From assembly GCA_947085655.1 (NCBI GenBank), contig CAMTXH010000010.1, positions 18,015 to 82,014 of the forward strand: a stretch of DNA of 64,000 nucleotides. The letters are read 5' to 3'. The first letter of the stretch is position 1. Each line of letters opens with the position of its first letter. This document shows positions 1 to 64,000 of this stretch, piece by piece. The position numbers and the translations under genes are program-made. This DNA is from an uncultured Omnitrophica bacterium. Lineage in GTDB: Bacteria > Omnitrophota > Gorgyraeia > JACQQV01. The notes below the pieces were generated by a model. The model saw only the letters and a list, made by a program, of their open reading frames with translations. It had not been told where the DNA came from and searched no databases.

Positions 1-1066
1 GAAAACGGGAAAGGAGCGTTTGAAAACTTTCAATCGCCTCCGGGTAACGGGAAAGGCCGAGAAGAATCTCTCCTTTTTCAAGGAGTGCTTTACTACGCCA
101 TTCCGGCGGGAGGGGACGGTCCAAAAAAGACTCCAGGGCCTTGAGGACTTCCTCCTGATTTCCTTGAAGACGGCGGGAAAGAATCACACCGAAATGCGCC
201 GCTTCCCCCACCTCTTCTTTTTCCGTCAGGGTCTGAAAAATGGGGAGGGCCTTCTCCGCTGCGCCGAGCTTCAGATGAGACCACCCCTGATGAAGAAGGG
301 CCCGTGAACGCCATGGTTTCTCTTTCTTTTCAAGGAGCGCTTCCTCATAGAAAGGAATGGCCTTCTGAAATTGTTCCTGCTCAAAGAAAAGTTCACCCTG
401 AAGATAAAGGATCTCCCCTTTCCAGGGTGAGGTGGGATAGGTTTCCATGAAAATTCTGCAGCTCGTTAACGTTTCATCAAACTTTTTCTGACGCAAGAGA
501 CACACCGTCCTCCGGACATGGGCCTCTTCGGCCAAAAGATGCCCTGGAAAACGCTGAATGAGTTCTGCATAGCCGGCGGCCGCTTCCTCAAAACGCCCCT
601 TCCCCTCCTCGCACCAGGCGAGGGAATAGACGGCGTAGGGAAACATCGGAGATTCCGGATAGCCGTCGATTAGTCGCTTGTAGGTGTTGACGGCCGTGCT
701 GAAATTTTTCCCCCGGAGATGGAGTTCGCCGGTCCAATAAAGGACCTGGTCCCTCAATGTCTCGAATTCGTCCTCCCGAAGCATTTCCAAAAATTGCTCA
801 AGACTCTCATAAGGCCGGTCCAGTTCCAAATAGGTCCTCCCTAAAAGAAGTTTTGCTTCGCCGAATTTTTCGCTTCGGGGATGGTACTCCAAAAATCGTT
901 CGAGTCTCTGGCGGGCAAAGTCGTAGAAATGGTCGTAGAAGGCCCTTTCGGCGACGGTGAAGGCCTGAACCTCATCCTCGAGGTCCCGTTTGGCCAACCC
1001 TGCCGGGGTCAAAAGAAAGATAGAGAGGATGGTGAGGAGGGTCACATAGACCGCTTTTCGCTTCAT
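1..1066 (-). CDS. TPR-repeat protein with N-terminal signal peptide, 3' end truncated by the window edge
   Basis: Manual minus-strand translation from ATG at 1064-1066 runs without a stop to position 1 (at least 355 aa). It begins MKRKAVYVTLLTILSIFLLTPAGLA|KRDLEDEVQAF and continues with repeated helical TPR-like units. It is absent from the ORF track because no stop codon falls inside the window. Confidence 0.6.
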   Translation of the reverse strand, partial: MKRKAVYVTLLTILSIFLLTPAGLAKRDLEDEVQAFTVAERAFYDHFYDFARQRLERFLEYHPRSEKFGEAKLLLGRTYLELDRPYESLEQFLEMLREDEFETLRDQVLYWTGELHLRGKNFSTAVNTYKRLIDGYPESPMFPYAVYSLAWCEEGKGRFEEAAAGYAELIQRFPGHLLAEEAHVRRTVCLLRQKKFDETLTSCRIFMETYPTSPWKGEILYLQGELFFEQEQFQKAIPFYEEALLEKKEKPWRSRALLHQGWSHLKLGAAEKALPIFQTLTEKEEVGEAAHFGVILSRRLQGNQEEVLKALESFLDRPLPPEWRSKALLEKGEILLGLSRYPEAIESFQTLLSRF

Positions 1067-1091
1067 GGTCTTACAGTATAACACGTTACAA

Positions 1092-3881
1092 TCAATCCTT
1101 CAAGCGTTTTCGAAGGAATTGGCCGGTGAAAGAACGCGCGATCTGTCCCACTTCTTCCGGTGTTCCGGTGGCGACTACTTCCCCTCCTTCTTCTCCCCCG
1201 CCCGGTCCCAGGTCGATGAGATAATCAGCCGTCTTCACTACATCCAGATGATGCTCAATCACCAGAACGGTATTCCCGGAGTTCACGAGGGCATTCAGGA
1301 CCTTCAGGAGTTTGTCGATGTCGGCGAGATGGAGTCCGGTCGTCGGTTCGTCCAAAATATAAAGGGTTTTTCCGGTCGAGCGTTTTGAAAGTTCCGCCGC
1401 CAGCTTCACCCGCTGGGCCTCCCCCCCGGAAAGGGTCGTGGCGGATTGGCCGAGTTCGACATAGCCAAGCCCGACTTCGTACAGGACCTTCAATTTGTCA
1501 AGGGCGGGAGGGATATGTTCAAAAAGAGAAAGGGCCTCCTCCACCGTCATCGCCAGGACATCCGCAATCGATTTTCCCCGGTAGAGAATCTGAAGGGTCT
1601 GTTCGTTATACCGGAGACCCCTACAGACTTCACAGGGAACATAAATATCGGGGAGAAACTGCATTTCAATCTGCTTGATGCCGTCTCCCTCGCAGGCCTC
1701 GCAGCGTCCCCCCTTCACATTGAAACTGAACCGGCCCGGTTTGTATCCCTTGGTCCGGGCCTCCGGAAGGCGGCTGAAAAGATCCCGGATCACGGTGAAA
1801 AGTCCGGTGTAGGTGGCTGGATTGGAACGGGGGGTCCGTCCGATCGGAGACTGGTCGATGATGATGACCTTGTCTAGTTTTTCCGCCCCGAGAATATCCC
1901 GGTGTTTCCCGACATGCACGCGGGAACGGTAAAGTTTACGGGAAAGTGCGGCGTAGAGGATGTCGTTGACCAGGGTGCTCTTTCCAGATCCGGAGACGCC
2001 GGTCACGCAGACAAAAAGTCCGAGGGGTATGGGAACATCGATATTTTTCAGGTTATGCTCCCCGCAACCCCGGACGACCAAAAGTTTTTTGGGATCTTTT
2101 TGGCGGCGTTTTTTTGGGGTCTCGATGGAAAGCTCTTTTTTCAGATACTTGGCGGTGAGGGAGCGGGGAGAGCGTAAAATCTCCTCCAGCGTCCCGATGG
2201 CCACCACCTCTCCCCCCTTTCTTCCCGCCTCGGGTCCAAGATCAACGATAAAGTCGGCTGCGCGGATCGTGGCTTCATCATGCTCCACGACAATCACTGT
2301 ATTTCCAAGATCCCGGAGCGATTTCAGGGTATCGAGAAGTTTCTGATTGTCCCGCTGGTGAAGACCGATGCTCGGCTCATCCAGGATATACAACACCCCG
2401 ACGAGTCCAGATCCGATCTGGGTGGCAAGTCGCACCCGCTGCGCCTCGCCTCCGGAAAGGGTCCCTGCCTCCCGGTCGAGCGTCACATAATCGAGGCCCA
2501 CATTCTCAAGGAAAGAAAGCCGTTTCCGGATTTCCTTTAACACCTCTTCGGCGATCATCTTCTCTTTCTGGGAAAGTTCAAGGGAGGAAAAAAAGCGGGA
2601 TCCCTCTTTGATCGACATCCGGACCACTTCCCGGATCGACTTTCCCCCTACTGTGACGGCGAGCGCCTCGGGACGGAGACGAGCCCCTTCGCAGGAAGGA
2701 CAAAGTCTGAAGTCCATCACCTTTTGGATCGCTTCCCGCATATAGTCGCTTTCGGTCTGGACAAACCGGCGTTCAAGATTCGGAATCACTCCCTCAAAAT
2801 CCCCGTTCCCGCCGTCTCCGTAGAGAATCAGGTCCTGGACGGAACGGGGGAGTTCCCCAAACGGAGTCTCCATGCTGAATCCCTGATCGTAGGCGAGCGA
2901 TCTCAAGAGCCGCCGATAGTGAAGCACCAGCGCTTTTCCGCCGCGACGCCACGGTTCGATCGCCCCTTCAATCAGACTCAAGGTTTTGTCGGGAACCACG
3001 AGTCCCGGATCAACTTCCAGTTTGGTGCCGAGGCCATGGCAGGAAGCGCAGGCCCCGTAGGGACTGTTAAAGGAAAAACTCCGGGGTTCCAGTTCTTCAT
3101 AACTCACCCCACAGTCGGGGCAGGCAAATTGTTCGCTGAATAAAAGGTCTTTCTCCTTCTCGCGTGAAACAACGGCCAGTCCCTTTCCCACCTTGAGGGC
3201 GGTTTCGACCGAATCGGCAATCCGGTTTTTCTGTTTTTTGTTGACGTCCACCCGGTCCACCACGACTTCAATCGTATGGGTCAGTTTTTTATTTAACTGG
3301 ATCGGTTCGTCCAGCCGGAGAAGTTCCCCATCCACCCGTGTCCGGACAAATCCCTCCTTTTTCATCTGCTCGAAAAGTTTCTGATACTCCCCCTTCCGGC
3401 CCCGCACCAGGGGCGCAAGAATCAGGATCTTGGATCCTTCCGGAAGATTCATGACGCGATTGGTGATTTCGCTGGAAGATTGGCGGGCGATCCGGGTCTT
3501 GCACCGGTAGCAGTGAGGAGTCCCGACCCGGGCAAAAAGGAGCCGGAGGTAATCGTAAATTTCGGTGGTGGTGGCGACGGTCGAGCGGGGGTTGGAGCCG
3601 GCGGTCCGCTGTTCGATGGCAATGGCCGGCGGAAGCCCTTCGATATGCTCGACGTTCGGTTTCTGAAGCTGTTCCAGAAACTGTCGGGCATAGGCGGAGA
3701 GACTCTCCACATACCGCCTTTGCCCCTCGGCATAGAGCGTATCAAACGCAAGAGACGATTTGCCGGAACCGGAAAGGCCGGTAATCACAATCAGGCGGTT
3801 CCGGGGAAGCGAAAGGTCGATATTTTTAAGATTGTGCTCTTTCGCCCCGCGGATGATGATGGATTGGGATCCTTTTTCCAC
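1092..3881 (-). CDS. uvrA: excinuclease ABC subunit A (UvrA), GTG start
   Basis: 929 aa with two ABC ATPase modules ([35 protein letters not shown]; [12 protein letters not shown]), zinc-finger cysteines, AAAGAGG SD 6 nt upstream of GTG. Confidence 0.93.
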
Positions 3882-3920
3882 TCAGAACCTCTTTAATCGA
3901 TATATTTTACCAAGAATAGA

Positions 3921-4058
3921 GGGACGTTTCTACACCTGGCTCCAATCTGACTCTAATCTGTCCCCCTAACCTGAATCAAGCTTATTCCGACTTTGGGACG
4001 TTTTCGAAAGTGTCCCCTGCGTCATTCTCACGTTAGGGACACTTTCTGAAAACGTCCC
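3921..4058 (-). promoter_or_regulatory. uvrA upstream region carrying three copies of GGGACGTTT(T/C), including two 22-bp imperfect palindromes GGGAC-N12-GTCCC; candidate operator/promoter
   Basis: GGGACGTTTC at 3921-3930; palindrome GGGACGTTTTCGAAAGTGTCCC at 3995-4016; inverted copy GGGACACTTTCTGAAAACGTCCC at 4036-4058; all 40-180 nt upstream of the uvrA start. Confidence 0.3.
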
Positions 4059-4065
4059 TATAGAC

Positions 4066-4101
4066 AAAAAGCCCCTGTGCCGATAGGCACAGGGGCTTTT
4101 T
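4066..4101. terminator. bidirectional rho-independent terminator
   Basis: AAAAA-GCCCCTGTGCC-gata-GGCACAGGGGC-TTTTT: perfect 11-bp GC-rich stem, 4-nt loop, A-run and T-run on either side. Confidence 0.8.
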
Positions 4102-4124
4102 GTGTTGGTTGTTTATCGAGATGT

Positions 4125-4268
4125 CTATCTTTTGCGACGCCTTTTGGATTTCTTTCTCTTTTGGCCGCCGCGCGCCATCTTCGCCATCGACACATCACCC
4201 TGCTTGTCGATGAAGTAGAGATAGCCCTTTTTGCGCTTGATGCCAAGCTTTGCGATTTTTGTCGCCAT
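4125..4268 (-). CDS. unannotated 47-aa lysine/arginine-rich small protein
   Basis: ATG at 4266-4268 preceded by GGGAGGTG SD (rc of tcacctccc); MATKIAKLGIKRKKGYLYFIDKQGDVSMAKMARGGQKRKKSKRRRKR; stop at 4125-4127; followed on the same strand by the 4066-4101 terminator. Below the 60-aa cutoff of the ORF track. Confidence 0.5.
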   Translation of the reverse strand: MATKIAKLGIKRKKGYLYFIDKQGDVSMAKMARGGQKRKKSKRRRKR

Positions 4269-4285
4269 TCTGTATCACCTCCCTT

Positions 4286-5119
4286 CTATGTGCCTACTTT
4301 TACAGAATCCAGAAAAGTCTTCAGTGCCGCGATGGCGGAAAGAGTTGCCAGACGGCTTGTCCGGGGATTTTCCCGGGAGGGAAGATTTTCACAAATCGTT
4401 TTCAATGTTCCGGCAGAGCCCTCCAACACCACCTCGTGGCTGTTCCGCCTCGCCTTCGGGTCTGCCACCACCCGTACCTCCAGCTGCCGCGCTCTGCCCG
4501 CCAAAGCGAGGGTTGCGGCAACGTTGATATTCTGCGGAAAAGCCGCAAGTGCCTTCCGGAAATTTCCCCGGAAAAGAACAGTGGCGCGCCGGATCCGTTT
4601 TAAATTGATTTTTCTTTTTAAAACAAAAGGAGCCCCCTCGAAACTGTGAGGGGGCTTCCGGGTTGTGAGAACCATCTTCCGGATCGGAAGAAGCGATGCT
4701 GCCTTGACACCGTCGATTCCGGAAAGGGCTCCGCTCGGAATAAGAATGGAGCATCCCCTTTCCTTTGCTTTTGCAAGGAGACGTTTTTGTCCCAAAAGTC
4801 CTCCTGTGGACATCACAAGAAGATCTTTCCGCTTTTGAATCACTTTTTTGAGAAGCGGCGCCACCGCCGAAAGGTGGGCTGCTTCCACGACAAGGTCACA
4901 CCGACCGATGAGGGCGTCCACCGTCAACACCGCTGGGCGGCTCCGGAGTTTTCTCGAGAGTTCACTCGCGCGCACCCGATTTTCGTCGGAGAGCGCCACC
5001 AGCCGGGCCCCCCGGATCTGGCCGCTGTCGAGTGCTTTGGCCACCCCGCTTCCGATGGCACCGCATCCGACGATGCCGATCTTCCTATTTCGGCCGGACC
5101 TTGTTCTTTTCGTTGACAA
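4286..5119 (-). CDS. nadX: L-aspartate dehydrogenase (NadX-like)
   Basis: [11 protein letters not shown] Rossmann start; [15 protein letters not shown] and [12 protein letters not shown] blocks resemble Thermotoga-type aspartate dehydrogenase (FPRNINVAST, ENPKTSMLT). Confidence 0.7.
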
Positions 5120-5438
5120 AGAGAATCTTCGGTTTTAAAGAGCGGGCCTCGCGCGCATCAAGGAGATTGTAAGCGATGATAATCACCTTATCCCCCACCT
5201 GCGCCCAGCGAGCCGCCGCACCGTTCATACAGATTGTTCCGGAATTCGCCTTGCCCTCCATCACGTAGGTTTCGACACGGGTTCCGTTATGGAGGTTCAC
5301 AATCTGCACCCGTTCAAAAGGAAGGATCCCCGCCTTCTGAAGCAATGCCTTATCGATGGTGATCGAGCCGGTATATTCGAGATTCGCCTCGGTCACCGTC
5401 GCTCCATGAATTTTGGCACGGCACATGTAATGATACAT
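5085..5438 (-). CDS. panD: aspartate 1-decarboxylase
   Basis: [25 protein letters not shown]...TYVMEG...NGAAA: PanD pyruvoyl-enzyme family. Confidence 0.9.
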
Positions 5439-5439
5439 T

Positions 5440-6297
5440 TTAACCCTTCACCAAAAAATTATCAATCAGGCGTGTTTTGCCGACCCAAGCCGCAATCGCC
5501 AAAAGAACTTTCCCCTTCACCCGTTTCATCGTCTCAAGTGTCTCGGGATCGACGACGGAGACATAGTCCACCCGCCGCACGCCCCTTTCCCGCAAAAGAG
5601 CGCGCATGCGTGAGAGTATCTTTTGAGGATTCTTTTCACCGTCCCGGATCATCCTTTTCCCCAAAAAGAGCGCTTGCGACAGAGAAAGCGCTTTTTTCCT
5701 TTCCCCGTCGGATAAATAGCGGTTCCGTGAACTCATCGCAAGCCCGTTTTTCTCCCTCACCGTCGGCATCACCCTCATGGCGATCGGAAGGTCGAGGTCT
5801 TTCAATAACTGAGCAATCACCTGTGTCTGCTGATAATCTTTCTGACCGAAATAAACGCGGTCGGGTTGGACGAGGTTGAAAAGTTTTGCACAAACCGTGG
5901 CCACCCCCCGGAAATGACCGGGGCGGAATTTTCCGCAGAGCGGTTCGGAAACCGGGCCGACGTCGATCTCGGTCGCAAAAAGGTCCGGGTAGATTGTTTT
6001 GACCGAGGGGAAAAAAAGAAGATCGACCCTCTCTTTTTGAAGGAGGGCGCGATCTTTGGAAAAAACCCTCGGATAACGCTGGAAATCCTCGTTGGGACCG
6101 AATTGCGTCGGATTCACGAAAATGCTCACCACGACGCGGTCGCATTCCTTGCGCGCGGCACGGACCAGGGAAAGGTGCCCCTCGTGAAGCGCTCCCATCG
6201 TCGGGACAAACCCGATCGTCTCGCCCCGTTTTCTATACCTTTTCAACTGTGACCTCAAGGGGGTAAGGCCTCGGAGGACGCGCATCGGTTGACACAC
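5440..6297 (-). CDS. panC: pantoate--beta-alanine ligase
   Basis: [34 protein letters not shown]. Confidence 0.92.
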
Positions 6298-6772
6298 ACT
6301 CCGCCAAAAGTTCCTTGATGCTCTTTTTCAATTTCGGGTGAAAGAGCGTCTCGCACAATTCCGAAAGGGGCAAAAGGACAAAGATCCGCTCGTGGAGCCG
6401 CGGATGGGGAAGAATCAGCGACGGTTCCTCGACGACCAGATCCCCGTAAAAGAGAAGATCCAGATCGATCTCCCTCGGTCCCCATCGCTCCCGAGGAGTC
6501 CGCCCGACTTCATGCTCAATCGTCTTTAACGCGGTCAAAAGGGCCTCGGGTGTAAGGGAACTCTCCCCTTCCACCACGCCGTTCAGAAAAGGCCTCTGGT
6601 CCCGGACCCCGACCGGCTCCGTCTCATAGAAACGGGAAATCCGCTTTAACCGGAAACCCTGCATTTCTCGGAGAAACTGAATCGTCCGCTTCAGATGCTT
6701 TTCCCGGTCACCCACATTGGTGCCGAGGCCGATAAAGGTCCTTACCCGAGCAGTTTTCGAAAGCGCGCACAC
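6233..6772 (-). CDS. folK: 2-amino-4-hydroxy-6-hydroxymethyldihydropteridine pyrophosphokinase
   Basis: IGLGTNVGDRE...YETEPVG...QRPFLNGVV...WGPREIDLDLLFYGD (HPPK signature). Confidence 0.88.
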   Translation of the reverse strand: MCALSKTARVRTFIGLGTNVGDREKHLKRTIQFLREMQGFRLKRISRFYETEPVGVRDQRPFLNGVVEGESSLTPEALLTALKTIEHEVGRTPRERWGPREIDLDLLFYGDLVVEEPSLILPHPRLHERIFVLLPLSELCETLFHPKLKKSIKELLAECVSTDARPPRPYPLEVTVEKV

Positions 6773-7917
6773 GCTTCCTGAATCCTTCTCTTCGGAAGGG
6801 TCAGTGCCATCCGGATGTATCCTTCTCCGGAAGGGCCGAACCCGACGCCGGGTGTGACAACGATTCCCGCTTTTTCAAACACCCACCGGGCAAAATCGCT
6901 TGAAGAGCGTTTCCGCGCCGGAATAGGTGCCCAGACATAAAAAGTGGCGCGCGGAGCCGGAACGTTCCAGCCGAGTCGGTTCAGTCCCTCGACGAGGGAA
7001 TCCCGCCGCTCTTCATAAAGGCGGTTCCGGAATGCCAAAAGCCGGCTCGGAAGACGAAGCGCTGCAATCCCTGCATGTTGAACCGCCTGAAAAATCCCCG
7101 AATCGACATTCGCCTTGACCTTGGCGAGCGCTGCGATCATCTCCCGACGGCCGCAGGCAAATCCGATTCGCCAGCCGGTCATGTTGTACGTCTTCGAAAG
7201 CGAATGAAACTCGATTCCGACCGCCTTGGCCCCGGGTCGTTGGAGGAAACTGATCGGCCGATACCCGTCGAAGCTGACTTCGGTGTACGCGGCGTCATGA
7301 CATATCATTATACGGTGCCGACGACAAAAGTCAATAGTCTCGTCGAAAAAAGAGGCATCGGCGCAGGCGGCGGTGGGGTTATTCGGATAGTTCAAAAAAA
7401 GGAGTTTGGCCCGCCTCAGCGTCGAGCGCGAAAGACGGGAGAAATCGGGCAGGAAGCCGTTCTCCTCGAGGAGCGGTAGATTCACCACTTCTCCGCCGGC
7501 AAAGTGCGTTCCGCTCCGGTAAGGAGGGTAGCAGGGATCCGGCACAAGGACCGCCTCCTTCGGGTTGATAAGCCCAAGGGGAAGATGGGCAATTCCCTCC
7601 TTGGAACCGAGAAGGGGGAGGATCTCCTTTTGAGGGTCCAAGGTCACCCCAAAGCGCCTTTTGTACCATAGGGCAATTTCCCGACGGAGAGACGGAAGCC
7701 CCTGATCCAGGGCATACCGGTGATTTGCCGGGTCTCTGGCAGCGCGGCTCAAGGCAGAGATCACCGATGGGGGTGTCGGCAGGTCCGGATCTCCGACGCC
7801 AAGATCGATAATATCCCTCCCGGCCGCTTTCGCCTTCCTTTTGGCAGCGTCGAGTTCGGCGAATAAATAAGGGGGGAGTTTCTGAAGACGTTCAGAAAAA
7901 TGAACAGAAAAACTCAT
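6742..7917 (-). CDS. class I PLP-dependent aminotransferase, probably LL-diaminopimelate aminotransferase (DapL-like)
   Basis: LPPYLFAELD...IDLGVGDPDLPTP...YNMTGWRIGF (PLP-lysine region). Sits directly after dapF-dapA-dapB with no dapD/dapE/dapC nearby. Confidence 0.6.
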   Translation of the reverse strand: MSFSVHFSERLQKLPPYLFAELDAAKRKAKAAGRDIIDLGVGDPDLPTPPSVISALSRAARDPANHRYALDQGLPSLRREIALWYKRRFGVTLDPQKEILPLLGSKEGIAHLPLGLINPKEAVLVPDPCYPPYRSGTHFAGGEVVNLPLLEENGFLPDFSRLSRSTLRRAKLLFLNYPNNPTAACADASFFDETIDFCRRHRIMICHDAAYTEVSFDGYRPISFLQRPGAKAVGIEFHSLSKTYNMTGWRIGFACGRREMIAALAKVKANVDSGIFQAVQHAGIAALRLPSRLLAFRNRLYEERRDSLVEGLNRLGWNVPAPRATFYVWAPIPARKRSSSDFARWVFEKAGIVVTPGVGFGPSGEGYIRMALTLPKRRIQEACARFRKLLG

Positions 7918-8669
7918 TCGGACGCCTTCAACACATCCTGCATTGTGTAGAACTTGGGTGGTTTTCCGGCGAGGAATCGGGCGGCGCGAAGCGCCCCAAG
8001 GGCAAAGGTGTCCCGGGAGGAGGCGCGGTGGGTAAACTCAAGCCGCTCCCCTTCCGTTGCAAAGGTAACGGTATGGTCCCCGACCACATCGCCCAGCCGG
8101 AAGGAATGGATCGGGATCGTCTCCGGCTTCACCTTCCTTGCCGCGGCAATCTTTTCGGCAAGGAACTTGGCGGTTCCGCTCGGAGCGTCCTTTTTGTGGC
8201 GGTGGTGCGTCTCGACGATCCCCACTTCATACGCTGCCCCAAGCTTCCGTGCGGCGTCAAAAACAAGTTCAAAGAGGAGATTCACCCCCACGCTCATGTT
8301 GGGGGTCCAAAGAACCGGAATCGTCTTTCCCGCATCCATCACCTGTTGAAGCTGTTGAGGGGAAAAGCCGGTCGTACCGATCACAATCGCCTTTTTAAGG
8401 CGGAGCGCTTCCTTAATATGGGCCAAAGAGGCCTCCGGGGTACTGAACTCAATATGAACCTCCACCCCCTGAAAGACCTTTCCCGCCTCTGAAGAGAGAG
8501 AAATGCCTTTGCGCCCAAGCCCGAGGAGTTCCCCGATATCCTTCCCGAGTTCAGGGTGCCCTTCCCTTTCAAGGGCGCCGGCCACTTTGAAGACAGAGTC
8601 CTGAAAGGCGAGTGAGAGGATTCTGGAGCCCATCCTCCCCATTGCGCCGCTGACTGAAATGAAGGTCAT
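7914..8669 (-). CDS. dapB: 4-hydroxy-tetrahydrodipicolinate reductase
   Basis: VSGAMGRMG...EFSTPEA...ETHHRHKKDAPSGTA. Confidence 0.9.
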   Translation of the reverse strand: MTFISVSGAMGRMGSRILSLAFQDSVFKVAGALEREGHPELGKDIGELLGLGRKGISLSSEAGKVFQGVEVHIEFSTPEASLAHIKEALRLKKAIVIGTTGFSPQQLQQVMDAGKTIPVLWTPNMSVGVNLLFELVFDAARKLGAAYEVGIVETHHRHKKDAPSGTAKFLAEKIAAARKVKPETIPIHSFRLGDVVGDHTVTFATEGERLEFTHRASSRDTFALGALRAARFLAGKPPKFYTMQDVLKASE

Positions 8670-8670
8670 T

Positions 8671-9561
8671 TCATCGTGCCTTCAGTTTCGAAGCGGGAAG
8701 GAGTCCGTAATCGACGAGTGCTTTCTTGAGGACGGTACTGTTTGCCTCCGACATCGGACAAAGCGGAAGCCGGAGTTCCCCTTTGATCATGCCAAGGAGT
8801 TCCATGGCAGTCTTTACCGGAATCGGGTTCGTCTCAACGAAGAGTGCCTTACATAGAGGAAGGAGTTTGTAATGAAGTTCCCTTGCCTTGTCATACGCCC
8901 CTTTCAGGGCATGATGCGTCAAGGCGGCCACATCCTTCGGGACAATGTTGGCTGCAACCGAAATCACCCCCTGGGCGCCGACCGCCATCATCGGGAGTGT
9001 CAGCGAATCATCCCCGGAGAGGACGGTGATATCGCAAAGGGAGATGATTTGACTCACCTGATCAAGACTTCCGGCCGCCTCTTTCACCGCCACGATCGTC
9101 TCAATTTTGGAAAGCCGCGCAATCGTCTCAGGCGCCATGTTGATGCCGGTCCGCCCCGGGATATTGTAAAGGATAAGAGGGATATCCGCCTCCTTGGCAA
9201 TCTTTTCAAAGTGGCGATAAAGCCCTTCCTGCATCGGTTTGTTGTAGTAAGGGCAGACCTGAAGCGACCCGTCCGCCCCAACCCTTTTGGCAAAGCGGGT
9301 CAGATCCACCGCCTCATCGGTTGAGTTGGATCCGGTCCCGGCGATCACCGGAATTCTCTTATTCGCCTGCTCCACCACAATCTGGATGACTCTCTTATGC
9401 TCCTCATGGGAAAGCGTGGGAGATTCACCGGTTGTTCCGCAGGGAGAGACGGCATCGGTCTTATTCTGGATGTGATAATCGACCAGTTCCCGGAGCTTTA
9501 CCTCGTCCACTTTCCCGCCGGAAAATGGGGTGACCAGTGCAACAATCGATCCTTTAAACAT
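8671..9561 (-). CDS. dapA: 4-hydroxy-tetrahydrodipicolinate synthase
   Basis: GSIVALVTPF...CGTTGESPTLSHEEH...YYNKP. Confidence 0.9.
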   Translation of the reverse strand: MFKGSIVALVTPFSGGKVDEVKLRELVDYHIQNKTDAVSPCGTTGESPTLSHEEHKRVIQIVVEQANKRIPVIAGTGSNSTDEAVDLTRFAKRVGADGSLQVCPYYNKPMQEGLYRHFEKIAKEADIPLILYNIPGRTGINMAPETIARLSKIETIVAVKEAAGSLDQVSQIISLCDITVLSGDDSLTLPMMAVGAQGVISVAANIVPKDVAALTHHALKGAYDKARELHYKLLPLCKALFVETNPIPVKTAMELLGMIKGELRLPLCPMSEANSTVLKKALVDYGLLPASKLKAR

Positions 9562-10375
9562 GATTCACGCTCCCTTCAAAAATACGGGATACCTTTCCTT
9601 CAAGGTAAACCTCGCCGAATTCCCCATCCCTTTCCTTAAAGAATATCTTAAGCCGCTCGCCCCCTTTTGTCAAAACTGTTATCGGCGAGGAAAATCGTCT
9701 AATTTTGGCTGTGACTAACGCGGAGGCGACCGCTCCGGTGCCGCAGGCCAGGGTTTCCCCTTCCACGCCCCGCTCATAGGTCCGGATTTCGATAGAATTT
9801 TTTCCCCGAACCTTCACAAAATCGGCGTTTGTGCCGCGCGGCTTAAAAAGTCGATGATGCCGAATCGCTTCTCCCCAGCATTCCACATCAAATTCTTTAA
9901 GATTCTCCACAAAAAGGATCGCGTGCGGCACAGAGGCAAGAATTGTATGAAGCGTGAGTATTTTGTCACAAACTTTCACCTTCACTCCCCGACGGAAACT
10001 GTGCGGATTCGGAAGTTTTACTTTGACAACGTTTCCGCGTACCGCCGCCTCGAGCCGCCCTGCAAGCGTTTCAAATGAAGTGCGGCCGCGGCTTTTCCCA
10101 ACGACATAGAAGGCCGCACATCGTGAGCCGTTCCCACACATCTCTGCCTCACTCCCATCCGGATTAAAAATCCGCATCCTGAAATCGGCTTTCCGCGACG
10201 GCTCCAAGACCAAAACCCCATCTGCCCCGATCGCCCGCTTCCTATCGCAAAGTTTCCGGGCAAGCCGCGCCCCCTCCGCTTTCGATATACGCCCCTTTCT
10301 GCGTCTATCGATCAGAATAAAATCATTCCCCGTTCCTTGGAGTTTGGTGAATTTAAGTGTCATCTTATTGATCAA
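9554..10375 (-). CDS. dapF: diaminopimelate epimerase
   Basis: KLQGTGNDFILID...FNPDGSEAEMCGNGSRC...LACGTGAVA. Confidence 0.9.
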   Translation of the reverse strand: MINKMTLKFTKLQGTGNDFILIDRRRKGRISKAEGARLARKLCDRKRAIGADGVLVLEPSRKADFRMRIFNPDGSEAEMCGNGSRCAAFYVVGKSRGRTSFETLAGRLEAAVRGNVVKVKLPNPHSFRRGVKVKVCDKILTLHTILASVPHAILFVENLKEFDVECWGEAIRHHRLFKPRGTNADFVKVRGKNSIEIRTYERGVEGETLACGTGAVASALVTAKIRRFSSPITVLTKGGERLKIFFKERDGEFGEVYLEGKVSRIFEGSVNHV

Positions 10376-10547
10376 ACTGTTGGGCGTTTTCCTCGTTCAT
10401 GGTTTTAATCTGTGCCTTGAGCCGTTGATACATATCAACCTGGGTCTTGCCGGTCCCATAGTCGATCACCTTCTGAGTTGTTTCTTCGGCCCCCTTGGAA
10501 CACCCAACGACGATGAAAAGCATCAGCACAATTCCTAGAATTTGCAT
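10365..10547 (-). CDS. small lipoprotein, 60 aa
   Basis: MQILGIVLMLFIVVGCSKG lipobox; ATG at 10545-10547 (ORF track uses an upstream TTG/ATG at 10589); low-GC region. Confidence 0.5.
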   Translation of the reverse strand: MQILGIVLMLFIVVGCSKGAEETTQKVIDYGTGKTQVDMYQRLKAQIKTMNEENAQQFDQ

Positions 10548-10548
10548 T

Positions 10549-10574
10549 ATGTATCGTGTCCCCGGAATTCCAAG
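10549..10574. repeat. 26-bp direct repeat copy 1 (ATTATGTatcGTGTCCCCGGAATTCC, followed by a second GAATTCC)
   Basis: 24/26 identical to 11221-11246; contains the palindrome GGAATTCC. Confidence 0.6.
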
Positions 10575-10585
10575 AATTCCTACGC

Positions 10586-11044
10586 TCATTTTTTCGACTT
10601 TGCCTTCCTCATTAACTTCGCAAGATCAAGCTTATCTTGAGGTCTTCCCGCTTCCTTTTTCGACTGTATCAGTTCAGAAAGTCCAAGGATGTAGATGGGT
10701 GTTTTGCCATACCGCGTCCTCACCTTGCTTTTCCATGCTTCTACTGCAGATACGCCTGGAAGGTTCATCATGATATCGACCCTAACTGGCGCCACCCCAA
10801 TTTGTAAAATCATCTTCGGCTCTGTAAAATCCTGGGGGCTTAGATCTCTCAGCGGGGCTCCGAATGTTTTCAACGCGTCATAAACTCGTTGGGCATCGTT
10901 GAGTGTGACCGGAATCCAGACATCCAAATCTTTCGTGAAACGAGGTTCCGCATAAAACGTAACGGCGTGAGCCCCCACAACGAGATATTTGATCTTAAAG
11001 GTGTTTAATGCTTTGAACAGATCTTCGTAGTCTCGGCTGACCAT
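10586..11044 (-). CDS. nucleotidyltransferase-fold protein (AbiEii/DUF6036-like), 152 aa
   Basis: YLVVGAHAVTFYAEPRFTKDLDVWI resembles the G-x-[AS]...R.T.D.D pattern of small nucleotidyltransferase / toxin-like proteins; overlaps its upstream partner by 50 nt. Confidence 0.45.
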   Translation of the reverse strand: MVSRDYEDLFKALNTFKIKYLVVGAHAVTFYAEPRFTKDLDVWIPVTLNDAQRVYDALKTFGAPLRDLSPQDFTEPKMILQIGVAPVRVDIMMNLPGVSAVEAWKSKVRTRYGKTPIYILGLSELIQSKKEAGRPQDKLDLAKLMRKAKSKK

Positions 11045-11192
11045 TTGGTTTTCCTCGAATCTTTAAGAAGTCACTGACCATGAGCCACATAGCAGAAAAC
11101 CTGGCTGTTGCACCCGCATGCTGCCAGAATCGAATGTCGAATTTTTCAGCTTCCCTGAAAGAGGTTGTCTTATGAGTTATGATTTTTTTCAT
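10995..11192 (-). CDS. small partner protein (SFxEAE...RxW motif family) of the nucleotidyltransferase gene, 65 aa
   Basis: MKKIITHKTTSFREAEKFDIRFWQHAGATARFSAMWLMVSDF...; the gene pair resembles common two-gene cassettes. Confidence 0.4.
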   Translation of the reverse strand: MKKIITHKTTSFREAEKFDIRFWQHAGATARFSAMWLMVSDFLKIRGKPNGQPRLRRSVQSIKHL

Positions 11193-11220
11193 TGCCTAGC
11201 CCTTTCTATATTCAGACAGA

Positions 11221-11246
11221 ATTATGTCTTGTGTCCCCGGAATTCC
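11221..11246. repeat. 26-bp direct repeat copy 2 (ATTATGTcttGTGTCCCCGGAATTCC)
   Basis: See 10549-10574; lies 30-55 nt upstream of the ATG of the small partner gene. Confidence 0.6.
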
Positions 11247-11311
11247 GCGGCCACCATCACTTACATCAATCCAATCCCCGCAACTCTTCGATCAATCATT
11301 TATCCCTCGGT

Positions 11312-11338
11312 CCAAAAATAGACCGTCCTCTATTTTTC
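11312..11338 (-). terminator. probable rho-independent terminator overlapping the methyltransferase stop codon
   Basis: mRNA AAAAAUAGA-ggacgg-UCUAUUUUU: 9-bp stem, 6-nt loop, U-rich 3' arm. Confidence 0.45.
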
Positions 11339-11974
11339 TATTTTTTTGAAAAGACAGTACAGAAATTCCTGAGTTGTATCAAAAGGTGTCTTGTGAATCT
11401 CCATAAAATGTTTCTCCAACCGAAAAACTCCTCCAAACTCTTTCTCCAGACTCTCGGAGGAATAACGAATAACCTCGAGGCCGCTGCATTTCAAGGGGCC
11501 GTTCGGCCCAAATGTCGCAATGAGGACATAACCCCCGCCTTTAAGAGATTTGCTGCAAGTATCAATGTATTTTTGCCTATCTTCACGTTTGGTCAGGAAA
11601 TGAAACACTGCCCGGTCATGCCAGAGGTCATAGTGGTCGGCCTGAAGATAAGTCTGCGTCACATCGGCTTCGATCCAGATGACCTGCTTTGCTTTACTTC
11701 CCAAGCGGCCTTTGGAAATTTTTAACGCTTCGGACGAAACGTCAAGAACCGTGATATTTTTATAGCCCTTTGCCAAAAGATCATCTGGTAGAGTCGATGC
11801 GCCCGCGCCTACATCAAGGATCTGGGCATCCGCTGAAAGGCCAAGCGATAAAAGGAGGTCGAGAGACTTCTCAAGATGCGGTTTATACCAACTTACCTCT
11901 TTTGGAGACTTTGTGTTGTAAATGTTCTCCCAATGGGTTTTCGGATCAAACATCATCTTTATTTTGAGCCGCAC
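11330..11974 (-). CDS. class I SAM-dependent methyltransferase (TPMT/TehB-like)
   Basis: HWENIYNTKSPKEVSWY N-terminus, LDVGAGAS motif I, YVLIATFGP; low-GC island. Confidence 0.65.
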   Translation of the reverse strand: MRLKIKMMFDPKTHWENIYNTKSPKEVSWYKPHLEKSLDLLLSLGLSADAQILDVGAGASTLPDDLLAKGYKNITVLDVSSEALKISKGRLGSKAKQVIWIEADVTQTYLQADHYDLWHDRAVFHFLTKREDRQKYIDTCSKSLKGGGYVLIATFGPNGPLKCSGLEVIRYSSESLEKEFGGVFRLEKHFMEIHKTPFDTTQEFLYCLFKKIEK

Positions 11975-12141
11975 TTTCCTTGTATACCGAACCTATTAAA
12001 GAGTTTTTCCAATAAACAGAATCCCGTTAACCCGGCAACGATCATCATCACGGCTACAAAATAGGCCAAGGGCTTAAAGAAAAGAAGGCCTATCAAGATA
12101 AGTATTCCATTGGTAATCCTCGTTAAGCTTATCGGAGACAT
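11959..12141 (-). CDS. DUF2892-like small membrane protein
   Basis: 60 aa with two TM helices (RITNGILILIGLLFF...VAVMMIVAGLTGFCLLEKLF); AGGAGGT SD. Confidence 0.5.
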   Translation of the reverse strand: MSPISLTRITNGILILIGLLFFKPLAYFVAVMMIVAGLTGFCLLEKLFNRFGIQGKCGSK

Positions 12142-12226
12142 GCGATTACCTCCTATTTCTATTTACCGCACGACGCGGTACGGATTCTTTTTCACTCCGC
12201 ATCCCACATTCCAAACTCCGAATTAA

Positions 12227-13516
12227 CTACACCCATCTTGGTATCCTCTCACCCCGCACCAAATCCTGTATGGTCTCGCGACGACGCACAATCTCAAAGC
12301 GGTTTCCGGAGACCAAAACCTCGGCCGCGCGGGGGCGCGAATTATAATTACTCGCCATCACAAAGCCGTAGGCCCCTGCGGCCAGGACGGCAAACGACTC
12401 CCCTTCAAAGAAAGTCGGCAGTTTCCTCTTCTTGGCAAGGAAATCCCCGCTTTCGCAGACAGGCCCGACCACATCGTAGGTCTCTTTTTGTCTTCCGTCC
12501 GATGCCTTGAGCGGCAGTATCTCATGATACGCCCCGTAGAGACTCGGCCGGATCAGGTCGTTCATGCCGGCATCCACAATCAGAAAGTTTTTCCCGCTCT
12601 GGCGCTTCACATAGATCACTCTGGAAAGCAACACACCGCTATTTCCCATGATGAAGCGTCCCGGCTCAAGAATGATCCGGAGTTTTCTCTTTCGAAGGAG
12701 CGGCAAAATCGCGCGCGCATACTCCTCGGGGGTCTGGGCCCTTTCGTTTGAATAGACGATGCCGAGTCCTCCCCCGATATTGAGCCAGTCAATCCGGATC
12801 CCGTTTTTCCGGAGATCTTCGATGAAGGAGACGGTCCTTCGGACAGCCGTCACAAAAGGTCTTGATTCAAGAATCTGGGAGCCGATATGGATATGGACCC
12901 CACGCAAAAGAAGATGCGGAAACGCCTCAAGGTGATAAAAAATCTTCCGCGCCTCGGTAAAGGTGATTCCGAATTTACTCTCGCTTTTGGCCGTCTGGAC
13001 ATAATGGTGTGTGAGGGCCTCCACTTCCGGGTTCAGGCGGAGTGCCACCCGGACCGTTTTTTCGAGAGCCCCGCCAATCTCCTCGATCCGGTCCAGTTCC
13101 GGAAGAGACTCCACATTGAGACAGAAAATTCCCTTTTGAATCGCAGTCCGGATCTCTGCATCGGTCTTTCCGACGCTTGCAAAGACGATTTTCTTCGGGT
13201 CTGCCCCGATTTTGAGGGCCCGGTAGAGCTCTCCCCCTGAGACCACATCAAATCCGGAGCCGGCCCTTGCCAGGGTCTTCAAGACCGCAAGGTTTGAATT
13301 CGATTTCACCGAAAAACAGACGAGGGGATTCAAGGACGAGAGCGCTCTTTTCAGTTTCCGGTAATGCTCAAGGATTGTCTTTTTGCTATAGACATAGACC
13401 GGCGTCCCGACCTCCCTTGCAATTTTCTCAAGGGGGACGTTTTCACAGTAAAGATTACCGCTTCGGTAGCGGATTTCGTGGCGGTAAAGTTTTACCGGGA
13501 GAACTTTCTTTCCCAT
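12227..13516 (-). CDS. lysA: diaminopimelate decarboxylase
   Basis: YVYSKKTILEHYRKL...CFSVKSNSNLAVLKTLA...GFDVVSGGEL...HIGSQ. Confidence 0.9.
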   Translation of the reverse strand: MGKKVLPVKLYRHEIRYRSGNLYCENVPLEKIAREVGTPVYVYSKKTILEHYRKLKRALSSLNPLVCFSVKSNSNLAVLKTLARAGSGFDVVSGGELYRALKIGADPKKIVFASVGKTDAEIRTAIQKGIFCLNVESLPELDRIEEIGGALEKTVRVALRLNPEVEALTHHYVQTAKSESKFGITFTEARKIFYHLEAFPHLLLRGVHIHIGSQILESRPFVTAVRRTVSFIEDLRKNGIRIDWLNIGGGLGIVYSNERAQTPEEYARAILPLLRKRKLRIILEPGRFIMGNSGVLLSRVIYVKRQSGKNFLIVDAGMNDLIRPSLYGAYHEILPLKASDGRQKETYDVVGPVCESGDFLAKKRKLPTFFEGESFAVLAAGAYGFVMASNYNSRPRAAEVLVSGNRFEIVRRRETIQDLVRGERIPRWV

Positions 13517-14871
13517 CGCTTGATCGCCTTTCGAACCTCCTGAACGCCGGTTCCACCGGAAGACCTTTTCCCGGCGACCGACGCCTCCGCCGACAAAAGT
13601 TTCAACACATCCTTTTCAAACCGGGGGGAGAACCGCTTCAGTTCCAAGAGACTCAACGTATCGAGCCGTCTTCCTTTTTCGTTTAAAAACCGGAGGAGTT
13701 TCCCAACCCCTTCATGGGATTGCCGGAAAGGGGCCCCTTTTCTCACAAGATACTCCGCAAGGTCTGTTGCCAAAAGCCCGTCATCATCCAGATGGGCCTG
13801 AATTGCCCATTCCCGGATCTCGAGCGTTTCAAAAAACCGGGGAAAAAGGGCTAGAATCTGCCGGATCCGGCTCATCGCTTTCATGAGGGGGGCTTTGTCA
13901 AGTTGCATATCCCGGTTATAGGAAAGGGGGAGCCCTTTCATCACGGTCAAAACCATCATCAAATTGCCATAGACCCGTCCGGTTTCCCCCCTCACCAATT
14001 CCAGAAAATCGGGATTTTTCTTCTGGGGCATCTGACTTGAGCCGGTGCAAAATGACTCGTCAATCGTGATGAAGTTGAACTCCTCGGTGCTCCAGATAAC
14101 AAGTTCCTCCGAAAGCCGGGAGAGGTGCATCGCCAGAATCGAAAAAGCGCTCAAAAGTTCAAGGATATAATCCCGGTCGCTTACCGCATCAATCGAATTC
14201 TCCGAAACTCTGGAAAACCCAAGTTCCCTTGCCACAAAATCCCGGTCGAGTTTGAAACTGCTCCCGGCAATCGCTCCCGAGCCGAGCGGCAGGACATCGA
14301 TTCTTTTGAGTGCTCCTTCCAGCCGCTCTTTGTCCCTTTCAAACATCTCGCAGTAGGCAAGAATGTGGTGCGGAAGGAGTACCGCTTGCGCATGCTGAAG
14401 ATGGGTGTAGCCGGGAATCACCACCTCCTCATTTTTCTTGGCAAACTGAAGGAGCGATTTCTGAAACATCCAAAGATGCTTCAGAATCGCTATAACCCAC
14501 CGCCTGCAGTAAAGCCGCATGCCGAGAGTCACCTGGTCGTTCCGGGACCGGGCGGTATGGAGTTTGCCGGCGAGTTTCCCGAGTTTCCGTGAAAGAAGAC
14601 CCTCCACAAAGGTGTGAATATCCTCCGCTTTCCTGTCGTATTTCAGATTTCCCCGGAGATACGCATCCGAAAGCCGGGTGAGTTCCCTCACAAGCCGCTC
14701 CGTCTCTGTTTTCGAAAGGAGTTTCACCCGCCCCAGCATCTTCGCATGGGCAATGCTTCCCTGAATGTCATCCGGGAGGAGTGCTTCATCCACGGATGGC
14801 TGCCTTGAGAACTGCTCAAAAAGCGGATCTGTTTTTTTCCGGAATCTTCCGCCCCATAGTTTTTTCATCAT
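13492..14871 (-). CDS. argH: argininosuccinate lyase
   Basis: KLWGGRF...HTARSRNDQV...fumarate-lyase signature GSSQMPQKKNPD. Confidence 0.92.
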   Translation of the reverse strand: MMKKLWGGRFRKKTDPLFEQFSRQPSVDEALLPDDIQGSIAHAKMLGRVKLLSKTETERLVRELTRLSDAYLRGNLKYDRKAEDIHTFVEGLLSRKLGKLAGKLHTARSRNDQVTLGMRLYCRRWVIAILKHLWMFQKSLLQFAKKNEEVVIPGYTHLQHAQAVLLPHHILAYCEMFERDKERLEGALKRIDVLPLGSGAIAGSSFKLDRDFVARELGFSRVSENSIDAVSDRDYILELLSAFSILAMHLSRLSEELVIWSTEEFNFITIDESFCTGSSQMPQKKNPDFLELVRGETGRVYGNLMMVLTVMKGLPLSYNRDMQLDKAPLMKAMSRIRQILALFPRFFETLEIREWAIQAHLDDDGLLATDLAEYLVRKGAPFRQSHEGVGKLLRFLNEKGRRLDTLSLLELKRFSPRFEKDVLKLLSAEASVAGKRSSGGTGVQEVRKAIKRWERKFSR

Positions 14872-15003
14872 CTATCCTTATCTGTGTGCGTGAAACTGTT
14901 CGCGAGTGGTTCTGTGAGCCGCATGTTGCGAGGCCGAGCATCAAGCGCAGCGACCCTCGCTGGGGGTCGCAAGCGGTGCGGCGAACAGACCACGAGCGAA
15001 CAG

Positions 15004-16188
15004 TTACTTGTGCCCGCGATACGGCAATCCCCACACTTTGATAAACCCTTCCGCAATCTTCCGATCGAAAGCATCTTTCTTCCCGTAGGTCGCAAGAGAC
15101 TTTTGGTAGAGCGAATAAGGAGATCTTCTCCCGACCGCGGTTGCATTTCCCTTGAAAAGTTTCACCCGGACTTCCCCTGTCACTCGCTCTGACGCCGCAT
15201 CCACAAACTCATCGAGTGCCGTTTTAAGAGGGGTAAACCAGAGACCGTCGTACACCAGCTCCGCATACCGCTCGGCGATGAGCCGCTTGTAATGGAAAAG
15301 GTTCCGGTCCAGGGTGAGGTTTTCAAGCGCCTCATGGGCCAGAGATAAAATCGCTGCGGCCGGTGCTTCGTAAATTTCCCGGCTTTTGATGCCGACAAGC
15401 CGGTTTTCAACAAGGTCGCTCCGTCCGACGCCATGTCTTCCCCCCAGTCGGTCAAGCCGCGAGATCAAAGTCAGAGGATCGGTTCTTTTTCCGTTCAGTC
15501 CGACCGGGATCCCTTTTTGAAATTGAATCGTCACACTCTGCGGATTGCCGGGGGCTTTCTTCGGGTCTTTCGTCAGTTTGTAAACTTCAGAAGGCGGCTC
15601 CGCCCACGGATCCTCAAGCCGGCCCGCCTCGATGCTCCTTCCCCAGAGGTTTTCATCAATCGAATAAAGTTTCCCGGCGCCGAATTCAAGCGGGATTCTT
15701 TTTCTTCTGGCGTAGGCGACTTCTTCCTCTCTTGAAGTAAGACTCCACTCCCGTAGGGGAGCGATCACGCCAAGGTCCGGCGCAAGGGCTGCCACAGAGA
15801 CTTCAAACCGGACCTGGTCGTTTCCTTTCCCGGTGCATCCGTGCGCAATAAAGGAAGCGTTCTCCTTACGGGCTACTCCGACAAGTGCCTTTGCGATGAG
15901 GGGCCTTGAAAGGGCGGTTGCCAGATAATATTTCGACTCATAGACCGCCCCCGCCTTAAGAGTCGGAAAGATAAAGTCCCGGACAAATTCCCTCCGGAGG
16001 TCCTGAATGGCGATTTTAAGGGCGCCGCTTGACTTTGCTCTTTTCCGGAGCAGGGGCGGATTCACTCCCTGACCGATATCGGCTGAAAAGCAGACAACAT
16101 CAAGATTTTTCTCTTCGGCCAGCCATTTGACGCAGACCGAGGTGTCGAGCCCCCCTGAATAAGCTAAAACCACTTTTTTTCGTTTCAT
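15004..16188 (-). CDS. argG: argininosuccinate synthase
   Basis: VVLAYSGGLDTSVCVKWL, citrulline/ATP-binding blocks. Confidence 0.92.
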   Translation of the reverse strand: MKRKKVVLAYSGGLDTSVCVKWLAEEKNLDVVCFSADIGQGVNPPLLRKRAKSSGALKIAIQDLRREFVRDFIFPTLKAGAVYESKYYLATALSRPLIAKALVGVARKENASFIAHGCTGKGNDQVRFEVSVAALAPDLGVIAPLREWSLTSREEEVAYARRKRIPLEFGAGKLYSIDENLWGRSIEAGRLEDPWAEPPSEVYKLTKDPKKAPGNPQSVTIQFQKGIPVGLNGKRTDPLTLISRLDRLGGRHGVGRSDLVENRLVGIKSREIYEAPAAAILSLAHEALENLTLDRNLFHYKRLIAERYAELVYDGLWFTPLKTALDEFVDAASERVTGEVRVKLFKGNATAVGRRSPYSLYQKSLATYGKKDAFDRKIAEGFIKVWGLPYRGHK

Positions 16189-16293
16189 TTATCACCTAAT
16201 CAGCCTCGGGGTCCTGCCGCGGCGACTTTCCCGCCATGCTCGCTCCCGCTGCGCGTGGCGGGAGCCCTTGTCGCCGCGTCACCCCTCGGCTGT

Positions 16294-17208
16294 CTATGCT
16301 CTGCTACTCAATAGTGTCGCCAAAATGGCCTTCTGCACATGCAGCCGGTTCTCCGCCTGATCCCAGATGGCCGATTGCCTCCCCTCCAAAACACCCTCTG
16401 TTACCTCTTCCCCCCGGTGGGCCGGAAGACAGTGCATGAAAAAGGCACTCGATTTTGCCTGCTTCATCAATGCTTCATTTACCTGATACCCCCGGAACGC
16501 CTTCCGCCTTGCATTTTTCTCCCCTTCCTGCCCCATGCTGGTCCAGACATCGGTATAGACAATATCCGCCCCCCGGACCGCCTGTTTCGGGTCATGACCC
16601 AGGGAAATTCGGGCGCCGGTTTTCCGTCTCATCCGGTTCGTCTCTTTGACCACCTCGCCGTTTGGGGCGTACCGCTTCGGCGTCGCCGCCGAAAGATCCG
16701 CCCCGACAAGGGCAACGCCGTGAAGGAGGGAATGGAGTACATTGTTCCCGTCGCCGACATAAGCGATCTTCACTTTTTTAAGCCGTCCGAAAATCTGCCG
16801 GATCGTGTAAAGGTCGGCGAGCGCCTGACAGGGATGTTCCCGGTCGCTCAAGCCGTTAATGACCGGAATAGAGGCGTATCGGCCGAGGGTCTCGATATCT
16901 TCGTGTGAAAAGGTCCTTGCCACAATCCCGTCCACATACCGGGAAAGTCCCTGCGCAATGTCCGGAACCGTCTCCCGGATTCCCAATTGAATCCCTTCCG
17001 GCCCAAGGTAAATCGCCGCTCCCCCTAGTTGCAACATCCCAACCTCAAAAGAGACCCGGGTCCGCATGGAGGGCTTTTGAAAAACAAGGGCAAGCGTTTT
17101 TCCTTTAAGCGGAGTTCCCCGGCTCTTTTTCAGCCGGTCCGCCTCTTCAAAAAGCCGCTCTACTTGGATCGGCGAAAGATCCTTGAGTGAGACAAAATCC
17201 CTTTTCAT
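16294..17208 (-). CDS. argF: ornithine carbamoyltransferase
   Basis: start set at MKRDFVSLKDL (GGAGAT SD; ATGA overlap with argD stop); STRTR-type SMRTRVSFE; HPCQALADL; HCLP. Confidence 0.88.
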   Translation of the reverse strand: MKRDFVSLKDLSPIQVERLFEEADRLKKSRGTPLKGKTLALVFQKPSMRTRVSFEVGMLQLGGAAIYLGPEGIQLGIRETVPDIAQGLSRYVDGIVARTFSHEDIETLGRYASIPVINGLSDREHPCQALADLYTIRQIFGRLKKVKIAYVGDGNNVLHSLLHGVALVGADLSAATPKRYAPNGEVVKETNRMRRKTGARISLGHDPKQAVRGADIVYTDVWTSMGQEGEKNARRKAFRGYQVNEALMKQAKSSAFFMHCLPAHRGEEVTEGVLEGRQSAIWDQAENRLHVQKAILATLLSSRA

Positions 17209-18386
17209 GAAATCTCCTTCAAGACCGCCTCGATCTTTCCAAGTGCCTCCTCGATCTCTTTTTTCGTGGCGGTCAAAGGCGGCATCACCCGGATCACCCG
17301 CTCCTGCGTGCAATTCAAAAGAAGTCCCCGCGAAAGACATTTCTCGACAAACGGGTTTCCGTCCTTGGTCAGTTCCATTCCGATCATGAACCCTTTTCCC
17401 CGCACTTCTCGGATCACCGGGTATTTTTTCTTGAGTGCTTCAAGCTGCTCAAAGAGAAACTGGCTGAGCCGGTTCACCTGAGTGAGGAGTTTTTTCTTCT
17501 GAATCATTTCAAAAACCGCAAGCGCTGCGCCGCAGACAAGCGGACTCCCTCCGAAAGTGGCCGCATGCCGACCCGGGCCCAGGAGGTTCACAAAAGGTTT
17601 CCGGACCACCGTCGCTCCGATCGGAAGTCCCCCGCCGAGTGATTTGGCAAGGGTCATCACATCCGGCACCACCCCTTCATGCTGATAGCAGAAAAGTTTC
17701 CCGGTTCTTCCGATTCCGGTCTGCACCTCGTCAAAAACAAGGAGAATCTTTTTTTCGTCGCAGAGTTTCCGAAGCCCCCGGATAAACTCGGAAGAGGCAG
17801 CATGAATTCCCCCCTCTCCTTGAATCAGCTCAAGAAAAATCGCGATCGTCTCTTTGCGGATCCCCTTTTCCACCGCCTCAAGGTCATTCAAAGGGAGTTC
17901 CCGGAATCCTTCCGGAAGCGGGCCGAACCCTTCCTTATATTTCGCCTGACCGGTGAGGGCCACCGTTGCTAAAGTTCTTCCGTGAAACGACCCCTGCATG
18001 GAGAGAATCTCGTATCGGGCCGGATGGCCGTAGGCCCGCGCCAGTTTGATCGCCGCCTCGTTCGCCTCGGCGCCGCTATTGGCAAAAAAGACCGCTCCTT
18101 CAAAAGAGGATTCCACGATCCGCTTGGCCAGTTTCACCTGAACGGGGTTGTAATAATTGTTCGAGACATGGAGGATCCGTCTGGCCTGGGTCTGCACCGC
18201 CCGGACCACCGGCGGAGGACAATGCCCAAGCCCGCTCACCCCCCATCCCGGAAAAAAATCAAGATAGACCTTCCCGTGAATATCCCACACTCGGGATCCC
18301 TTTCCCTTGGTCAAGACCAAAGGGGTCCGCCGGTAATTCGGAAGAAGGTATTCTTTCTCAAGTTCTATGACGTCGGATGCCTTCAT
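17205..18386 (-). CDS. argD: acetylornithine aminotransferase
   Basis: class III aminotransferase; GKVYLDF...NSGAEANEAAIKLAR...DEVQTGIGRTG. Confidence 0.9.
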   Translation of the reverse strand: MKASDVIELEKEYLLPNYRRTPLVLTKGKGSRVWDIHGKVYLDFFPGWGVSGLGHCPPPVVRAVQTQARRILHVSNNYYNPVQVKLAKRIVESSFEGAVFFANSGAEANEAAIKLARAYGHPARYEILSMQGSFHGRTLATVALTGQAKYKEGFGPLPEGFRELPLNDLEAVEKGIRKETIAIFLELIQGEGGIHAASSEFIRGLRKLCDEKKILLVFDEVQTGIGRTGKLFCYQHEGVVPDVMTLAKSLGGGLPIGATVVRKPFVNLLGPGRHAATFGGSPLVCGAALAVFEMIQKKKLLTQVNRLSQFLFEQLEALKKKYPVIREVRGKGFMIGMELTKDGNPFVEKCLSRGLLLNCTQERVIRVMPPLTATKKEIEEALGKIEAVLKEIS

Positions 18387-19234
18387 TTCACAATCTCGGT
18401 TCCGATTCCCTTTTCGGTGAAAATCTCCAGAAGGAGCGCCCGCGGAAAACTTCCGCTGATGATGTGCACCTTCTTCACGCCCTTGGAAAGGGCATGCACC
18501 GCTGCCCGGGTCTTCGGAATCATCCCATGTTCCACAATCCGCTTGGAAATCAGCCGCTCCACTTCCGGAACCCGGATCGTTGGGATCCGGCTTTCCGGAT
18601 TCTTCTGGTCCCGGAGGATGCCGTTCGTATCGGTGAAAAAAACAAGTTTTTCTGCCTGCATCGCCTCGGCCATTTTGGTTGCTGCCTCATCCGCATTCAC
18701 GTTATAAAGCTGTCCATCCCTCCACCGCGAGATCGGAGAAACCACCGGAACGACTCCCTGCCGCAGAAGTTTCCGCAAAGGGGAAACATTCACCTGGGTA
18801 ATCTCGCCGACATAGCCGAGTGTTCCGGTCGGCTCCGGTCTTATTTTGAAAAGCCCGTCCTTCCCGTGAAACCCCTGAGCATGTCCTTCCAACTCTTCCC
18901 GGATTTCCCGGACCAGTTGCCGGTTGAGATCACTTAAAACTTCATCCACCACCCGGATCACCCGCTCGTCTGTCATCCGCCTTCCTTCGATAAACCTGGC
19001 TCTCTCGCCCCGCTCCTCGAGTTTCGCGGTGATGTGGGGACCTCCGCCGTGCACCAGAACCGGACAGATTCCGACGGAGGAAAGAAAAACCACATCCTGG
19101 AGGATGGAGCGTTTTCCTTTATCACTCATAATCGCCCTTCCCCCGTATTTGATCACAAAGACCTTCCCCCGGAAGGCCCGGAGATACGGAAGCGCTTCGA
19201 TCAGAATGTCCGCTTTTTCGATAATCCTTCTCAT
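18383..19234 (-). CDS. argB: acetylglutamate kinase
   Basis: FVIKYGGRAIM...VLVHGGGPHI. Confidence 0.9.
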   Translation of the reverse strand: MRRIIEKADILIEALPYLRAFRGKVFVIKYGGRAIMSDKGKRSILQDVVFLSSVGICPVLVHGGGPHITAKLEERGERARFIEGRRMTDERVIRVVDEVLSDLNRQLVREIREELEGHAQGFHGKDGLFKIRPEPTGTLGYVGEITQVNVSPLRKLLRQGVVPVVSPISRWRDGQLYNVNADEAATKMAEAMQAEKLVFFTDTNGILRDQKNPESRIPTIRVPEVERLISKRIVEHGMIPKTRAAVHALSKGVKKVHIISGSFPRALLLEIFTEKGIGTEIVK

Positions 19235-20440
19235 CTAAGTCCGATAATGGGCGTTGATCCGGACATACTCCTCCGAAAGGTCCGAGCTCCACATGGAGGC
19301 CTTTCCCTTCCCGGCGCCAAGATCCACCCGGATCTCAAGAGGAGACTGCTCCGCTTTTTGCTTCAGCCGGCGGAGCGTCCCCGGAACCGGGTTTCCCCTC
19401 CGGACACACGAGACTCCGCCGAACGCGATGGAAAGACGATTCGGGGAAAAAAAGGCACCGCTTGCCCCCACACTAGCAGCGACCCGGCCCCAGTTCGGAT
19501 CCCGCCCGTAAAGCGCGGTCTTCACCAGATTCGAATTGGCCACAAACCGGCATGCCCGGAGTGCTTGTGCGTCGCTTCTTGCGCCGGTGACCTTTACCTG
19601 AGCGATCCGTGTGGCCCCTTCCCCGTCCTCGACCAATTTTCTGGCAAGGAGTTCCATCAGTTCCAAAAGTCCCTTTTCAAAGCGTTTGAAAGCCGCTTGA
19701 CCAGCGGAGGTGAGCGGCTCGGCTCCGGAGAACCCGTTGGCCAAAATCAAAACCATGTCGTTCGGGCTTGTATCCCCGTCCACCGTAATCCGGTTGAATG
19801 TCACCTCTACCGATTCCCGGAGAACCGACTGCAAAAGAGTCCGCTTGACGGCAACGTCGGTTGTGAAAAACCCGAGCATCGTGGCCATTTGCGGATGAAT
19901 CATGCCGGACCCTTTGCAGACCGCCCCGATATGGCAGATTCTTTTTCCCAACCGAAACCGCAAGGATGCCTCCTTGATCTTTTTATCGGTCGTCAGGATC
20001 GACTCTGCAAACTCAAGATGTCTTTTCCGGTTAAGGTCCGATACCAAAACCGGAATCTTCCGCGCAATCCGCTCCATCGGAAGAAACTCACCGATTAAAC
20101 CGGTCGAGCAGACGCCGACCCATCGCCTTGGGATCCCAAGGGCCTTTGCCGCCAAAAGCGCCATCCGTTTTGCATCCGAGAGTCCCCGTTTTCCGGTGCA
20201 GCAGTTGGCATTTCCGCTGTTCGCAATCACCGCCTGAAGCCGACCCTGTTTCAGATGCTCCCGGGTAATGACAAGAGGCGCGCCCTGCAGGCGGCTTTTT
20301 GTAAAAACGGCCGCCGCCGTTGCCGGGATTTGCGAATACAAAAGACCCAAGTCCCGCGCAAATTGTTTGATGCCTGACCGGACACCGCTTGAGAGAAACC
20401 CCTCCGGCGCCGTCACCCCTCCCCGGACCCATTCCATCAA
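19235..20440 (-). CDS. argJ: bifunctional glutamate N-acetyltransferase / amino-acid acetyltransferase
   Basis: ArgJ family; ATMLGFFTTD self-cleavage site. Confidence 0.88.
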   Translation of the reverse strand: MMEWVRGGVTAPEGFLSSGVRSGIKQFARDLGLLYSQIPATAAAVFTKSRLQGAPLVITREHLKQGRLQAVIANSGNANCCTGKRGLSDAKRMALLAAKALGIPRRWVGVCSTGLIGEFLPMERIARKIPVLVSDLNRKRHLEFAESILTTDKKIKEASLRFRLGKRICHIGAVCKGSGMIHPQMATMLGFFTTDVAVKRTLLQSVLRESVEVTFNRITVDGDTSPNDMVLILANGFSGAEPLTSAGQAAFKRFEKGLLELMELLARKLVEDGEGATRIAQVKVTGARSDAQALRACRFVANSNLVKTALYGRDPNWGRVAASVGASGAFFSPNRLSIAFGGVSCVRRGNPVPGTLRRLKQKAEQSPLEIRVDLGAGKGKASMWSSDLSEEYVRINAHYRT

Positions 20441-21471
20441 AGAAGCCCTTCCGTCTCTCCAAGACCCGAGAGGAGATTAAAATTCTGAATCGCCTGCCCC
20501 GCCGCACCCTTCACCAGATTGTCCAGTGCCGAGACAATAATGGCTGTTTTCCGTTTCGCATCCACCTGGATGCCGATATCGCAAAAGTTTGTATAGAGAA
20601 CCTGCTTAATTTCGGGAAAGACCCCTTCCGGAAGAATCCGGATGAAGGGTTCCTTCTCATAAAAGGTCCGGTATTTCGCAATCAACGCCGAGGCGGAAAG
20701 ATTCTCCGAGAGATTGACGTACAGCGTTGCCAAAAGCCCCCGATTAATCGGAACAAGATGAGGGGTAAAAACAAGCAAGACACTCTCCCCGGCCAGATCT
20801 TTTAAAATCTCTTCCATCTCCGGAACATGCTGATGAACCCCGACTTTGTACGCTTTGAAACTTTCGTTTACTTCGGCGAACTGAAGATCTCCGGAAATTT
20901 TCCGCCCCGCTCCGGTCACGCCGCTTTTGGCGTCCGCAATCAAAAACCGCGCCCCCCTCCCGCCCTTGACGAGCGGTGCGGCCGCCAATAGGACCGCGGT
21001 CGGATAACAACCGGGGTTTGCCACGAGTGTCGAGTTCCGGATTTTCTCCCGGTAAAATTCAGGAAGGCCATAGACCGAGTCCTTCAGAAATTCCGGATGG
21101 AGATGCTTGGTTTGATAAGCCGCTTCATACTCGCCCGCTTCCTTCAGCCGGAAATCGGCGGAAAGGTCCACCACCTTTTTACCCGCCTTGAGGATCGGGG
21201 CGACCCTCTGCATGGAGATGGTATGCGGAAGGGCGAGAAAAACTACATCGCATCCTTTGGCCATCACCTCCGGCGGATGGTCCTCGCAGACCAGGTCGAT
21301 CCGCTTTGCAAAAGCGGGGAAGAGTTCCCCGACCGGCTTCGGTTTTTCCGCCCGTGCTGAAAGGCAGCAAATCCGGACAGAGGGGTGGTGTAGTAAAAGC
21401 CGGAGGAGTTCCTGGCCGGTATATCCCCCGACTCCCATAATGCCGACGCTGATTTTTTTCGGGTTTTCCAT
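20437..21471 (-). CDS. argC: N-acetyl-gamma-glutamyl-phosphate reductase
   Basis: start set at MENPKKISVGIMGVGGYTG (AGGAAAG SD); PGCYPTAVLL active-site Cys. Confidence 0.88.
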   Translation of the reverse strand: MENPKKISVGIMGVGGYTGQELLRLLLHHPSVRICCLSARAEKPKPVGELFPAFAKRIDLVCEDHPPEVMAKGCDVVFLALPHTISMQRVAPILKAGKKVVDLSADFRLKEAGEYEAAYQTKHLHPEFLKDSVYGLPEFYREKIRNSTLVANPGCYPTAVLLAAAPLVKGGRGARFLIADAKSGVTGAGRKISGDLQFAEVNESFKAYKVGVHQHVPEMEEILKDLAGESVLLVFTPHLVPINRGLLATLYVNLSENLSASALIAKYRTFYEKEPFIRILPEGVFPEIKQVLYTNFCDIGIQVDAKRKTAIIVSALDNLVKGAAGQAIQNFNLLSGLGETEGLL

Positions 21472-21523
21472 TGAATCGCTTTCCTTTAGAACCCCTTTTA
21501 TTTTAAAGGGATACATTTAGTCT

Positions 21524-21579
21524 AAAATAAAAAACCTATTCTGTCAACGAGTCCCGTCGGGACGAACAGAATAGGTTTT
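21524..21579 (-). terminator. rho-independent terminator of rplM-rpsI
   Basis: minus-strand hairpin AACCUAUUCUGUUCGUCCCG-acgg-GACUCGUUGACAGAAUAGGUU followed by UUUUUUAUUUU. Confidence 0.75.
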
Positions 21580-21592
21580 GACTTCAAACTCT

Positions 21593-21634
21593 GAACTGCC
21601 AACTACCAACTACAAACTACCAACTACAAACTCC
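21593..21634. repeat. tandem 14-nt repeat (CCAACTACAAACTA x2 plus partial copies) in the rpsI 3'UTR
   Basis: tgccaactaccaactacaaactaccaactacaaactcccaaacc. Confidence 0.6.
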
Positions 21635-21639
21635 CAAAC

Positions 21640-22044
21640 CTAACGCTTCGTCCACTGGAACTTTTTGCGGGCTCCTTTTTGGCCGTACTTCTTCCGTTCC
21701 TTCATCCGGGGATCCCGCGTGAGGAAGCCTCCGCGGCGAAGCACCGGACGAAGAGTAGGATCGGCCTTAATCAGGGCACGCGCAATGGCGTGACGAAGCG
21801 CACCGGCCTGTCCGGACAAACCTCCTCCCAACACCCTTGCGACCAAATGAAATTTCTCCTTGGTCTGCGTCGCTACAAAGGGCTGAAGTGACACGACCTG
21901 ATGCGTCGGAATTCTGAAATATTCGGAGAGTGGCTTTCCGTTCACCTCGATGGCTCCTGCTCCCGGAAAAAGACGGACCTGGGCGATTGATTCCTTCCGC
22001 CGCCCTGTTGCCGTCACCACACCCGAAACGATTGTTTCTTCCAT
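21640..22044 (-). CDS. rpsI: 30S ribosomal protein S9
   Basis: GRRKESIAQVRL...C-terminal GARKKFQWTKR. Confidence 0.93.
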   Translation of the reverse strand: MEETIVSGVVTATGRRKESIAQVRLFPGAGAIEVNGKPLSEYFRIPTHQVVSLQPFVATQTKEKFHLVARVLGGGLSGQAGALRHAIARALIKADPTLRPVLRRGGFLTRDPRMKERKKYGQKGARKKFQWTKR

Positions 22045-22490
22045 TAGGATGTTTTCTCTTTCTGGACTTCTTTTTCTTTCACTTTGACATGGGGCTCTTC
22101 ACCCCGGTACACCTTCAACTTCTGGAAAATTCTTTCCCCCAGGGGACTCCGAGGAAGCATCCCTCGGACCGCATGCTGAATCACTTTTTCAGGGGATTCC
22201 TGAAGCATTTTTTCAAGAGGGATCTTTTTTAACCCACCCGGATAACCGGAATACCGCGTATAAATCTTCTCCTTCAGTTTGTTGCCGGTGACCCGAATCC
22301 CCCCGGCATTGACTACCACCACCGGATCCCCCGAATCCTGATGATAGGAGAAAAAGGGCTTCTGCTTTCCCCGGAGAAGCTGCGCCACCTCCTGGGCAAC
22401 CCGCCCAAGGATTTTTCCATTCGCATCCACCCGGTGCTGCTTTCTTATAATTGGCTTTGTATAATGGACTTGTGTCAGTTTCTGCATCAT
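22044..22490 (-). CDS. rplM: 50S ribosomal protein L13
   Basis: [26 protein letters not shown]. Confidence 0.93.
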
Positions 22491-22510
22491 GGGTACCGGA
22501 ATAGCGAATA

Positions 22511-22539
22511 ACTATACCAGACAAAACCGGTCCTGTCAA
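22511..22539 (-). promoter_or_regulatory. sigma70-type promoter of rplM-rpsI
   Basis: minus strand TTGACA(22539-22534)-17 nt-TATAGT(22516-22511), about 20 nt before the rplM ATG. Confidence 0.6.
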
Positions 22540-24620
22540 GTCTGATTCAAAAGGGCCTTTGCCTCTCGAATCTTCCCCTGAAGCACTTCCTGTCCCCTGG
22601 GAGACTTCTCCAAAAGGAGGGCCCTCCGCCACCAGAAGATCGCCTCCTCATACCGCCCCAGATTTCCGAAACTCACACCCAGATTATAGGCAAGACTCGC
22701 ATCCTTCGGCCTGTATTGAACCGTTTTTTGAAGCCAGTGGATCGCTTCGGGATACCGGCCGAGCTGCCCCAGGGCAATCCCAAATCCATTCCAGACTTCC
22801 GGATCAGAGGGGATGAGCCGGCGGGCGCTTTGAAAGGCGGCAAAGGCCTCCCCCGAGCGGCCATGATGGAGATAGAAAAGTCCGAGCTGGAGATGGAGAT
22901 AGGCCTCCTCATCCGCAAAAGTGTAAAGGACCTCAAGGAGTTTTTCCGCCTCTTCTTTTTCCCCTGATGCGAGGAGTCCTTGCGTTTTCATGGAAAGATA
23001 ATGGAAAAGAATATACTTCTCAAAGAGATCTTTGGCCGGAAGCTGTTCCGGATCCCGAATCCGATAAGTCTCCCAGGAAAAAGAGGGGGCTTCTTTTCCC
23101 TCCGGGACAAGCCGATAAAGGATCCCTCTGGGCTTCAGGTGGATGTTTCCAGGATGCCCCGGATAGGAAAGAGGACGAAGGTTCGTATAGACCGGCGCTC
23201 TGGGATTCGAGGAGAGAAACTTAAAGAAACTTTTTTTCTGGAGAATCGGAAAAGAGCCCGGTTGTTCCAAACCGTAGACGGAGACATCCGGCCTGAGCCG
23301 TTCGATTTGCTGGAGATAGGCGAGGATGAATTGCGCATCGTCTCCGGAGATGAAAAGAATCCCATTTTCTTCAACCGTTGCAAGAAGATCCCTTCCGTAA
23401 TCTTCGGCAATCCGGTGACGGCTCAAATCATTTGCCGGAAAGTGCACCAAAAGAAGAAAAAGGGGAAACGACAGCGAGAGCATCCGGAGCGACGGTGTCC
23501 TTTTGAAACAGAAAGAGATGACTTCCGCCATGCCGACTCCCCAAAAAAGCGAAAGAACAAGCCAGGCAGGAAGATAAAACGGGCGGATGAGGTAAAACCC
23601 GACGGCGCCCGGTTCGAAATTCATCGCCAAAATCAAAAGAAAGCTCACCTCCAAAAAAAGAAAAGCGGCAAAAAATCCGAGCCGGGGAGAGGCCTTCCAG
23701 AGCCGCCATAAACCGAAAGGAACAAACCCCCACAAAAGAGCCGGGGCCTGTTGGTCAAGGGCAACTCCGAAGGAACGGAGTTGGGCTCCATACATCAAGA
23801 GATTCCGGGTCGCTCCGATACCCCGGTATTGGAAGCGAAGAACATGGTTCAGTATGCTTTTCCAATTCGGGATGACTCCCCAGTGCATCGGCGGATCGCT
23901 GAGCGCCCGAAGCGGCAGGTAAAGATAGACGGAAAGGCCTATAAGGAAAAAAAAGCAAGAACCGGCTAAAAAACCGGCGCTTTTGAGACGGGCCGGCCCC
24001 TCCAATAAAATCATCAAAAAAAGAAGCGGGGCAAAGACGAGAAGAGTCTGATGATTGCCAAGGCCCAACCCGAAAAGGAAAGTGATGAGGAAAAAAAGAG
24101 AATCGGATTTCTCCACAACCCATCGGATGCTCAAATATAAAAGGAGCGCCACAAAAAAAGCATGGAGGGTGTAAACCTCGGCACTCAGGGATTGAAACCA
24201 GACATCCTTCAGCAATCCGTAAAAACAAGCGCCGGAAAGGGCGAAAAGAGGGCGGCCGGATGAAGCAATCCCCGTGACGGAAAAAAGCCGCAATAAAATC
24301 AGGTAAACCATTCCGGCCGTCAAAGCGGAAAAAAAAGCCGAAAAAAGATTCAACCGGTAGGCGACATTTCCGAATGGAAGAAAGGTGAAGAGCTTGCCCA
24401 GAAGACAAAAAAGCGGATAGCCGGGAGGATGGGGAATACCGAGGGTGTGAGCGGCGGTAATGAGTTCACCGCTATCCCCGGTAAAGACAGAGGGACAGAG
24501 CGTCCTCCCATAAATCAGGAAAGGGACGAAAAGGGCGAGGAAAAAAAAGAGGGTGTCAGCCCTTCCGGCGGCGGATGAGTCTTTCAAAGAAAAGTCTCCA
24601 AACCGTAAAAAACGCTTCAA
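22536..24620 (-). CDS. DUF2723 (TMEM260/PMT-like GT-C fold) polytopic membrane glycosyltransferase with C-terminal TPR repeats
   Basis: more than 10 TM helices; FTGDSGELITAAHTLGIPHPPGYPLF signature; C-terminal TPR units (GRYPEAIHWLQK..., GRYEEAIFWWRRAL). Confidence 0.7.
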   Translation of the reverse strand: MKRFLRFGDFSLKDSSAAGRADTLFFFLALFVPFLIYGRTLCPSVFTGDSGELITAAHTLGIPHPPGYPLFCLLGKLFTFLPFGNVAYRLNLFSAFFSALTAGMVYLILLRLFSVTGIASSGRPLFALSGACFYGLLKDVWFQSLSAEVYTLHAFFVALLLYLSIRWVVEKSDSLFFLITFLFGLGLGNHQTLLVFAPLLFLMILLEGPARLKSAGFLAGSCFFFLIGLSVYLYLPLRALSDPPMHWGVIPNWKSILNHVLRFQYRGIGATRNLLMYGAQLRSFGVALDQQAPALLWGFVPFGLWRLWKASPRLGFFAAFLFLEVSFLLILAMNFEPGAVGFYLIRPFYLPAWLVLSLFWGVGMAEVISFCFKRTPSLRMLSLSFPLFLLLVHFPANDLSRHRIAEDYGRDLLATVEENGILFISGDDAQFILAYLQQIERLRPDVSVYGLEQPGSFPILQKKSFFKFLSSNPRAPVYTNLRPLSYPGHPGNIHLKPRGILYRLVPEGKEAPSFSWETYRIRDPEQLPAKDLFEKYILFHYLSMKTQGLLASGEKEEAEKLLEVLYTFADEEAYLHLQLGLFYLHHGRSGEAFAAFQSARRLIPSDPEVWNGFGIALGQLGRYPEAIHWLQKTVQYRPKDASLAYNLGVSFGNLGRYEEAIFWWRRALLLEKSPRGQEVLQGKIREAKALLNQT

Positions 24621-25275
24621 AGATAATCGCCCACGTCATCTTGGAAACGCCGACATTCCGGTCGGCAAAAATGATAGGAATCTCCGCATGTCGAAGTCCC
24701 ATCCGGTAGAGGAGGACATTGACCTCGATCTGGAAAGAATAGCCGTCCGAGCGGATTTTGGAAAAATCGAGTCGCTGGAGGGCTTCCCGCCGGAAGGCCT
24801 TGAAGCCGGCGGTTAAATCACGAATCGGGACACCGGTCATCCATTTTGCCCACCGGGTTGCGCAGTAACTGAGGAGGAGTCGGCCCATCGGCCAATCGAC
24901 CACACTCACTCCCTTGATATAACGGGAACCGATCGCCCAATCCGCCTCTTTGAGCGCCTCGACCATGAGAGGCAAATACTTGGGATCATGGGAAAAATCG
25001 CCGTCCATCTCAAAGAGGATGTCCGCTCCCTTGTCTATCGCGGCCTGAAACCCGGTGAGATAAGCACTCCCAAGCCCCATTTTTCCCGGCCGCTCCAAAA
25101 GATGAATCCGCGGATTTTTTTCCTGAAGCCGCCTCACCACATCGGCGGTCCCGTCCGGAGAATGGTCATCCACCACCAAAACCTCAAGATCCAGACCAAG
25201 TCCAAAAAGAGCCGTGATGAGTTCCTCGATGGTGTCCGCTTCGTCGTAGGTCGGGATGATGATGAAAACTTTCAT
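24556..25275 (-). CDS. polyprenol-/dolichol-phosphate mannosyltransferase (GT2, Dpm1/Ppm1-like)
   Basis: IIIPTYDEADTI...VVDDHSPDGT...DGDFSHDP; start set at MKVF (ATGA overlap with the upstream stop). Confidence 0.75.
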   Translation of the reverse strand: MKVFIIIPTYDEADTIEELITALFGLGLDLEVLVVDDHSPDGTADVVRRLQEKNPRIHLLERPGKMGLGSAYLTGFQAAIDKGADILFEMDGDFSHDPKYLPLMVEALKEADWAIGSRYIKGVSVVDWPMGRLLLSYCATRWAKWMTGVPIRDLTAGFKAFRREALQRLDFSKIRSDGYSFQIEVNVLLYRMGLRHAEIPIIFADRNVGVSKMTWAIIFEAFFTVWRLFFERLIRRRKG

Positions 25276-26159
25276 GGCGTTTGTTTCCGGACTTGAAAGA
25301 CGAGGAGGTTCCCTGTTCCGCATAGAGAAGAAAGGCCATTCAAAACAAATGAGAAAGGGATACCCAAAACGGCCATTTTCTCAAGAAAAGCATCAGATCC
25401 CCGAACCCGGAGGGTATCTTCCAGAACATAAAAAAGACTCCGGATCCAGGGTCCCGGCATGAGCCAATCGTTCCTTTTTTGAATGATGTGAAAGCCGGTT
25501 TCGAAGAGAAGTCGTTCAAGGGTCTCGGCGGAAAAGTGGGAGAGGTGCCTTGGAACATCCAGAAGATGGGAAGCCCCCTTGAAAATGCGTATCTCCATCC
25601 CCTTTATATTAGGCACACTGACGAGCATTTGTCCATCCCTTTTCAAAACCCGGCACATCTCCCGAAGGGTCTTCCGGGGGTCCGGAACATGTTCCAGAAA
25701 ATGCCAGGCAACGATCCCGTCAAAAAAGTCGGAGGGGTAACTCGCTTTCTCCAGCGTTCCCTGAAAAAACCGGATCCCTGCCACCTCAGGCGGCGGACCG
25801 AAATCACAGCCGAACGGTTCCATCCCTTTCCGGGCCAGATACGCCAGATAAAGGCCGCTGCCGCATCCGATATCAAGAACTCGCCCTCCCGGCTTTAAAA
25901 AAAGGGAGCGGGTCAGCCGGAAATAAAAAGGATAAAGACCCCTTAAAATCCCTTTCCCCTTCTGCCAGGGGATATAAGAGGAAGGATAAAGTGATTGAAG
26001 GATTTCGTCGGCAGGGCGGGGATTGGTGAAGCAAAACGTACACGCATCGCACCGGACCACCGTAAGACGGGACCGATCGGAAGAGAGCCGGTCCTTCCCG
26101 GTTAAAAAGGGGCTAAAACGTCCCGCCCCGCAGAGAGGGCACTGGGTCAGGGTGATCAT
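25272..26159 (-). CDS. class I SAM-dependent methyltransferase with N-terminal zinc-ribbon
   Basis: CPLCG...CDAC ribbon; VLDIGCGSG motif I; start set at MITL (ATGA overlap with the upstream GT2 stop). Confidence 0.65.
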   Translation of the reverse strand: MITLTQCPLCGAGRFSPFLTGKDRLSSDRSRLTVVRCDACTFCFTNPRPADEILQSLYPSSYIPWQKGKGILRGLYPFYFRLTRSLFLKPGGRVLDIGCGSGLYLAYLARKGMEPFGCDFGPPPEVAGIRFFQGTLEKASYPSDFFDGIVAWHFLEHVPDPRKTLREMCRVLKRDGQMLVSVPNIKGMEIRIFKGASHLLDVPRHLSHFSAETLERLLFETGFHIIQKRNDWLMPGPWIRSLFYVLEDTLRVRGSDAFLEKMAVLGIPFSFVLNGLSSLCGTGNLLVFQVRKQTP

Positions 26160-27214
26160 TCCGGACGAGACGGCTTCCATCGGAGGCCATTGAATGTCTT
26201 CTTCCCCTGGAAGAAATAGTCGATAACAACACTTCCCGGATAAACCGGAACCGTCGCAGGGAGTAGATGGTGCTCTTTCGGGGAAAGTGTTTTTCTTTTC
26301 CGAAGAGTTTCTCCGAGATGGATGAGATTCCAAAAGAGTGCCTGGATGATTCCCTTTGATTTTTGAAGGTCACCGCGAACGATCCAATAAAGGAATTCCA
26401 ATCCTTCCAAAAAGAGCCGGATGCCGAGTAAAAAAAGGAACTGCGGGAAAGGGGCGTTTTTCAGTACCATGGCAAGGTTATTCCGGTGGTTCAGATAGTT
26501 CTTCCGGAAATCGCCGTAGGGAAGCGTTGCACCTCCTTGATGATGGACGACCGATCCGGGAACAAACCGGATCCGGTAACCGAGCTGTTGAAACCGCCAA
26601 CAAAGATCGATCTCCTCCATATGGGCGAAAAAGTCTTCATCAAAACCTCCCGCTTCAATGAAAAGGTCCCGTTTCACGGCAAATGCGGTGCCGGAGGCCC
26701 AAAAAAGCTCGACCGGTGAATCGTATTGACCTTCATCTTTTTCAAGTGTCCAGAAAAGCCGCCCTCGGCAAAAGGGATATCCGAACCGGTCCAGATATCC
26801 GCCGGCGGCCCCTCCATATTCAAAAAGAGAGGGATCGGATTTTGAAAGAATTTTCGGCTGGCAGGCGGCGATGGAGGAGTCGGATTCGAGCATGTCGATG
26901 AGGGGCGGAAGCCACCCCTCTTGCACTTCCGCGTCGTCGTTGAGAATCACGGTGAAACGTCCCTTCGCTTCCCGGACGCCCCGATCGACGCTTCCCGAAA
27001 ATCCCCTGTTCTCCTGATTCCTGAGGATTTGAATTTCAGGAAAGATCTTTTTCGCTTCGGAGCTGCTTCCGTCGGTTGAGGCGTCGTCCACAAGAAGAAT
27101 TTCACGATATCCTCCCTGTCGAATGACGCTTGTGAGGCATTGTCGGAGGTGGGAAAAACCGCGGTGATGCGGGATGACGACGCTGACGTCGCGTTGCCCT
27201 GTCAGGGGACTCAT
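26156..27214 (-). CDS. GT2-family glycosyltransferase (rhamnosyltransferase-like)
   Basis: VVIPHH...LLVDDASTDGS...NRGFSG...ILNDD...DEDFF. Confidence 0.75.
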   Translation of the reverse strand: MSPLTGQRDVSVVIPHHRGFSHLRQCLTSVIRQGGYREILLVDDASTDGSSSEAKKIFPEIQILRNQENRGFSGSVDRGVREAKGRFTVILNDDAEVQEGWLPPLIDMLESDSSIAACQPKILSKSDPSLFEYGGAAGGYLDRFGYPFCRGRLFWTLEKDEGQYDSPVELFWASGTAFAVKRDLFIEAGGFDEDFFAHMEEIDLCWRFQQLGYRIRFVPGSVVHHQGGATLPYGDFRKNYLNHRNNLAMVLKNAPFPQFLFLLGIRLFLEGLEFLYWIVRGDLQKSKGIIQALFWNLIHLGETLRKRKTLSPKEHHLLPATVPVYPGSVVIDYFFQGKKTFNGLRWKPSRPE

Positions 27215-27954
27215 CGCGATCGGTGGGTCACCTTTAAAAGACAGAGGCCCCTGGCCGGAGCGGTCGGGCCTGCGAACCGACGGTCCTTTTTCAGGAGGAG
27301 CCGGCGGATTTCTTCCGGTTTCCGTCTTCCCCTTCCCACTTCAAGGAGTGTTCCGACGATATTCCGGACCATCTTGTACAAAAAGCCGTTTCCCTCGATT
27401 TCAATGAAAACATACGGTGAATGTCTCCGGACGGAGATCCGCCGGATCTGCCGGATGGAGGAACGCTCCTTTTTATCCTTTGCCTGAAACGATTTAAAGT
27501 TTTTCCGCCCTTTAAAATGGCCGGCGGCCCGCTTCATCGCCGAAAGATCCAGGGGTCTCGGATAAAAGGTGGTATACAAACGGTCGAAGGGGGAACGGGA
27601 GGGGTGATTCCGGAGAGTATAACGGTAGGTCTTGAGCGCTTTGTCAAAACGGGGATGGAAAGAGAGCGGAACCGATTCCACCTTGACAACCGCCACATCC
27701 GGAGGCAACAGACTGTTCAGCGCGCGTTTGAGTGCCCCACCGGAAATGGCAGAGGCGGTCTTGAAAGAGACGAGATGCCCGAGGGCATGAACGCCGGCGT
27801 CCGTCCGCCCGGAAGAAAGGAGCCGGATATTCTCTTTCAGAATTTGTCTCAACGTCTTTTGTAGAATCGCCTGCACGGTCAGGGCATTTTTTTGAACTTG
27901 AAAGCCGGCGTATCGCGTTCCGTCGTAACTCACGGTCAGCGCGAGATGTCTCAT
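27211..27954 (-). CDS. truA: tRNA pseudouridine(38-40) synthase
   Basis: VSYDGTRYAGFQVQ...GRTDAGVHA. Confidence 0.9.
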   Translation of the reverse strand: MRHLALTVSYDGTRYAGFQVQKNALTVQAILQKTLRQILKENIRLLSSGRTDAGVHALGHLVSFKTASAISGGALKRALNSLLPPDVAVVKVESVPLSFHPRFDKALKTYRYTLRNHPSRSPFDRLYTTFYPRPLDLSAMKRAAGHFKGRKNFKSFQAKDKKERSSIRQIRRISVRRHSPYVFIEIEGNGFLYKMVRNIVGTLLEVGRGRRKPEEIRRLLLKKDRRFAGPTAPARGLCLLKVTHRSR

Positions 27955-28955
27955 AAGTGCTCTGCAATCTGAACGGCGTTCAAGGCGGCTCCCTTCCGGA
28001 GGTTGTCCCCCACCACCCAGAAATTGAGTCCCGACGGAACAGTCGGGTCCTTCCGGATTCGCCCGACAAAGACATCATCCTTCCCCGCTCCATGGATCGG
28101 GAGGGGATATTCCGCCTTCTGGGGATTGTCAATCACCTGAACCCCCGGTGCCTTGGAGAGGAGTTTCCGCGCCTCTTGCGGTGAAATCGGTTTTTCAAAT
28201 TCCGCGTTGACCGATTCGGAATGGGCATAGAAGACCGGCACCCGGACCGTTGTGGCGGTAATGGCAAACGAATCGTTCATGATTTTCTGGGTCTCAAGCA
28301 TCACCTTCGTCTCCTCCCGGCTGTACCCGTCTTCCGAGAAGACGTCGATATGGGGAATGACGTTAAAGGCGATCTGATGCGGGAATTTTGAGGGCGAGGC
28401 CGCCTTTCCCTGAAGGAGTAAAGCGGTCTGATTCTTGAGTTCCTCAATCGCCTTTCCTCCCGCCCCGGAGACAGATTGATACGTGGAGACCACGACCCGC
28501 TTGACCCGGGCCCGGTCATGGAGCGGCTTGAGCACCAAAACCAGTTGAATCGTGGAGCAGTTCGGATTCGCAATGAGCCCTTTGTGGGTTTTGATGAGTT
28601 CCCCGTTCACCTCCGGCACAATCAAAGGGATATTCCTTTCCATCCGGAAGGCACTCGAGTTATCCACCACAATGCATCCTGCTTTGACCGCCTGCGGGGC
28701 GAATTCCTGGCTTCGGGAAGCCCCGGCGCTGAAAAGGGCAAGGTCCAGCCCTTCAAAGACTCCCTCCTTCAAGGTCTCAACCGGAATTTCTTTTCCGCGG
28801 AAGGAAAGCTTCATTCCTTCCGATTTTTCGGAGGCGAAAAGACGGAGACTTTTCACCGGAAAATTCCGCTCTTCCAATACACGGATCATTTCCCGGCCCA
28901 CTGCGCCGGTTGCTCCGACGATGCCGACGTTGCAAGGTTTTTTCAGTCCACCCAT
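27951..28955 (-). CDS. asd: aspartate-semialdehyde dehydrogenase
   Basis: VGIVGATGAVG...NPNCSTIQ...SGAG. Confidence 0.9.
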   Translation of the reverse strand: MGGLKKPCNVGIVGATGAVGREMIRVLEERNFPVKSLRLFASEKSEGMKLSFRGKEIPVETLKEGVFEGLDLALFSAGASRSQEFAPQAVKAGCIVVDNSSAFRMERNIPLIVPEVNGELIKTHKGLIANPNCSTIQLVLVLKPLHDRARVKRVVVSTYQSVSGAGGKAIEELKNQTALLLQGKAASPSKFPHQIAFNVIPHIDVFSEDGYSREETKVMLETQKIMNDSFAITATTVRVPVFYAHSESVNAEFEKPISPQEARKLLSKAPGVQVIDNPQKAEYPLPIHGAGKDDVFVGRIRKDPTVPSGLNFWVVGDNLRKGAALNAVQIAEHL

Positions 28956-28956
28956 T

Positions 28957-30009
28957 CTATACCTCTTTGGCCACCAAGTCCCCCACTTCGGTCGTGGAGT
29001 AACCCATCTTTCCCGCCGAAAGACTCTTTAACTTTTGAGTCACCGTCTGGATGGCATTCTCGATCCGTGAGGCCGCCTTCGGCTCGCCCAGATACTCAAG
29101 CATGATCTGACCTGCGGCAATCGCCGCCAAAGGATTAATGACATTTTTGCCGGTGTATTTCGGGGCGGACCCGCCGATCGGCTCGAACATGGAGACCCCT
29201 TCCGGATTCAAGTTGCCGCCTGCGGCAATTCCCATGCCTCCCTGAATCATCGCACCGAGGTCCGTGATGATATCCCCGAACATGTTATCCGTCACAATCA
29301 CATCAAACCATTCCGGATTCTTCACCATCCACATGCAGGTCGCATCCACATGGGCATAATCGGTCGTCACATCCGGGTAATCCTTCGCGACCTGGTTGAA
29401 TACCCGCTGCCAGAGGTCATGCGCATAGTTCAAGACGTTTGTTTTTCCGCAGAAGGTCAGTTTCTTTTTCTTATTCCGTTTCCGGGTGTATTCAAAGGCA
29501 AAGCGGATGCACCGCTCCGCTCCTTTGTACGTGTTGATCGACTCCTGAATCGCCGTCTCCTCCTTTGTCCCTTTCTTTTCGAAGCGCCCGATTCCCTTAT
29601 AGAGCCCTTCCGTATTCTCGCGGACCACCACAAAATCGATTTCCTCTGGGCCCTTATCCTTGAGAGGCGTCCAGACTCCCGGATAGAGTTTCACCGGACG
29701 GAGATTGATGTACTGATCCAGATCAAAGCGGATCTTAAGGAGAATCCCCCGCTCGAGAATTCCGGGCGCCACATCCGGGTGCCCGATCGCCCCAAGGTAG
29801 ATGGCATCCTTTTTCCGGAACTCCGAAAGGGCCGCATCCGGAAGGATTTCCTTTGTCTTCAAATAATGGATGCCGCCGTAAGGGTACGTTTCAAAGTCAA
29901 ACGCCACCCCGTCCCGTTTCCCGACCGCATTCAAGACCTTGATTCCCTCCCGAATCACTTCAGGGCCGGTTCCGTCCCCAGGAATGACCGCAATCTGATA
30001 CCGTTTCAT
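28957..30009 (-). CDS. leuB: 3-isopropylmalate dehydrogenase
   Basis: [13 protein letters not shown]...VRENTEGLY...isocitrate/IPM dehydrogenase motif NMFGDIITD. Confidence 0.9.
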
Positions 30010-30542
30010 TTCCGGAGCATCCTTTTTGCGTATTCAAACACATCCCCCGCCTCCAGAATCTCCCGGACCGCACCGATCGGGCGGAGGGTGTATGTTTTGT
30101 TTTGGGTGAAATTTTTCATTTTCGATTCCGAAAGCGAAATTTCCACCTCATCCCCGGTCTTCACCTTGTCGCAGAGCCGCTCTTCGCTTTCCAGAGGAAT
30201 CAAAAGGGCCGCGTTGACGCTATTCCTGAAAAAAATCCGGGCATAGTAGGAAGCGACCACCGCCCTCACCCCGGAGGCGTTCAGCGCCCCGGGTGCCTGC
30301 GCGCGGGAAGAGCCGCATCCGAAATTCTCCCCCGCCACAATAACGGTGTAAGGGGATTTCCCCCTTTTTTTGTCGATAAAGGGGGGCAATGTCTCCGGAA
30401 GCCCTTCGAGGGCATGGCTCCCCAATTCATCCTTTTGCGCGGGATTGGTGTGGCTTAGGTTCAGGTATTGGGCCGGAATGATGACATCCGTGTCGATGTT
30501 ATCTCCCAACACATACGCTTTTCCGGTAATTCGGTCTTCCAT
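30006..30542 (-). CDS. leuD: 3-isopropylmalate dehydratase small subunit
   Basis: DNIDTDVIIP...GENFGCGSSR. Confidence 0.88.
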   Translation of the reverse strand: MEDRITGKAYVLGDNIDTDVIIPAQYLNLSHTNPAQKDELGSHALEGLPETLPPFIDKKRGKSPYTVIVAGENFGCGSSRAQAPGALNASGVRAVVASYYARIFFRNSVNAALLIPLESEERLCDKVKTGDEVEISLSESKMKNFTQNKTYTLRPIGAVREILEAGDVFEYAKRMLRK

Positions 30543-30558
30543 AATTCCTCGGCGACCC

Positions 30559-30864
30559 TTAGATCAGCCCCATCTTCCGTAAGCGTTTAAAGAGTTCTCG
30601 ATAGACCTCATCATCCCTGCGGATACCCACCTTTAGCACAAGGACTCGAACTTCTCTCTTGTAGATACGATAAATGACGCGGTAGTCTTCCACGCGAAGC
30701 CGGTAATATCCTTTAAACTCGCCTACAAGGGGCTTCCCATAATTTTCCGGATGACTGGTAAGCTTTTCCTCAATGGCTTGGAAAATTTTTCTGCGGATTC
30801 TGAGGTCCAACCCCTTTAAGTCCTCGGTAATGACCAAGGGATGGATGGCGACTTCCCACATCAA
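30559..30864 (-). CDS. RelE/ParE-family type II toxin
   Basis: 101 aa; YRLRVEDYRVIYRIYKREVRVLVLKVGIRRDDEVY. Confidence 0.8.
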   Translation of the reverse strand: MMWEVAIHPLVITEDLKGLDLRIRRKIFQAIEEKLTSHPENYGKPLVGEFKGYYRLRVEDYRVIYRIYKREVRVLVLKVGIRRDDEVYRELFKRLRKMGLI

Positions 30865-31140
30865 TTAGCAAATCCCTGCCCGTTTCTTCGCTTCCTGCAA
30901 AGAAAGAGGTTTCCCCTTTCTCTCTCTCTGCTTTGCCAAGGCCGCAAGACCATAGTCTTCAATGAACTCAAGGAGCGATTCCAAGCGCTCAAATTCCTCG
31001 ATAGAAAGGAGCATCGCAACAGGTTTATTGCGTTTTTCAATCATCACGTGATGCTTCTTGATTTCTTCTAAGATCGCATCGATCTTTGTTCGAAACTCGG
31101 AGACCCCCACTAACGTCGTATCTTCCTTTACTGTAATCAT
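30865..31140 (-). CDS. Phd/YefM-family antitoxin
   Basis: start set at MITVKED (GGGGGTG SD); VGVSEFRTKIDAILEEI...VMIEKRNKPVAMLLSIEEFERL; stop lies adjacent to the toxin start. Confidence 0.75.
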   Translation of the reverse strand: MITVKEDTTLVGVSEFRTKIDAILEEIKKHHVMIEKRNKPVAMLLSIEEFERLESLLEFIEDYGLAALAKQRERKGKPLSLQEAKKRAGIC

Positions 31141-31159
31141 GCCGGTCACCCCCACATAC

Positions 31160-31188
31160 AGTATATCATGGGTCTTTTGAATTGTCAA
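31160..31188 (-). promoter_or_regulatory. near-consensus sigma70 promoter of the antitoxin-toxin pair
   Basis: minus strand TTGACA(31188-31183)-17 nt-TATACT(31165-31160); the ORF track's apparent TTG start is the -35 box. Confidence 0.6.
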
Positions 31189-31232
31189 ATAAATATACTA
31201 TTTAATTTAACTTTCAATAACCTATTTTAAGC

Positions 31233-31367
31233 CTATGAGTTACACCTCTCTTTAGGCTTCCAAATCGGAATCTTAAAGCGCACTCTGAGATCCCGATCCA
31301 ACATGACCCTTTTTCCGCGAATCTGGAAAATCTTACTTTCTATCTTTTCAACCGGAGCCAACTCCAT
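31233..31367 (-). pseudogene. truncated ORF6N-domain (phage antirepressor-type) gene fragment, 44 codons
   Basis: TAGGAGGTAGGAG SD then MELAPVEKIESKIFQIRGKRVMLDRDLRVRFKIPIWKPKERCNS*. This matches the N-terminal IxxKIxxIRGxxVMLDxDLA hallmark of ORF6N proteins but stops after about 44 aa. AT-rich. Confidence 0.5.
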
Positions 31368-31447
31368 CTCCTACCTCCTATGGGCATAGAACCTTTGAGT
31401 GGCTCCGTTTTAGATTGCTATCAAAGAACGATGTTTCAAAATCCGAA

Positions 31448-32776
31448 TTACAAGAATTCTCGTGGATCCGTAATATGCCCTGTAATCGCTGATGCTGCTA
31501 CCGTGTACGGTGAAGCGAGATAAATCTGCGCCTTTTTGGATCCCATCCGGCCGACAAAATTCCGGTTCGTGGTGGTAATCACCACCGTCGTATCGGCCGC
31601 CCTCCCGATCGTATCGGCCGGGCCGCCGAGGCAGGCCTGGCATCCGGGCGGCATCGGTCCCTTGGCCCCCGATTCCTGGAAAATGGCGGCGAGTGTCTCG
31701 CCGTCAACCTTTTCGCGATGCAAATCGTCATAAATCTCCTTGGTCGCCGGCACGATAAAGGTTTCGATCTTGACCTTCTTTCCCTTCAGCACCTTGGCGG
31801 CCGCCCTGAAATCGGTGATTTTCCCTCCGGTGCAGGATCCGATATATGCCCTGTTCAGCGAAATATCCTTCAATTTCCGCGCCGTGTCATAGTTGTCGGG
31901 TGAATGCGGTTTGGCAATGCTCGGTTCGATCTCGCTTGCCTTGAATTCATGGATAGACGCATACCGGGCATCCGGGTCGCTTTTCACCACTTCAAAGGGC
32001 TTCTCGCTCCGCTCCCTGACATAGGCGAGGATATTTTCCGTCGGAGGAATGACGCCGTTTTTCCCCCCTGCTTCAATCACCATGTTGCAGAGGGTCATTT
32101 TCTCCTCAACGCTCAAACTTTCCACCCCTTCGCCGGTAAATTCCATCGCCTTGTAAGTGGCGCCCCCGATTCCGATAGTGCCGATGATTTTAAGAATCAG
32201 GTCCTTCGCCATCAAATAAGAGGGCAGTTTCCCGTGCACCACGAATTTCATCGTCGGAGGGACTTTCACCCAAAGTTTCCCGAGTCCCAAAATGAGCGCC
32301 GCATCCGCGTCCCCGATTCCGGTTGCAAAAGTCCCGAACGCCCCCGAAGTGCAGGTATGGGAATCGGTCCCGAAGAGAATCTCGCCGGGGCGGTTATGTC
32401 CTTTCTGGGCAAGGGCGATGTGACAGACGCCGGTATAGGTGTCGGAGAGTGTCTCAAACGTCCCCATGAAATCCTCCCCCACATCGTAGAAATATTTCAG
32501 CCCCTGTTCCTTCGCAAACCGGCGGACGAGGGCGATGTTCTCCTCCGATTTTTTGTCCTGGGTAAAGATGAAGTGGTCCGGGATAATCACCACTTTATCC
32601 GGATCCCAGACCTTTGCATCCGCCCCGAACTTTTCGTAGAAGACATTGACCGCACCGGGTCCGCAAATATCATGGGTCATGAGGACATCCGTCTCCACCC
32701 AGATATTCTCGCCCGGTTCCGCCTTCCGTTTCCCGGCCCCCCGGGCCAGGATTTTTTCGGTCATCGTCATTCCCAT
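31448..32776 (-). CDS. leuC: 3-isopropylmalate dehydratase large subunit (short aconitase-family form)
   Basis: MTMTEKIL...DVLMTHD...GTDSHT...Fe-S cysteines GSCTGG / CQAC. Confidence 0.88.
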   Translation of the reverse strand: MGMTMTEKILARGAGKRKAEPGENIWVETDVLMTHDICGPGAVNVFYEKFGADAKVWDPDKVVIIPDHFIFTQDKKSEENIALVRRFAKEQGLKYFYDVGEDFMGTFETLSDTYTGVCHIALAQKGHNRPGEILFGTDSHTCTSGAFGTFATGIGDADAALILGLGKLWVKVPPTMKFVVHGKLPSYLMAKDLILKIIGTIGIGGATYKAMEFTGEGVESLSVEEKMTLCNMVIEAGGKNGVIPPTENILAYVRERSEKPFEVVKSDPDARYASIHEFKASEIEPSIAKPHSPDNYDTARKLKDISLNRAYIGSCTGGKITDFRAAAKVLKGKKVKIETFIVPATKEIYDDLHREKVDGETLAAIFQESGAKGPMPPGCQACLGGPADTIGRAADTTVVITTTNRNFVGRMGSKKAQIYLASPYTVAASAITGHITDPREFL

Positions 32777-32793
32777 CTGATTACCCTTTAAAA

Positions 32794-33588
32794 TTATGTT
32801 CCGATGATTCCTTCAACCGGACTTGAAGCGGAAGCGTACCTTTTCCTCGGAATCCGGCCCGCCTCAAAAGCGAGCCGGCCCGCCTCCACCGCCAGTTTCA
32901 TGGCGCGCGCCATCTTGACCGGATCTTTGGCGCCCGCGATCGCCGTATTCATCAACACACCGTCCGCCCCCAGTTCCATCGCAACAGAAGCATCCGACGC
33001 GGTTCCGACCCCCGCATCCACAATCACCGGAATCGACACCGCTTCCTTAATAAAGGTAATGTTCAGCCGGTTCTGAATCCCCATGCCGGAGCCGATCGGG
33101 GCGGCAAGCGGCATCACACAGGCGGCCCCTGCTCCCTCCAGTTTCTTAGCCATAATCGGGTCGTCGTTCGTATACGGCATCACGATAAATCCCTCTTTCA
33201 CCAACACGCGGGTTGCGGCAAGGAGCGCTTCGTTGTCCGGAAGAAGGGTCTTTTCATCGCCGATCACTTCCAGTTTAATCAGATTCGTCCCGACCGCCTC
33301 GCGCGCCAGATGTGCAGTCCGGATCGCATCCTCCGCGGTATAGCATCCCGCCGTATTCGGAAGGAGGGTGAAACGTTTCCGGTCGATGTAATCCAAGAGC
33401 GATTCTTTGGTCGGGTCGTCCAAATTGACCCGCCGCACGGCGACCGTCACCATCTCCGCCCCGGAGGCCTCATGGGCCTTTTGCATCAGTTTGAAATCAG
33501 CATATTTGCCGGTGCCGACAATCAGCCGGGAATGAAACACCCGCTCCCCAATCACCAAGCCCTCAACCGCTTGCTTCACCTGCACCAT
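32794..33588 (-). CDS. thiG: thiazole synthase
   Basis: [15 protein letters not shown]...[10 protein letters not shown]...[12 protein letters not shown]. Confidence 0.9.
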
Positions 33589-33669
33589 TTTCGTAACTCC
33601 TTGAAAATAAAAGTGTTGGAAATTTTCTTAAAACGAGACGAACATTCTCTTTTACTTCTCAAATTATTT

Positions 33670-33698
33670 ATTATAACGTAGATTGTTTCGGGATGCAA
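33670..33698 (-). promoter_or_regulatory. sigma70 promoter of thiG
   Basis: minus strand TTGCAT(33698-33693)-17 nt-TATAAT(33675-33670); AGGAG SD before the ATG; no TPP-riboswitch motifs (CUGAGA) seen. Confidence 0.55.
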
Positions 33699-33710
33699 GG
33701 ATTCGGGAAT

Positions 33711-34514
33711 TTAGCGCCGTTTTCCGAAACGGGGCATCGCCCCAAGGAGCTTTTGGGTATAAGGATGGGCAGGATGGGTAAAAAGATTCTCGGTGGATGC
33801 GACCTCCACCACCTTTCCGAAGCACATCACCACCACCCGGTCGGTGAGACTTTCCAGGACCCCGAGGTTGTGGGTAATAAAAAGGTAGGTGAGTTGATAT
33901 TTTTTCTGGAGGGAAAGAAGGAGATTCAGAACCTGCGCCTGCACCGAAAGGTCCAGAGAAGAGACCGGTTCATCCAGAATCAGCACCTCCGGCCCGGTCG
34001 CAAGGGCTCTCGCAATTCCGATCCGCTGGCGCTGTCCCCCCGAAAAAGCATGGGGAAATCGCCGGGCATGCTCTGGTTCAAGTCCCACCTGTTTTAAAAG
34101 TTCCGATACCCGGCCGGGGATTTCGCTGGGCTTGGTGAGTCCGTGGATCCAGAGCGGCTCTCCGATCATCTCTCCGATCCGCATCCTCGGATTAAGCGAA
34201 CCGAAGGGATCTTGAAAGACCGGTTGCACCCGACGGCGGAATATCTTCCACTCTTTCCGGGAAAAGGAAGAGAGGGTTTTTCCTTCAAAGACAACCTCTC
34301 CGGCTGTCGGAACGTCGAGCCCGAGGAGAAGCCGCGCCAAAGTTGATTTGCCGCACCCCGATTCCCCCACAAGGCCCAAGGTCTCGCCCCGGTAAAGAGA
34401 AAGATCGACTCCGTCAACCGCTTTGACCCACCCAAGCGCTCTCCCAGCCAATCCTCCCTTGAGAGGAAAATACCGCTTGAGAGAACGGGCCTCGAAAAGG
34501 GCGCCGTTTTTCAT
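33711..34514 (-). CDS. oligo/dipeptide ABC transporter ATP-binding protein (OppF/DppF-like)
   Basis: Walker [10 protein letters not shown]; LSGGQRQR; Walker [11 protein letters not shown]. Confidence 0.88.
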
Positions 34515-35488
34515 GATGGTCCCTTCGGGAATTTGGCCACCTTCTCCGCTTCGAAACAGGAAAACCGGTGGCCTGCCTTCTCTTCGTCAGGGGGATATTC
34601 CGTCTCGCATTTCGAAACCTTGAAGGAACATCTCGGGTGAAAATGGCAGCCCTTCGGAAGATCGCTCGGGTCCGGCAAAGAGCCCGAAATCGCCGTGAGT
34701 TCCGATTTCCGGAGTCCCGGTTTCGGGACACACCCGATCAGTCCGAGGGTATAAGGATGAAGGGGGCTTTGCAACACCTCCTCGGTCCGGCCCTTTTCCA
34801 CAATTTTTCCGCAGTACATGATGGCCGCCGAATCGGAGACCTGGGAGACGAGACTCAAATCGTGCGTGATAAAAAGGAGTCCGATACCGGTCTCCTCCTT
34901 CAACTTGATTAAGAGGGAGAGGATTTCATCCTGAATCGTCACATCGAGTGCCGTGGTCGGCTCATCCGCAATCAAAAGACGGGGATGCGAAGCAAGCGCC
35001 ATCGCAATCATGACCCGCTGCTTCATCCCGCCGGAGAGTTCATGCGGATAAGAGCGGAGCCGCCTCTCCGGCTCCCGGATTCCGACCCGCGAAAGGAGCG
35101 AAACACTCTCTTCTTTCGCCTCTTTCGAAGTCATCCGGCGGTGGAGTTGAAGCACTTCCCCGATCTGATCTCCGACCGAAAAGACCGGATTCAAGGAAGT
35201 GGCCGGCTCCTGAAAAATGTAGGCGATCTTTCCCCCGCGGACCCGGCGGAGTTCCACTTCCGGAAGCGCCAAAAGGTCCCGTCCCTCAAACAAGATATTC
35301 CCCTTCTCAATTTTTGCCGGCACACCCAGGAGCCGGGTGATGGAGAGCGCCGTGACACTTTTTCCGCATCCTGACTCCCCCACCAGCGCCAAAAATTCCC
35401 CTTCGTTCAGAGTGAGGCGAACGCCGTTCACCGCCTTCACCGGGCCAAAGGAGACATGCAGGTCCCGAATTTCAAGAAGAGGGCTCAT
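34511..35488 (-). CDS. oligo/dipeptide ABC transporter ATP-binding protein (OppD/DppD-like)
   Basis: [10 protein letters not shown]; LSGGMKQR; C-terminal oligopeptide-ABC extension. Confidence 0.88.
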
Positions 35489-36669
35489 TGGGGAATCCAG
35501 CCGATTTTCTGAAGATGGCGAAAAATGATTAGAGCGGCCAATTGATGGCCCTTTTCATTCCAATGTCCGTCTCCTGCAAAAACGAATTTCCTCTTCCCTT
35601 GGCTTTCACGGACAAAAGGGCCGATCGCATCGATATATTCGATGTCCTCTGCCTCTACAAACGACCTGATCTTTGTTTCTCGTTCGGCTTCCTCGATCCC
35701 TTCCGCGTACTCAGTAAAGGCGAATCGAATTCCCCTCTCGTCACAGACCGACTTCATCGCCCGAATCAATGCCTCTGTGATCTTTCTTGCTTCATCGGAG
35801 ACAGGCGTAAATCGCGGCCGTGGGGGATGGGGATAGGCGAATCCCGCCTTCACCATGATGCGATCAATCACCTCGATCTGGCGGAGGGCCGGAATCAGTC
35901 GACGGTACAAGAGGGACTTTCCTTTTAGAAACCATTTGAACCTAAGGAAGAGGGGATCCGATGCATCGGGAACCTCCGCTAAAAAGGCCCTTTCCTCAAG
36001 AAGGGCCTCATTGCGAGAACGTTCATCTTCTTCAAGAGACATCTGCCATAGATCGAAGGATTCAAAGGTCTGGGGAACCGGCACCCCTTTCAGAGAAAGC
36101 CGGCCGTCTTCCAGCAAAAAATAGGATTTGCCGAATTTCCGCTTGGGTTTGTGGATCGTGATGTTATTTTCGTCATCGTTCGGCACATAAATATAGAGAA
36201 CGATATCCGGGTCGTATCCGATTCCTTCGCGGGTCAAAAAGAGATAACTCTGATCGGTTCCGTACCCCCTGACCCCTGCATTGATGACCTCGGAGGGGGT
36301 CACGGAATCGATCAATCTTTCCAAAACAGAATCGATGACCTTTTCTTTTTCCACTTCCATCCCAAGGGCCACCGAGTCTCCCAAGAGGAGGATCCGAAGA
36401 GTCCCTTCCGGTTTTTGGATCGAAAATTCATTGTCTCTCAGACTCTGGGAGTTGATCGTTGCGGGCGCCCGAATTCGAAGATGCCGGTTCGAAAAAACGG
36501 CCTTCGCATTCGGTTGAAATCGCCAGCCCAAAACAGGATCGTAACGCCAGAGGAGTTCCTCGCCAGTCACCTCGCCGTAGAAAAGAGACTCGTAAGCCCT
36601 TAACACCCCCTCTGCGATCAGGCAGGTAACCGTAACGGAGAAGAAGACAAGCAAAATTTTTTTCATCAT
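35485..36669 (-). CDS. secreted/membrane-anchored SGNH (GDSL) hydrolase
   Basis: N-terminal hydrophobic segment; LLGDSVALG block I; GVRGYGTDQ; DGHWNEKGH block V; embedded between oppC and oppD with overlapping stops. Confidence 0.7.
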
Positions 36670-37490
36670 TAGATTTGATCCCGCAGCCGGGGATCCAAGA
36701 GATCCCGAAGTCCCTCCCCGAGGAGGTTATACGCCAAAACGGTGACGAGAATCGCAAGTCCCGGGAAAAGCATCAACCACCAAGCAACATCTAAAACAGA
36801 TTTTCCCTCAATCAAAATACTGCCCCAGCTTACCCTTGGAGGCTGCACGCCGATCCCCAGAAAACTCAACACCGATTCTGTCAAAATGGCTCCGGCGATT
36901 CCAAGGGTCGCGCTCACTAGGACCGGGGTGATCCCATTCGGAATGAGATGACGCACAATAATCCGAAAAGGGCTCGCGCCAATTGCGCGGGCCGCGAGGA
37001 TAAACTCTTGCTCCTTCAACGACAAAATTTCAGCGCGGATAAAGCGCGCGACTCCCATCCAACTGGTAATCCCGATAACCACCATCACATTAAATATGTT
37101 CGGGCCAAGAATGGCAATGATCGCAAGGATCAAAAAGAGGGTCGGAAAACAAAGCATCACGTCTACAAAACGCATGATCAGAGTGTCGAGGCGACCTCCA
37201 AAATAGCCGGCGATCGAACCGAGAAAGATCCCGATCAAAACAGAAATCCCCACCGCCACAAATCCGACCGAAAGGGAGATCCTTGCTCCATAAAGCATCC
37301 GAGAAAAAACATCCCTTCCTAACTGATCTGTCCCCAGTAAGTGTTCCCGGGAGGGTCCTGTCAGGCGACTAGAAAGATCTATCTCGGAGGGGTCATAGGG
37401 CGCAAGGAGGGGGGCCAACAGGGCGATAACGACTAAGAACCCGATTAGAACCGTCCCAAAAAGTGCAAGTTTATTTCGAAAAAGTGTCAT
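36669..37490 (-). CDS. oligo/dipeptide ABC transporter permease (OppC/DppC-like)
   Basis: 6 TM helices; binding-protein-dependent transport EAA-type loop. Confidence 0.85.
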
Positions 37491-38479
37491 CCTGCCGGTC
37501 TTTCCTCTCCGAGGATCCGGATTCTCGGGTCCACGAGGCCATACGCAACGTCTGCCAAAAGATTCCCCAACAGAGTGAGAACTGCACCCATTACAAGCCC
37601 ACCCATGACAAGAGGATAATCCCGTGCCATGACTCCCTCAAAAAAGAGTCTTCCCAGCCCAGGAATGCCGAAGATCGTTTCAGAGATGACAGCGCCTCCA
37701 AGCAGCCCCGGAAGTGACAATCCTAAAATGGTCACGATAGGAAGAAGGGCATTCCGGAGGGCATGTTTGTAAATCACGAGTCCTTCCGGGAGCCCTTTGG
37801 CCCGGGCGGTCCGGATGTAGTCCTGCCGGATCACATTCAGCATGCTCCCCCGCATGTAACGAGAAATCCCGGCGAGACTTCCAGAAGTGGCAACAAAAAC
37901 CGGAAGAACTACATGTTTTCCGACATCGACCACTTGCTCCATCAAGGAGAAATGTTCGGTTCCAAAAGACCGGATCCCTGATACCGGAAGCCATCCCAAC
38001 TTTACCGAAAAAAGTTGCATCAGAAGAAGGGCCACCCAGAATCCAGGAGCCGCGAAACCGATAAAGACTAACACAGTGAGCGTTTTGTCTAGCAAAGAAT
38101 TGTGCCTCACAGCAGAAATAACACCAATGGGCAAGGCAACGAGGAAAACGATGATTAAAGAAAGAAAACTGAGGAAAAGAGTGATTGGGATGCGTTCCAC
38201 AATTTTGTCAAGGACGAGACGGTTGTCCTGAAAGGAGATTCCAAAATCGAATCGAACCAGGCGAGAAAGCCATCGCCAGTATTGCACATAAAGGGGTTGA
38301 TCGAGCCCGTAAAGCTTTTCGAGGCGCTGAATCGCTTCATAGGAAACCTTTGGATTCATCTCTGTTTGAAGTTGGGTCGGCTTCCCCGGAGCAAGGTGGA
38401 TCACCATAAAAGAAATGAGGGTAATGCCAATGAGAAGGGGAATCCGAGCCAGGAGCTGCTTTAACAGATAACGCTTCAT
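37487..38479 (-). CDS. oligo/dipeptide ABC transporter permease (OppB/DppB-like)
   Basis: start set at [16 protein letters not shown] (ATGA overlap with the oppA stop); 6 TM helices; EAA motif region ARAKGLPE. Confidence 0.85.
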
Positions 38480-40140
38480 TGGGTTAGGTATTTCTGTTGG
38501 TGCTTTGGTACATACCACTTGATAAAGTTGTGACCGACGCCTAACGGTGCCAGTTCGATCCCCTTGAATCGTGCATGGAAAATCGGTAGGGCATCCGGAA
38601 CGTACAGGAACGTACACGGCTGATCCTCATAGATCATCCAGTGAAGGCGGTGGTAAATCGCCTTGCGCTTTTCCTGATCGAACGTCCGGCGCCCCTCCTC
38701 GATCAACTGGTCCACCGCTTCATTGTGATACTGAATAAAGTTGAATTCCCCTGCACGCGTTTTGGAGGAATGCCAGATATCGTAAAGATCCGGATCCCGT
38801 CCAAGACCCCATCCGAGGATAAATGCTTCAAACTTTTTTTGATCGATGAACTGAGAAATGAAAGCGGTCCACTCGATAATCCAAATCTTGACTCGGATTC
38901 CTAGTTTTTCCCATTGCCGCTGAGCAAGTTCCGCAATCATCTTCCGCTGCTCATTCCCCTGATTGGTAATCAGCGTAAACTCGAAGCGTTCCCCCTCTTT
39001 ATCCAGCCAGCCGTCCCCGTCATGATCCTCCCAGCCGGCCTCGGCCAAAAGGCGCTTTGCTTCATCCGGATCGTAAGGGAGAGGGGACACTTTCGGATTA
39101 TAGGCCCAAGACGTTGGTACAAAGGGACCGGTACTTTCCCGACCAAGTCCAAAGAGGATGCCATCGATAATCGCCTGGCGGTTGAGCCCCATGGTTAAAG
39201 CCTTTCGGACACGAAGATCCTTAAATCGCGGATCGGCAAGATTATAACCAATATAGGCATAAGAAAAACTCGGATAGCGGAACCTTTGATATGTTTCCTT
39301 AAAGAAGGGGCTCCCAGTCTGTCGTTGGTATTGAAGGGGCGTCAGATTCAGTGAATCGACGCCTTCGACCCGGAGCTCCAGAAAAAGAGTCGACTGATCG
39401 GGGATGACGCGGTCAAGATAGCCGTCAATATAGGGACGTCCTTCAAAATAATCGGGGTTTACCTCGAGTTCGACATATTGTGCTGTCTTCCACTCTTTGA
39501 AGCGATAGGGCCCTGTTCCGATGGGATTTCTGGAAAAAGGGGTATTAGTCAAATCTTCGTTCTCCAGGAGGTGCTTCGGCATGACGGCCATTCCCCAGCT
39601 CGCCAGTCCCGGCGAAAACGGCTCTTTGTAGGTGACTTTGACGGTGTGGGAATCGACGATTTCAACATCTTTCACTCTCTCAAAATCGCCGCTGTAAGGG
39701 GTGGGGACTTTGGGGTCGATCAGTTTCTGGTAGGTGAAGAGGACATCTTCGCTGGTAAAGGGGTAGCCGTCATGCCAGCGGACATTTTTCCGAAGATGAA
39801 AAGTGATTTCCAATCCATCTTCGCTCACCTCCCACCGTTCCGCAAGATCCCCCGTGAGCTCGATGTTTGCATCGTACTTCACCAAGCCGTTGAAGACCTG
39901 GCCCACGATGGTGGCGGATGCCCCGTCCGAAGCAAGGATCGGAATCAGATTCTTCGGCTCGGCAATGGATCCGGTGATGAACCGATCTCCGGTGACCGGG
40001 ATCGGATCGGCAGAAAACTGTTTTTCTTCGGGCAGGTCCGCCCCTCCGCAGCCGGAGAGGAAAAACAGGGAAAAAAAGAGGATTTGAAGCGGTTTTAAAA
40101 AAAAGAAGGGGGCTGAATTAGGGAGAGGGGGGTGTTGCAC
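38476..40140 (-). CDS. ABC transporter substrate-binding lipoprotein, family 5 (OppA/DppA-like)
   Basis: lipobox LSGCGG; 554-aa family-5 solute-binding-protein architecture. Confidence 0.85.
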
Positions 40141-40468
40141 CGGTCTCGCCTTCCGATGACGTCTCTTCAGCGACAGGCGGACGATCCGCTTCAGGAGTGC
40201 TTTCGGATGTCTCGACGGGAGGAGTGCTTTTCATGAGAGACATCCGGCCCCGGCTTGAAAGAATGCCGAGCGAAAGACAGGTGACAAGAAAAAGGATGGC
40301 GCAGACAGAGGTGGCGCGGTTTAAAAAGGAAGAGCTTTTGGTTCCGAAGAGCTGCTGTGAGGCCCCTCCGAAGGCCTCCGAAAGCCCCCCGCCCTTTCCG
40401 GCCTGAAGGAGAATGACGCCGATCAGTACAAGACTCACGATCACATGGAGAATAATGAGAAATATCAT
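40118..40468 (-). CDS. secG: preprotein translocase subunit SecG
   Basis: VILLQAGKGGGLSEAFGG...QQLFG. Confidence 0.85.
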   Translation of the reverse strand: MIFLIILHVIVSLVLIGVILLQAGKGGGLSEAFGGASQQLFGTKSSSFLNRATSVCAILFLVTCLSLGILSSRGRMSLMKSTPPVETSESTPEADRPPVAEETSSEGETGATPPSP

Positions 40469-41244
40469 GAAACCCTCACCTTCATTCGGGAAAGTCCCCC
40501 TTGCACGATTTTTTGAAAGGAACCCAATTGGAGACTCGCCCCGCCGACGAGCGCCCCGTCAATGTCGGGCCGGGCAAGGAGTGCGTCGATATTATCCGGC
40601 CTGACGCTCCCTCCGTAAAGGATCCGGAGATCCTCCGCCAGATCCCGATCGAACATCTCTTGGAAATGCTTTCGGATCACGGCATGAACCTCCTCCGCCT
40701 GCTCCGGGGTGGCATTTCTTCCGGTCCCGATCGCCCAGACCGGTTCGTAAGCCACAATAACCTGCTTTGCCCTTTCTTTTTCAATGCCCTGAAAGACGCT
40801 CAAATGGGCTTCGATCACTTCCAGGGTTCTGTTTTTCTCCCTTTCTTCAAGCCGTTCCCCGACACAGACAATCGGAAAAAGGCCATGCTGAAGCGCGCTT
40901 TTCAGTTTTTGGCGGATCACCGCATTCGTCTCCGAAAAATAGGCACGCCGTTCGGAATGTCCGACAATCACATATTGACACCCGGCCGCCTTCAGCATCG
41001 CCGGGGAGACTTCCCCGGTGAAAGCCCCCTCCGTCTCCCAATGAAGATTCTGCGCCCCCACAGCGATCGCGCTTCCGGACAGGGCTTCTGCAACGGAAGT
41101 GAGTGCGGGAAACGGCGGGCAGACCACAAGGTCTATCGGAAGCGGCTTCTGCGGAAAGGCCGATTTCAGCGATGCCGCAAACGAAAGGGCCTCCTCCGGA
41201 GTCTTGTGCATCTTCCAGTTTCCCGCAATCAGGATCTTCCGCAT
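40465..41244 (-). CDS. tpiA: triosephosphate isomerase
   Basis: AGNWKMH...VIVGHSERR...[11 protein letters not shown]. Confidence 0.93.
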
Positions 41245-41246
41245 CC

Positions 41247-44481
<3,235 letters not shown>

Positions 44482-44524
44482 AACTTATCTTATCAAAAGA
44501 TGTTAGGAAAATCTTAAATACTTT

Positions 44525-44552
44525 ATTATAGCACAGATTTCAGGGATGGCAA
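44525..44552 (-). promoter_or_regulatory. promoter with extended -10 upstream of galT-gap-pgk-tpiA-secG
   Basis: minus strand TTGCCA(44552-44547)-16 nt-TGcTATAAT (the -10 at 44530-44525); AT-rich spacer after the fmt stop. Confidence 0.55.
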
Positions 44553-45487
44553 GAAAAAGTTTCGCCTGAGTGCACCGGATGTCCTGCCAGGAAGGAGCCC
44601 ACTCCCATCCGGGCCTTCCCTTCCGGCTGCATCTCTTTTAGAAGAAGAAACCCTTGCCCGGTCGCCACTTCCAACCCCTTTTCTTTGGAAAGGGAAAGAA
44701 CTTCACCCGGTTTTCCTCCCTTTCTGCCGGGGAGCGGCTCCGCCTTCCAAATCAGAAGCCGTTTCCCCCTCCAGTAGGTGAAACTTCCGGGCCAGGGGAC
44801 AAATGCCCGAATCTGGTTCGAAAGCGCTTCGGCGCTCTTCGACCAGTCGACCAGCCCATCCTCTTTCCTGAGCTTAGGCGCATACGACACAGGCCCTTTT
44901 TGAGGAATAAAGTCCGCTTCTTTCTTTGCGATTTTTTGAACCGCCTTGACCAAAAGAGGGGCAGCCAGCCGGGCAAGCCGTTCGGAAAGCTGCAGGGTAT
45001 CTTCCCCCGGTTCAATCGGAACCCTCTCCTGAAAAAGAATATCCCCCGCATCCACCTCTTTCGTCATCCGGCTGATGGAAATGCCGGTTTCCCGGTCGCC
45101 GTTTAGGATGGCGAAAGGAATGGGACTTGCCCCCCGGTATCGGGGAAGAACAGAAGGATGGACATTGATCCCCCCGTTGGGAAAGATTGGGAATAGGAGA
45201 GGGGGAAGGATTCTCCCGTAAGAAATAAGGATCAAAAGGTCCGGTTTGAGTGATTTCAATTCCGAAAGAAAGGAGTTCTCTTTTAAATCTTTCGGCTGAA
45301 GAAGGGGAAGGCGTTTTTTTGCCGCCCAAAGTTTTACGGGACTTTTCTGGAGTTGAAGAGACCGCCCTCCCGGTTTATCTGTTTCGGTCACCACCGTCAG
45401 AATCTCCTCTTTAGAGCAGAGGAGTGATTCAAGGGACGGTATGGCAAAAGAGGAGGAGCCAAAAAAGATGATTCTCATCGGATTCAA
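44540..45487 (-). CDS. fmt: methionyl-tRNA formyltransferase
   Basis: MRIIFFGSSSFA...ISYGRILP...INVHPSVLPRYRGASPI. Confidence 0.9.
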   Translation of the reverse strand: MNPMRIIFFGSSSFAIPSLESLLCSKEEILTVVTETDKPGGRSLQLQKSPVKLWAAKKRLPLLQPKDLKENSFLSELKSLKPDLLILISYGRILPPLLFPIFPNGGINVHPSVLPRYRGASPIPFAILNGDRETGISISRMTKEVDAGDILFQERVPIEPGEDTLQLSERLARLAAPLLVKAVQKIAKKEADFIPQKGPVSYAPKLRKEDGLVDWSKSAEALSNQIRAFVPWPGSFTYWRGKRLLIWKAEPLPGRKGGKPGEVLSLSKEKGLEVATGQGFLLLKEMQPEGKARMGVGSFLAGHPVHSGETFSCHP

Positions 45488-47469
45488 TACGGATCGATAT
45501 CCACAATCACCCGAACCCCGCCCTTTCGTTCAAAGCGCTCAAGCGGTTTCTTCAAAAAATCGGCCAGGTCACTCTTCTGGGATTTGACGAGAAGTTGCCA
45601 TTGGCATTCCCCCTTCACCGGATGCAAAAAGTCGGGTGCCGGGCCGAGGAGGGAGATTTTCCTTCCCTTCTTCGCCCGGGCGAGTCTTTTTTTGAACGCG
45701 CGGGAAGCGGCAGAGACGCTTTCTTCTTTCTTCCCCCGGAAAAGAATCCGGGCCAAAAACCGGAAAGGGGGAAAGCCGAGTTCTTTCCGGAAGCGGGATT
45801 CCACCTCATAAAAGGCCTGATAGTTTTGGGTGCTCGCGGCCAGGATCGCCGGATGGTTGGGTGAAAAACTCTGAATGATGACCTCCCCTTTTTTCTCATC
45901 GCGCGCCGCCTGACCGACCAAACGGCTTAAGAGACTGAAGGCCCGTTCGGAAGCGCGAAAATCAGGGGTATTCAAAAGGGTGTCCGCAGAAAGAATCCCC
46001 ACAAGCGGAACCGCCGTCTCCTGGCGGACGACCATCTGGGTTCCGATGAGAATGTCGAGCTCCTTTTTCCGGAAGGCCTCTGTCATCTGATCCCGAGAGC
46101 CCTCTCTCAAAGCATCCGTATCCAGCCGCGCGATCTGTGCCGCCGGAAAAAGGCGGTGGGCCTCGCTTTCAATCCTTTCGGTTCCGACGCCGGTATAACG
46201 GAGAACGCTCCCCCGGCATTCCGGACAGACATTCTGGGGAAGTTCTTCCGTATTACAGGTATGACACCGAAGCCGCTTGAGTGCGGCATGATACTTAAGG
46301 GGAAGCTGGCATGAGGGGCACCGGCGGACCTGACCGCACTTCCGGCAGTGGATATAGGTCGAGAAACCCCGTCGGTTCAGAAAAAGGAGGATCTGGCCCT
46401 TCTCTTCCAACACATTCGCCATCCGGCGTTCGAGATATTTGGAGAAGAAGACTTTTCGCCTTTTTTCCCTCCATTCCTCCCGCATATCGACCACATGGAC
46501 CTTGGGAATTTTGGACGGCGGTTGACCGCCGGTCAGATCCAGAAGAACGGCGCGACCTTTGAGTGCCTCGGTATACGATTCAAAGGATGGCGTATCGCTC
46601 TCCAAAAGAACCGAAGCCCCCTCGAGGGAAGAGCGAAAAAAAGCGATTTGCCGGGCATGGTAACGGGGGGATTCGTCCTGTTTATACCCCGGATCATGCT
46701 CTTCACATAGGATTACAAGGCCGAGCCGCTTCACCGGACTGAAGACGGCGGAACGGCTTCCGACCACAATGCGAACTCTTCCCTCCCGAAGGTCGTTCCA
46801 GAGCGCATACCGGTCCAGGGGAGAAAGGGCGCCGTGAAAAATGCAGACCTCCTTCCCGAAAAAGCGTTTGAATCGCTCAAATGCCGCCTTTGCCATTTCA
46901 ATCTCCGGATAAAGGACGAGGGCGGAGAGCTCTTTCTTCAATATTTCATGGACAATCTGGAGGAGGAGTTCCGTCTTTCCTTCGGAGCGATTTCCCAACA
47001 AAAGAAACGTCTTTGGGGTTTTGCTCTCGAATGCCGCCTTCACGTCATCAAGAATCTTTTTCTGTACCGCATCCGGAACCGAAAGAGACTCGAGTTCTTT
47101 GAGCGGTTCCTGCTCCGGAGGATTGCCGCGGGTCCGGGGACGGAGAGAACTTGGAAGAATCGCCTCAAGGGCCTCTCCCCAGGAACAGAGATAATACGCC
47201 TTCATCCGTTTGGAAAGTTCCAAAAGAGTCGGGTCCAAAAGAGGCGCCTCATCCACCAGGTTTTCAATCGGTTTGATCGATTTGAGGGGAAGATTTGTCC
47301 GGGACTCAAGACCCACAATATATCCGATTTTCCGCTTGTTTCCAAAAGGGACCCGGACTCTTTGTCCGACGGCGACTTTCCCTTTGAACGTCTCCGGAAC
47401 GGAATAATCAAAATATCGGTCTGGAGGAAGCGGGAGAACGACCCGGGCGTAAAGCGGTTTGGACTTCAT
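45484..47469 (-). CDS. priA: primosomal protein N' (PriA helicase)
   Basis: start set at [13 protein letters not shown] (ATGA overlap with the udg stop); LLLGNRSEGKTE Walker A-like; Cys4 zinc-binding insert (CRKCG...CPSC...CHTC...CPEC). Confidence 0.88.
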   Translation of the reverse strand: MKSKPLYARVVLPLPPDRYFDYSVPETFKGKVAVGQRVRVPFGNKRKIGYIVGLESRTNLPLKSIKPIENLVDEAPLLDPTLLELSKRMKAYYLCSWGEALEAILPSSLRPRTRGNPPEQEPLKELESLSVPDAVQKKILDDVKAAFESKTPKTFLLLGNRSEGKTELLLQIVHEILKKELSALVLYPEIEMAKAAFERFKRFFGKEVCIFHGALSPLDRYALWNDLREGRVRIVVGSRSAVFSPVKRLGLVILCEEHDPGYKQDESPRYHARQIAFFRSSLEGASVLLESDTPSFESYTEALKGRAVLLDLTGGQPPSKIPKVHVVDMREEWREKRRKVFFSKYLERRMANVLEEKGQILLFLNRRGFSTYIHCRKCGQVRRCPSCQLPLKYHAALKRLRCHTCNTEELPQNVCPECRGSVLRYTGVGTERIESEAHRLFPAAQIARLDTDALREGSRDQMTEAFRKKELDILIGTQMVVRQETAVPLVGILSADTLLNTPDFRASERAFSLLSRLVGQAARDEKKGEVIIQSFSPNHPAILAASTQNYQAFYEVESRFRKELGFPPFRFLARILFRGKKEESVSAASRAFKKRLARAKKGRKISLLGPAPDFLHPVKGECQWQLLVKSQKSDLADFLKKPLERFERKGGVRVIVDIDPY

Positions 47470-48176
47470 GCTTTGGACTCCTTCAAAGCATTCCTGATTT
47501 TTTTCATGTCTTCCCAGACGAGCCGTTTGGCGGAGGGGTTCCTCAAAAGATAGGCGGGATGGAAGGTCGGCATGACCGGAATCCCCTGATAATCGTAGAA
47601 TCGGCCCCGGAGGAGAGAAAGAGACTCCTCCTTCCGCACCAGGACCAGCGTCGCATACCGTCCCAATGCGCAGATGATCCGCGGACGGATGAGTGTAATC
47701 TGCCGGACTAGGTAAGGCGAGCAGGTATGCACTTCTTCCGGCAGAGGTCCCCGATTTCCGGGAGGGCGGCATTTGATGACGTTGGCAATGTAGACTTCTT
47801 CCCGACGGAGACCGATCGACTCGATGATTTTTGTGAGGAGTTGTCCTGCCTGTCCGACAAAGGGACGTCCCTGCCTGTCCTCTTCCGCACCCGGCGCTTC
47901 CCCCACAAACATGAGTTCTGCCCTCGGGGACCCCTCTCCGAAGACGGTCTGGCTCCGCCCCCGATGAAGGGAGCACTTCACACAGGAGGCGACTTCCCTT
48001 TCAATCTGTTTAAGTCCCAGGTTATCTCCGGATCCTCCCCGAAGAGGAGATTCCTTTTGTCGGGAGCCGGAACTCGCCGGAACCGTTTCGGTTCCGAATC
48101 CGGCCTCCAGGGTGAGCCAATCCCGCAGGGCGCATGAAATTTCATGTAACGCTTTTCGGGAAGGGTGAGCTCTCAT
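47466..48176 (-). CDS. uracil-DNA glycosylase, family 4 (Fe-S)
   Basis: CVKCSLH...VFGEG...[24 protein letters not shown]...[11 protein letters not shown]. Confidence 0.85.
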
Positions 48177-49288
48177 GAGAAAATCTCCGTGATAAAATCA
48201 GCGGTCCGGCGCGCTGCCTGATGTTGCCGTATCATTTCCATCTGTTTCCGGACAAAAGAGAGCCGTTCCTTCAGATGCTCAAGGTCTGAAAAATGGGCTT
48301 CCAGCTCCTGAAGCGTTCCGGCCGAGAGGGCCGCCTGATGCCGAAGGAGAACCTGCTGGTTTCCCTGTTCCTGCCCCGGAATCGGGCGAAAAATGAGCAT
48401 CGGAAGTCCCTTGGCAAGGGCCTCCGTCATCATCAGCCCCCCCGACTTACTCACCAGACAATCGCTCATCGCCATCAGCTCGTCCATATTCTGGACGAAT
48501 CCGTAAATCTTGACCCGCTCCCGCACCCCCGCATTTCGAGAAACAAGCCGCTCGTAAAGGGGCCGGTTGTGGCCGCAGACCACCAAAAGCTGAAGTTCCG
48601 GCTTTCGAATCAGGACGGAGACAAGCCGTTCGATCGGCCCGATCCCGAATCCGCCGCTTGCCACCAGCACCGTAAAACGCTCCGAAGAAAGGGCCTGTTT
48701 TTGAAGAAGGGATAAGCGGTCTTTCTCTTCCTCAAAGCGGGGGTCAACCGGAATACCGAAGAGGGCGATTTTTTCGTCCGAAACACCCCGCTTGATCAGA
48801 GATGCCCTTGTCTCCGAACTTCCGACCACATACAAATCAGTCTCGGCGGCTATCCAAACGGTATGAATCGCTAAATCCGTAATGACCGTCACAAGACGCG
48901 CCTTCAATCTCCCATTCCTCTTGAGCGCGGAGGCGACTTCGCTTGCAAAAAAATGCGTCGAAACAACAACCTCCGGCTCCTCCCTCACCAAAAAGCGTTC
49001 GAGTGCTTTTCCGTTTGCAGCATTCAACAGCCGGCGGGCACGCTGGAGCCATGGAGCCACGGCGGGAATGTTAAACCCTTGATAGAAAAATCCCCAGACG
49101 GCCGGGAGATACTTTACCAGGAAAAGGTAGATCCGCGGATAAAGATAACGAAATGCAACATGGGTGTAGTCCAGGGAATCAATCAGTTGGAGGGAAATAC
49201 CCGGCGCCGCCTGGAGGGCCTGAACCAGCGCCTCCGCCGCCCGCTTGTGGCCGAGGCCGCTTGAGGCATACACCACCACCACTTTCAT
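48173..49288 (-). CDS. GT28-like glycosyltransferase (MGDG synthase / UgtP-MurG-like)
   Basis: YASSGLGHKRAAEAL N-terminal G-loop; C-terminal GT-B donor-binding region. Confidence 0.65.
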   Translation of the reverse strand: MKVVVVYASSGLGHKRAAEALVQALQAAPGISLQLIDSLDYTHVAFRYLYPRIYLFLVKYLPAVWGFFYQGFNIPAVAPWLQRARRLLNAANGKALERFLVREEPEVVVSTHFFASEVASALKRNGRLKARLVTVITDLAIHTVWIAAETDLYVVGSSETRASLIKRGVSDEKIALFGIPVDPRFEEEKDRLSLLQKQALSSERFTVLVASGGFGIGPIERLVSVLIRKPELQLLVVCGHNRPLYERLVSRNAGVRERVKIYGFVQNMDELMAMSDCLVSKSGGLMMTEALAKGLPMLIFRPIPGQEQGNQQVLLRHQAALSAGTLQELEAHFSDLEHLKERLSFVRKQMEMIRQHQAARRTADFITEIFS

Positions 49289-49845
49289 CGGCTGTTGTCT
49301 TCCTGCAAAATCCAGCGGACTGCATTCAGAAGGTCTTTTTTAACCGCATCCGGCTTGACGACCCATTCCGCTTTCCGGGAGCGTTTTTCCCTTCCGGAAA
49401 GAACCAGGATCGTTTTGCAACGGAGCTTCTTTCCCGCCGCAATATCCGCCATCGAATCTCCGACCAGGTACGTTTCCCGGAACCGAACCTTGAAACGCTC
49501 TTTGGCTTTTCGAAAGAGTTCCGTCTTTGGCTTTCGACAGCGGCAGCGGTCCTCATCCCGGTGCGGACAGTAATAAACCGCGTCGAGCCGGCCGCCATGT
49601 TGTTGGATTCTCTTCCGGATCCGACGGGTGATTTCCCGGAGATCCCTCATGGAGTAGAATCCCTTGGCCACTCCCGCCTGATTCGAGACGACCACCACGC
49701 GGTATCCCTTTTTTTTCAGGAGACGGAGTGCTTTTAATGCGCGGGGGAGAAAACGGACCTTAGACCAGCTGTCCACATAGGTGTTGGTTTTGTTCCGATT
49801 GATTACCCCGTCCCGGTCTAGGAAAACTGTTTTTTTCGGTGTCAT
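49285..49845 (-). CDS. gmhB: D-glycero-D-manno-heptose 1,7-bisphosphate phosphatase (HAD IIIA, GmhB-like)
   Basis: start set at MTPKKTVFLDRDGVIN (ATGA overlap); VVVVSNQAGVAKG; CRCRKP zinc site; GDS..D. Confidence 0.8.
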   Translation of the reverse strand: MTPKKTVFLDRDGVINRNKTNTYVDSWSKVRFLPRALKALRLLKKKGYRVVVVSNQAGVAKGFYSMRDLREITRRIRKRIQQHGGRLDAVYYCPHRDEDRCRCRKPKTELFRKAKERFKVRFRETYLVGDSMADIAAGKKLRCKTILVLSGREKRSRKAEWVVKPDAVKKDLLNAVRWILQEDNSR

Positions 49846-50885
49846 TCCAAAAGATCCCGGTTTTTTTGAACCCACCCGAGGAGACGGTTCGCTCCTTCTT
49901 CAAACGGCACCGAGACATGCCAACGCAAATGTTTCTCTACCTTCGAGATGTCGGAGATATACACTTTCTGATCACTCGCCCGCCAATCCGAAAAGCGGAT
50001 CCGGATTTTGGTGCCGAGTCTATCCTGAAGGAGTTTCACAAACTCAAGAAGCGACACCGTATGCTTCGGACCTCCTCCGATATTGAAAACCTCCGGTTTC
50101 TTGGCCGACTCGATAAACCGTTCGTATGCCTTCATGAGGTCCGAGACGTAGAGAACATCCCGAACCTGCTTTCCGTTTCCGTAAATCGTCAGGGGGCGTT
50201 TTAAAACGGATCGGATGATGAAGTGGGCCACCCATCCCTGGTCCTCGAAGCCAAACTGACGCGTCCCATAGATACAACTCATCCGGAAGACTCCTGTCTT
50301 CATTCCGTAGAGATGGCCGTACTCCTGGACATACAAATCTGCCGTGTATTTACTCACCCCGTAAGGGGTGTGTCCGGCCAGGTCCACTGGAAACGTCTCC
50401 GAAATCCCGCGAACCCCTCTGAACCGGTAGCGGCTCTTTCCTTCGACCAGCGGGAGCCGGTCCACATTCTCCCCGTAAACCTTGTTCGTTGAACAAAGAA
50501 GAAAACTCGCCTTGGGGGAACGTTTCCGGACCGCCTCGAGAACCGTAAGTGTTCCCTCAGCATTGATGGAAAAATCCTCTTTTGGATTCTGAATGGAGAA
50601 GCCGACCCCCGGCTGGGCGGCCGCATGCAAAACCGCATCCACTCCCTTTCCGACGGCGCGCTGGACATCCCGGGGATTCCGGACATCTCCCTTGATCCTT
50701 TCAATGTTCCGGAGGGAAGCCAGATACCGCCAGTTGTATTCGACACTTTTCCGGTTGGCGCGAAAGAGCCGCGAACGGCTCAAATTATCCAGCACGACCA
50801 CCTTCCACCCCCTTTTGGAAAAGTGTTCTGCGGCATGGCTCCCGACCATCCCGGCTCCCCCCGTCACCAAAATCCGCTTCTTCAC
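49842..50885 (-). CDS. NAD-dependent sugar epimerase, CDP-paratose 2-epimerase (tyvelose epimerase)-like; GTG start
   Basis: VTGGAGMVGSH...DNLSRS...STNKVYG...DQGWV...GNGKQVRDVL...NIGGG; block-for-block similarity to the RfbE/tyvelose epimerase family. Confidence 0.75.
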   Translation of the reverse strand: MKKRILVTGGAGMVGSHAAEHFSKRGWKVVVLDNLSRSRLFRANRKSVEYNWRYLASLRNIERIKGDVRNPRDVQRAVGKGVDAVLHAAAQPGVGFSIQNPKEDFSINAEGTLTVLEAVRKRSPKASFLLCSTNKVYGENVDRLPLVEGKSRYRFRGVRGISETFPVDLAGHTPYGVSKYTADLYVQEYGHLYGMKTGVFRMSCIYGTRQFGFEDQGWVAHFIIRSVLKRPLTIYGNGKQVRDVLYVSDLMKAYERFIESAKKPEVFNIGGGPKHTVSLLEFVKLLQDRLGTKIRIRFSDWRASDQKVYISDISKVEKHLRWHVSVPFEEGANRLLGWVQKNRDLLE

Positions 50886-50959
50886 CCCGTTAGAAACTCC
50901 TCATATTGATCACATAACATTTTAGAAATCCCTATTAGAAACATGTGTTTCTAACGGGG
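50885..50959 (-). promoter_or_regulatory. compound inverted-repeat element upstream of the epimerase start: 13-bp outer inverted repeat CCCCGTTAGAAAC / GTTTCTAACGGGG, plus inner 9-bp palindrome TTAGAAACAtgTGTTTCTAA
   Basis: outer arms at 50885-50897 and 50947-50959; inner palindrome at 50935-50954; extra TTAGAAA(C/T) half-sites at 50890 and 50921; GAGGAG SD lies between the arms. Confidence 0.45.
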
Positions 50960-50960
50960 T

Positions 50961-52178
50961 TCATGAAACGCCCTCCGTCTGTTTTTGCTTCGGGAAAAAT
51001 CGGAGTTTTAAGAGAGCAGCGAAAAGACAGAGGGTCCCTCCCGTCACTGCTGAGTAAAGATCGGTTAGTTTCACCCCTTTTTCCTGAACGAAGAATTCAC
51101 TTGAAAGCGAAATAAGAAAAAAAGAGGCGGTCACCAATCCCAAAATCACACTATCCTTTCCTTTTTCCTTCAAAAGATAATGAAAAAGGACGAGGTACGA
51201 AACCGAAATCGGAAGAAAGGCATTTCGCCAGGCATTCGGATTAAAAAGACTCATGCAAAGCGAGAGGCAAGCGTACGTCGAAAGCCGTCCCGGAGAGAAG
51301 GGCTCCGTCTCCCTTCCTGGCAGAGCCGAAAGACAGACCATATAAAGGAAGAGACAGACACCGCCGTAAAGGAGAAAAAGCTCCTTTCGGGAGAGGTCCA
51401 GAAGATGGAATCCGACCGGGCTCTCTCCATAAAAGAGACGTCCCAAAAGGGCAAGGAGTGACTGATTGGGCGGTGTGGTGATGGAAATATCATCGAGGGA
51501 ACTTTTGAAAAGAAACGATGTCCCCTCGATGAGGAGATTGGCATTTTCCCGAAGACCGACGGAAAAAGACGGAAGGAGCGTCAGGATCAAAAGAAAAAGA
51601 ATGGTCCACCCCAAAAAACGGAACCGCCTCTCCAGAAGAAACACCGGCACAAAAAGAACCGTCAGATACTTGGTAAGCATCGAAAAGGCGAAGAAGAATC
51701 CTCCGAGGAGGTCTCTCCCTTTTGAGAAACAGAGGATGGCGCTCCAGAGAAGGGTCAACATGAAGAGATTCGCTTGCCCTCCGTGGAGATTTTCAAGAAG
51801 AATTCGGAAAGAGGCGACTCCCGCCAAGGCGTAGAGCCAAGGGACCTTTTCGGAGGCAAGCGGCGGAAGGAGTATCCGGAGGGTTACAGAAAGGACTGAA
51901 AGAAACAAAAGATTCAAAAAACACCAGAGCCGCGCTGCCTGTCTTTCGGGAAGCGAGGCGATCGGTCCCATGAAAAAGGCAAAAAAGGGAGGGTATTTAA
52001 AATAGGAAACATCCCCTTCAAACGTATAAATCGGCTCTCCGTTTAAGAAACGGGCTCCTGCCGTATACATCATATGAAAATCCGAAAAATGCCTTTTCGG
52101 CGCCCGGTAATCGTACTGGATAAAAAGGATGCCATAGAAAAGAAGGAGAAGTCCCATCCAAAGGCGCTTTTTTTTCAA
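50961..52178 (-). CDS. DUF2029 / GT87-family polytopic membrane glycosyltransferase (polyprenol-P-sugar dependent mannosyltransferase-like)
   Basis: about 11 TM helices; FSDFHMMYTAGARFLNGEPIY...YFKYPPFFAFFMGP signature. Confidence 0.65.
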   Translation of the reverse strand: MKKKRLWMGLLLLFYGILFIQYDYRAPKRHFSDFHMMYTAGARFLNGEPIYTFEGDVSYFKYPPFFAFFMGPIASLPERQAARLWCFLNLLFLSVLSVTLRILLPPLASEKVPWLYALAGVASFRILLENLHGGQANLFMLTLLWSAILCFSKGRDLLGGFFFAFSMLTKYLTVLFVPVFLLERRFRFLGWTILFLLILTLLPSFSVGLRENANLLIEGTSFLFKSSLDDISITTPPNQSLLALLGRLFYGESPVGFHLLDLSRKELFLLYGGVCLFLYMVCLSALPGRETEPFSPGRLSTYACLSLCMSLFNPNAWRNAFLPISVSYLVLFHYLLKEKGKDSVILGLVTASFFLISLSSEFFVQEKGVKLTDLYSAVTGGTLCLFAALLKLRFFPKQKQTEGVS

Positions 52179-53284
52179 ATCACCTCCCAGAAGCGTCGGA
52201 GGGTGCGAATGACCCGCTCTCGGTCCGTTCGGGTCAGTTCCGGATACATCGGAAGAGAGAGAACTTCTCTTGAGGCCCGCTCGCTTTCCGGGAAATCGCC
52301 CCGGCGGTATCCCAGCGAAGAAAGGGCTTTCTGCAGATGAAGCGGAACAGGATAATGAAGGCCTGTCTCAATTCCCTGCTTGAGGAGAAACTGCCGGAGC
52401 CGTCCGCGCTCCCTTGTCCGGATGACAAAGAGGTGATAGACGTGGTGTCTTGCCGGTAACTCCTCCGGCAGTCTCAAGGGGAGTCCCCGAAGCCCCTTCC
52501 GGTAGAATGCGGCATGACGGCGGCGGAGAAGATTCCAACGCCGGAGGTGTTTCAGTTTGATCCGGAGGACCGCTGCCTGGAGTTCATCCATCCTCCCGTT
52601 CCAACCGGGAAAGACGTGCTGATATTTTGTCAAAGCGCCGTGGTCTCGAAGGAGTCTCACTTTTTCGGCCAGGCGCCGGTCACGGGTCACTACCATTCCC
52701 CCCTCGCCGTAACCGCCAAGATTTTTGGAGGGATAAAAACTGAAGCAGCCGACTTTCCCGAGCGACCCGATTCGCCTCCCCCGGTACAGAGCCCCATGCG
52801 CCTGGGCAGCGTCTTCGACGACCGGAATCCCGGTGGCTCTGGAAACGCGAAGGAGCGGCGTCATGTCGCACGGCTGACCGTAGAGATGGACCGGGAGAAA
52901 CGCCCTGGTCCGGCGGTTCGTCTTCCTTTTGACCTGAGATATATCCATGGTATAGGTGGCCGGGTCGATATCCACGAAAACAGGCGTTGCCCCTGTCTGA
53001 AGAATCGCTTCGACGGTGCCGATGAAGGTAAATGGGACGGTGATGACCTCATCCCCCTCCTTAATTCCGAGTCCCCGCAGGGCCAAGTGGAGTGCTTCTG
53101 TTCCGGAGCCGACCGACACCGCATAAGGAACGCCGCAAAAAGCGCCGAAGGCCTCCTCGAATTTCCGGATGTTCGGGCCGTCGATGAGGTGCATCCCGCG
53201 GAAAATGTCCCGAAAGGAAGAAATCACTTCTTTCGCGAGAGGACGATATTGCGCTTTTAAATCAACGAGGGGAATCCGTTTCAC
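52175..53284 (-). CDS. DegT/DnrJ/EryC1/StrS-family sugar aminotransferase
   Basis: AVSVGSGTEALHLAL...FSFYPSKNLGGYGEGGMVVT (PLP-lysine region). Confidence 0.85.
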   Translation of the reverse strand: MKRIPLVDLKAQYRPLAKEVISSFRDIFRGMHLIDGPNIRKFEEAFGAFCGVPYAVSVGSGTEALHLALRGLGIKEGDEVITVPFTFIGTVEAILQTGATPVFVDIDPATYTMDISQVKRKTNRRTRAFLPVHLYGQPCDMTPLLRVSRATGIPVVEDAAQAHGALYRGRRIGSLGKVGCFSFYPSKNLGGYGEGGMVVTRDRRLAEKVRLLRDHGALTKYQHVFPGWNGRMDELQAAVLRIKLKHLRRWNLLRRRHAAFYRKGLRGLPLRLPEELPARHHVYHLFVIRTRERGRLRQFLLKQGIETGLHYPVPLHLQKALSSLGYRRGDFPESERASREVLSLPMYPELTRTDRERVIRTLRRFWEVI

Positions 53285-54393
53285 TGTTGCCTGAGTCCCC
53301 GCTTGAGGAGTTCCTGATCCGCCTTTTCAGACAGATCCTTTGCCTTCTGGGTCTCTCCCCATGAGACAAGATCCTTCAGGCCGTCCCGGAGACTCCATCT
53401 GGGAGTATATCCCAGAGACACGAGCCGGGAAATATCCGCAAAACAGTGCCGGATATCCCCGGAGCGGTATTTCCCAACAACCTGCGGCCGGACAGGAGAC
53501 TGATAGAGATGGATGAGGGTATTTGCGATTTCAAGAATGGAGGTCGCTTTGCCGCTTCCCACGTTGAACGTGCCGTAATCCGCTTTTGGGCTTCCCATGA
53601 CCAGAAGATTCGCCCGCACCACATCTTCGACATGGACAAAGTCCCGGCTCTGAAGACCGTCTTCATAAACAAGGGGCGGCCGGCGGTTTTTAATCCGGCT
53701 TGAAAAAATGGCGCAGACCCCCGTGTACGGATTGGAAAGAGCCTGCCGGGGGCCGTACGCATTGAAATAGCGGAGGGCCGCGACCGGAAGATGATAGGTC
53801 CTCCCGATAAGAAGAGACATCTCTTCTTGGTGACGCTTGGACATGGCATAAATCGAAGTCGGATCGAGCGGCTTGGATTCATCCGTCTGGACGGGGCGTG
53901 CCGGTGTTTTACATTGGGGACAGAGGATTTCCCACTTTTTGATCAAAAGCTGTCTTTCGCTCCGAGACGGGGGGGCAATCAATCCGCATTTGGAACAGCG
54001 GTATCGTCCCTCACCGTAAAGACTCATGGAACTGGCCACAATCAGTTTTTTCACCTTCGTCTTTTCACGGACCAGAAGGTCAAGAAGCAGGGCCGTTCCC
54101 TGGGTATTCACCTCCACATAATCGGCCACCTCATACATCGACTGGCCCACGCCGACGGCGGCCGCCTCATGAAAAACGACGTCGCTCGGCTTAAGAACTT
54201 TTTTAAGCGCGTTCCGGTCCCGGACATCCCCTTTGACATATTGCGCCCCCTTGTTGAGATAATCCGGCCGTTTCTTGCCGTGCACCTGGGGCACAAAATC
54301 ATCATAGACCGTCACCGAGTGCCCCTTCGCAACGAGGGCATCGACCAAATGCGAGCCGATGAACCCGGCACCGCCTGTCACGAGAATCTTCAT
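53281..54393 (-). CDS. NAD-dependent epimerase/dehydratase (SDR) with an internal Cys4 zinc-ribbon insertion
   Basis: [15 protein letters not shown]; Y-x3-K (YAMSK); CSKCG...CPQCKTP inserted in the substrate-binding half. Confidence 0.7.
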   Translation of the reverse strand: MKILVTGGAGFIGSHLVDALVAKGHSVTVYDDFVPQVHGKKRPDYLNKGAQYVKGDVRDRNALKKVLKPSDVVFHEAAAVGVGQSMYEVADYVEVNTQGTALLLDLLVREKTKVKKLIVASSMSLYGEGRYRCSKCGLIAPPSRSERQLLIKKWEILCPQCKTPARPVQTDESKPLDPTSIYAMSKRHQEEMSLLIGRTYHLPVAALRYFNAYGPRQALSNPYTGVCAIFSSRIKNRRPPLVYEDGLQSRDFVHVEDVVRANLLVMGSPKADYGTFNVGSGKATSILEIANTLIHLYQSPVRPQVVGKYRSGDIRHCFADISRLVSLGYTPRWSLRDGLKDLVSWGETQKAKDLSEKADQELLKRGLRQQ

Positions 54394-54454
54394 GAACAGC
54401 GCTCCTTCTTTTCAACAGAAGAATAAGGCGCTACGTCAAGCAACTTGGATGCCT

Positions 54455-54533
54455 CCCGAAAGGCCTCTCCCGGCGTGATCCGCTCCCTATCTATCACTAT
54501 GCCCCGGAGGGCAAGGCCTTTCTTGAGAAAGAC
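54455..54533. repeat. 79-bp direct repeat, copy 1 (last 14 codons plus 32 nt of 3' flank of the GT2 gene)
   Basis: CCCGAAAGGCCTCTCCCGGCGTGATCCGCTCCCTATCTATCACTATGCCCCGGAGGGCAAGGCCTTTCTTGAgAAAGAC; 78/79 identical to 55707-55785. Confidence 0.85.
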
Positions 54534-55662
54534 GAGCCAGAACCTGGTCCTGTTTCAATGCCTTGATCTCCTTCACCTTCTCCCTGACGGCTTCTACCAG
54601 AGGGGCTGCCTCTTTCTCCACCAAAAGACAGAGAGGAATTTTGTCTCCGTATCCGTTCAGGAGACGGTGGATTCTTGGGTCGAAGACCAACACCAAATCA
54701 TATTTTTTCTCTGGGGACCGCCGGACATTGTTCCAAAGTTTAAACTGAGCAACCCAGGGTATTCCGAAGGGGGTATAAGAGAGATTCAAATTGATATGGG
54801 GAGGGAGCGAAAGGGGGTTGATGGAATGCCATACATAAAGTTTATGTTGATCCCGCAAAAGTTCAAAAAAGAGATTCCGGAAAACGGGGATCCTCTCCTG
54901 CATATCTTTGCCAAGGACCAGGACAACCCGGAGGGGAACCCCCCACCGCTCATAAAAGATCCGTCTGTTTCGTTCAAAAAGTTCATTCCAGGAAACCCTT
55001 CCCAGAACCTCAGGATAGGTCACATTTTGCCAGTGATGGACGTAGGCGCCTTTCGCGAGCATGCACCGAAAGCCTGAACGGACCGCCCTCACGGAAAAGT
55101 CCCAATCGTCGTAATAGGCGGGGTCGTAGGCAAGATCCAATCCATGGACAGCCTCGAGGACTTCCCGCTTGATCAGAAAGCAGAATCCCCTACACCAGTC
55201 CATCTCCACAGCCTGCCCCGCCCATCTCTTCAAGGAGGCGGCATGTTTTCCAATATCACCGACCCGTTCGGGCTTGTCTTCCCAGGAAGGATTGACAAGT
55301 CCAATCTTTTCTTCCAACCCGGCGATCCGAATCATCTCTTCAAGCCAGCCGGGTGTGACAACCGTGTCATTGTTCATCACGCATAGATACGGGGATCGGG
55401 AGGCTTGGATTCCTTTATTGACGGCCCTCACCCAGCCTTCGTTTTTTTCATTCTGGATGATCGCGATCCGGTCGGGGTATTCTCTCTGAATTTCAGCCAG
55501 ATATTCCCGTGTCTCTTTTTTGCTTGCGTTATCTACGACGAATATCCGGAAGGGAACCCGGGTCGATCTCAAGATCGACGCGATACACGCTTTTGTGTAG
55601 TCCGGCTCATTATAAACAACCAGAATAATGTCACAACCTTGGGTTTTCCGCACCAGACGCAT
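54487..55662 (-). CDS. GT2-family glycosyltransferase with C-terminal extension domain
   Basis: ILVVYNEPDYTKACIASIL...VVDNAS...NEGWVRAVNKG...VMNND...DWDF; the C-terminus ...[12 protein letters not shown] is encoded by the repeat. Confidence 0.75.
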   Translation of the reverse strand: MRLVRKTQGCDIILVVYNEPDYTKACIASILRSTRVPFRIFVVDNASKKETREYLAEIQREYPDRIAIIQNEKNEGWVRAVNKGIQASRSPYLCVMNNDTVVTPGWLEEMIRIAGLEEKIGLVNPSWEDKPERVGDIGKHAASLKRWAGQAVEMDWCRGFCFLIKREVLEAVHGLDLAYDPAYYDDWDFSVRAVRSGFRCMLAKGAYVHHWQNVTYPEVLGRVSWNELFERNRRIFYERWGVPLRVVLVLGKDMQERIPVFRNLFFELLRDQHKLYVWHSINPLSLPPHINLNLSYTPFGIPWVAQFKLWNNVRRSPEKKYDLVLVFDPRIHRLLNGYGDKIPLCLLVEKEAAPLVEAVREKVKEIKALKQDQVLARLSQERPCPPGHSDR

Positions 55663-55706
55663 TCACCCCTTATTTCAAATCTTGCTTCCGAGAAGGCGCT
55701 TCCCTT

Positions 55707-55785
55707 CCCGAAAGGCCTCTCCCGGCGTGATCCGCTCCCTATCTATCACTATGCCCCGGAGGGCAAGGCCTTTCTTGAAAAAGAC
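55707..55785. repeat. 79-bp direct repeat, copy 2 (last 14 codons plus 32 nt of 3' flank of the GT9 gene)
   Basis: identical to copy 1 except one G/A difference; both GT proteins end [14 protein letters not shown]. Confidence 0.85.
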
Positions 55786-56887
55786 CCCTAGGCCTTCCTA
55801 TTGAGTTCCCGATTTTACCTTCTTCCAAAATGGCCTGCGCCACTCGGAAAACCGTCTCGGGAGAAATCCACTGGAGACACACGTTCTGGGCACATTCAGG
55901 AAGTTTGAAGCGCCGGTAACAGGGACGGCAAACAACAGGTTGAGTCAAAACGCGATGCTTATTTCCTTCAGGACTCGGACCATATACCGTCTCGTCCGTC
56001 GGTCCAAAAAGAGAAAGGGTCTTTGTCCCAACCGCCACCGCCACCCGTAAAAGCCCCCCGTCTGTGCAGATCAAAAAGTGTAACCGCTTGATGAGACTTG
56101 CCGCCTGACGGATGGTTGTCGGAGGCGAAAGCAGTATTCCTTCGGGCGAAACTGCCGAAAGTTCCTCCGCAAGAGCCTTCTCCTGAGGCCCCCAAAAAAT
56201 GACGATTTTGGCATCCAGTTTTTCCCGGAGGGCCCGGATAAGGGAGAGATAAGAAACAACCGGCCACCGTTTCAGGTCTTCCTTCTCCGGCCCGAAACTC
56301 TGGCCCCCTCCCGGTGCGATTCCAATCACCCGATTGTTCAGATGGTGTTCCCTAAAAAATCGGTCGGCAAATGCTTCATCTTCCTCTGTCGTCCAGATCT
56401 CCATCCGATAAGGCCTTTTAGAATCGGCTCCCAACGGATGAAGGAGATCCAGATAATAATCGACAATCGGTTTCTCATCAAATCCCGTAAGGGATACTCG
56501 GTCGGTCAGGAAGCGGCCGCGGCGCCTATAATCCAGACCGACCCGTCGGCGGATGCCTGCCCATTTCATGAGGAGGGACAGTTCAGGCGCCAGCGAGAGA
56601 TCAATGAGGGTGTCAAACCGATGGCGTTTGATGTCGTTTCGAAGAGCAAAGGCAGCCTTAAGCGCCTTCCACCGCGAGGCGCGGGCCAGACGCCTCAAAT
56701 TATCCTTCTCATAAACGAAAATGTAATCCACAAATGGGTGCGTTTCGAGAATCTCTTTTGTCCGTGCGTTGCAAAAATAGCCAATGAAGCAGCCAGGAAA
56801 ATTCTCCTTGAGACGGCGAATCAAAGGGGTCGAGAACAGAACATCCCCGATGCCGAAGGGGTTTGCCAGCAAAAATCGCTGATTCAT
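55739..56887 (-). CDS. GT9-family ADP-heptose:LPS heptosyltransferase-like
   Basis: [28 protein letters not shown]; GT9 C-terminal [10 protein letters not shown]-type block; about 380 aa. Confidence 0.75.
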
Positions 56888-57831
56888 CCTTTTCCCCTTC
56901 CGAGCCGCTTCCGGAAATCTTCAATCGTCAGCCGGAGCCCTTCTTCCAGCGAGGTCTTCGGCTGCCAACCGAGCTCATTTTTTGCCTTTGAAATATCGGG
57001 ACGGCGCTGCTTGGGGTCATCAACGGGAAGGGGTTTTGAAACAATCTGACTGCGGCTCCCGGTCAGCGCAATAATTTTCTCGGCCAGTTCCCGAATGGTC
57101 ATCTCCCGGGGATTTCCAAGATTGACCGGGTCGTTCAGGGGGGCATTCATCAATAAGAAGATCCCTTCGACCAAATCGGATATAAAACAGAAGCTGCGTG
57201 TCTGAGAGCCGTCTCCGTAAACGGTCAGCGGCTCTCCGCAAAGTGCCTGATGGATGAAATTCGGAATGGCCCGGCCATCGGCCTCTCGCATGCGCGGACC
57301 ATAGGTATTGAAAATTCGGGCAATTTTGGTATCCATTTGATGATTGCGATGATAAGCCAGTGTCAATGCTTCCGCGAAACGTTTGGCCTCGTCGTAGACC
57401 CCCCGAGGCCCGATCGGATTGACATTTCCCCAATAATCCTCCCGTTGGGGATTGACGGTCGGGTCGCCGTATACCTCGCTGGTCGAAGCCAAAAGGAATT
57501 TGGCCCCCTTCACCTTGGCGACGCCGAGTGCATTGTGGGTTCCGAGAGACCCTACTTTCAGCGTTTGAATCGGATATTTCAGATAATCCACGGGGCTTGC
57601 AGGAGATGCGAAATGAAGGACATGCTCAATTTTTCCGGAGACTTCGATCGGCTTGGTCACGTCTTGTTGAATCAATGTGAACTGCTCTCTGCCGTTCAGG
57701 TGGGCAATATTGGAGAGACTGCCGGTGATGAGATTATCCAGACAGACAACCTCATTCCCCTTTTCGATCAACCGGTCAATCAGATGGGAACCGATGAATC
57801 CGGCTCCACCGGTGATCAGAACTCTCATCAA
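56884..57831 (-). CDS. UDP-glucuronate decarboxylase-like (UXS / ArnA-decarboxylase family SDR)
   Basis: [18 protein letters not shown]...DNLITGS..NI.HL...ASPASPVDY...[10 protein letters not shown]...YDEAKR. Confidence 0.8.
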
Positions 57832-58070
57832 GCCCCCTCAACGAGCGAGACTATCTCTCCCAGCTCAATCCCCCGGTGTTTATTGGGTATCCGCCGGATA
57901 TACCCCTTCTTCTCAAGCGCCAGGAGTTTATCCACCGCCGCTTTGTAGGAAATGCTTCCGCACCCGTTTTGGATTTCACGGATGTACGGCGCCCGTTTAT
58001 TCATGACGATGTACTCCTTGACGAACTCAAACACTTTCTTCTGCCGTCTGGTCAGTGTATTGTTTCCCAT
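57828..58070 (-). CDS. standalone LexA-type N-terminal winged-helix DNA-binding domain protein (80 aa, no peptidase domain)
   Basis: [65 protein letters not shown] aligns with the LexA N-domain (LTARQQEVFDLIRDHI...[32 protein letters not shown]...SRGIRL); AAGGAGG SD. Confidence 0.7.
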
Positions 58071-58087
58071 TCTTCCTGCCTCCTTTT

Positions 58088-59392
58088 TTATAACCTCACA
58101 ACCTTCGCGCCTTTTCCCTTCACATGCCGAAGCGCGTTCCGCGTGTCAAAGATGAGGGAACTTTTCTCATAGAGAAACTGGTAATCTATTTTGTGGTCCG
58201 TGACAATCAACACGCAGTCGGACTGCTTCAGCGCAGTATCCGTCAGTGGCAACGATTTCATCTCGCCGTCATCCGTTCTGAGAAGAGGGACATACGGATC
58301 ATGGTAAAAGGGGATGGCACCCCGCTCCTTTAAAAGTTTGATAATTTCAATGGCGGGAGACTCCCGCACATCGTTCACATCCCCCTTGTAGGAAACCCCC
58401 AAAATCAGAATACGGGATCCCCGCAGGGGTTTTTGAACATCGTTCAAAATCTCCGTTGTCCGCTCCACCACATGGCGCGGCATGGCGGCATTGATCTGGG
58501 TGGCGAGTTCGATAAAACGGACTTCAAAACCCTGGATCCTCGCTTTCCACAAAAGATAAATCGGGTCGATCGGGATACAGTGACCTCCCAACCCCGGGCC
58601 GGGATAGAACGGCATGAACCCAAACGGCTTTGTCTTCGCCGCCTCAATCACTTCCCAAACATCGATTCCCAGATGATGGCACATGAGGGCCAGTTCATTG
58701 ACAAGGGCAATGTTGACTCCCCGGAAGGTATTCTCAAGAAGCTTCACCATCTCCGCCACCCGGGGACTCGAAACAGCTACGACCTCTGCAATCAACTGCT
58801 CGTACAGGAGCTTCCCCAAAGCCGAGCACCTTTCCGTCACTCCCCCGACGACTTTCGGGATATTTTCCGTATGATAGGTTGGGTTTCCGGGATCGACCCT
58901 CTCGGGAGAAAAACAGAGGCAGAAATCCTTTCCCGCCTTTAAGCCCCCCTCCTCAAGAAGCGGGAGAATCACCTCCTCCGTTGTCCCCGGATAGGTGGTG
59001 CTCTCCAGAATAATGAGTTGACCGGCGTGAAGATGGGATGCCAGACTCTGGACAGCCGAGATGATAAAAGAGAGATCCGGATCCTTGCTTTTCCGCAAGG
59101 GGGTTGGGACGCAGATGATGACAACATCCGCATCCTTTCCGCTTTCGTAATTGGATGTGACTTTGAAACGATTCTTCTGCATCACGTCCTTCAGGGCCTC
59201 TGAAGAAACGTCGAGAATGTGGGATTCTCCCTTTTGAATCCCGGAAACCTTTTTTTCATCCAGATCAATCCCGACCACCGGAAATCCCTTTTTTGAAAAC
59301 CCGACTGCCAGCGGGAGTCCGACGTAACCCAAGCCGATAACGGCGACAGTCGCCTGTTTGGTCCGAATTTTCTCTTCCAAAGCTTCTTTCAT
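58088..59392 (-). CDS. nucleotide-sugar 6-dehydrogenase, UDP-N-acetyl-hexosamine dehydrogenase (WbpA/TviB/Cap5O) type
   Basis: start set at MKEALEEK (GGAGG SD); VIGLGYVGLPLAVGF; catalytic GLGGHCIPIDP (the GGHCIP variant typical of UDP-HexNAc dehydrogenases, versus GGSCFPKD in Ugd). Confidence 0.8.
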   Translation of the reverse strand: MKEALEEKIRTKQATVAVIGLGYVGLPLAVGFSKKGFPVVGIDLDEKKVSGIQKGESHILDVSSEALKDVMQKNRFKVTSNYESGKDADVVIICVPTPLRKSKDPDLSFIISAVQSLASHLHAGQLIILESTTYPGTTEEVILPLLEEGGLKAGKDFCLCFSPERVDPGNPTYHTENIPKVVGGVTERCSALGKLLYEQLIAEVVAVSSPRVAEMVKLLENTFRGVNIALVNELALMCHHLGIDVWEVIEAAKTKPFGFMPFYPGPGLGGHCIPIDPIYLLWKARIQGFEVRFIELATQINAAMPRHVVERTTEILNDVQKPLRGSRILILGVSYKGDVNDVRESPAIEIIKLLKERGAIPFYHDPYVPLLRTDDGEMKSLPLTDTALKQSDCVLIVTDHKIDYQFLYEKSSLIFDTRNALRHVKGKGAKVVRL

Positions 59393-59393
59393 C

Positions 59394-60347
59394 TCAAACT
59401 CTTTCCCTCCAATAATCGAGAAGGTCCTCCAGTGTTTTTGAAAACGGAATTTCCGGCTTCCATCCGGTGAGTTTCCTGAACTTCGTACTGTCCCCCACAA
59501 GACGCATGACATCGCTGGGCCGCATTCGCTTCGGGTCCCTCCGAATTTTCACCTTGACCCTCGCTTTGCTGAGAAGGAGATTCAGCATCTGGCCGATGGA
59601 GTAGTCCCTGCCGGTGCAGATATTGTAGACGTCTCCCTTTTTTCCCTTCTCCAGGGCGAGCCAATAGGCCCGGACCACATCCCGGACATCGGTGAAATCC
59701 CGCCGTGGGATAAGGTTTCCCACATGAAGAACCGGTTCTTGCAGACCTTTTTCAATCCTGGCAATCTGTTTGGCAAAGTTACTCGTCGCAAAAACTTCGC
59801 CCCGGCGGGGCCCCGAATGATTAAACGCCCGTGTCCGGACGACGTAAAGTCCGTAACTCTGGTAATACTGATAGGCGAGGAGATCCTGGCCTACTTTTGA
59901 GACGCCGTAAGGGCTCAAAGGTCGCAGAGGATTGGTTTCCTTGATCGGAAGTTCACTTTTTCGGACGATTCCGTATTCCTCGGAGGACCCTGCGATATGG
60001 ATTCTCGGTTTCAATTTCAACTCCCGGACCGCTTCGAAAATATTCAATTGCCCGATGATATTGGTGGTGAGAGTTTCGGCCGGGGCCGACCAGGAAGTGG
60101 GAACAAAAGACTGGGCCGCGAGGTGAAAAATCCGGTCCGGCTTCACCTTTCGAATCACTTCCTGAACGGAAGAAGCATCGCGGATATCACAATAGTGCAG
60201 ACGGATTTTGTCCTTGAACTCAACGACGTTATCCTCCTTGCTCCGCCACCGCTCGATCCCGTAGACAGCGATATTCTTCTTCGCCAAGACAAACTCTGCT
60301 AAATGACTCCCTACAAACCCCGTGATGCCGGTGATGAGTACTCTCAC
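59394..60347 (-). CDS. GDP-4-keto-6-deoxy-D-mannose reductase (Rmd)-like / Gmd-family SDR; GTG start
   Basis: (V)RVLITGITGFVGSHLAEFVL...; start placed at the GTG whose last two bases overlap the rmlD TGA (GTGA); the ORF-track ATG would overlap rmlD by 76 nt. Confidence 0.65.
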   Translation of the reverse strand: MRVLITGITGFVGSHLAEFVLAKKNIAVYGIERWRSKEDNVVEFKDKIRLHYCDIRDASSVQEVIRKVKPDRIFHLAAQSFVPTSWSAPAETLTTNIIGQLNIFEAVRELKLKPRIHIAGSSEEYGIVRKSELPIKETNPLRPLSPYGVSKVGQDLLAYQYYQSYGLYVVRTRAFNHSGPRRGEVFATSNFAKQIARIEKGLQEPVLHVGNLIPRRDFTDVRDVVRAYWLALEKGKKGDVYNICTGRDYSIGQMLNLLLSKARVKVKIRRDPKRMRPSDVMRLVGDSTKFRKLTGWKPEIPFSKTLEDLLDYWRERV

Positions 60348-61264
60348 GATGCTCCCTGTGGCCTGTTGGAATGTATCAAGTGCTGTTCGTTGAGATAATC
60401 CCGAAGCGCCTCCCGCCATGGCCGGAGGGAACTCCCCAAAACCCTGGAAAACTTGTCGCAGTTTAACACCGTTCGAAGAGGCCTTTTTGCCGCAAGACCC
60501 AAAGTCCCCAATGAGATCGGGCGCAGGGGGATATGCCCCGCCCCCCCAAGGGCGAGAATTTCCCGCCCGTATTCAAGCCAACTGCAGCCGCCTCCGCCGC
60601 TTGCAATGTGATAAACGCCCGGAGGGATTTCTTTCTCAAAAAGAGAATAAATGGCGTTGGCAAGATCCGGTGTGTAGGTGGGGATACTCCATTTATCTTC
60701 AACCAGGGAAATCTCTTTTTTCGTCTTTGACCAACCCAAGACGTGGTGAACGAAAGAATCGTGGCCTTCTCCAAAAAGCCAACTTGTCCGGATAATCCAG
60801 TGACGCGGGTATTTCCGGGAATGCATTTCCCCTTCAAGCTTCGACTTTCCGTAAACGTTGACAGGTCGGCACGGGTCCTCCTCACGGTAGGGTTGGGGCC
60901 TTTCTCCCTCAAAAACGTAATCGGTGCTGATATAGCAGAAAGGAACGTTTTGCTGACGGGAAACCTCTGCCAAAAACCGCGTCCCTTCCCCATTCACCTG
61001 ATGGGCCTCCTCGGCGTGCCTTTCACAGTAGTCCACATCGCTGATGGCCGCCGGATGAATCACTGCATCCGGCCGGAGAGATCCAATGATTTTTCCGATT
61101 TCCCGTGAATCCGTAATGTCGGCCTCAAAGCGCTTCTCTCCTTCAAAAGGAGGGCGGATTTTCCTCCCCCGCGACAGACCGTAAAGTTCGTGCCCTTTCG
61201 CAAGAATTCGCCGGGAAAGAGAGGTTCCGAGCATGCCGGTAATGCCCGTTACGAGGAATCTCAT
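60344..61264 (-). CDS. rfbD: dTDP-4-dehydrorhamnose reductase
   Basis: start set at MRFLVTGITGMLG (ATGA overlap); YISTDYVFEGE...YGKSKLEGE. Confidence 0.85.
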   Translation of the reverse strand: MRFLVTGITGMLGTSLSRRILAKGHELYGLSRGRKIRPPFEGEKRFEADITDSREIGKIIGSLRPDAVIHPAAISDVDYCERHAEEAHQVNGEGTRFLAEVSRQQNVPFCYISTDYVFEGERPQPYREEDPCRPVNVYGKSKLEGEMHSRKYPRHWIIRTSWLFGEGHDSFVHHVLGWSKTKKEISLVEDKWSIPTYTPDLANAIYSLFEKEIPPGVYHIASGGGGCSWLEYGREILALGGAGHIPLRPISLGTLGLAAKRPLRTVLNCDKFSRVLGSSLRPWREALRDYLNEQHLIHSNRPQGAS

Positions 61265-63366
61265 CCCCTTTCCCCGTACTGAATCTGGTAATATTCCTGA
61301 AAATCCTTCCGTTTCTTTTTTAGACGCTGCCACCACGCCTCATGGCTCTGGTACCACTGAACCGTCTCCTTGAGTGCATCCACAAAAGAGTGGCGCGGTT
61401 GCCATCCGAGCGATCGGATCTTCGTGGCATCCACGGCGTAACGGCGGTCATGACCCGGCCGGTCTTTGACAAAATCGACCAAACTTTCCGGTTTCCCGAG
61501 GATTTTGAGAATGGCCAGGGTCATCACTTTATTCGAAATTTGCTCCCCCGTTCCGACATTGTAAATTTCGCCTTCTTTTCCCTTTTTCCAGACGGTGTCT
61601 AGGGCCTCGCAGTGGTCCAGGACATAAATCCACTCCCGGACGTTTAAACCGTCTCCATAGAGAGGAAGCGTTCGGTCCTCAATCGCATTAGTGATGAATA
61701 AGGAAACCAGTTTTTCCGGGTACTGATAAGGGCCAAAGTTATTGGTACAACGCGTAATGACCACAGGCAGTTTGTAAGTTTTGTGATACGCGAGAATCAG
61801 AAGATCCGCCGCCGCTTTTGTCGCCGAATAGGGGCTGCTTGGATTGAGGGGACTTTCCTCATTAAAAACCCCTTTTTCGATGCTTCCGTAGACCTCATCG
61901 GTGTTGCCACAGAAATCGAACCTTCCATTTCTCTCGACGAGGAAATTCTTGTTGTCTTTAACCTTTAAACACCAAATATTCCCTTTATAATTAACCCTTT
62001 TGTTTCTGTGCCGGCTGATTGATTTGGCAGTATTGGCTACAAAAACATAATACGATTTACCCTCAATCTTTCTCCCGTTCAATGAAGATGCCGTATGTCT
62101 CGAATGGATGCTTGGCTTAAGATTTAATTTGATGCAAAGTTCGCAGACATCAGAAACTAATTTTTCTGAAACGGTATGATATATCTTGCCGTTGTGGCCA
62201 TCTGAGTCCATGAGCCCTTCTAATAAAGAGGTCAGATATTCTGGTGAGTAATCTAATGCCCATTGCGGAATGCGCTTATGATGGGCTCCTTGCCCGCATT
62301 GGGCAAAAAAATCCATAAGCGTTTTTGAAGAAAAATATAAATGGGTCCCCGCCTTACCGCTATGACAGCGATAGTCTATCCCTAAACGGCTTAGAGTCTC
62401 CTTTACTCTCTTGCGACATTTATCGCTCTCTGGAATATCTAGAAACATTCTATAACTGTGGCATGTGGTTACATGGTTGCCTAACTTCTCTATTGTTTTG
62501 AACTCGCCGCTTTGTTCATCTCTCGCTTTCTCAAGATACTCGCTCCTTGGGAGGCCTGTCATCGTTTCCCGCTTCTTCTCTTGATACGCAATAAAACCGT
62601 CTCCGATAAAAATACCCAAAAGGTACATGAGATCTTTTGTCTTAACACGGCCGTAATCCTTTAGATCGATATACTCCTCCTTCTTGCCTCTCCAATAAAC
62701 CTCAGGCAGATAAAAAATACTCCTTTTTGAGACTTCCTCTGCTGTTTCAACGAGCAATCTCTTCTTGGTTGTGTCAAGGATAAACATGTTATGGTTTGGT
62801 GTGACGCATAAATCGACACGCTTGTTTTTAAAATGAATCATCTCGCCCTCGTAAGGTTGGATGATCACTTTTTCTATCGGCTTAAGTTCTATTTCTTTTG
62901 TTACAGGATTTAGTGAGAAAACAAGGTCTCCTTCTTTTAATTCCTTGTATGTTTTCAGTCCTTCAGGTGTCACAGCTCTTGTCTGTTCATCGTAACAACT
63001 AACATGAATAAAACGATTCAGACTATATTTCTTCGCTGCTTCTAACAAAACATGGGTTCCGACGATATTGGTCATCACAAAGTCCTCGGCTTTCAGGATA
63101 GATCGGTCAACGTGGGTCTGTGCCGCAAAGTTGAAAAGAGCGGTGCATCCCTTCATCGTCCTTTCGACCGTTTTGGGATCGCAGATTTCCCCCTGGATGA
63201 AGGTGTAATGGGGGTTCTTTTCGAGATCGGCCAGATTTTCTCGATTTCCGCTGTAGGTCTCTTTGTCCAAATTGACCAGGTGGAGATCCGGATACCGCTT
63301 GAGGAGGAAACGGATAAAATTGGAGCCGATGAAACCGAGCCCCCCGGTCACTAAAATTTTTTTCAT
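61261..63366 (-). CDS. rfbB: dTDP-glucose 4,6-dehydratase interrupted in-frame by a 365-aa intein (mature extein about 336 aa)
   Basis: N-extein MKKILVTGGLGFIGSNF...NRFIHVS(123) | intein | C-extein TDEVYGSI...YSATKAAADLL...NNFGPYQYPEKL (213 aa); the STDEVYG catalytic motif is split between S and T. Confidence 0.85.
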   Translation of the reverse strand: MKKILVTGGLGFIGSNFIRFLLKRYPDLHLVNLDKETYSGNRENLADLEKNPHYTFIQGEICDPKTVERTMKGCTALFNFAAQTHVDRSILKAEDFVMTNIVGTHVLLEAAKKYSLNRFIHVSCYDEQTRAVTPEGLKTYKELKEGDLVFSLNPVTKEIELKPIEKVIIQPYEGEMIHFKNKRVDLCVTPNHNMFILDTTKKRLLVETAEEVSKRSIFYLPEVYWRGKKEEYIDLKDYGRVKTKDLMYLLGIFIGDGFIAYQEKKRETMTGLPRSEYLEKARDEQSGEFKTIEKLGNHVTTCHSYRMFLDIPESDKCRKRVKETLSRLGIDYRCHSGKAGTHLYFSSKTLMDFFAQCGQGAHHKRIPQWALDYSPEYLTSLLEGLMDSDGHNGKIYHTVSEKLVSDVCELCIKLNLKPSIHSRHTASSLNGRKIEGKSYYVFVANTAKSISRHRNKRVNYKGNIWCLKVKDNKNFLVERNGRFDFCGNTDEVYGSIEKGVFNEESPLNPSSPYSATKAAADLLILAYHKTYKLPVVITRCTNNFGPYQYPEKLVSLFITNAIEDRTLPLYGDGLNVREWIYVLDHCEALDTVWKKGKEGEIYNVGTGEQISNKVMTLAILKILGKPESLVDFVKDRPGHDRRYAVDATKIRSLGWQPRHSFVDALKETVQWYQSHEAWWQRLKKKRKDFQEYYQIQYGERG
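61903..62997 (-). mobile_element. intein with LAGLIDADG homing-endonuclease domain inside rmlB
   Basis: Cys1 (CYDEQTRAVTPEG, block A); TPNHNMF (block B, TxxH); two LAGLIDADG motifs (LLGIFIGDGF; LLEGLMDSDGH); block F NIWCLKVKDNKNFLVERNG; terminal ...FCGN followed by the +1 Thr; visibly lower GC than the flanking extein. Confidence 0.8.
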
Positions 63367-64000
63367 CTTTTCCTCAACTTTTCCGCAACCAGCTGATTTG
63401 CCCGGAAGAGCGATTCAAACGTCCCTGAGTCCGACCACCATCCCTCTAGGATGCCGTAGGTCATTTCTCCCTTCCGGATGTAGGCGTTATTGACATCCGT
63501 GATCTCAAGCTCTCCGCGAGCGGATGGTTTTAACGGGCGAATGATATCGAATACATGACCGTCGTACATATACACCCCTGTGACGATATAGTTGGATTTT
63601 GGTTTTTTCGGTTTTTCCTCAATCCGGGCCAATCTCCCGTTTTTAATCTCAGCCACACCAAACCTCTGGGGATCTTCCGCCTCTTTGAGCAGAATGCGTC
63701 CCCCCTTTTTCTGATTCCGGAATATATCAACTTCCTTTTGGATTCCTTTCTCCAGGATGTTGTCCCCCAAAATCACGACGATTTTCTCGCCGTTTGAAAA
63801 ATGCTCCGCCAACGACAGGGCATCGGCAATCCCGCCCTCCCCTTTCTGGTAGGCGTAGTGGATCTCCTTAAGCCCAAAGGCCTTTCCATCTCCGAGAAGT
63901 CTCAAAAAATCACCGGCGTTATTCCCTCCGGTCACGAGGAGAATGTCTCGGATGCCAGCTTCTACAAGTGTTTGGATCGGATAATAAATCATCGGTTTGT
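63363..64000 (-). CDS. rfbA: glucose-1-phosphate thymidylyltransferase, 5' end beyond the window
   Basis: internal ...PMIYYPIQTL...ILGDN...RGELEITDVNNAYI; the N-terminal G-x-G-T-R-L part lies beyond 64000. Confidence 0.85.
   Translation of the reverse strand, partial: KPMIYYPIQTLVEAGIRDILLVTGGNNAGDFLRLLGDGKAFGLKEIHYAYQKGEGGIADALSLAEHFSNGEKIVVILGDNILEKGIQKEVDIFRNQKKGGRILLKEAEDPQRFGVAEIKNGRLARIEEKPKKPKSNYIVTGVYMYDGHVFDIIRPLKPSARGELEITDVNNAYIRKGEMTYGILEGWWSDSGTFESLFRANQLVAEKLRKR

Follow-up and report, generated by a model that had tools for sequence, protein, structure and literature searches.

A mobile RelE-type toxin-antitoxin cassette in the leuC-leuD spacer of an uncultured groundwater Omnitrophota bacterium

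The expected mechanism of RelE-family toxins is ribosome-dependent cleavage of mRNA, with autoregulated transcription. In Escherichia coli RelE, the catalytic residues of this ribosome-dependent mRNase are K52, K54, R61, R81, and Y87. We studied a toxin-antitoxin (TA) pair from an uncultured groundwater bacterium of the Omnitrophota, which lies between the genes for both subunits of one leucine-biosynthesis enzyme. The best sequence and structure matches of its toxin are M. tuberculosis RelBE2 (Rv2865-Rv2866, PDB 3G5O), M. tuberculosis RelBE1 (PDB 9G12), and T. thermophilus RelE (PDB 2KHE), with E values from 4e-9 to 1e-4. As in RelBE1 and RelBE2, the pair forms a two-gene operon with the antitoxin first. 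Unlike these systems, which are from a different phylum and are only 26-29% identical to ours, the antitoxin has a RelB-like C-terminus (PF18506), and the cassette lies inside a biosynthetic operon and has no terminator of its own.

Like E. coli RelE (PDB 4V7J/4V7K, RelE on the ribosome), the toxin has the RelE fold and equivalents of K54 (as R), R61, R81, and Y87, but it has no aligned equivalent of K52. Also, E. coli RelB is a ribbon-helix-helix protein, whereas the antitoxin here has a Phd/YefM N-terminal domain. In YefM-YoeB and Axe-Txe, as we predict for this pair, a DNA-binding antitoxin of the Phd/YefM fold is combined with an RNase of the RelE superfamily, and a palindromic operator that overlaps the promoter would be expected. 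However, the toxin scores just 18.6 bits against the Txe/YoeB equivalog (cut-off 51.8), and it is closer in structure to RelE than to YoeB. Finally, the TA cassettes of Vibrio chromosomal integrons are also compact, have an internal promoter, sit in an operon-like array, and can transcribe downstream genes (PMC11014356). Unlike those, the cassette that we studied has no attC site, integrase, or integron platform, its homology to other copies ends at the toxin stop, and its “array” is a housekeeping biosynthetic operon. Our literature search turned up no description of a TA that separates leuC from leuD; the one paper that mentions both just lists neighbor genes on a staphylococcal element.

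Our main reading, to which we give a probability of roughly 80%, is that a self-contained type II TA cassette of ~675 bp sits in a leuC-leuD spacer that had already been opened, replaced most of an ORF6N gene there, and moves between lineages. The cassette contains a sigma-70 promoter, a candidate operator, a Phd/YefM-fold antitoxin whose C-terminus is RelB-like, and a toxin of the RelE family, and it contains neither a terminator nor a recombinase. Apart from its setting, this is an ordinary chromosomal RelE-type TA of a well-known kind.

The locus and its host genes

The features that we refer to are listed below, in the direction of transcription. By the window, we mean the whole 64-kb stretch of DNA that was analyzed.

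31448..32776, minus strand: leuC, 442 aa, aconitase-family large subunit of the hacA/archaeal LeuC type; host gene upstream of the cassette
31296..31429, minus strand: spacer DNA common to relatives (a conserved upstream element and the beginning of an ORF6N gene), from blastn
31233..31367, minus strand: 44-aa ORF, the 5' remnant (pseudogene) of an ORF6N/PDC-S05-like gene, from similarity to a protein of the relative L001
~30559..31233, minus strand: mobile TA cassette (promoter region, antitoxin, and toxin), ~675 bp, delimited by homology to copies elsewhere
31177..31217, minus strand: candidate operator, an imperfect palindrome with 19-nt arms that are 74% complementary, spanning the -35 box, from a repeat search
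31160..31188, minus strand: sigma-70-type promoter, TTGACA-17-TATACT with an extended -10 TG, 11/12 matches
31146..31153, minus strand: Shine-Dalgarno-like GGGGGTGA, 5 nt upstream of the antitoxin ATG, read from the sequence
30865..31140, minus strand: antitoxin, 91 aa, Phd/YefM N-terminal domain and RelB-like C-terminal toxin-binding region
30559..30861, minus strand: toxin, 100 aa, RelE family (RelE/StbE), mRNA-interferase type, ATG start
30543..30558, minus strand: junction of the toxin stop and the leuD start, 16 nt, with the leuD Shine-Dalgarno GAGGA at 30550-30546
30006..30542, minus strand: leuD, 178 aa, small subunit of the LEUD_arch type; first host gene downstream of the cassette
27211..30009, minus strand: leuB, asd, and truA, tightly packed downstream, from Pfam and NCBIfam matches

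The order of the operon is thiG-leuC-[TA]-leuD-leuB-asd-truA, and the gaps along leuD-leuB-asd-truA are just -4, 1, and -4 nt. Profile matches identify leuC (Pfam Aconitase, 3.6e-88; NCBIfam NF001614, 474 bits with a cut-off of 385) and leuD (TIGR02087, 135.9 bits with a cut-off of 109, and a match to Aconitase_C). An initial reading of these letters without any database searches (the sequence-only reading) had noticed a spacer of ~890 bp and lower GC content between these two genes. The spacer runs from 30543 to 31447 (905 bp) and does have lower GC content, at 0.442 versus 0.532 for the window; the cassette is at 0.441. At third codon positions, the GC content is 0.52-0.56 in the TA genes versus 0.66-0.69 in the adjacent host genes.

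Identity at the locus is 100%, 100%, and 99.93% for the source MAG (GCA_964374045.1) and two independent Logan assemblies, which rules out an assembly artefact. The 6 contigs in which both TA ORFs are intact come from at least 3 samples. Neither Rfam (at gathering thresholds) nor a tRNA scan gave any match across the whole window, so a leader RNA, a riboswitch, and a tRNA integration site are all absent from the locus. Elsewhere in the window, neither the TA genes nor the ORF6N gene have paralogs.

The toxin, the antitoxin, and their promoter

The toxin was proposed to belong to the RelE family, and profile searches bear this out: it matches Pfam ParE_toxin (PF05016, 39.4 bits with a cut-off of 23), NCBIfam RelE_StbE (TIGR02385, 35.5 bits with a cut-off of 27.9), and a PHROG of RelE-like toxins (1.6e-17). 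Its sequence matches in the PDB are 2KHE (4e-9), M. tuberculosis RelE, and E. coli RelE. The AF2 model (pLDDT 86.7, pTM 0.78) has a RelE fold, with an antiparallel sheet packed on N-terminal helices, and the top Foldseek matches are all RelE (9G12, 2KHE, and 3G5O, with rmsd 1.6-2.0 A and TM 0.72-0.83), while ParE structures rank lower. In a HMMER alignment, R54, R61, R81, and Y87 of the toxin face K54, R61, R81, and Y87 of E. coli RelE, and K52 is opposite a gap, so that 4/5 catalytic positions are kept. Across 31 homologs of the toxin, R61 and Y87 are invariant, R81 is nearly so, and position 54 is R or K. We considered that the toxin might be a ParE (a gyrase poison) and dropped this identity in favor of RelE because of the RelE_StbE match, the ranking of the structures, and the conserved Arg and Tyr catalytic positions. 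A TTG at 30864 is a possible alternative start.

The antitoxin lies directly upstream, with a 3-nt gap to the ATG of the toxin. As had been proposed, it is of the Phd/YefM type, with scores above the curated cut-offs for PhdYeFM_antitox (PF02604, 46.2 bits, cut-off 29.8) and for phd_fam (TIGR01552, 29.3 bits, cut-off 20.8). It also matches the RelB-like family PF18506 (40 bits, cut-off 27) over residues 45-102 of a 107-aa ORF. That ORF, which was called mechanically at 30865-31188, begins within the promoter. The true start is most likely the ATG at 31140, judging from the gene calls in independent assemblies and in all of the homologous cassettes. The best PDB match of the antitoxin is a weak one, to the RelB chain of 9G12. 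The putative ribosome binding site, GGAGG or GGGGGTGA, is kept across the cassette copies.

The near-consensus promoter that was noticed at first reading holds up as well. It comprises TTGACA at 31188-31183, a 17-nt spacing, and TATACT at 31165-31160, with TG at 31168-31167. The window contains 4 promoter sites with at least 11/12 matches, as compared to 0.52 +/- 0.74 in shuffled sequences (8-fold enrichment); another of these sites, at 22539, is just upstream of rplM-rpsI. The hexamers and the TG are identical in all six close versions of the cassette, even though these versions have saturated synonymous sites. The promoter is bracketed by a 7-nt perfect inverted repeat (AGTATAT at 31193-31199 and ATATACT at 31160-31166). 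Also, TTGACAATT is unique in the window and is duplicated in two distant cassettes (L093 and L095). The palindrome over the -35 box is a candidate operator, whose function we judge from repeats that are short or imperfect. Alignments of 4-10 sequences showed no convincing compensatory changes in the inverted repeats around the promoter, so the operator stays a candidate.

From what is known of these families, a dimer of the antitoxin would bind palindromic DNA around the -35 box, and it would repress the promoter jointly with the toxin. The antitoxin's C-terminus would wrap around the toxin and neutralize it. Depletion of the antitoxin would derepress the promoter and let the toxin cleave mRNA in the A site of the ribosome. 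Toxicity, neutralization, and operator binding, as well as the read-through that we discuss below, are all predictions for this locus.

Origins of the spacer and movement of the cassette

The sequence-only reading also held that leuC and leuD normally abut and that the TA had inserted between them. Across 62 related loci, the median gap between leuC and leuD is 27.5 nt (it is 11 nt in L017 and L018), so the first statement is true for the majority, but 17 of these loci have gaps of over 150 nt, which hold assorted genes. Comparing synteny across relatives makes the insertion visible. L003 has an empty spacer of 119 bp. In the closest relative, L001 (89% identity in LeuC), the spacer holds a complete ORF6N gene (193 aa) and lacks the TA. 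The spacer of L002 has decayed pieces of ORF6N and again no TA. These comparisons, along with the lower GC content overall and at third codon positions, mark the TA as foreign to the junction, but the spacer that it entered was already interrupted.

The window still contains a trace of the earlier occupant, which had been described as a remnant of a phage-type gene. The first ~30 residues of the 44-aa ORF do match the N-terminus of the intact ORF6N protein from L001 (69% over 32 aa, E 6e-8). Against the Pfam model for ORF6N the ORF is below the threshold (E 0.006, 17.2 bits with a cut-off of 27.8, covering profile positions 1-21), and it had no match in a search of PHROG, while the intact gene from L001 matches both ORF6N (5e-34, 116.8 bits) and PDC-S05 from PADLOC (6e-53). 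At the DNA level, 31296..31429 is similar to L001 at 1367-1500 (71%, E 9e-15), to L002 at 2491-2557 (78%), and to L089 at 75-222 (78%). Homology to L001 ends at ~31296, and homology to host DNA resumes at 30550. Because L001 has the intact gene without the TA and the window retains just its 5' end, we conclude that the TA replaced most of an earlier insertion. These comparisons indicate that the leuCD junction had already been opened by an ORF6N/PDC-S05-like gene before the TA arrived.

Given this history, the spacer could be a small hotspot that takes up accessory or anti-phage genes, in which an abortive-infection-type TA succeeded an ORF6N/PDC-S05 defense gene. The strong match to PDC-S05 and the successive occupancy and turnover of the spacer fit with this. 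Also, one representative of PDC-S05 cut the plating of T7 and T5 by ~1000-fold in E. coli (bioRxiv 10.1101/2024.09.26.614923), and RelE/StbE has been reported among the laterally moving cargo in Omnitrophota-rich groundwater. On the other hand, the TA proteins did not match any defense model in PADLOC, RelE-type TAs are not generally defensive, the spacer has no other defense genes, and the surrounding operon is housekeeping. Furthermore, a degenerate DNA probe derived from the conserved promoter gave no hits among the viral contigs that we searched. In the JGI metagenome collection, this probe recovered just a contig that was already known and no further contexts. A role in defense seems possible but rather unlikely.

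The cassette itself is delimited by its diverged copies at unrelated loci. Its homology by blastn extends over 31233..30559 (to L088), 31225..30559 (to L084 and L092), or 31219..30574 (to L091). In other words, homology among the copies ends at ~31233-31219 on one side and at 30559, which is exactly the toxin's stop codon, on the other; beyond that stop, nothing is conserved among the copies. Among copies whose toxins are 86-87% and 79% identical to ours, that of L084 adjoins a retropepsin-like gene, that of L088 directly precedes tag, and that of L091 lies upstream of a gcvT-like gene. As to how the cassette moves to new loci, no repeats, target duplications, or recombinase are visible. An origin as an integron cassette can be rejected, as the cassette has no attC at its 3' end, and the called genes within 6 kb on either side include no integrase.

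Both genes are under strong purifying selection and appear to have retained their function: across the TA copies, which have saturated synonymous sites, dN/dS is 0.04-0.15. This bears on whether the TA might be a decaying, non-functional remnant that persists as junk between leuC and leuD. Chromosomal TAs frequently decay, and this one does adjoin a pseudogene. Nevertheless, besides the low dN/dS, both of its ORFs are intact, most of the toxin's catalytic positions are conserved, the promoter and the Shine-Dalgarno sequence are invariant, and the locus is unchanged across several samples, so we find decay extremely unlikely. The TA pair is a well-preserved and demonstrably mobile cassette.

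Its recent movement is implied by L089, which is from a second species and has the same cassette at the same leuCD site, with the same junctions and the same remnant of ORF6N. Between the window and L089, DNA identity is 96.0% for the antitoxin and 94.7% for the toxin, versus 79.0% for leuD and 80.1% upstream. Similarly, dS is 0.13-0.19 for the TA genes (with dN/dS of 0.15 for the antitoxin) and 1.09 for leuD. The tract of high identity extends from ~31251 to ~30480, or ~770 bp, and identity drops sharply at both edges. The sequence-only reading had named as evidence against its proposal related genomes in which the same genes are ancestral at this position and have host-like GC. L089 does have the genes there, but a cassette that is 95-96% identical between flanks that are ~79-80% identical argues for a recent lateral exchange. 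The copy in L089 is best explained by a recent transfer via homologous recombination in the flanks. L089 is a short-read contig of 1.46 kb, and the consensus inside its cassette may be strain-mixed, yet its junctions prove that a diverged host has the cassette at the leuCD site.

Alternatively, the TA could have been gained once, in the common ancestor of our organism and L089, and then been better conserved than its neighbors, with no recent transfer. Vertical inheritance would account for the identical junctions and the shared remnant, and leuD is slightly closer between these two (79%) than either is to L001 (76%). However, dS in the TA genes is 6-8 times below that of the adjacent leuD. 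Since dN/dS is similar for leuD, constraint on the proteins cannot explain this. Sharp steps in identity at both ends of the tract are not expected either, and we consider vertical inheritance to be very unlikely. If we are right about the recent exchange, then this is a case of a TA module that passed from one species to another while keeping its chromosomal site, in a phylum that is known almost only from metagenomes.

Predicted transcription into leuD

The toxin ends at 30559 and the ATG of leuD is at 30542, so the spacing of 16 nt that was noted at the outset is correct. We did not find a terminator at this junction (the z-score of the fold is 0.33), and the folds of both cassette junctions are no more stable than those of shuffled sequences. 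A scan for terminators gave just two weak matches to the consensus, which are inside coding sequence and are no more than expected from shuffles. Because the cassette ends at the toxin stop, 16 nt from leuD in a packed operon, transcripts from the upstream operon promoter would have to cross the TA genes, and transcripts from the TA promoter would have to run into leuD and beyond. The insertion would thereby be non-polar and would give leuD and the genes after it a second input that is under TA control. This would make the locus a natural example of a selfish two-gene module that sits inside a packed biosynthetic operon without breaking it, with its own promoter and without a terminator.

Some other copies of the cassette have similar surroundings. 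In 5/9 independent contexts, a co-oriented gene lies 0-45 nt from the end of the toxin; in the other four, the neighbor is convergent (two contexts) or the gap is 196-359 nt (two contexts). The cassette lacks a terminator, ends at a stop codon, and often sits close upstream of genes in its own orientation. On structural grounds, the read-through that was proposed at first reading, which would tie the expression of leuD-leuB-asd-truA to TA regulation, is thus plausible, although autorepressed TA promoters may give little transcription at steady state. If the promoter does feed these genes, then a mobile element would, in a simple way, have rewired the regulation of amino acid biosynthesis.

It could even be that the cassette was selected mainly as a portable, stress-responsive promoter, and that the TA genes serve more as its regulator than as an addiction or defense module. 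When the antitoxin is degraded, for example during amino acid starvation, the derepressed promoter would boost leuD-leuB-asd-truA. Besides the lack of a terminator and the nearby co-oriented genes, a promoter that is near-consensus and invariant would fit with such a role. Transcription of E. coli relBE reportedly rises upon amino acid starvation, and stress is said to induce the transcription of TAs without necessarily freeing the toxin. There is also a precedent, as integron arrays contain TA cassettes with their own promoters, whose effect on downstream genes has been called largely unexplored (PMC11014356). However, short gaps between co-oriented genes are frequent by chance in compact genomes, and 4/9 contexts do not have this arrangement. 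Furthermore, the partner subunit is encoded upstream by leuC, which would not be co-induced, so the benefit for stoichiometry is doubtful. We doubt that this is the main reason for the cassette's retention.

A broader and tentative idea, which we also think is unlikely, is that this is a family of terminator-less, promoter-bearing RelE/Phd cassettes adapted to host operons. These would insert, or be retained, directly 5' of co-oriented housekeeping genes, whose transcription they would restore and rewire via an antitoxin-controlled promoter that can be derepressed by stress. On this view, the leuC-leuD spacer would serve time and again as a docking site for successive “plug-in” genes (ORF6N/PDC-S05 and then the TA) that are exchanged between species. 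If this were true, then the loss of antitoxin that is triggered by starvation would raise the expression of leuD-leuB-asd, and the genes at the docking site would pass between species by homologous recombination in their flanks.

The genes of the leuC-leuD spacer

Every gene of this region lies on the minus strand, in a tightly packed run. Between leuC and leuD sits a toxin-antitoxin (TA) cassette, which comprises a promoter, a Phd/YefM antitoxin, and a RelE toxin.

Features of the thiG-truA region, in the direction of transcription
32794-33588, minus: thiG, 17 nt before leuC
31448-32776, minus: leuC, followed by a 905-bp spacer
30543-31447, minus: leuC-leuD spacer, with ~80 nt after the leuC stop and then a 44-aa ORF
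31233-31367, minus: 44-aa ORF, followed by an AT-rich stretch with the promoter
31188-31183 and 31165-31160, minus: promoter, TTGACA and TATACT separated by 17 nt, with TG at 31168-31167
Between promoter and antitoxin, minus: Shine-Dalgarno-like GGGGGTGA
31140 (ATG) to 30865 (stop), minus: antitoxin, 91 aa, 3 nt before the toxin
30861 (ATG) to 30559 (stop), minus: toxin, 100 aa
Between toxin and leuD, minus: 16-nt junction that holds the leuD Shine-Dalgarno, GAGGA
30006-30542, minus: leuD, overlapping leuB by 4 nt
28957-30009, minus: leuB, 1 nt before asd
27951-28955, minus: asd, overlapping truA by 4 nt
27211-27954, minus: truA, last of the packed run

The coordinates and description of the sequence-only reading were correct, and the sole adjustment is the antitoxin's start: the mechanical ORF of 107 aa begins within the promoter, and the 91-aa start is common to all homologous cassettes. 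The locus is 100%, 100%, and 99.93% identical in a deposited MAG (GCA_964374045.1), which its closest relatives place in Omnitrophota, and in two assemblies made independently from other runs. Profile searches put LeuC and LeuD in the hacA/archaeal type and match LeuB to a 3-isopropylmalate dehydrogenase model. The 122-bp intergenic region at 33589-33710, between an ABC-transporter gene (33711-34514) and thiG, has low GC (~0.40-0.42) and is the likely position of a putative promoter for the thiG-leuC-...-truA operon.

Profile searches bear out the proposed RelE/YefM identity: the toxin scores above the curated cut-offs of ParE_toxin (Pfam) and RelE_StbE (NCBIfam), and the antitoxin above those of PhdYeFM_antitox, RelB-like, and phd_fam. 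Among solved proteins, those closest to the toxin in sequence are RelE from Thermus thermophilus (2KHE, E = 4e-9), RelE1 (9G12) and RelE2 (3G5O) from Mycobacterium tuberculosis, and E. coli RelE. An AlphaFold2 model of the toxin (31 homologs, pLDDT 86.7, pTM 0.78) superimposes on these same structures at 1.6-2.0 Å, with TM up to 0.83; YoeB, YafQ, HigB, and ParE rank below them. The catalytic residues of E. coli RelE are K52, K54, R61, R81, and Y87; in a HMMER alignment, the last four lie opposite R54, R61, R81, and Y87 of our toxin, while K52 lies opposite a gap. Across the toxin family, R61 and Y87 are invariant, R81 is nearly so, and residue 54 is R or K without exception. Scores for YoeB and YafQ are far under those families' equivalog cut-offs. 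On the basis of the profile scores, the superposition, the aligned residues, and the low YoeB and YafQ scores, we file the module as a predicted toxin of RelE/StbE type paired with an antitoxin of Phd/YefM fold whose C-terminal, toxin-binding segment is RelB-like. The mycobacterial RelBE2 type has a similar pairing. In predicted function and in structure, the module is an ordinary type II member of the RelE family.

An older occupant and a mobile cassette

We compared 80 fetched loci that encode relatives of LeuC and located leuD in them. In other Omnitrophota the two genes are close together without a TA: the spacer is 11 nt in two loci (L017 and L018; LeuC 62% identical) and is empty, at 119 nt, in a third (L003; 76%). 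The cassette also has lower GC than the window (0.441 vs. 0.532), and the TA genes have lower GC3 than their neighbors (0.52-0.56 vs. 0.66-0.69), which agrees with a foreign origin. So the claim that the TA was inserted between leuC and leuD stands, but its history is different, as the cassette landed in an older insertion. In the closest relative (L001; LeuC 89%), the spacer measures 677 bp and holds an intact, co-oriented gene of 193 aa (1372-1953, plus strand) whose stop overlaps the ATG of leuD. Its product is an ORF6N-domain protein (5e-34) with matches to phage anti-repressor PHROGs and, at 6e-53, to PDC-S05, a candidate defence family in PADLOC; one representative of this family reportedly shielded E. 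coli from T7, T5, and T4 (bioRxiv 10.1101/2024.09.26.614923). Another relative (L002; LeuC 78%) retains decayed pieces of this gene, and the leuC-leuD spacer of neither relative contains a TA. Positions 31429-31296 of the window, shared with L001, L002, and L089 (a second lineage with the cassette at leuCD), span a conserved element upstream plus the initial ~30 codons of ORF6N; homology then ends. Because the ORF6N gene is intact in L001 and decayed in L002 and its first ~30 codons are common, we infer that the 44-aa ORF is a 5' stump left behind by an ORF6N gene which used to fill the spacer, and that the TA cassette took the place of the rest. This stump is the "phage-type gene remnant" of the sequence-only reading. 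Right after leuC, L002 carries ~320 nt of extra GC-rich DNA (2087-2420), and L001 carries an element of ~75 nt that includes a long hairpin (GGGACTAAGTCCC ... GGGACTTAGTCCC; 1276-1366); both are absent from the window.

In a search of ~5.8 billion proteins, the toxin has nine close homologs at 76-96% identity, and the next are at 61% or less; several of the more distant homologs are annotated as Omnitrophota. The close copies sit in varied surroundings. For example, the cassette lies behind a retropepsin-like gene and ahead of a convergent gene of unknown function, near birA/coaX/groES, in L084-L087 (toxin 87%); directly abuts the start of tag (methyladenine glycosylase), with 0 nt between, in L088 (86%); and is 26 nt upstream of a GcvT-like gene, assigned by reading its N-terminus by eye, in L091 (79%). 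The window's own sequencing project also yielded a second, diverged cassette in another flank (L092; Logan ERR4904391, same sample series; toxin 78-79% identical). In all of these loci, DNA homology to the window starts at ~31233-31219, 31-45 nt ahead of the -35 box, and it ends at 30559, the final base of the toxin's stop codon (30574 in L091). These limits delineate a mobile unit of promoter, antitoxin, and toxin, about 675 bp, in which we found no recombinase, attC-like 3' element, terminator, or obvious target duplication. Among cassette copies, dN/dS is 0.04-0.15 for both genes, so selection keeps the module. Also, a birA-like gene (HTH_11 + BPL_LplA_LipB) lies just downstream of two different members of the TA family, with toxins 87% and 56% identical to ours (L084:3611-4588 and L097:1448-2425); this may be a coincidence or another recurrent site.

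L089, from an unrelated run (SRR22387998), has the ORF6N stump, the cassette, and leuD in the same order as the window. DNA identity between the two is 96.0% for the antitoxin, 94.7% for the toxin, and 90.4% for the promoter region, versus 79.0% for leuD (85% at the protein level) and 80.1% for the upstream spacer. In a sliding window, a 90-100% plateau runs from ~31251 to ~30480, with 70-80% on either side. Simple vertical inheritance could account for the shared gene order, but it cannot account for the divergence: dS is 0.13 for the antitoxin and 0.19 for the toxin versus 1.09 for leuD, with similar dN/dS (Nei-Gojobori), and vertical descent cannot produce a 6- to 8-fold difference. The simplest reading is that the cassette and its junctions were recently transferred between two diverged Omnitrophota lineages by homologous recombination between flanking sequences. 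As a short-read contig of 1.46 kb, L089 might in principle mix several strains in the interior of its cassette, but its junctions establish the cassette at the leuCD site of a diverged host. Related genomes with the same genes at this position had been named as a finding that would refute the insertion. Taken at its word, that description fits L089, but the identity and dS values indicate mobility, not ancestry.

A literature search turned up no earlier description of a TA between leuC and leuD. New here are the cassette's boundaries, the prior ORF6N occupant, evidence of purifying selection, and the trace of a recent exchange between species at a fixed site. RelE/StbE genes are reported as part of the laterally moving cargo of a groundwater metagenome rich in Omnitrophota (bioRxiv 10.64898/2026.05.20.726742). 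In architecture, the nearest analogue is found in the chromosomal integrons of Vibrio, whose TA cassettes have an internal promoter and sit in an operon-like array, although the leuCD cassette is without integron machinery. The Vibrio TA promoters are documented, and their effect on downstream cassettes has been called largely unexplored (PMC11014356).

Transcription into leuD

The claim that the TA has its own near-consensus promoter holds up: 11 of its 12 hexamer positions agree with the consensus, and it carries the extended -10 TG. Both hexamers and the TG are the same in 6/6 cassette versions, despite saturated synonymous sites. The 64-kb window contains four sites with at least 11/12 matches, as compared to 0.52 ± 0.74 in composition-preserving shuffles. 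The other three, all on the minus strand, are at 22539, just upstream of rplM-rpsI (22490-21640); at 44552, upstream of a 332-aa ORF (44481-43483); and at 7334. Given this excess and the site before rplM-rpsI, the organism appears to use the canonical sigma-70 consensus. Candidate operators include an imperfect palindrome with 19-nt arms over the -35 box (31177-31217); a 7-nt perfect inverted repeat (AGTATAT/ATATACT) on both sides of the promoter; and TTGACAATT, of which the window has a single copy and more distant cassettes have a pair, directly repeated in L093 and inverted in L095. If this family's usual mechanism applies, an antitoxin dimer would bind at its own promoter with the toxin as co-repressor, and loss of the labile antitoxin would free the toxin to cleave mRNA in the A site and would derepress the promoter.

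A terminator scan found none at either cassette junction, and RNA folding of the two junctions gave z-scores of 0.33 and 0.87. Because the cassette is embedded in a long operon read in one direction, we predict that transcripts from the TA promoter must run on into leuD, leuB, asd, and truA, and that transcripts from upstream must cross the TA genes. Read-through of these two kinds would explain why an 890-bp insertion between subunit genes is tolerated. For the same reason, it is structurally reasonable, and plausible, that leuD-leuB-asd-truA are coupled to the TA promoter. The partner subunit, leuC, would be outside the reach of this input. A co-oriented gene begins 0-45 nt past the toxin in 5/9 independent family contexts (leuD, tag, the gcvT-like gene, an 83-aa ORF, and a PTL_trimer/Gly-rich gene); in the rest, a co-oriented gene is 196-359 nt away (2) or the next gene is convergent (2). 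These tight neighbors are suggestive of coupling, but compact genomes abound in short co-oriented gaps. We think it unlikely that the cassette is an operon-adapted "plug-in" that rewires downstream housekeeping genes.

The leuC-leuD junction in other phyla

The leuC-leuD junction is a recurrent site of small in-line insertions. Across 62 loci, the median gap is 27.5 nt, and 17 gaps exceed 150 nt, with contents that are unrelated across phyla. Nitrospirales/Nitrospirota have a different, lineage-specific occupant: a co-oriented gene of ~120 aa in a 380-457 bp spacer (L005:7319-7681, L006:7312-7677, and L007:7314-7673), whose products in the two loci scanned, L005 and L006, are Cupin_2 proteins (Pfam, 2e-11 to 1e-14). 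Other loci, mostly of Dormiibacterota type, have a co-oriented ORF of 258-279 aa in an 800-860 bp spacer with host-like GC (L068:7287-8126, L079:7287-8126, L045:3973-4782, and L058:7287-8063). By eye, these ORFs have a signal-like segment at the N-terminus and a hydrophobic stretch at the C-terminus; scans of the products from L068, L045, and L058 gave no significant Pfam family. Finally, in L047 (4145-4345), L070 (7287-7487), L078 (1921-2091), and L062 (7306-7635), a short spacer ORF that starts like LeuD (MTLPKVIRGRAWKFGA...) precedes the real leuD and looks like a duplicated 5' fragment of it.

Follow-up and report, generated by a model that had tools for sequence, protein, structure and literature searches.

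Two adjacent and unrelated glycosyltransferase genes of a polysaccharide gene cluster, carried by an Omnitrophota-like MAG, end in the same 80 nt. On balance, this 80-nt module appears to be a lineage-specific recombination scar, the duplicated stub of a displaced gene of the GT9 type; a product of recombination is the best reading of what its sequence offers. It is neither a domain nor a known RNA, the sequences searched show no dispersed copies of it, and the event behind it, although a new instance, is of a known kind.

The repeat and its reality in the reads

A repeat search of the window (the whole 64-kb stretch of DNA that was analysed) identifies a direct repeat of 80 nt in two copies, identical at 79 of 80 positions and spaced 1252 nt apart. 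Both are at the 3' ends of minus-strand genes: copy A (54454..54533, minus strand) lies 3' of the native end of a GT2 glycosyltransferase gene, and copy B (55706..55785, minus strand) lies 3' of a GT9 heptosyltransferase-like gene. (Repeat positions are numbered in the direction of the genes: R1 is at 54533 and R80 at 54454 in copy A; R1 is at 55785 and R80 at 55706 in copy B.) The sole mismatch is at repeat position 7 (R7), which is C in the GT2 copy and T in the GT9 copy; T is also the state found in the GT9 3' ends of relatives when these are aligned with MAFFT, in what is a weakly similar region. What the two genes share at their ends, the last 14 codons, a TAG stop and a 33-nt flank after the stop, comes entirely from the repeat. 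The original prediction had put the common segment at 79 nt with one mismatch and the shared 3' flank at 32 nt: repeat, mismatch and flank are all there, and each of the two lengths has to be raised by one nucleotide. At a minimum length of 30 nt and an identity above 80%, this is the only repeat in the window; its 65-nt core has two exact matches there, as against none in 100 dinucleotide-preserving shuffles.

An assembly error had been named beforehand as one of the findings that would overturn the prediction. An artefact of the metagenome bin (a collapsed or chimeric join) would suit the origin of the sequence in a MAG, a repeat that does not reach the length of a read, and k=31 contigs that break at it. 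Against this, two different assemblies agree: identical GT2 and GT9 proteins are found on two NCBI contigs (135,685 and 164,428 bp), and between the window and the GCA_964374045.1 contig there is a single SNP in 19.5 kb (at 63634), with identical repeat structure. That the window reaches past the end of this contig marks the two as different assemblies. The Logan contigs (k=31; runs ERR4904390-392) break in an instructive way: one covers the first 37 nt of copy B, as far as the last 31-mer with the T variant, and stops there; a second begins inside the repeat, 30 nt from its 3' border, and runs on into the epimerase gene. One unitig end relative to the variant base, and the other relative to the border of the repeat, are thus at a distance of exactly k-1, as a true two-context repeat in a de Bruijn graph would have them. 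Standard reads, and the largest k used by common assemblers, also exceed the shared 73 nt in length (general figures, not those of these runs). The repeat is not an assembly artefact; two agreeing assemblies and the Logan break points make that explanation highly improbable.

Two complete enzymes, one probably accidental tail

The GT2 ORF (54487..55662, minus strand) encodes 391 aa, with PF00535 at residues 12-119 (Pfam), and takes its last 14 codons (54531-54490) and its TAG (54489-54487) from copy A. The GT9 ORF (55739..56887, minus strand) encodes 382 aa, with PF01075 at residues 80-326 (Pfam), and takes its last 14 codons (55783-55742) and its TAG (55741-55739) from copy B. In the closest GT2 homologue (P0122; 370 aa, 54% identical) the C-terminus reads ...RRRLLSR, aligned to ...QDQVLAR of the window protein, that is, to the residue at which the repeat starts. 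The best GT9 homologues (50-55% identical, 350-365 aa; those with source names are from Candidatus Omnitrophota) end about 20-26 residues before the window GT9, which keeps its own native C-terminal motif upstream of the repeat. The distance from the CLxWIxP motif to the C-terminus is a median of 20 residues (range 16-34) in 94 GT9 homologues; in the window GT9 it is 46. The alignment of orthologues that had been proposed as a check on the prediction accordingly reveals native GT2 and GT9 C-termini without the tail: as these alignments read, both enzymes are complete before the module, and each, without a stop of its own, runs on for 14 codons to the central TAG.

The tail peptide is absent from the other 389 retrieved proteins and from all aligned homologues. 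The six-frame peptides of the repeat have no match in Pfam and none in 5.8 billion proteins (a concatenated query at E <= 10, with which matches to the 14-residue tail by itself would be missed), and the idea that the repeat is a fragment of some other conserved protein was rejected on these results. Could the tail be a conserved C-terminal motif of both enzyme families? The identity of the two tails speaks for it, and nothing more does; the same absence from aligned homologues, retrieved proteins, the large protein search and Pfam leaves it a practically negligible chance. The shared tail reads instead as an out-of-frame by-product, because both live genes would have lost their stops at the join and come to be read out of frame into a relic, as far as the same TAG. 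In both enzymes it is probably neutral.

The end of another GT9 gene, in another frame

The relic lies in the frame one base upstream of that in which GT2 and GT9 enter the repeat; this frame is open throughout the repeat and on into the unique spacers that follow. In copy A it yields relic A (54390..54482, minus strand; ERITPGEAFRE|ASKLLDVAPYSSVEKKERCS*), which consists of R52-R80 and a 60-nt spacer and whose TGA overlaps the ATG of the epimerase gene (ATGA). In copy B the same frame yields relic B (55675..55734, minus strand; ERITPGEAFRE|GKRLLGSKI*), consisting of R52-R80 and 31 nt of spacer, with its stop 12 nt before the GT2 ATG (55662) and the RBS AAGGGG between them. Both relic frames stop where a boundary with the next gene would naturally lie. 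The original prediction had not noticed that the module is the relic of a GT9 gene end in another frame.

The closest match to the relic is the GT9 gene at locus L037 (Omnitrophica MAG GCA_016206785.1), whose product ends EWISPEQAFREASRLLDAAAVS*. Aligned with this end, the relic A peptide has a BLOSUM62 local score of 64 (500 shuffles give 31.7 +/- 4.2, with a maximum of 49) and the relic B peptide a protein score of 50 (null 31.7 +/- 4.2). At the DNA level, copy B aligns with the L037 GT9 3' end with a score of 40 (null 16 +/- 2.6, z = 9.2), continuing 22 nt past the repeat border; local alignment of relic A DNA gives z = 5.7-8.4, and alignments of the copies give z = 8.4 with L040 (both copies) and 4.5-4.8 with L041. 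A short-word BLAST of the repeat and its spacers against the loci of relatives picks out a 15-nt exact match, AGGCCTTTCGGGAAG, that crosses the border between repeat and spacer and belongs to the 3' end of the L037 GT9 gene. The relics are colinear with the GT9 ends of relatives (MAFFT), and in neither copy do the matches stop at the border between repeat and spacer. A colinear W-I-x-P-E-x-x-F-x-E-A-x-x-L-L segment that continues to a stop is present in R52-R80 plus the spacers and not in R1-R51.

Not every GT9 end resembles the relic. Aligned with the 3' end of the resident GT9 gene itself, and with that of the syntenic locus L006, the relic DNA stays at the null (z = 0-1); ends of the GT9a type do not match it, and an HMM of GT9 C-termini across the family returns nothing (the GT9 tail is variable). 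The first 51 nt of the repeat (R1-R51) have no significant similarity to the GT9 3' ends of relatives and score as shuffles do, and for that reason the view that the whole module is a GT9 relic was rejected. In R52-R80 and the spacer behind it, in contrast, the decayed 3' end of a GT9-type gene can be read without a break in both copies; by the same alignments, this source gene is different from the resident GT9. From this continuity as a GT9 C-terminus it follows that each copy would be the stub of a displaced GT9 gene. (Two observations on the surroundings: the two spacers are about 50% alike and have in common only AGCGCCTT and an RBS-like TTGAAA..AAGGRG, which is too weak to use; a GRPRG/CRPCY resemblance upstream of copy B, noted by eye, is unsupported at the DNA level.)

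The quasi-palindrome

Of the 80 nt, 73 (R8-R80) form a quasi-palindrome, at 54454..54526 in copy A and 55706..55778 in copy B (minus strand). Its arms, TCAAGAAAGGCCTTGCCC (54526-54509) and GGGAGAGGCCTTTCGGGA (54471-54454), are complementary at 14 of 18 positions and include a perfect core of 9 bp; between them are an inner stem, GTGAT/ATCAC, and a loop region with stops in two frames (TAGTGATAGATAG). The stem said in the original prediction to enclose the stop codon is there as described: GAAAGGCCU (54522-54514) faces AGGCCUUUC (54466-54458) around the TAG at 54489-54487. When the 80 nt are shuffled 3000 times, a perfect inverted repeat of at least 9 nt turns up in 19 shuffles and a pair of arms matching at 14 of 18 positions in six.

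The predicted RNA structure is an imperfect hairpin of 21 bp at about -29 kcal/mol, a folding energy that is not exceptional relative to dinucleotide shuffles (z from 0.1 to -1.4). A terminator scan does not flag the hairpin as an intrinsic terminator: the sequence directly after it is GGGAGGCA or GGGAAGGG, with no T-run. Rfam 15 has no match at the gathering threshold in the window, the best match below it being RAGATH-32 (21.3 bits, threshold 41.8), to part of copy B only. A further claim, that the module donates an RNA structure, fares accordingly by halves: a hairpin is predicted, but its energy is ordinary, and it comes with neither a T-run nor an Rfam match.

The right arm of the palindrome is the GT9 coding relic (...EAFRE), conserved in L037. 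The left arm coincides with 7 nt that are extra in comparison with the GT9 ends of relatives (MAFFT, in a region that is not significantly similar). The duplicated segment is the hairpin plus 7 nt, which places both breakpoints of the duplication at the base of the hairpin.

Relatives and the variable slot

Downstream of copy A lies the gene of an NAD-dependent epimerase (53281..54393, minus strand; 370 aa), with its own RBS, GAAGGAG, in the spacer. The most informative relative, locus L006 (ENA ERZ27276474), has GT9, a gap of 19 nt, a GT2 of 370 aa and an ATGA overlap with the epimerase gene, and it has no repeat; its epimerase is also 370 aa long and is 69% identical to that of the window. 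In relatives the epimerase gene starts with its ATG overlapping the stop of the gene before it; in the window the ORFs are separated at the two junctions by 76 and 93 nt. Current collections contain no relative whose epimerase is more than 85% identical to the 370-aa protein of the window. Other relatives retain GT9 and the epimerase and differ in the genes that occupy the slot between them: a methyltransferase plus GT2 (L002), a GT4 enzyme (L036, L037 and L041) or a methyltransferase alone (L038 and L039).

A compositional test detects nothing foreign in GT2, whose 54% identity to the GT2 of a relative fits vertical descent. The notion that GT2 arrived as a cassette together with both repeats is weakened by the order GT9-GT2-epimerase of L006, in which the repeats are missing; a softer version survives, in which GT2 and a short leader would have been placed into an existing stub. 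The earlier claim of a copied 3' cassette, as opposed to common ancestry, is upheld: the enzymes are complete before the module, and the syntenic L006 has no module.

How the scar may have arisen

The following sequence of events would account for these features. An older GT9 gene, abutting the downstream gene, would have been displaced, with its last 30-47 codons left behind as a 3' stub with a palindromic junction. The left arm of the palindrome may have been copied, by fold-back or template switching, from the right arm, which is the stub; this fold-back origin of the first 51 nt is suggested by the 14/18 match between the arms and by that match only. Later, a segment of 1172 nt (a 43-nt leader plus GT2) would have been put into the stub, the leader representing the last 31 nt and the 12-nt spacer of another GT9 gene. 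The conserved block GGCCTTTCGGGA may have been the site of a crossover for one end of the segment; its other end would have been joined illegitimately 80 nt upstream, duplicating the hairpin. Such a join resembles homology-facilitated illegitimate recombination or replicative template switching, with the hairpin as a possible hotspot that set the duplication breakpoints at its base. The downstream genes retain their own ribosome-binding sequences (AAGGGG for GT2, GAAGGAG for the epimerase), from which, to judge by their placement, each starts. The arrival of GT2 by insertion is something that we infer: its composition is normal, and it could have been inherited vertically.

Some observations sit awkwardly with the proposed scar. 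The repeats are 99% identical and the spacers about 50%, which calls for a crossover exactly at the border or for a recent event; no GT9-like sequence is found upstream of R1 in copy B; and the junction of GT9 with the repeat may lie at or near the point at which GT2 joins it, for which the idea of a hairpin hotspot is the only explanation on offer.

Other readings

Might the hairpin be what matters, rather than its history? A selected intercistronic RNA hairpin that stabilises 3' ends, serves as a processing site or uncouples translation, in the manner of E. coli REP, with selection or gene conversion maintaining identical junctions, is rather unlikely. That a 21-bp hairpin surrounds the stop codon at each of two successive junctions in the operon, that the palindrome is improbable by chance and that the stem region is 99% conserved between diverged spacers all speak for it, but the unexceptional folding energy, the lack of a T-run terminator and of an Rfam family, and above all syntenic relatives that do without a hairpin at the equivalent junctions speak against it (covariation is uninformative with only two near-identical copies). 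Gene conversion might also have acted by itself: two pre-existing, diverged GT9 stubs would have had 80 nt homogenised between them, with no insertion of GT2 and with the gene order ancestral. A relative with identical gene order, the normal composition of GT2, the resemblance of both spacers to GT9 ends, and a right border that coincides with the block of highest conservation, a natural point of resolution, are all in keeping with this proposal. It is nonetheless unlikely: it needs a prior GT9 stub between GT2 and the epimerase, which no relative shows; at about 50% identity the spacers are too diverged to suggest enough starting homology; and left of R1 there is no homology with which to resolve the tract.

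A third possibility, a miniature mobile element of the hairpin kind (MITE/REP/REPIN-like, 73-80 nt) that was independently inserted at two gene ends and replaced the stops, is quite unlikely. It has the imperfect terminal inverted repeats of such elements (14/18 arms with the 9-bp core, rare in shuffles), the location at gene ends, and copies that are 99% identical in diverged flanks. In-silico excision of the 73 nt, moreover, leaves tidy ends, with one gene overlapping the epimerase ATG (-4) and the other ending 12 nt short of GT2, but this is a 1-in-3 coincidence of frame, and both copies are entered in the same frame. A mobile element should have more copies elsewhere in the genome. Two copies are seen in the window and about 18 kb of additional flank, and no third, exact or degenerate, is found in either, the other intergenic gaps of the window included; in public collections there are none, whether the exact 22-mer is sought in GTDB representative genomes or further copies in viral contigs, plasmids or phages, and a pattern of terminal inverted repeats with a gap has 14 matches in GTDB genomes and 8 in JGI metagenomes, all of them unrelated hairpins. 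Target-site duplications are absent at the repeat copies. The element would also have no borders of its own: GT9 homology crosses the right border in both copies, where the right arm and the unique flank make up a continuous GT9 3' end, so that this border is no insertion junction. Insertion of a 73-nt MITE was rejected once that homology had been seen, and the small repeat element of the original prediction goes with it, having no third copy in the collections searched and a right third that is continuous with unique flanks. Very unlikely, finally, is an active recombination module, in which the 80-nt unit brackets the glycosyltransferase slot as part of an attC-like or repeat-mediated cassette system. 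In that event GT2 could be looped out, re-inserted or swapped between strains, with the hairpin directing the breakpoints, and Omnitrophota would have a switchable surface glycan. The core sites of integron attC (R'' RYYYAAC and R' GTTRRRY) are absent, the 80 nt being devoid of GTT and AAC on the gene strand, and the neighbours of the repeat are conserved cluster genes common to relatives.

Known systems of a similar kind

The recombination scar has its nearest likeness in the gene remnants that lie where recombination has joined sequences in O-antigen clusters, such as that of tyv in the Abe module of Yersinia pseudotuberculosis (PMC5399914). The setting in a polysaccharide cluster, the variable glycosyltransferase slot and the stub of a displaced gene at the junction are the same as in these O-antigen and capsule remnants, and so are intergenic gaps where the genes of relatives overlap and an event with one homologous and one non-homologous end. 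The present stub differs in being only about 30-47 codons long and set inside a quasi-palindrome, and in being present twice, as an 80-nt direct repeat that flanks one gene and into which two live genes are read out of frame. [quoted passage not shown] There, too, a short conserved stretch anchors the incoming DNA, the other end of which is joined illegitimately, and old 3' ends are left downstream as relics. The toxin-immunity logic of those arrays is lacking here, however; the relics are tiny and non-functional, and the event duplicated recipient sequence instead of only displacing it.

Likenesses of form lead elsewhere. The palindromic elements of Rickettsia, the Correia elements of Neisseria, REP/REPIN and ERIC have tens to hundreds of dispersed copies with borders of their own. 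Compared by description, they are like the module in size (70-150 nt), in forming hairpins, in lying at gene ends and in being able to supply codons and a stop; they are unlike it in that the module has two local copies and a right arm that continues into the flank as host gene. Integron attC cassettes likewise consist of a gene followed by an imperfect palindrome of similar size, which ORFs can enter, and their sites flank single genes; here the R''/R' core sites are missing, and the neighbours are genes of a conserved operon, not of an array.

Consequences

No new kind of element or mechanism is revealed. What the module may provide is a clean and datable example of the remodelling of a glycan cluster in an uncultured phylum: a 3' stub left over from a displaced gene, breakpoints marked by a hairpin, and the same accidental tail on two live enzymes. 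Homologous recombination between the 80-bp direct repeats could also delete GT2, which predicts a GT2-deletion allele in the population. As for databases, annotation pipelines will list a common "motif" for the C-termini of these two unrelated proteins, and that motif will be spurious.

A variable slot in the glycosyltransferase cluster

The interval between the GT9 gene and the gene for the 370-aa NAD-dependent epimerase is a gene-replacement hotspot. Comparing positions 54394-55738 of the window with seven loci fetched from relatives (L002, L006, L036-L039 and L041) shows that the contents of this slot vary among the relatives: a GT2 gene, a methyltransferase together with a GT2, a GT4, or a methyltransferase alone.

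The unique spacers that follow the two repeat copies at the 3' ends of GT2 (copy A) and GT9 (copy B) have only two elements in common: AGCGCCTT and TTGAAA..AAGGRG. In the predicted fold of the spacer after copy A (54394-54453, minus strand), the ribosome binding site of the epimerase gene, GAAGGAG, is paired with an upstream CUUCUUC; this may constitute an RBS-sequestering hairpin. The Rfam family RAGATH-32 generates a sub-threshold match (21.3 bits, E 0.04; the gathering score is 41.8) at 55746-55828 on the minus strand. This is probably a chance match, because it covers only the end of GT9 and part of copy B, and has no counterpart at copy A.

Other members of the cluster

Within the sugar-nucleotide/glycosyltransferase cluster, a gene at 57828-58070 (minus strand) encodes a protein of 80 aa whose DNA-binding domain is of the LexA type (PF01726). 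This protein is conserved: it occupies the same position in all the relatives whose loci cover the site (L002, L004, L006, L034 and L036-L040), and is a candidate regulator of the cluster. The GT9 and GT2 genes also share their cluster with a fused double enzyme of 701 aa, composed of two tandem NAD-dependent epimerase/dehydratase domains (61261-63366, minus strand). In one relative's cluster (L002), inteins (PF14890, LAGLIDADG) are lodged in the UDP-glucose dehydrogenase (918 aa; L002 874-3630) and in an epimerase (798 aa; L002 11749-13086); the window's orthologues of these two enzymes (434 and 347 aa, respectively) are without inteins.

Provenance of the window and a possible breakpoint

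A single SNP (G/A at 63634) separates the window from the GCA_964374045.1 contig, which has the same repeat structure, and the window reaches approximately 10 kb past the end of that contig (window 1-10500); the window is therefore from a sister assembly, and is not the GCA_964374045.1 contig itself. Position 3948 is the common endpoint of three independent Logan contigs (L029-L031), suggestive of a repeat or a strain breakpoint. The surrounding intergenic region (3882-4285) also contains a 22/23-nt inverted repeat (GGGACGTTTTCGAAAGTGTCCC at 3995-4016 and GGGACACTTTCTGAAAACGTCCC at 4036-4058), beyond which lies a terminator-like hairpin, at approximately 4066-4101.

Follow-up and report, generated by a model that had tools for sequence, protein, structure and literature searches.

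A predicted full-length LAGLIDADG intein interrupts the catalytic motif of dTDP-glucose 4,6-dehydratase (RmlB) in an uncultured Omnitrophica bacterium

How can a dTDP-glucose 4,6-dehydratase be made from an rmlB gene whose catalytic motif is interrupted by 365 additional codons? The question is raised by a rhamnose operon in a 64,000-nucleotide stretch of DNA (the window) from an uncultured Omnitrophica bacterium, in which the genes are arranged in the order rmlC-rmlA-rmlB-rmlD. The start of rmlB overlaps the rmlA stop and its own stop overlaps the rmlD start, each within an ATGA, and the gene is translationally coupled within the operon. An earlier note on this DNA, made from the letters alone, had described the open reading frame as a normal 336-aa RmlB plus a 365-aa in-frame insert, placed exactly between the Ser and the Thr of the STDEVYG motif. 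Translation bears this out: the 701-aa frame is intact, with no frameshift and no stop inside, and the insert occupies precursor residues 124-488, between Ser123 and the catalytic-triad Thr (Table 1). The TIGR01181 profile matches the frame in two stretches, one on either side of the insert, and the joined 336-aa extein aligns without a gap through VSTDEVYGS to the solved RmlB structures 6bi4 (E 1.7e-113) and 2hun, leaving a clean junction. All RmlB signatures lie in the extein, namely T-D-E at residues 124-126, YSATK, and GGLGFIGS as the GxxGxxG Rossmann motif. The pattern [ST]DE...Yx3K is the SDR triad signature of dTDP-glucose 4,6-dehydratases (PMC8987622), and the Thr that directly follows the insert (+1) holds its [ST] position, so that it is the enzyme's own catalytic Thr, as had been proposed.

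Table 1. Coordinates of the interrupted rmlB gene, its predicted intein and the neighboring genes in the window
Feature	Position	Strand	Details
rmlA, glucose-1-phosphate thymidylyltransferase	63363..64000	(-)	upstream operon partner; 5' end beyond window
rmlB precursor ORF	61261..63366	(-)	701 aa + stop; TIGR01181 425.2 bits vs cutoff 365.1
N-extein, RmlB residues 1-123	62998..63366	(-)	Rossmann motif GGLGFIGS; end ...RFIHVS
Putative co-conversion tract, last 60 nt of N-extein	62998..63057	(-)	THVLLEAAKKYSLNRFIHVS, includes -1 Ser codon AGT
Predicted intein, Cys1 to Asn365, 365 aa	61903..62997	(-)	motifs, profiles, AF2 fold
N-terminal Hint subdomain, intein 1-104	62686..62997	(-)	AF2 model secondary structure; block A Cys1
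Block B, V-T66-P-N-H69	62791..62802 (TPNH)	(-)	inside N-terminal Hint subdomain
LAGLIDADG homing-endonuclease domain, intein 105-325	62023..62685	(-)	LAGLIDADG_3, Foldseek I-DmoI, conserved Asp
LAGLIDADG motif 1, LLGIFIGDG	62596..62622	(-)	Asp133
LAGLIDADG motif 2, LLEGLMDSDG	62197..62226	(-)	Asp264, Asp266
C-terminal Hint subdomain, intein 326-365	61903..62022	(-)	blocks F and G = NIWCLKVKDNKNFLVERNGRFDFCGN
C-extein, RmlB residues 124-336 + stop	61261..61902	(-)	first residues TDEVYG (catalytic Thr-Asp-Glu); YSATK (Yx3K)
rmlD, dTDP-4-dehydrorhamnose reductase	60344..61264	(-)	downstream operon partner; TIGR01214 242 bits vs cutoff 224

The insert begins with CYDEQT and ends with FDFCGN, directly before TDEVYG. 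All motifs that the earlier note had quoted as intein hallmarks are present, comprising Cys1, TPNH, LLGIFIGDG, LLEGLMDSDG, NIWCLKVKDNKNFLVE, and a terminal Asn followed by Thr. Its list had missed two departures, a penultimate Gly in place of His and a Cys in place of Asp at F:4; the residues in blocks F and G are Trp342-Cys343 (F:3, F:4), Cys363 (G:5), the penultimate Gly364, and Asn365. Among Pfam profiles, LAGLIDADG_3 (PF14528) matches above its cutoff (27.5 vs 22.5 bits), and Intein_splicing (PF14890) reaches 30.6 bits (E 3.5e-7), short of its gathering score of 35.8, with relatives of the insert at 21-32 bits. NCBIfam models of the intein-bearing archaeal proteins RpoA'', PolII, RFC, Tes, and RtcB match as well. 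Sequence searches against PDB chains returned marginal matches only (PI-PkoII, E 0.012; KlbA, E 0.086), and the fold was therefore settled by structure prediction and Foldseek. In the resulting AF2 model (pLDDT 94.5, pTM 0.89) the insert adopts the Hint and LAGLIDADG folds of known inteins: the top 16 Foldseek matches in the PDB consist entirely of inteins with an endonuclease (7qsu at 5e-16, 2cw7, 1dq3, 7qst, PI-SceI), and I-DmoI follows next in the list (target-normalised TM-score 0.6-0.69). We consider it highly likely that the insert is a full-length bifunctional intein, consisting of a Hint domain with a nested two-motif LAGLIDADG endonuclease, for which splicing and cleavage are activities that we infer.

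The best structural matches, at Foldseek E-values of 5e-16 to 1e-12, are solved archaeal and yeast inteins, including PI-PfuI (1dq3), PI-PkoII (2cw7), the Tli and Pho VMA inteins (7qsu/7qst), and PI-SceI (1vde), which share the architecture of a Hint domain split by a two-motif LAGLIDADG endonuclease. Common to these and the RmlB intein are Cys1, TxxH, the terminal Asn, and a location within the catalytic motif of a conserved host enzyme. Sequence identity amounts to only 11-16%, and the RmlB intein differs from the solved ones in its F:4 and penultimate residues, in its host, which is a sugar-nucleotide SDR where theirs are replication or ATPase proteins, and in having, at 365 aa, no extra DNA-recognition region. 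The classic intein of a nucleotide-sugar enzyme is that of the Methanocaldococcus jannaschii UDP-glucose dehydrogenase (InBase 'Mja UDP GD'; PMC2874743), which differs in its host protein family and in its insertion site. In one relative of the window organism (L052), the neighboring UDPG/ManNAc dehydrogenase gene carries an intein. Within the window itself, no further intein was found in ten other open reading frames scanned, which included the longest and encode UvrA, PriA, a TPR glycosyltransferase, and similar proteins. An SDR gene at 53281..54393, in which a profile gap of about 40 aa had been considered as an intein remnant, instead holds a CxxC...CxxC insertion after SSMSLYG.

The allele is not confined to the window: a minimum of 22 species-representative genomes, spread over many phyla of bacteria and archaea, have it at the same insertion site. 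Occupied sites were found in MAGs of Actinomycetota, Clostridia, Planctomycetia, Patescibacteria, and Gammaproteobacteria, as well as in Methanosarcinales, Diapherotrites, Asgard, Thermoplasmata, and Altarchaeum MAGs, and the allele is present, without intein annotation, in dozens of public MAGs. These homologues, such as the 'dTDP-glucose 4,6-dehydratase 2' of candidate division WS2 (P0001/L005) and an Actinomycetota protein (L002), are inserted at the same S-TDEV[YF]G site, share 44-77% identity with the window intein, and show the signature WC...[CS]GN; their host lineages differ, and extein identity is only 43-64%. No record name among them says intein. Related inteins interrupt the equivalent catalytic Ser or Thr of other sugar-nucleotide SDRs and are also found inside the unrelated proteins NadE, NrdD, DUF5131, and a methyltransferase. 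Altogether the family forms 209 clusters (50% identity) at E<=1e-30. Members are also carried by large viral contigs.

The residues expected to act in splicing and cleavage are conserved across 49 family members. C1, T66, H69, D133, G364, and N365 are each present in 49/49 and D266 in 46/49; W342-C343 is likewise invariant, with the F:4 Cys in 49/49. The G:5 position is Cys in 38, Ser in nine, and Thr in two, B:12 is Met in 45/49, and nearly all members have Thr or Ser at +1. Values of pN/pS of 0.11-0.21 for the Hint domain and 0.20-0.27 for the endonuclease domain indicate that both are under purifying selection. When the window intein is paired with its nearest relatives, pS is about 0.76-0.83 and thus saturated, so that the transfer was not recent and the pN/pS of window pairs gives bounds only.

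We propose that RmlB is matured by the canonical class 1 route. Translation would give a 701-aa precursor (79 kDa) with the dehydratase active site physically split. Cys1, primed by Thr66 and His69 of block B, would then undergo an N-S acyl shift at the Ser123-Cys124 bond, and the hydroxyl of Thr+1, which is the catalytic Thr of RmlB, would receive the N-extein by trans-esterification. Cyclisation of Asn365 could free the intein of about 42 kDa, and an O-N shift would remake the peptide bond, yielding a normal 336-aa RmlB (about 37 kDa) with the sequence VS-TDEVYG restored and the junction peptide ...FIHVSTDEVYGSIEK. The residues that usually assist class 1 inteins, G:6 His and F:4 Asp, are absent, and Gly364 and Cys343 stand in their places. 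Both assisting residues are common in inteins without being obligatory, and in the Chlamydomonas ClpP intein a penultimate Gly blocks splicing in E. coli. The invariance of Gly364 and Cys343 throughout the 49 members, those in NadE included, argues for their compatibility with splicing.

It is possible, though we consider it unlikely, that splicing instead follows a non-canonical or conditional chemistry, in which Cys343 would act with Cys1 and Cys363 as a thioester relay or a redox disulfide trap. In HMMER alignments the IWCL of the insert pairs with IYDL of the KlbA intein and VYDL of PI-PkoII, placing Cys343 opposite their F:4 Asp, where class 3 inteins have their nucleophile. In class 3 inteins a catalytic triad is formed by Cys at F:4, His at B:10, and Thr at G:5; this Cys is redox-sensitive and lies centrally between the two junctions (PMC2807308, PMC7664689, PMC6195587). 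The RmlB intein resembles class 3 examples (MP-Be DnaB, Msm/Mch DnaBi1) in its F:4 Cys, in a hydroxyl or thiol at G:5 that all 49 members retain as Cys, Ser, or Thr, in B:10 His, and in the +1 Thr or Ser, and the invariance of Trp342-Cys343 counts in favor of this chemistry. Class 3 inteins are defined by the lack of Cys, Ser, or Thr at intein position 1 and by the WCT triplet of Trp B:12, Cys F:4, and Thr G:5 (PMC2807308). Against this, Cys1 and the class 1 TxxH are invariant in the present family, the penultimate residue is Gly, and Met rather than Trp at B:12 leaves the triplet incomplete; class 3 membership is ruled out by Cys1 in 49/49 and the lack of Trp at B:12. Somewhat less likely again, in our estimate, is a broader reading taken as a whole. 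It would make these sequences a large undescribed intein clade, marked by Cys1, TxxH, Trp-Cys at F:3-4, and a [Cys/Ser/Thr]-Gly-Asn end. The clade would be specialised on the catalytic Ser or Thr of extended SDRs (RmlB, GMD, UXS-like, PseB/CapD-like) that act on sugar nucleotides and of a few other enzymes, and its F:4 Cys would be functional, either in a second thioester relay, which would place the clade mechanistically between class 1 and class 3, or in a Cys1-Cys343 disulfide switch.

That the insert is an intein by descent, now dead through its penultimate Gly and F:4 Cys, appears improbable. In that case rmlB would be a pseudogene, and rhamnose would be synthesised via another gene, if at all. 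The residues that usually assist splicing, the penultimate His and F:4 Asp (PMC7765530, PMC2807308), are indeed missing, the Intein_splicing match falls under its gathering score, and the 64 kb in view leave room for a second rmlB elsewhere in the genome. Decay is argued against by the persistence of the same two substitutions over many phyla and host proteins, by the intact frame and the low pN/pS of the Hint domain, by exteins that keep every RmlB signature and score above the equivalog cutoff, and by the coupling of the gene within its operon. On the preferred reading of a splicing-competent intein, dTDP-rhamnose supply from this operon would require splicing, and a dependence of the whole organism would further assume that there is no second rmlB.

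Intein-free genes of the same kind are readily found. The 120 best extein homologues measure 318-355 aa, which is the intein-free length, and three loci (L052-L054), probably from Omnitrophota, share the gene order GT4-rmlC-rmlA-rmlB-rmlD-epimerase-UDPG dehydrogenase and have an rmlB of 336 aa. Close syntenic orthologues are thus free of the insert. The names of the closest extein homologues point to Omnitrophota as the probable host taxon. We give almost no credence to the idea of a 365-aa accessory domain native to an RmlB subfamily, or of a domain fusion, that stays in the protein. Many database entries that contain it are named simply dTDP-glucose 4,6-dehydratase, yet the catalytic S-T-D-E motif is interrupted by the segment, whose fold and motifs are those of inteins, and which recurs in the unrelated NadE, NrdD, DUF5131, and methyltransferase proteins and is lacking from the closest orthologues with identical synteny. 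An assembly or binning chimera, for which the origin of the sequence in a MAG (GCA_964374045.1) and an insert GC unlike that of the flanks might speak, is equally negligible, given an identical 701-aa protein on three contigs of up to 164 kb in independent NCBI and Logan assemblies, an exact reading frame at both junctions, and the same architecture in at least 22 other genomes.

How the intein reached this gene is suggested by its upstream flank. The last 60 nt of the N-extein are identical at 49/60 and 44/60 positions to the intein-bearing alleles L002 and L003 and at 25/60 positions to the syntenic empty-site loci L052 and L053, whereas the rest of rmlB is nearer to the empty-site relatives (0.69) than to the intein-bearing alleles (0.60). 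Ser at -1 is encoded by AGT or AGC in the window and in every close allele that bears the intein; the empty-site relatives use TCA. Binomial P values for the tract are 1e-5 and 3e-4, which are optimistic because the tract was delimited after the data had been viewed. A flank closer to intein alleles of other phyla than to relatives suggests that the intein was acquired by homing with co-conversion of the upstream extein. We envisage the freed intein as a site-specific endonuclease that would cut intein-less rmlB at the conserved ...AGT-ACNGAYGARGT... site (the hyphen marks the insertion point), whereupon repair of the cut allele would copy the intein in. Such cleavage draws indirect support from the pN/pS of the endonuclease domain, the scattered distribution of the allele, and the tract that resembles co-conversion. 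The reconstructed intein-less site of the window would read ...GTTAGT-ACCGATGAGGT..., and the empty site of L052 and L053 reads ...ATCTCA-ACSGATGAAGT.... The host lineage would thus have obtained the intein, and with it about 50-60 nt of the extein upstream, from the allele of a distant donor.

The earlier note's view of a horizontally spreading element agrees with the sporadic cross-phylum distribution, with the 12 closest intein-bearing alleles, where intein identity (62-77%) exceeds extein identity (45-64%), and with base composition. GC is 0.406 in the insert, 0.469 in the N-extein, 0.50 in the C-extein, and 0.532 in the whole window, and GC3 is 0.43 in the intein and 0.58-0.59 in the exteins. 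The note's figure of roughly 40% for the insert holds, but its roughly 58% for the host does not (53% in the window); the contrast is real but smaller.

Inteins are concentrated in proteins of replication, repair, and nucleotide metabolism. An intein at the catalytic Thr of a cell-envelope sugar enzyme extends the range of hosts known for these elements. The element type is well known; the RmlB insertion site is in no paper found, and two active-site residues are unusual. As the earlier note had presumed, our literature search, which also covered the MAG homologues, turned up no account of an RmlB intein or of one in another SDR sugar enzyme, the single rmlB match and the rfbB matches being coincidental; the main text of the Novikova 2016 survey makes no mention of these hosts, and they are likewise absent from the Anaeramoeba intein paper. 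Standard Pfam thresholds miss the family, leaving it invisible in current annotation. In several families of paralogous enzymes it occupies one structural site, the Ser/Thr of the SDR triad, and so offers a system for following homing-endonuclease jumps between paralogues. The invariant F:4 Cys and penultimate Gly amount to a natural experiment on which of the 'conserved' residues an intein really needs. The family may also offer a compact, Thr+1-compatible intein for protein engineering. If the F:4 Cys did serve as a thioester relay or a disulfide switch, the maturation of cell-surface sugar enzymes would be conditional on redox state.

An insert that is very probably a genuine LAGLIDADG intein interrupts the rmlB gene of the window, and translation of the ORF reproduced the coordinates, the lengths and every motif quoted in the earlier note. 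On the precursor, the dTDP-glucose 4,6-dehydratase equivalog TIGR01181 scores 425 bits (cutoff 365) in two pieces, breaking off and picking up at the insert, and the Pfam Epimerase and GDP_Man_Dehyd matches are likewise split there. Removal of the insert leaves a 336-aa protein. Spliced in silico, this extein aligns without gaps to solved RmlBs through VSTDEVYGS (6bi4, E 1.7e-113; 2hun, 4.8e-107), bearing out a clean S/T junction. In the published signature of dTDP/UDP-glucose 4,6-dehydratases, [ST]DE...Yx3K, the [ST] belongs to the catalytic triad, Asp acts as acid and Glu as base (PMC8987622); the +1 residue is therefore the catalytic-triad Thr of RmlB, as had been proposed, and Yx3K is present as YSATK in the C-extein. 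The 701-aa protein is encoded on contig CAYJWX010000003.1 of MAG GCA_964374045.1; since it was recovered in identical form on independently assembled Logan contigs, the insertion is not an assembly artefact. The operon order is rmlC-rmlA-rmlB-rmlD, and on either side rmlB overlaps its neighbour through an ATGA stop/start. This operon forms part of a glycan-synthesis cluster of ~16 kb, and the chromosomal segment around it is an ordinary one, encoding UvrA, PriA and PGK as well.

Features of the rmlB intein and of related sites in the window (slashes in motifs mark intein junctions)
Feature	Position	Strand	Description
Extended-SDR epimerase	53281..54393	minus	370 aa; ~40-aa CxxC...CxxC insertion right behind SSMSLYG motif
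UDP-glucose/ManNAc dehydrogenase	58088..59512	minus	no intein
GMD/LegB-like SDR	59394..60419	minus	HIAG/SSEEYG, unoccupied form of the family insertion site
rmlB precursor ORF	61261..63366	minus	701 aa
Insert	61903..62997	minus	residues 124-488, 365 aa; CYDEQT at start, FDFCGN at end, then TDEVYG
N-terminal Hint subdomain	intein residues 1-104		
Endonuclease domain	intein residues 105-325		
C-terminal Hint subdomain	intein residues 326-365		

In profile searches, proposed earlier as a check on the insert, LAGLIDADG_3 scored 27.5 bits, above its cutoff of 22.5, and Intein_splicing was significant (E 3.5e-7) but, at 30.6 bits, below the gathering score of 35.8. All tested family members fall below that score (21-32 bits), and automated annotation therefore raises no intein flag. 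NCBIfam matches of the insert are intein-bearing versions of archaeal RpoA'', PolII, RFC, Tes and RtcB. A sequence search of PDB chains returned marginal matches only, although to PI-PkoII and the KlbA intein. The structure predicted from an alignment of 31 homologues (A1) has a pLDDT of 94.5 and a pTM of 0.89. Its first 16 Foldseek matches in the PDB are all endonuclease-containing inteins, including TliVMA (7qsu, E 5e-16), PI-PkoII, PI-PfuI, PhoVMA and PI-SceI, and behind them comes I-DmoI, a free-standing LAGLIDADG enzyme. The GC content of the insert (0.406) matches the earlier estimate of ~40%, but the ~58% assigned to the host was too high, since the window averages 0.532; the exteins have 0.469 and 0.50. 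GC3 is 0.43 in the insert versus 0.59 and 0.58 in the exteins.

Cys1, T66-x-x-H69 and Asn365 are invariant over 49 family members, and the window intein has Thr at +1. By the standard class 1 pathway, an N-S shift at Cys1 would be followed by trans-esterification onto Thr+1, Asn cyclisation and an O-N shift. The products would be a free endonuclease of ~42 kDa and a 336-aa RmlB in which the former +1 nucleophile serves as catalytic Thr. Splicing competence is held with somewhat lower confidence than the identity of the element. Two non-canonical residues that the earlier note did not mention are conserved in 49/49 members: the penultimate Gly364 and, at block F position 4 (F:4), Cys343, preceded by an equally invariant Trp342. 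Cys343 was placed on the F:4 Asp because HMMER aligns IWCL to KlbA IYDL and PI-PkoII VYDL; G:5 in the family is Cys, Ser or Thr. Standard inteins have Asp at F:4, and class 3 WCT inteins have Cys, which in that class starts splicing as the nucleophile, makes up a Cys-His-Thr triad together with B:10 and G:5, is positioned between both junctions and is capable of a redox toggle (PMC2807308; PMC7664689; PMC6195587). The rmlB intein family shares this F:4 Cys, and that Cys343 has a relay or redox function is a minority hypothesis that we consider unlikely. Class 3 membership itself is rejected, as Cys1 and TxxH are retained in the family and B:12 is Met instead of Trp. We treat the rmlB intein as class 1 with an unusual assisting set.

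When the intein alone was the query, RmlB-like proteins of WS2, Omnitrophota and Staskawiczbacteria proved to carry this element in the same place. Its other hosts were NAD+ synthase, NrdD, a DUF5131 protein, a papain-like peptidase and a sugar C-methyltransferase. Species-representative genomes were then scanned with the intein and the flanks of the resulting 50 loci were read. As to the suggested search for further occupied sites, 22 of the 50 have the architecture S/C...[CS]GN/TDEV[YF]G, in bacteria (Actinomycetota, Clostridia, Planctomycetia, NPL-UPA2/WS2, Omnitrophota, Patescibacteria, Gammaproteobacteria) and in Methanosarcinales, Diapherotrites, an Asgard archaeon, Thermoplasmata and Altarchaeum. 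At further loci, other extended SDRs are occupied at the homologous position (TNK[VI]YG, TDK[AS]VNP, SSEMFG), as is the NadE (NAD+ synthase) site GYF/TKYGDG at ~20 loci (L025, L026, L029-L032, L034-L038, L040, L042-L047). Carriers of the NadE intein are archaeal and bacterial, including Archaeoglobaceae, Nitrososphaerota, Thermoplasmata, Anaerolineae, Omnitrophota and Bipolaricaulota, and intein GC at these loci follows host GC, reaching 0.63. When 1.84 billion representatives were searched exhaustively with HMMER, 209 clusters reached E<=1e-30 and 3195 clusters E<=1e-10; TDE junctions make up 14 of the 52 matches parsable by pattern, the rest being mostly SSE, SDK, TDK and STS SDR types or NadE. 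On IMG/VR viral contigs (L055-L065, up to 154 kb), family members occupy GDP-mannose-4,6-dehydratase (GMD)-like and SSEVYG SDR genes. The GMD-like sites read YQA/.../STSE[ML], the inteins end in WC...[CST]GN as in the rest of the family, and the contigs yielded no TDEVYG allele, the RmlB type. Such large viruses are possible vectors for intein spread.

The inteins of 'Candidatus Psychracetigena formicireducens' (WS2; L005) and 'candidate division NPL-UPA2 bacterium Unc8' (L006) are 100% identical, reflecting either a single lineage that bears two names or a transfer that is very recent. Among metagenome proteins, P0031 carries a mini-intein of ~195 aa at the same site (S/TDEVFG), its endonuclease domain deleted, and in P0030 the first ~94 intein residues run straight into the C-terminal part of RmlB. 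The two resemble stages of decay within the homing cycle, with mis-assembly as the alternative for P0030.

The SSEEYG site, empty in the GMD/LegB-like SDR of the window, is occupied in other organisms by sister family members (P0210 and P0250, QIAG/C...GN/SSEEYG). In L052 (5948..7011), a locus syntenic with the window, a 918-aa UDP-glucose/ManNAc dehydrogenase with Intein_splicing and LAGLIDADG_3 neighbours an intein-free rmlB, and the orthologue in the window has no intein; which gene of the glycan cluster holds an intein therefore differs between related genomes. The epimerase insertion (GRYRCSKCGLIAPP...ILCPQCKTPARP), a few residues off the RmlB intein position, is zinc-ribbon-like and was rejected as an intein.

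The best 120 matches to the spliced extein all measure 318-355 aa; the nearest of them share 66-74% identity and, where named, are Omnitrophota. Three of these loci (L052-L054) have exactly the gene order of the window and a 336-aa rmlB product. Between the window and the 12 closest intein-bearing alleles, intein identity (62-77%) exceeds extein identity (45-64%). Over its full length, the spliced rmlB DNA resembles the syntenic relatives with an empty site (0.69) more than it does the intein-bearing alleles (0.60). Across the 60 nt directly upstream of the intein this pattern is reversed (intein-bearing L002 49/60 and L003 44/60; L052 and L053 25/60), although the tract was delimited post-inspection and the binomial values of 1e-5 and 3e-4 are indicative only. 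The window reads KKYSLNR here and L002 KKYSLDR, and the -1 Ser codon is AGT/AGC in the window, as in every close intein-bearing allele, and TCA in empty-site relatives. Downstream of the intein there is no tract of this kind. The upstream mosaic is what flank co-conversion during homing would leave. In less saturated family pairs, purifying selection acts on both domains (pN/pS 0.12-0.21 in Hint, 0.20-0.27 in the endonuclease), and both LAGLIDADG aspartates are conserved; this fits an endonuclease still in use. Our confidence in current endonuclease activity and in the homing and co-conversion scenario is lower again than in splicing competence. Since synonymous sites are saturated against the nearest relatives and the GC of the window intein (0.41) exceeds theirs (0.29-0.35), the acquisition is old enough for partial amelioration.

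Inteins with LAGLIDADG endonucleases are thoroughly known, and it is the insertion site or allele that is new. The cited example in a nucleotide-sugar enzyme is UDP-glucose dehydrogenase (PMC2874743); we found no description of an intein in RmlB or other SDR sugar-nucleotide enzymes in the searchable literature. Family sequences are already public in dozens of MAGs, labelled merely as dehydratases, probably because they always score under the Pfam intein threshold. The rmlB intein overturns nothing; it is a well-supported, slightly unusual case for intein specialists, and it sits in an under-recognised clade with an atypical conserved signature.
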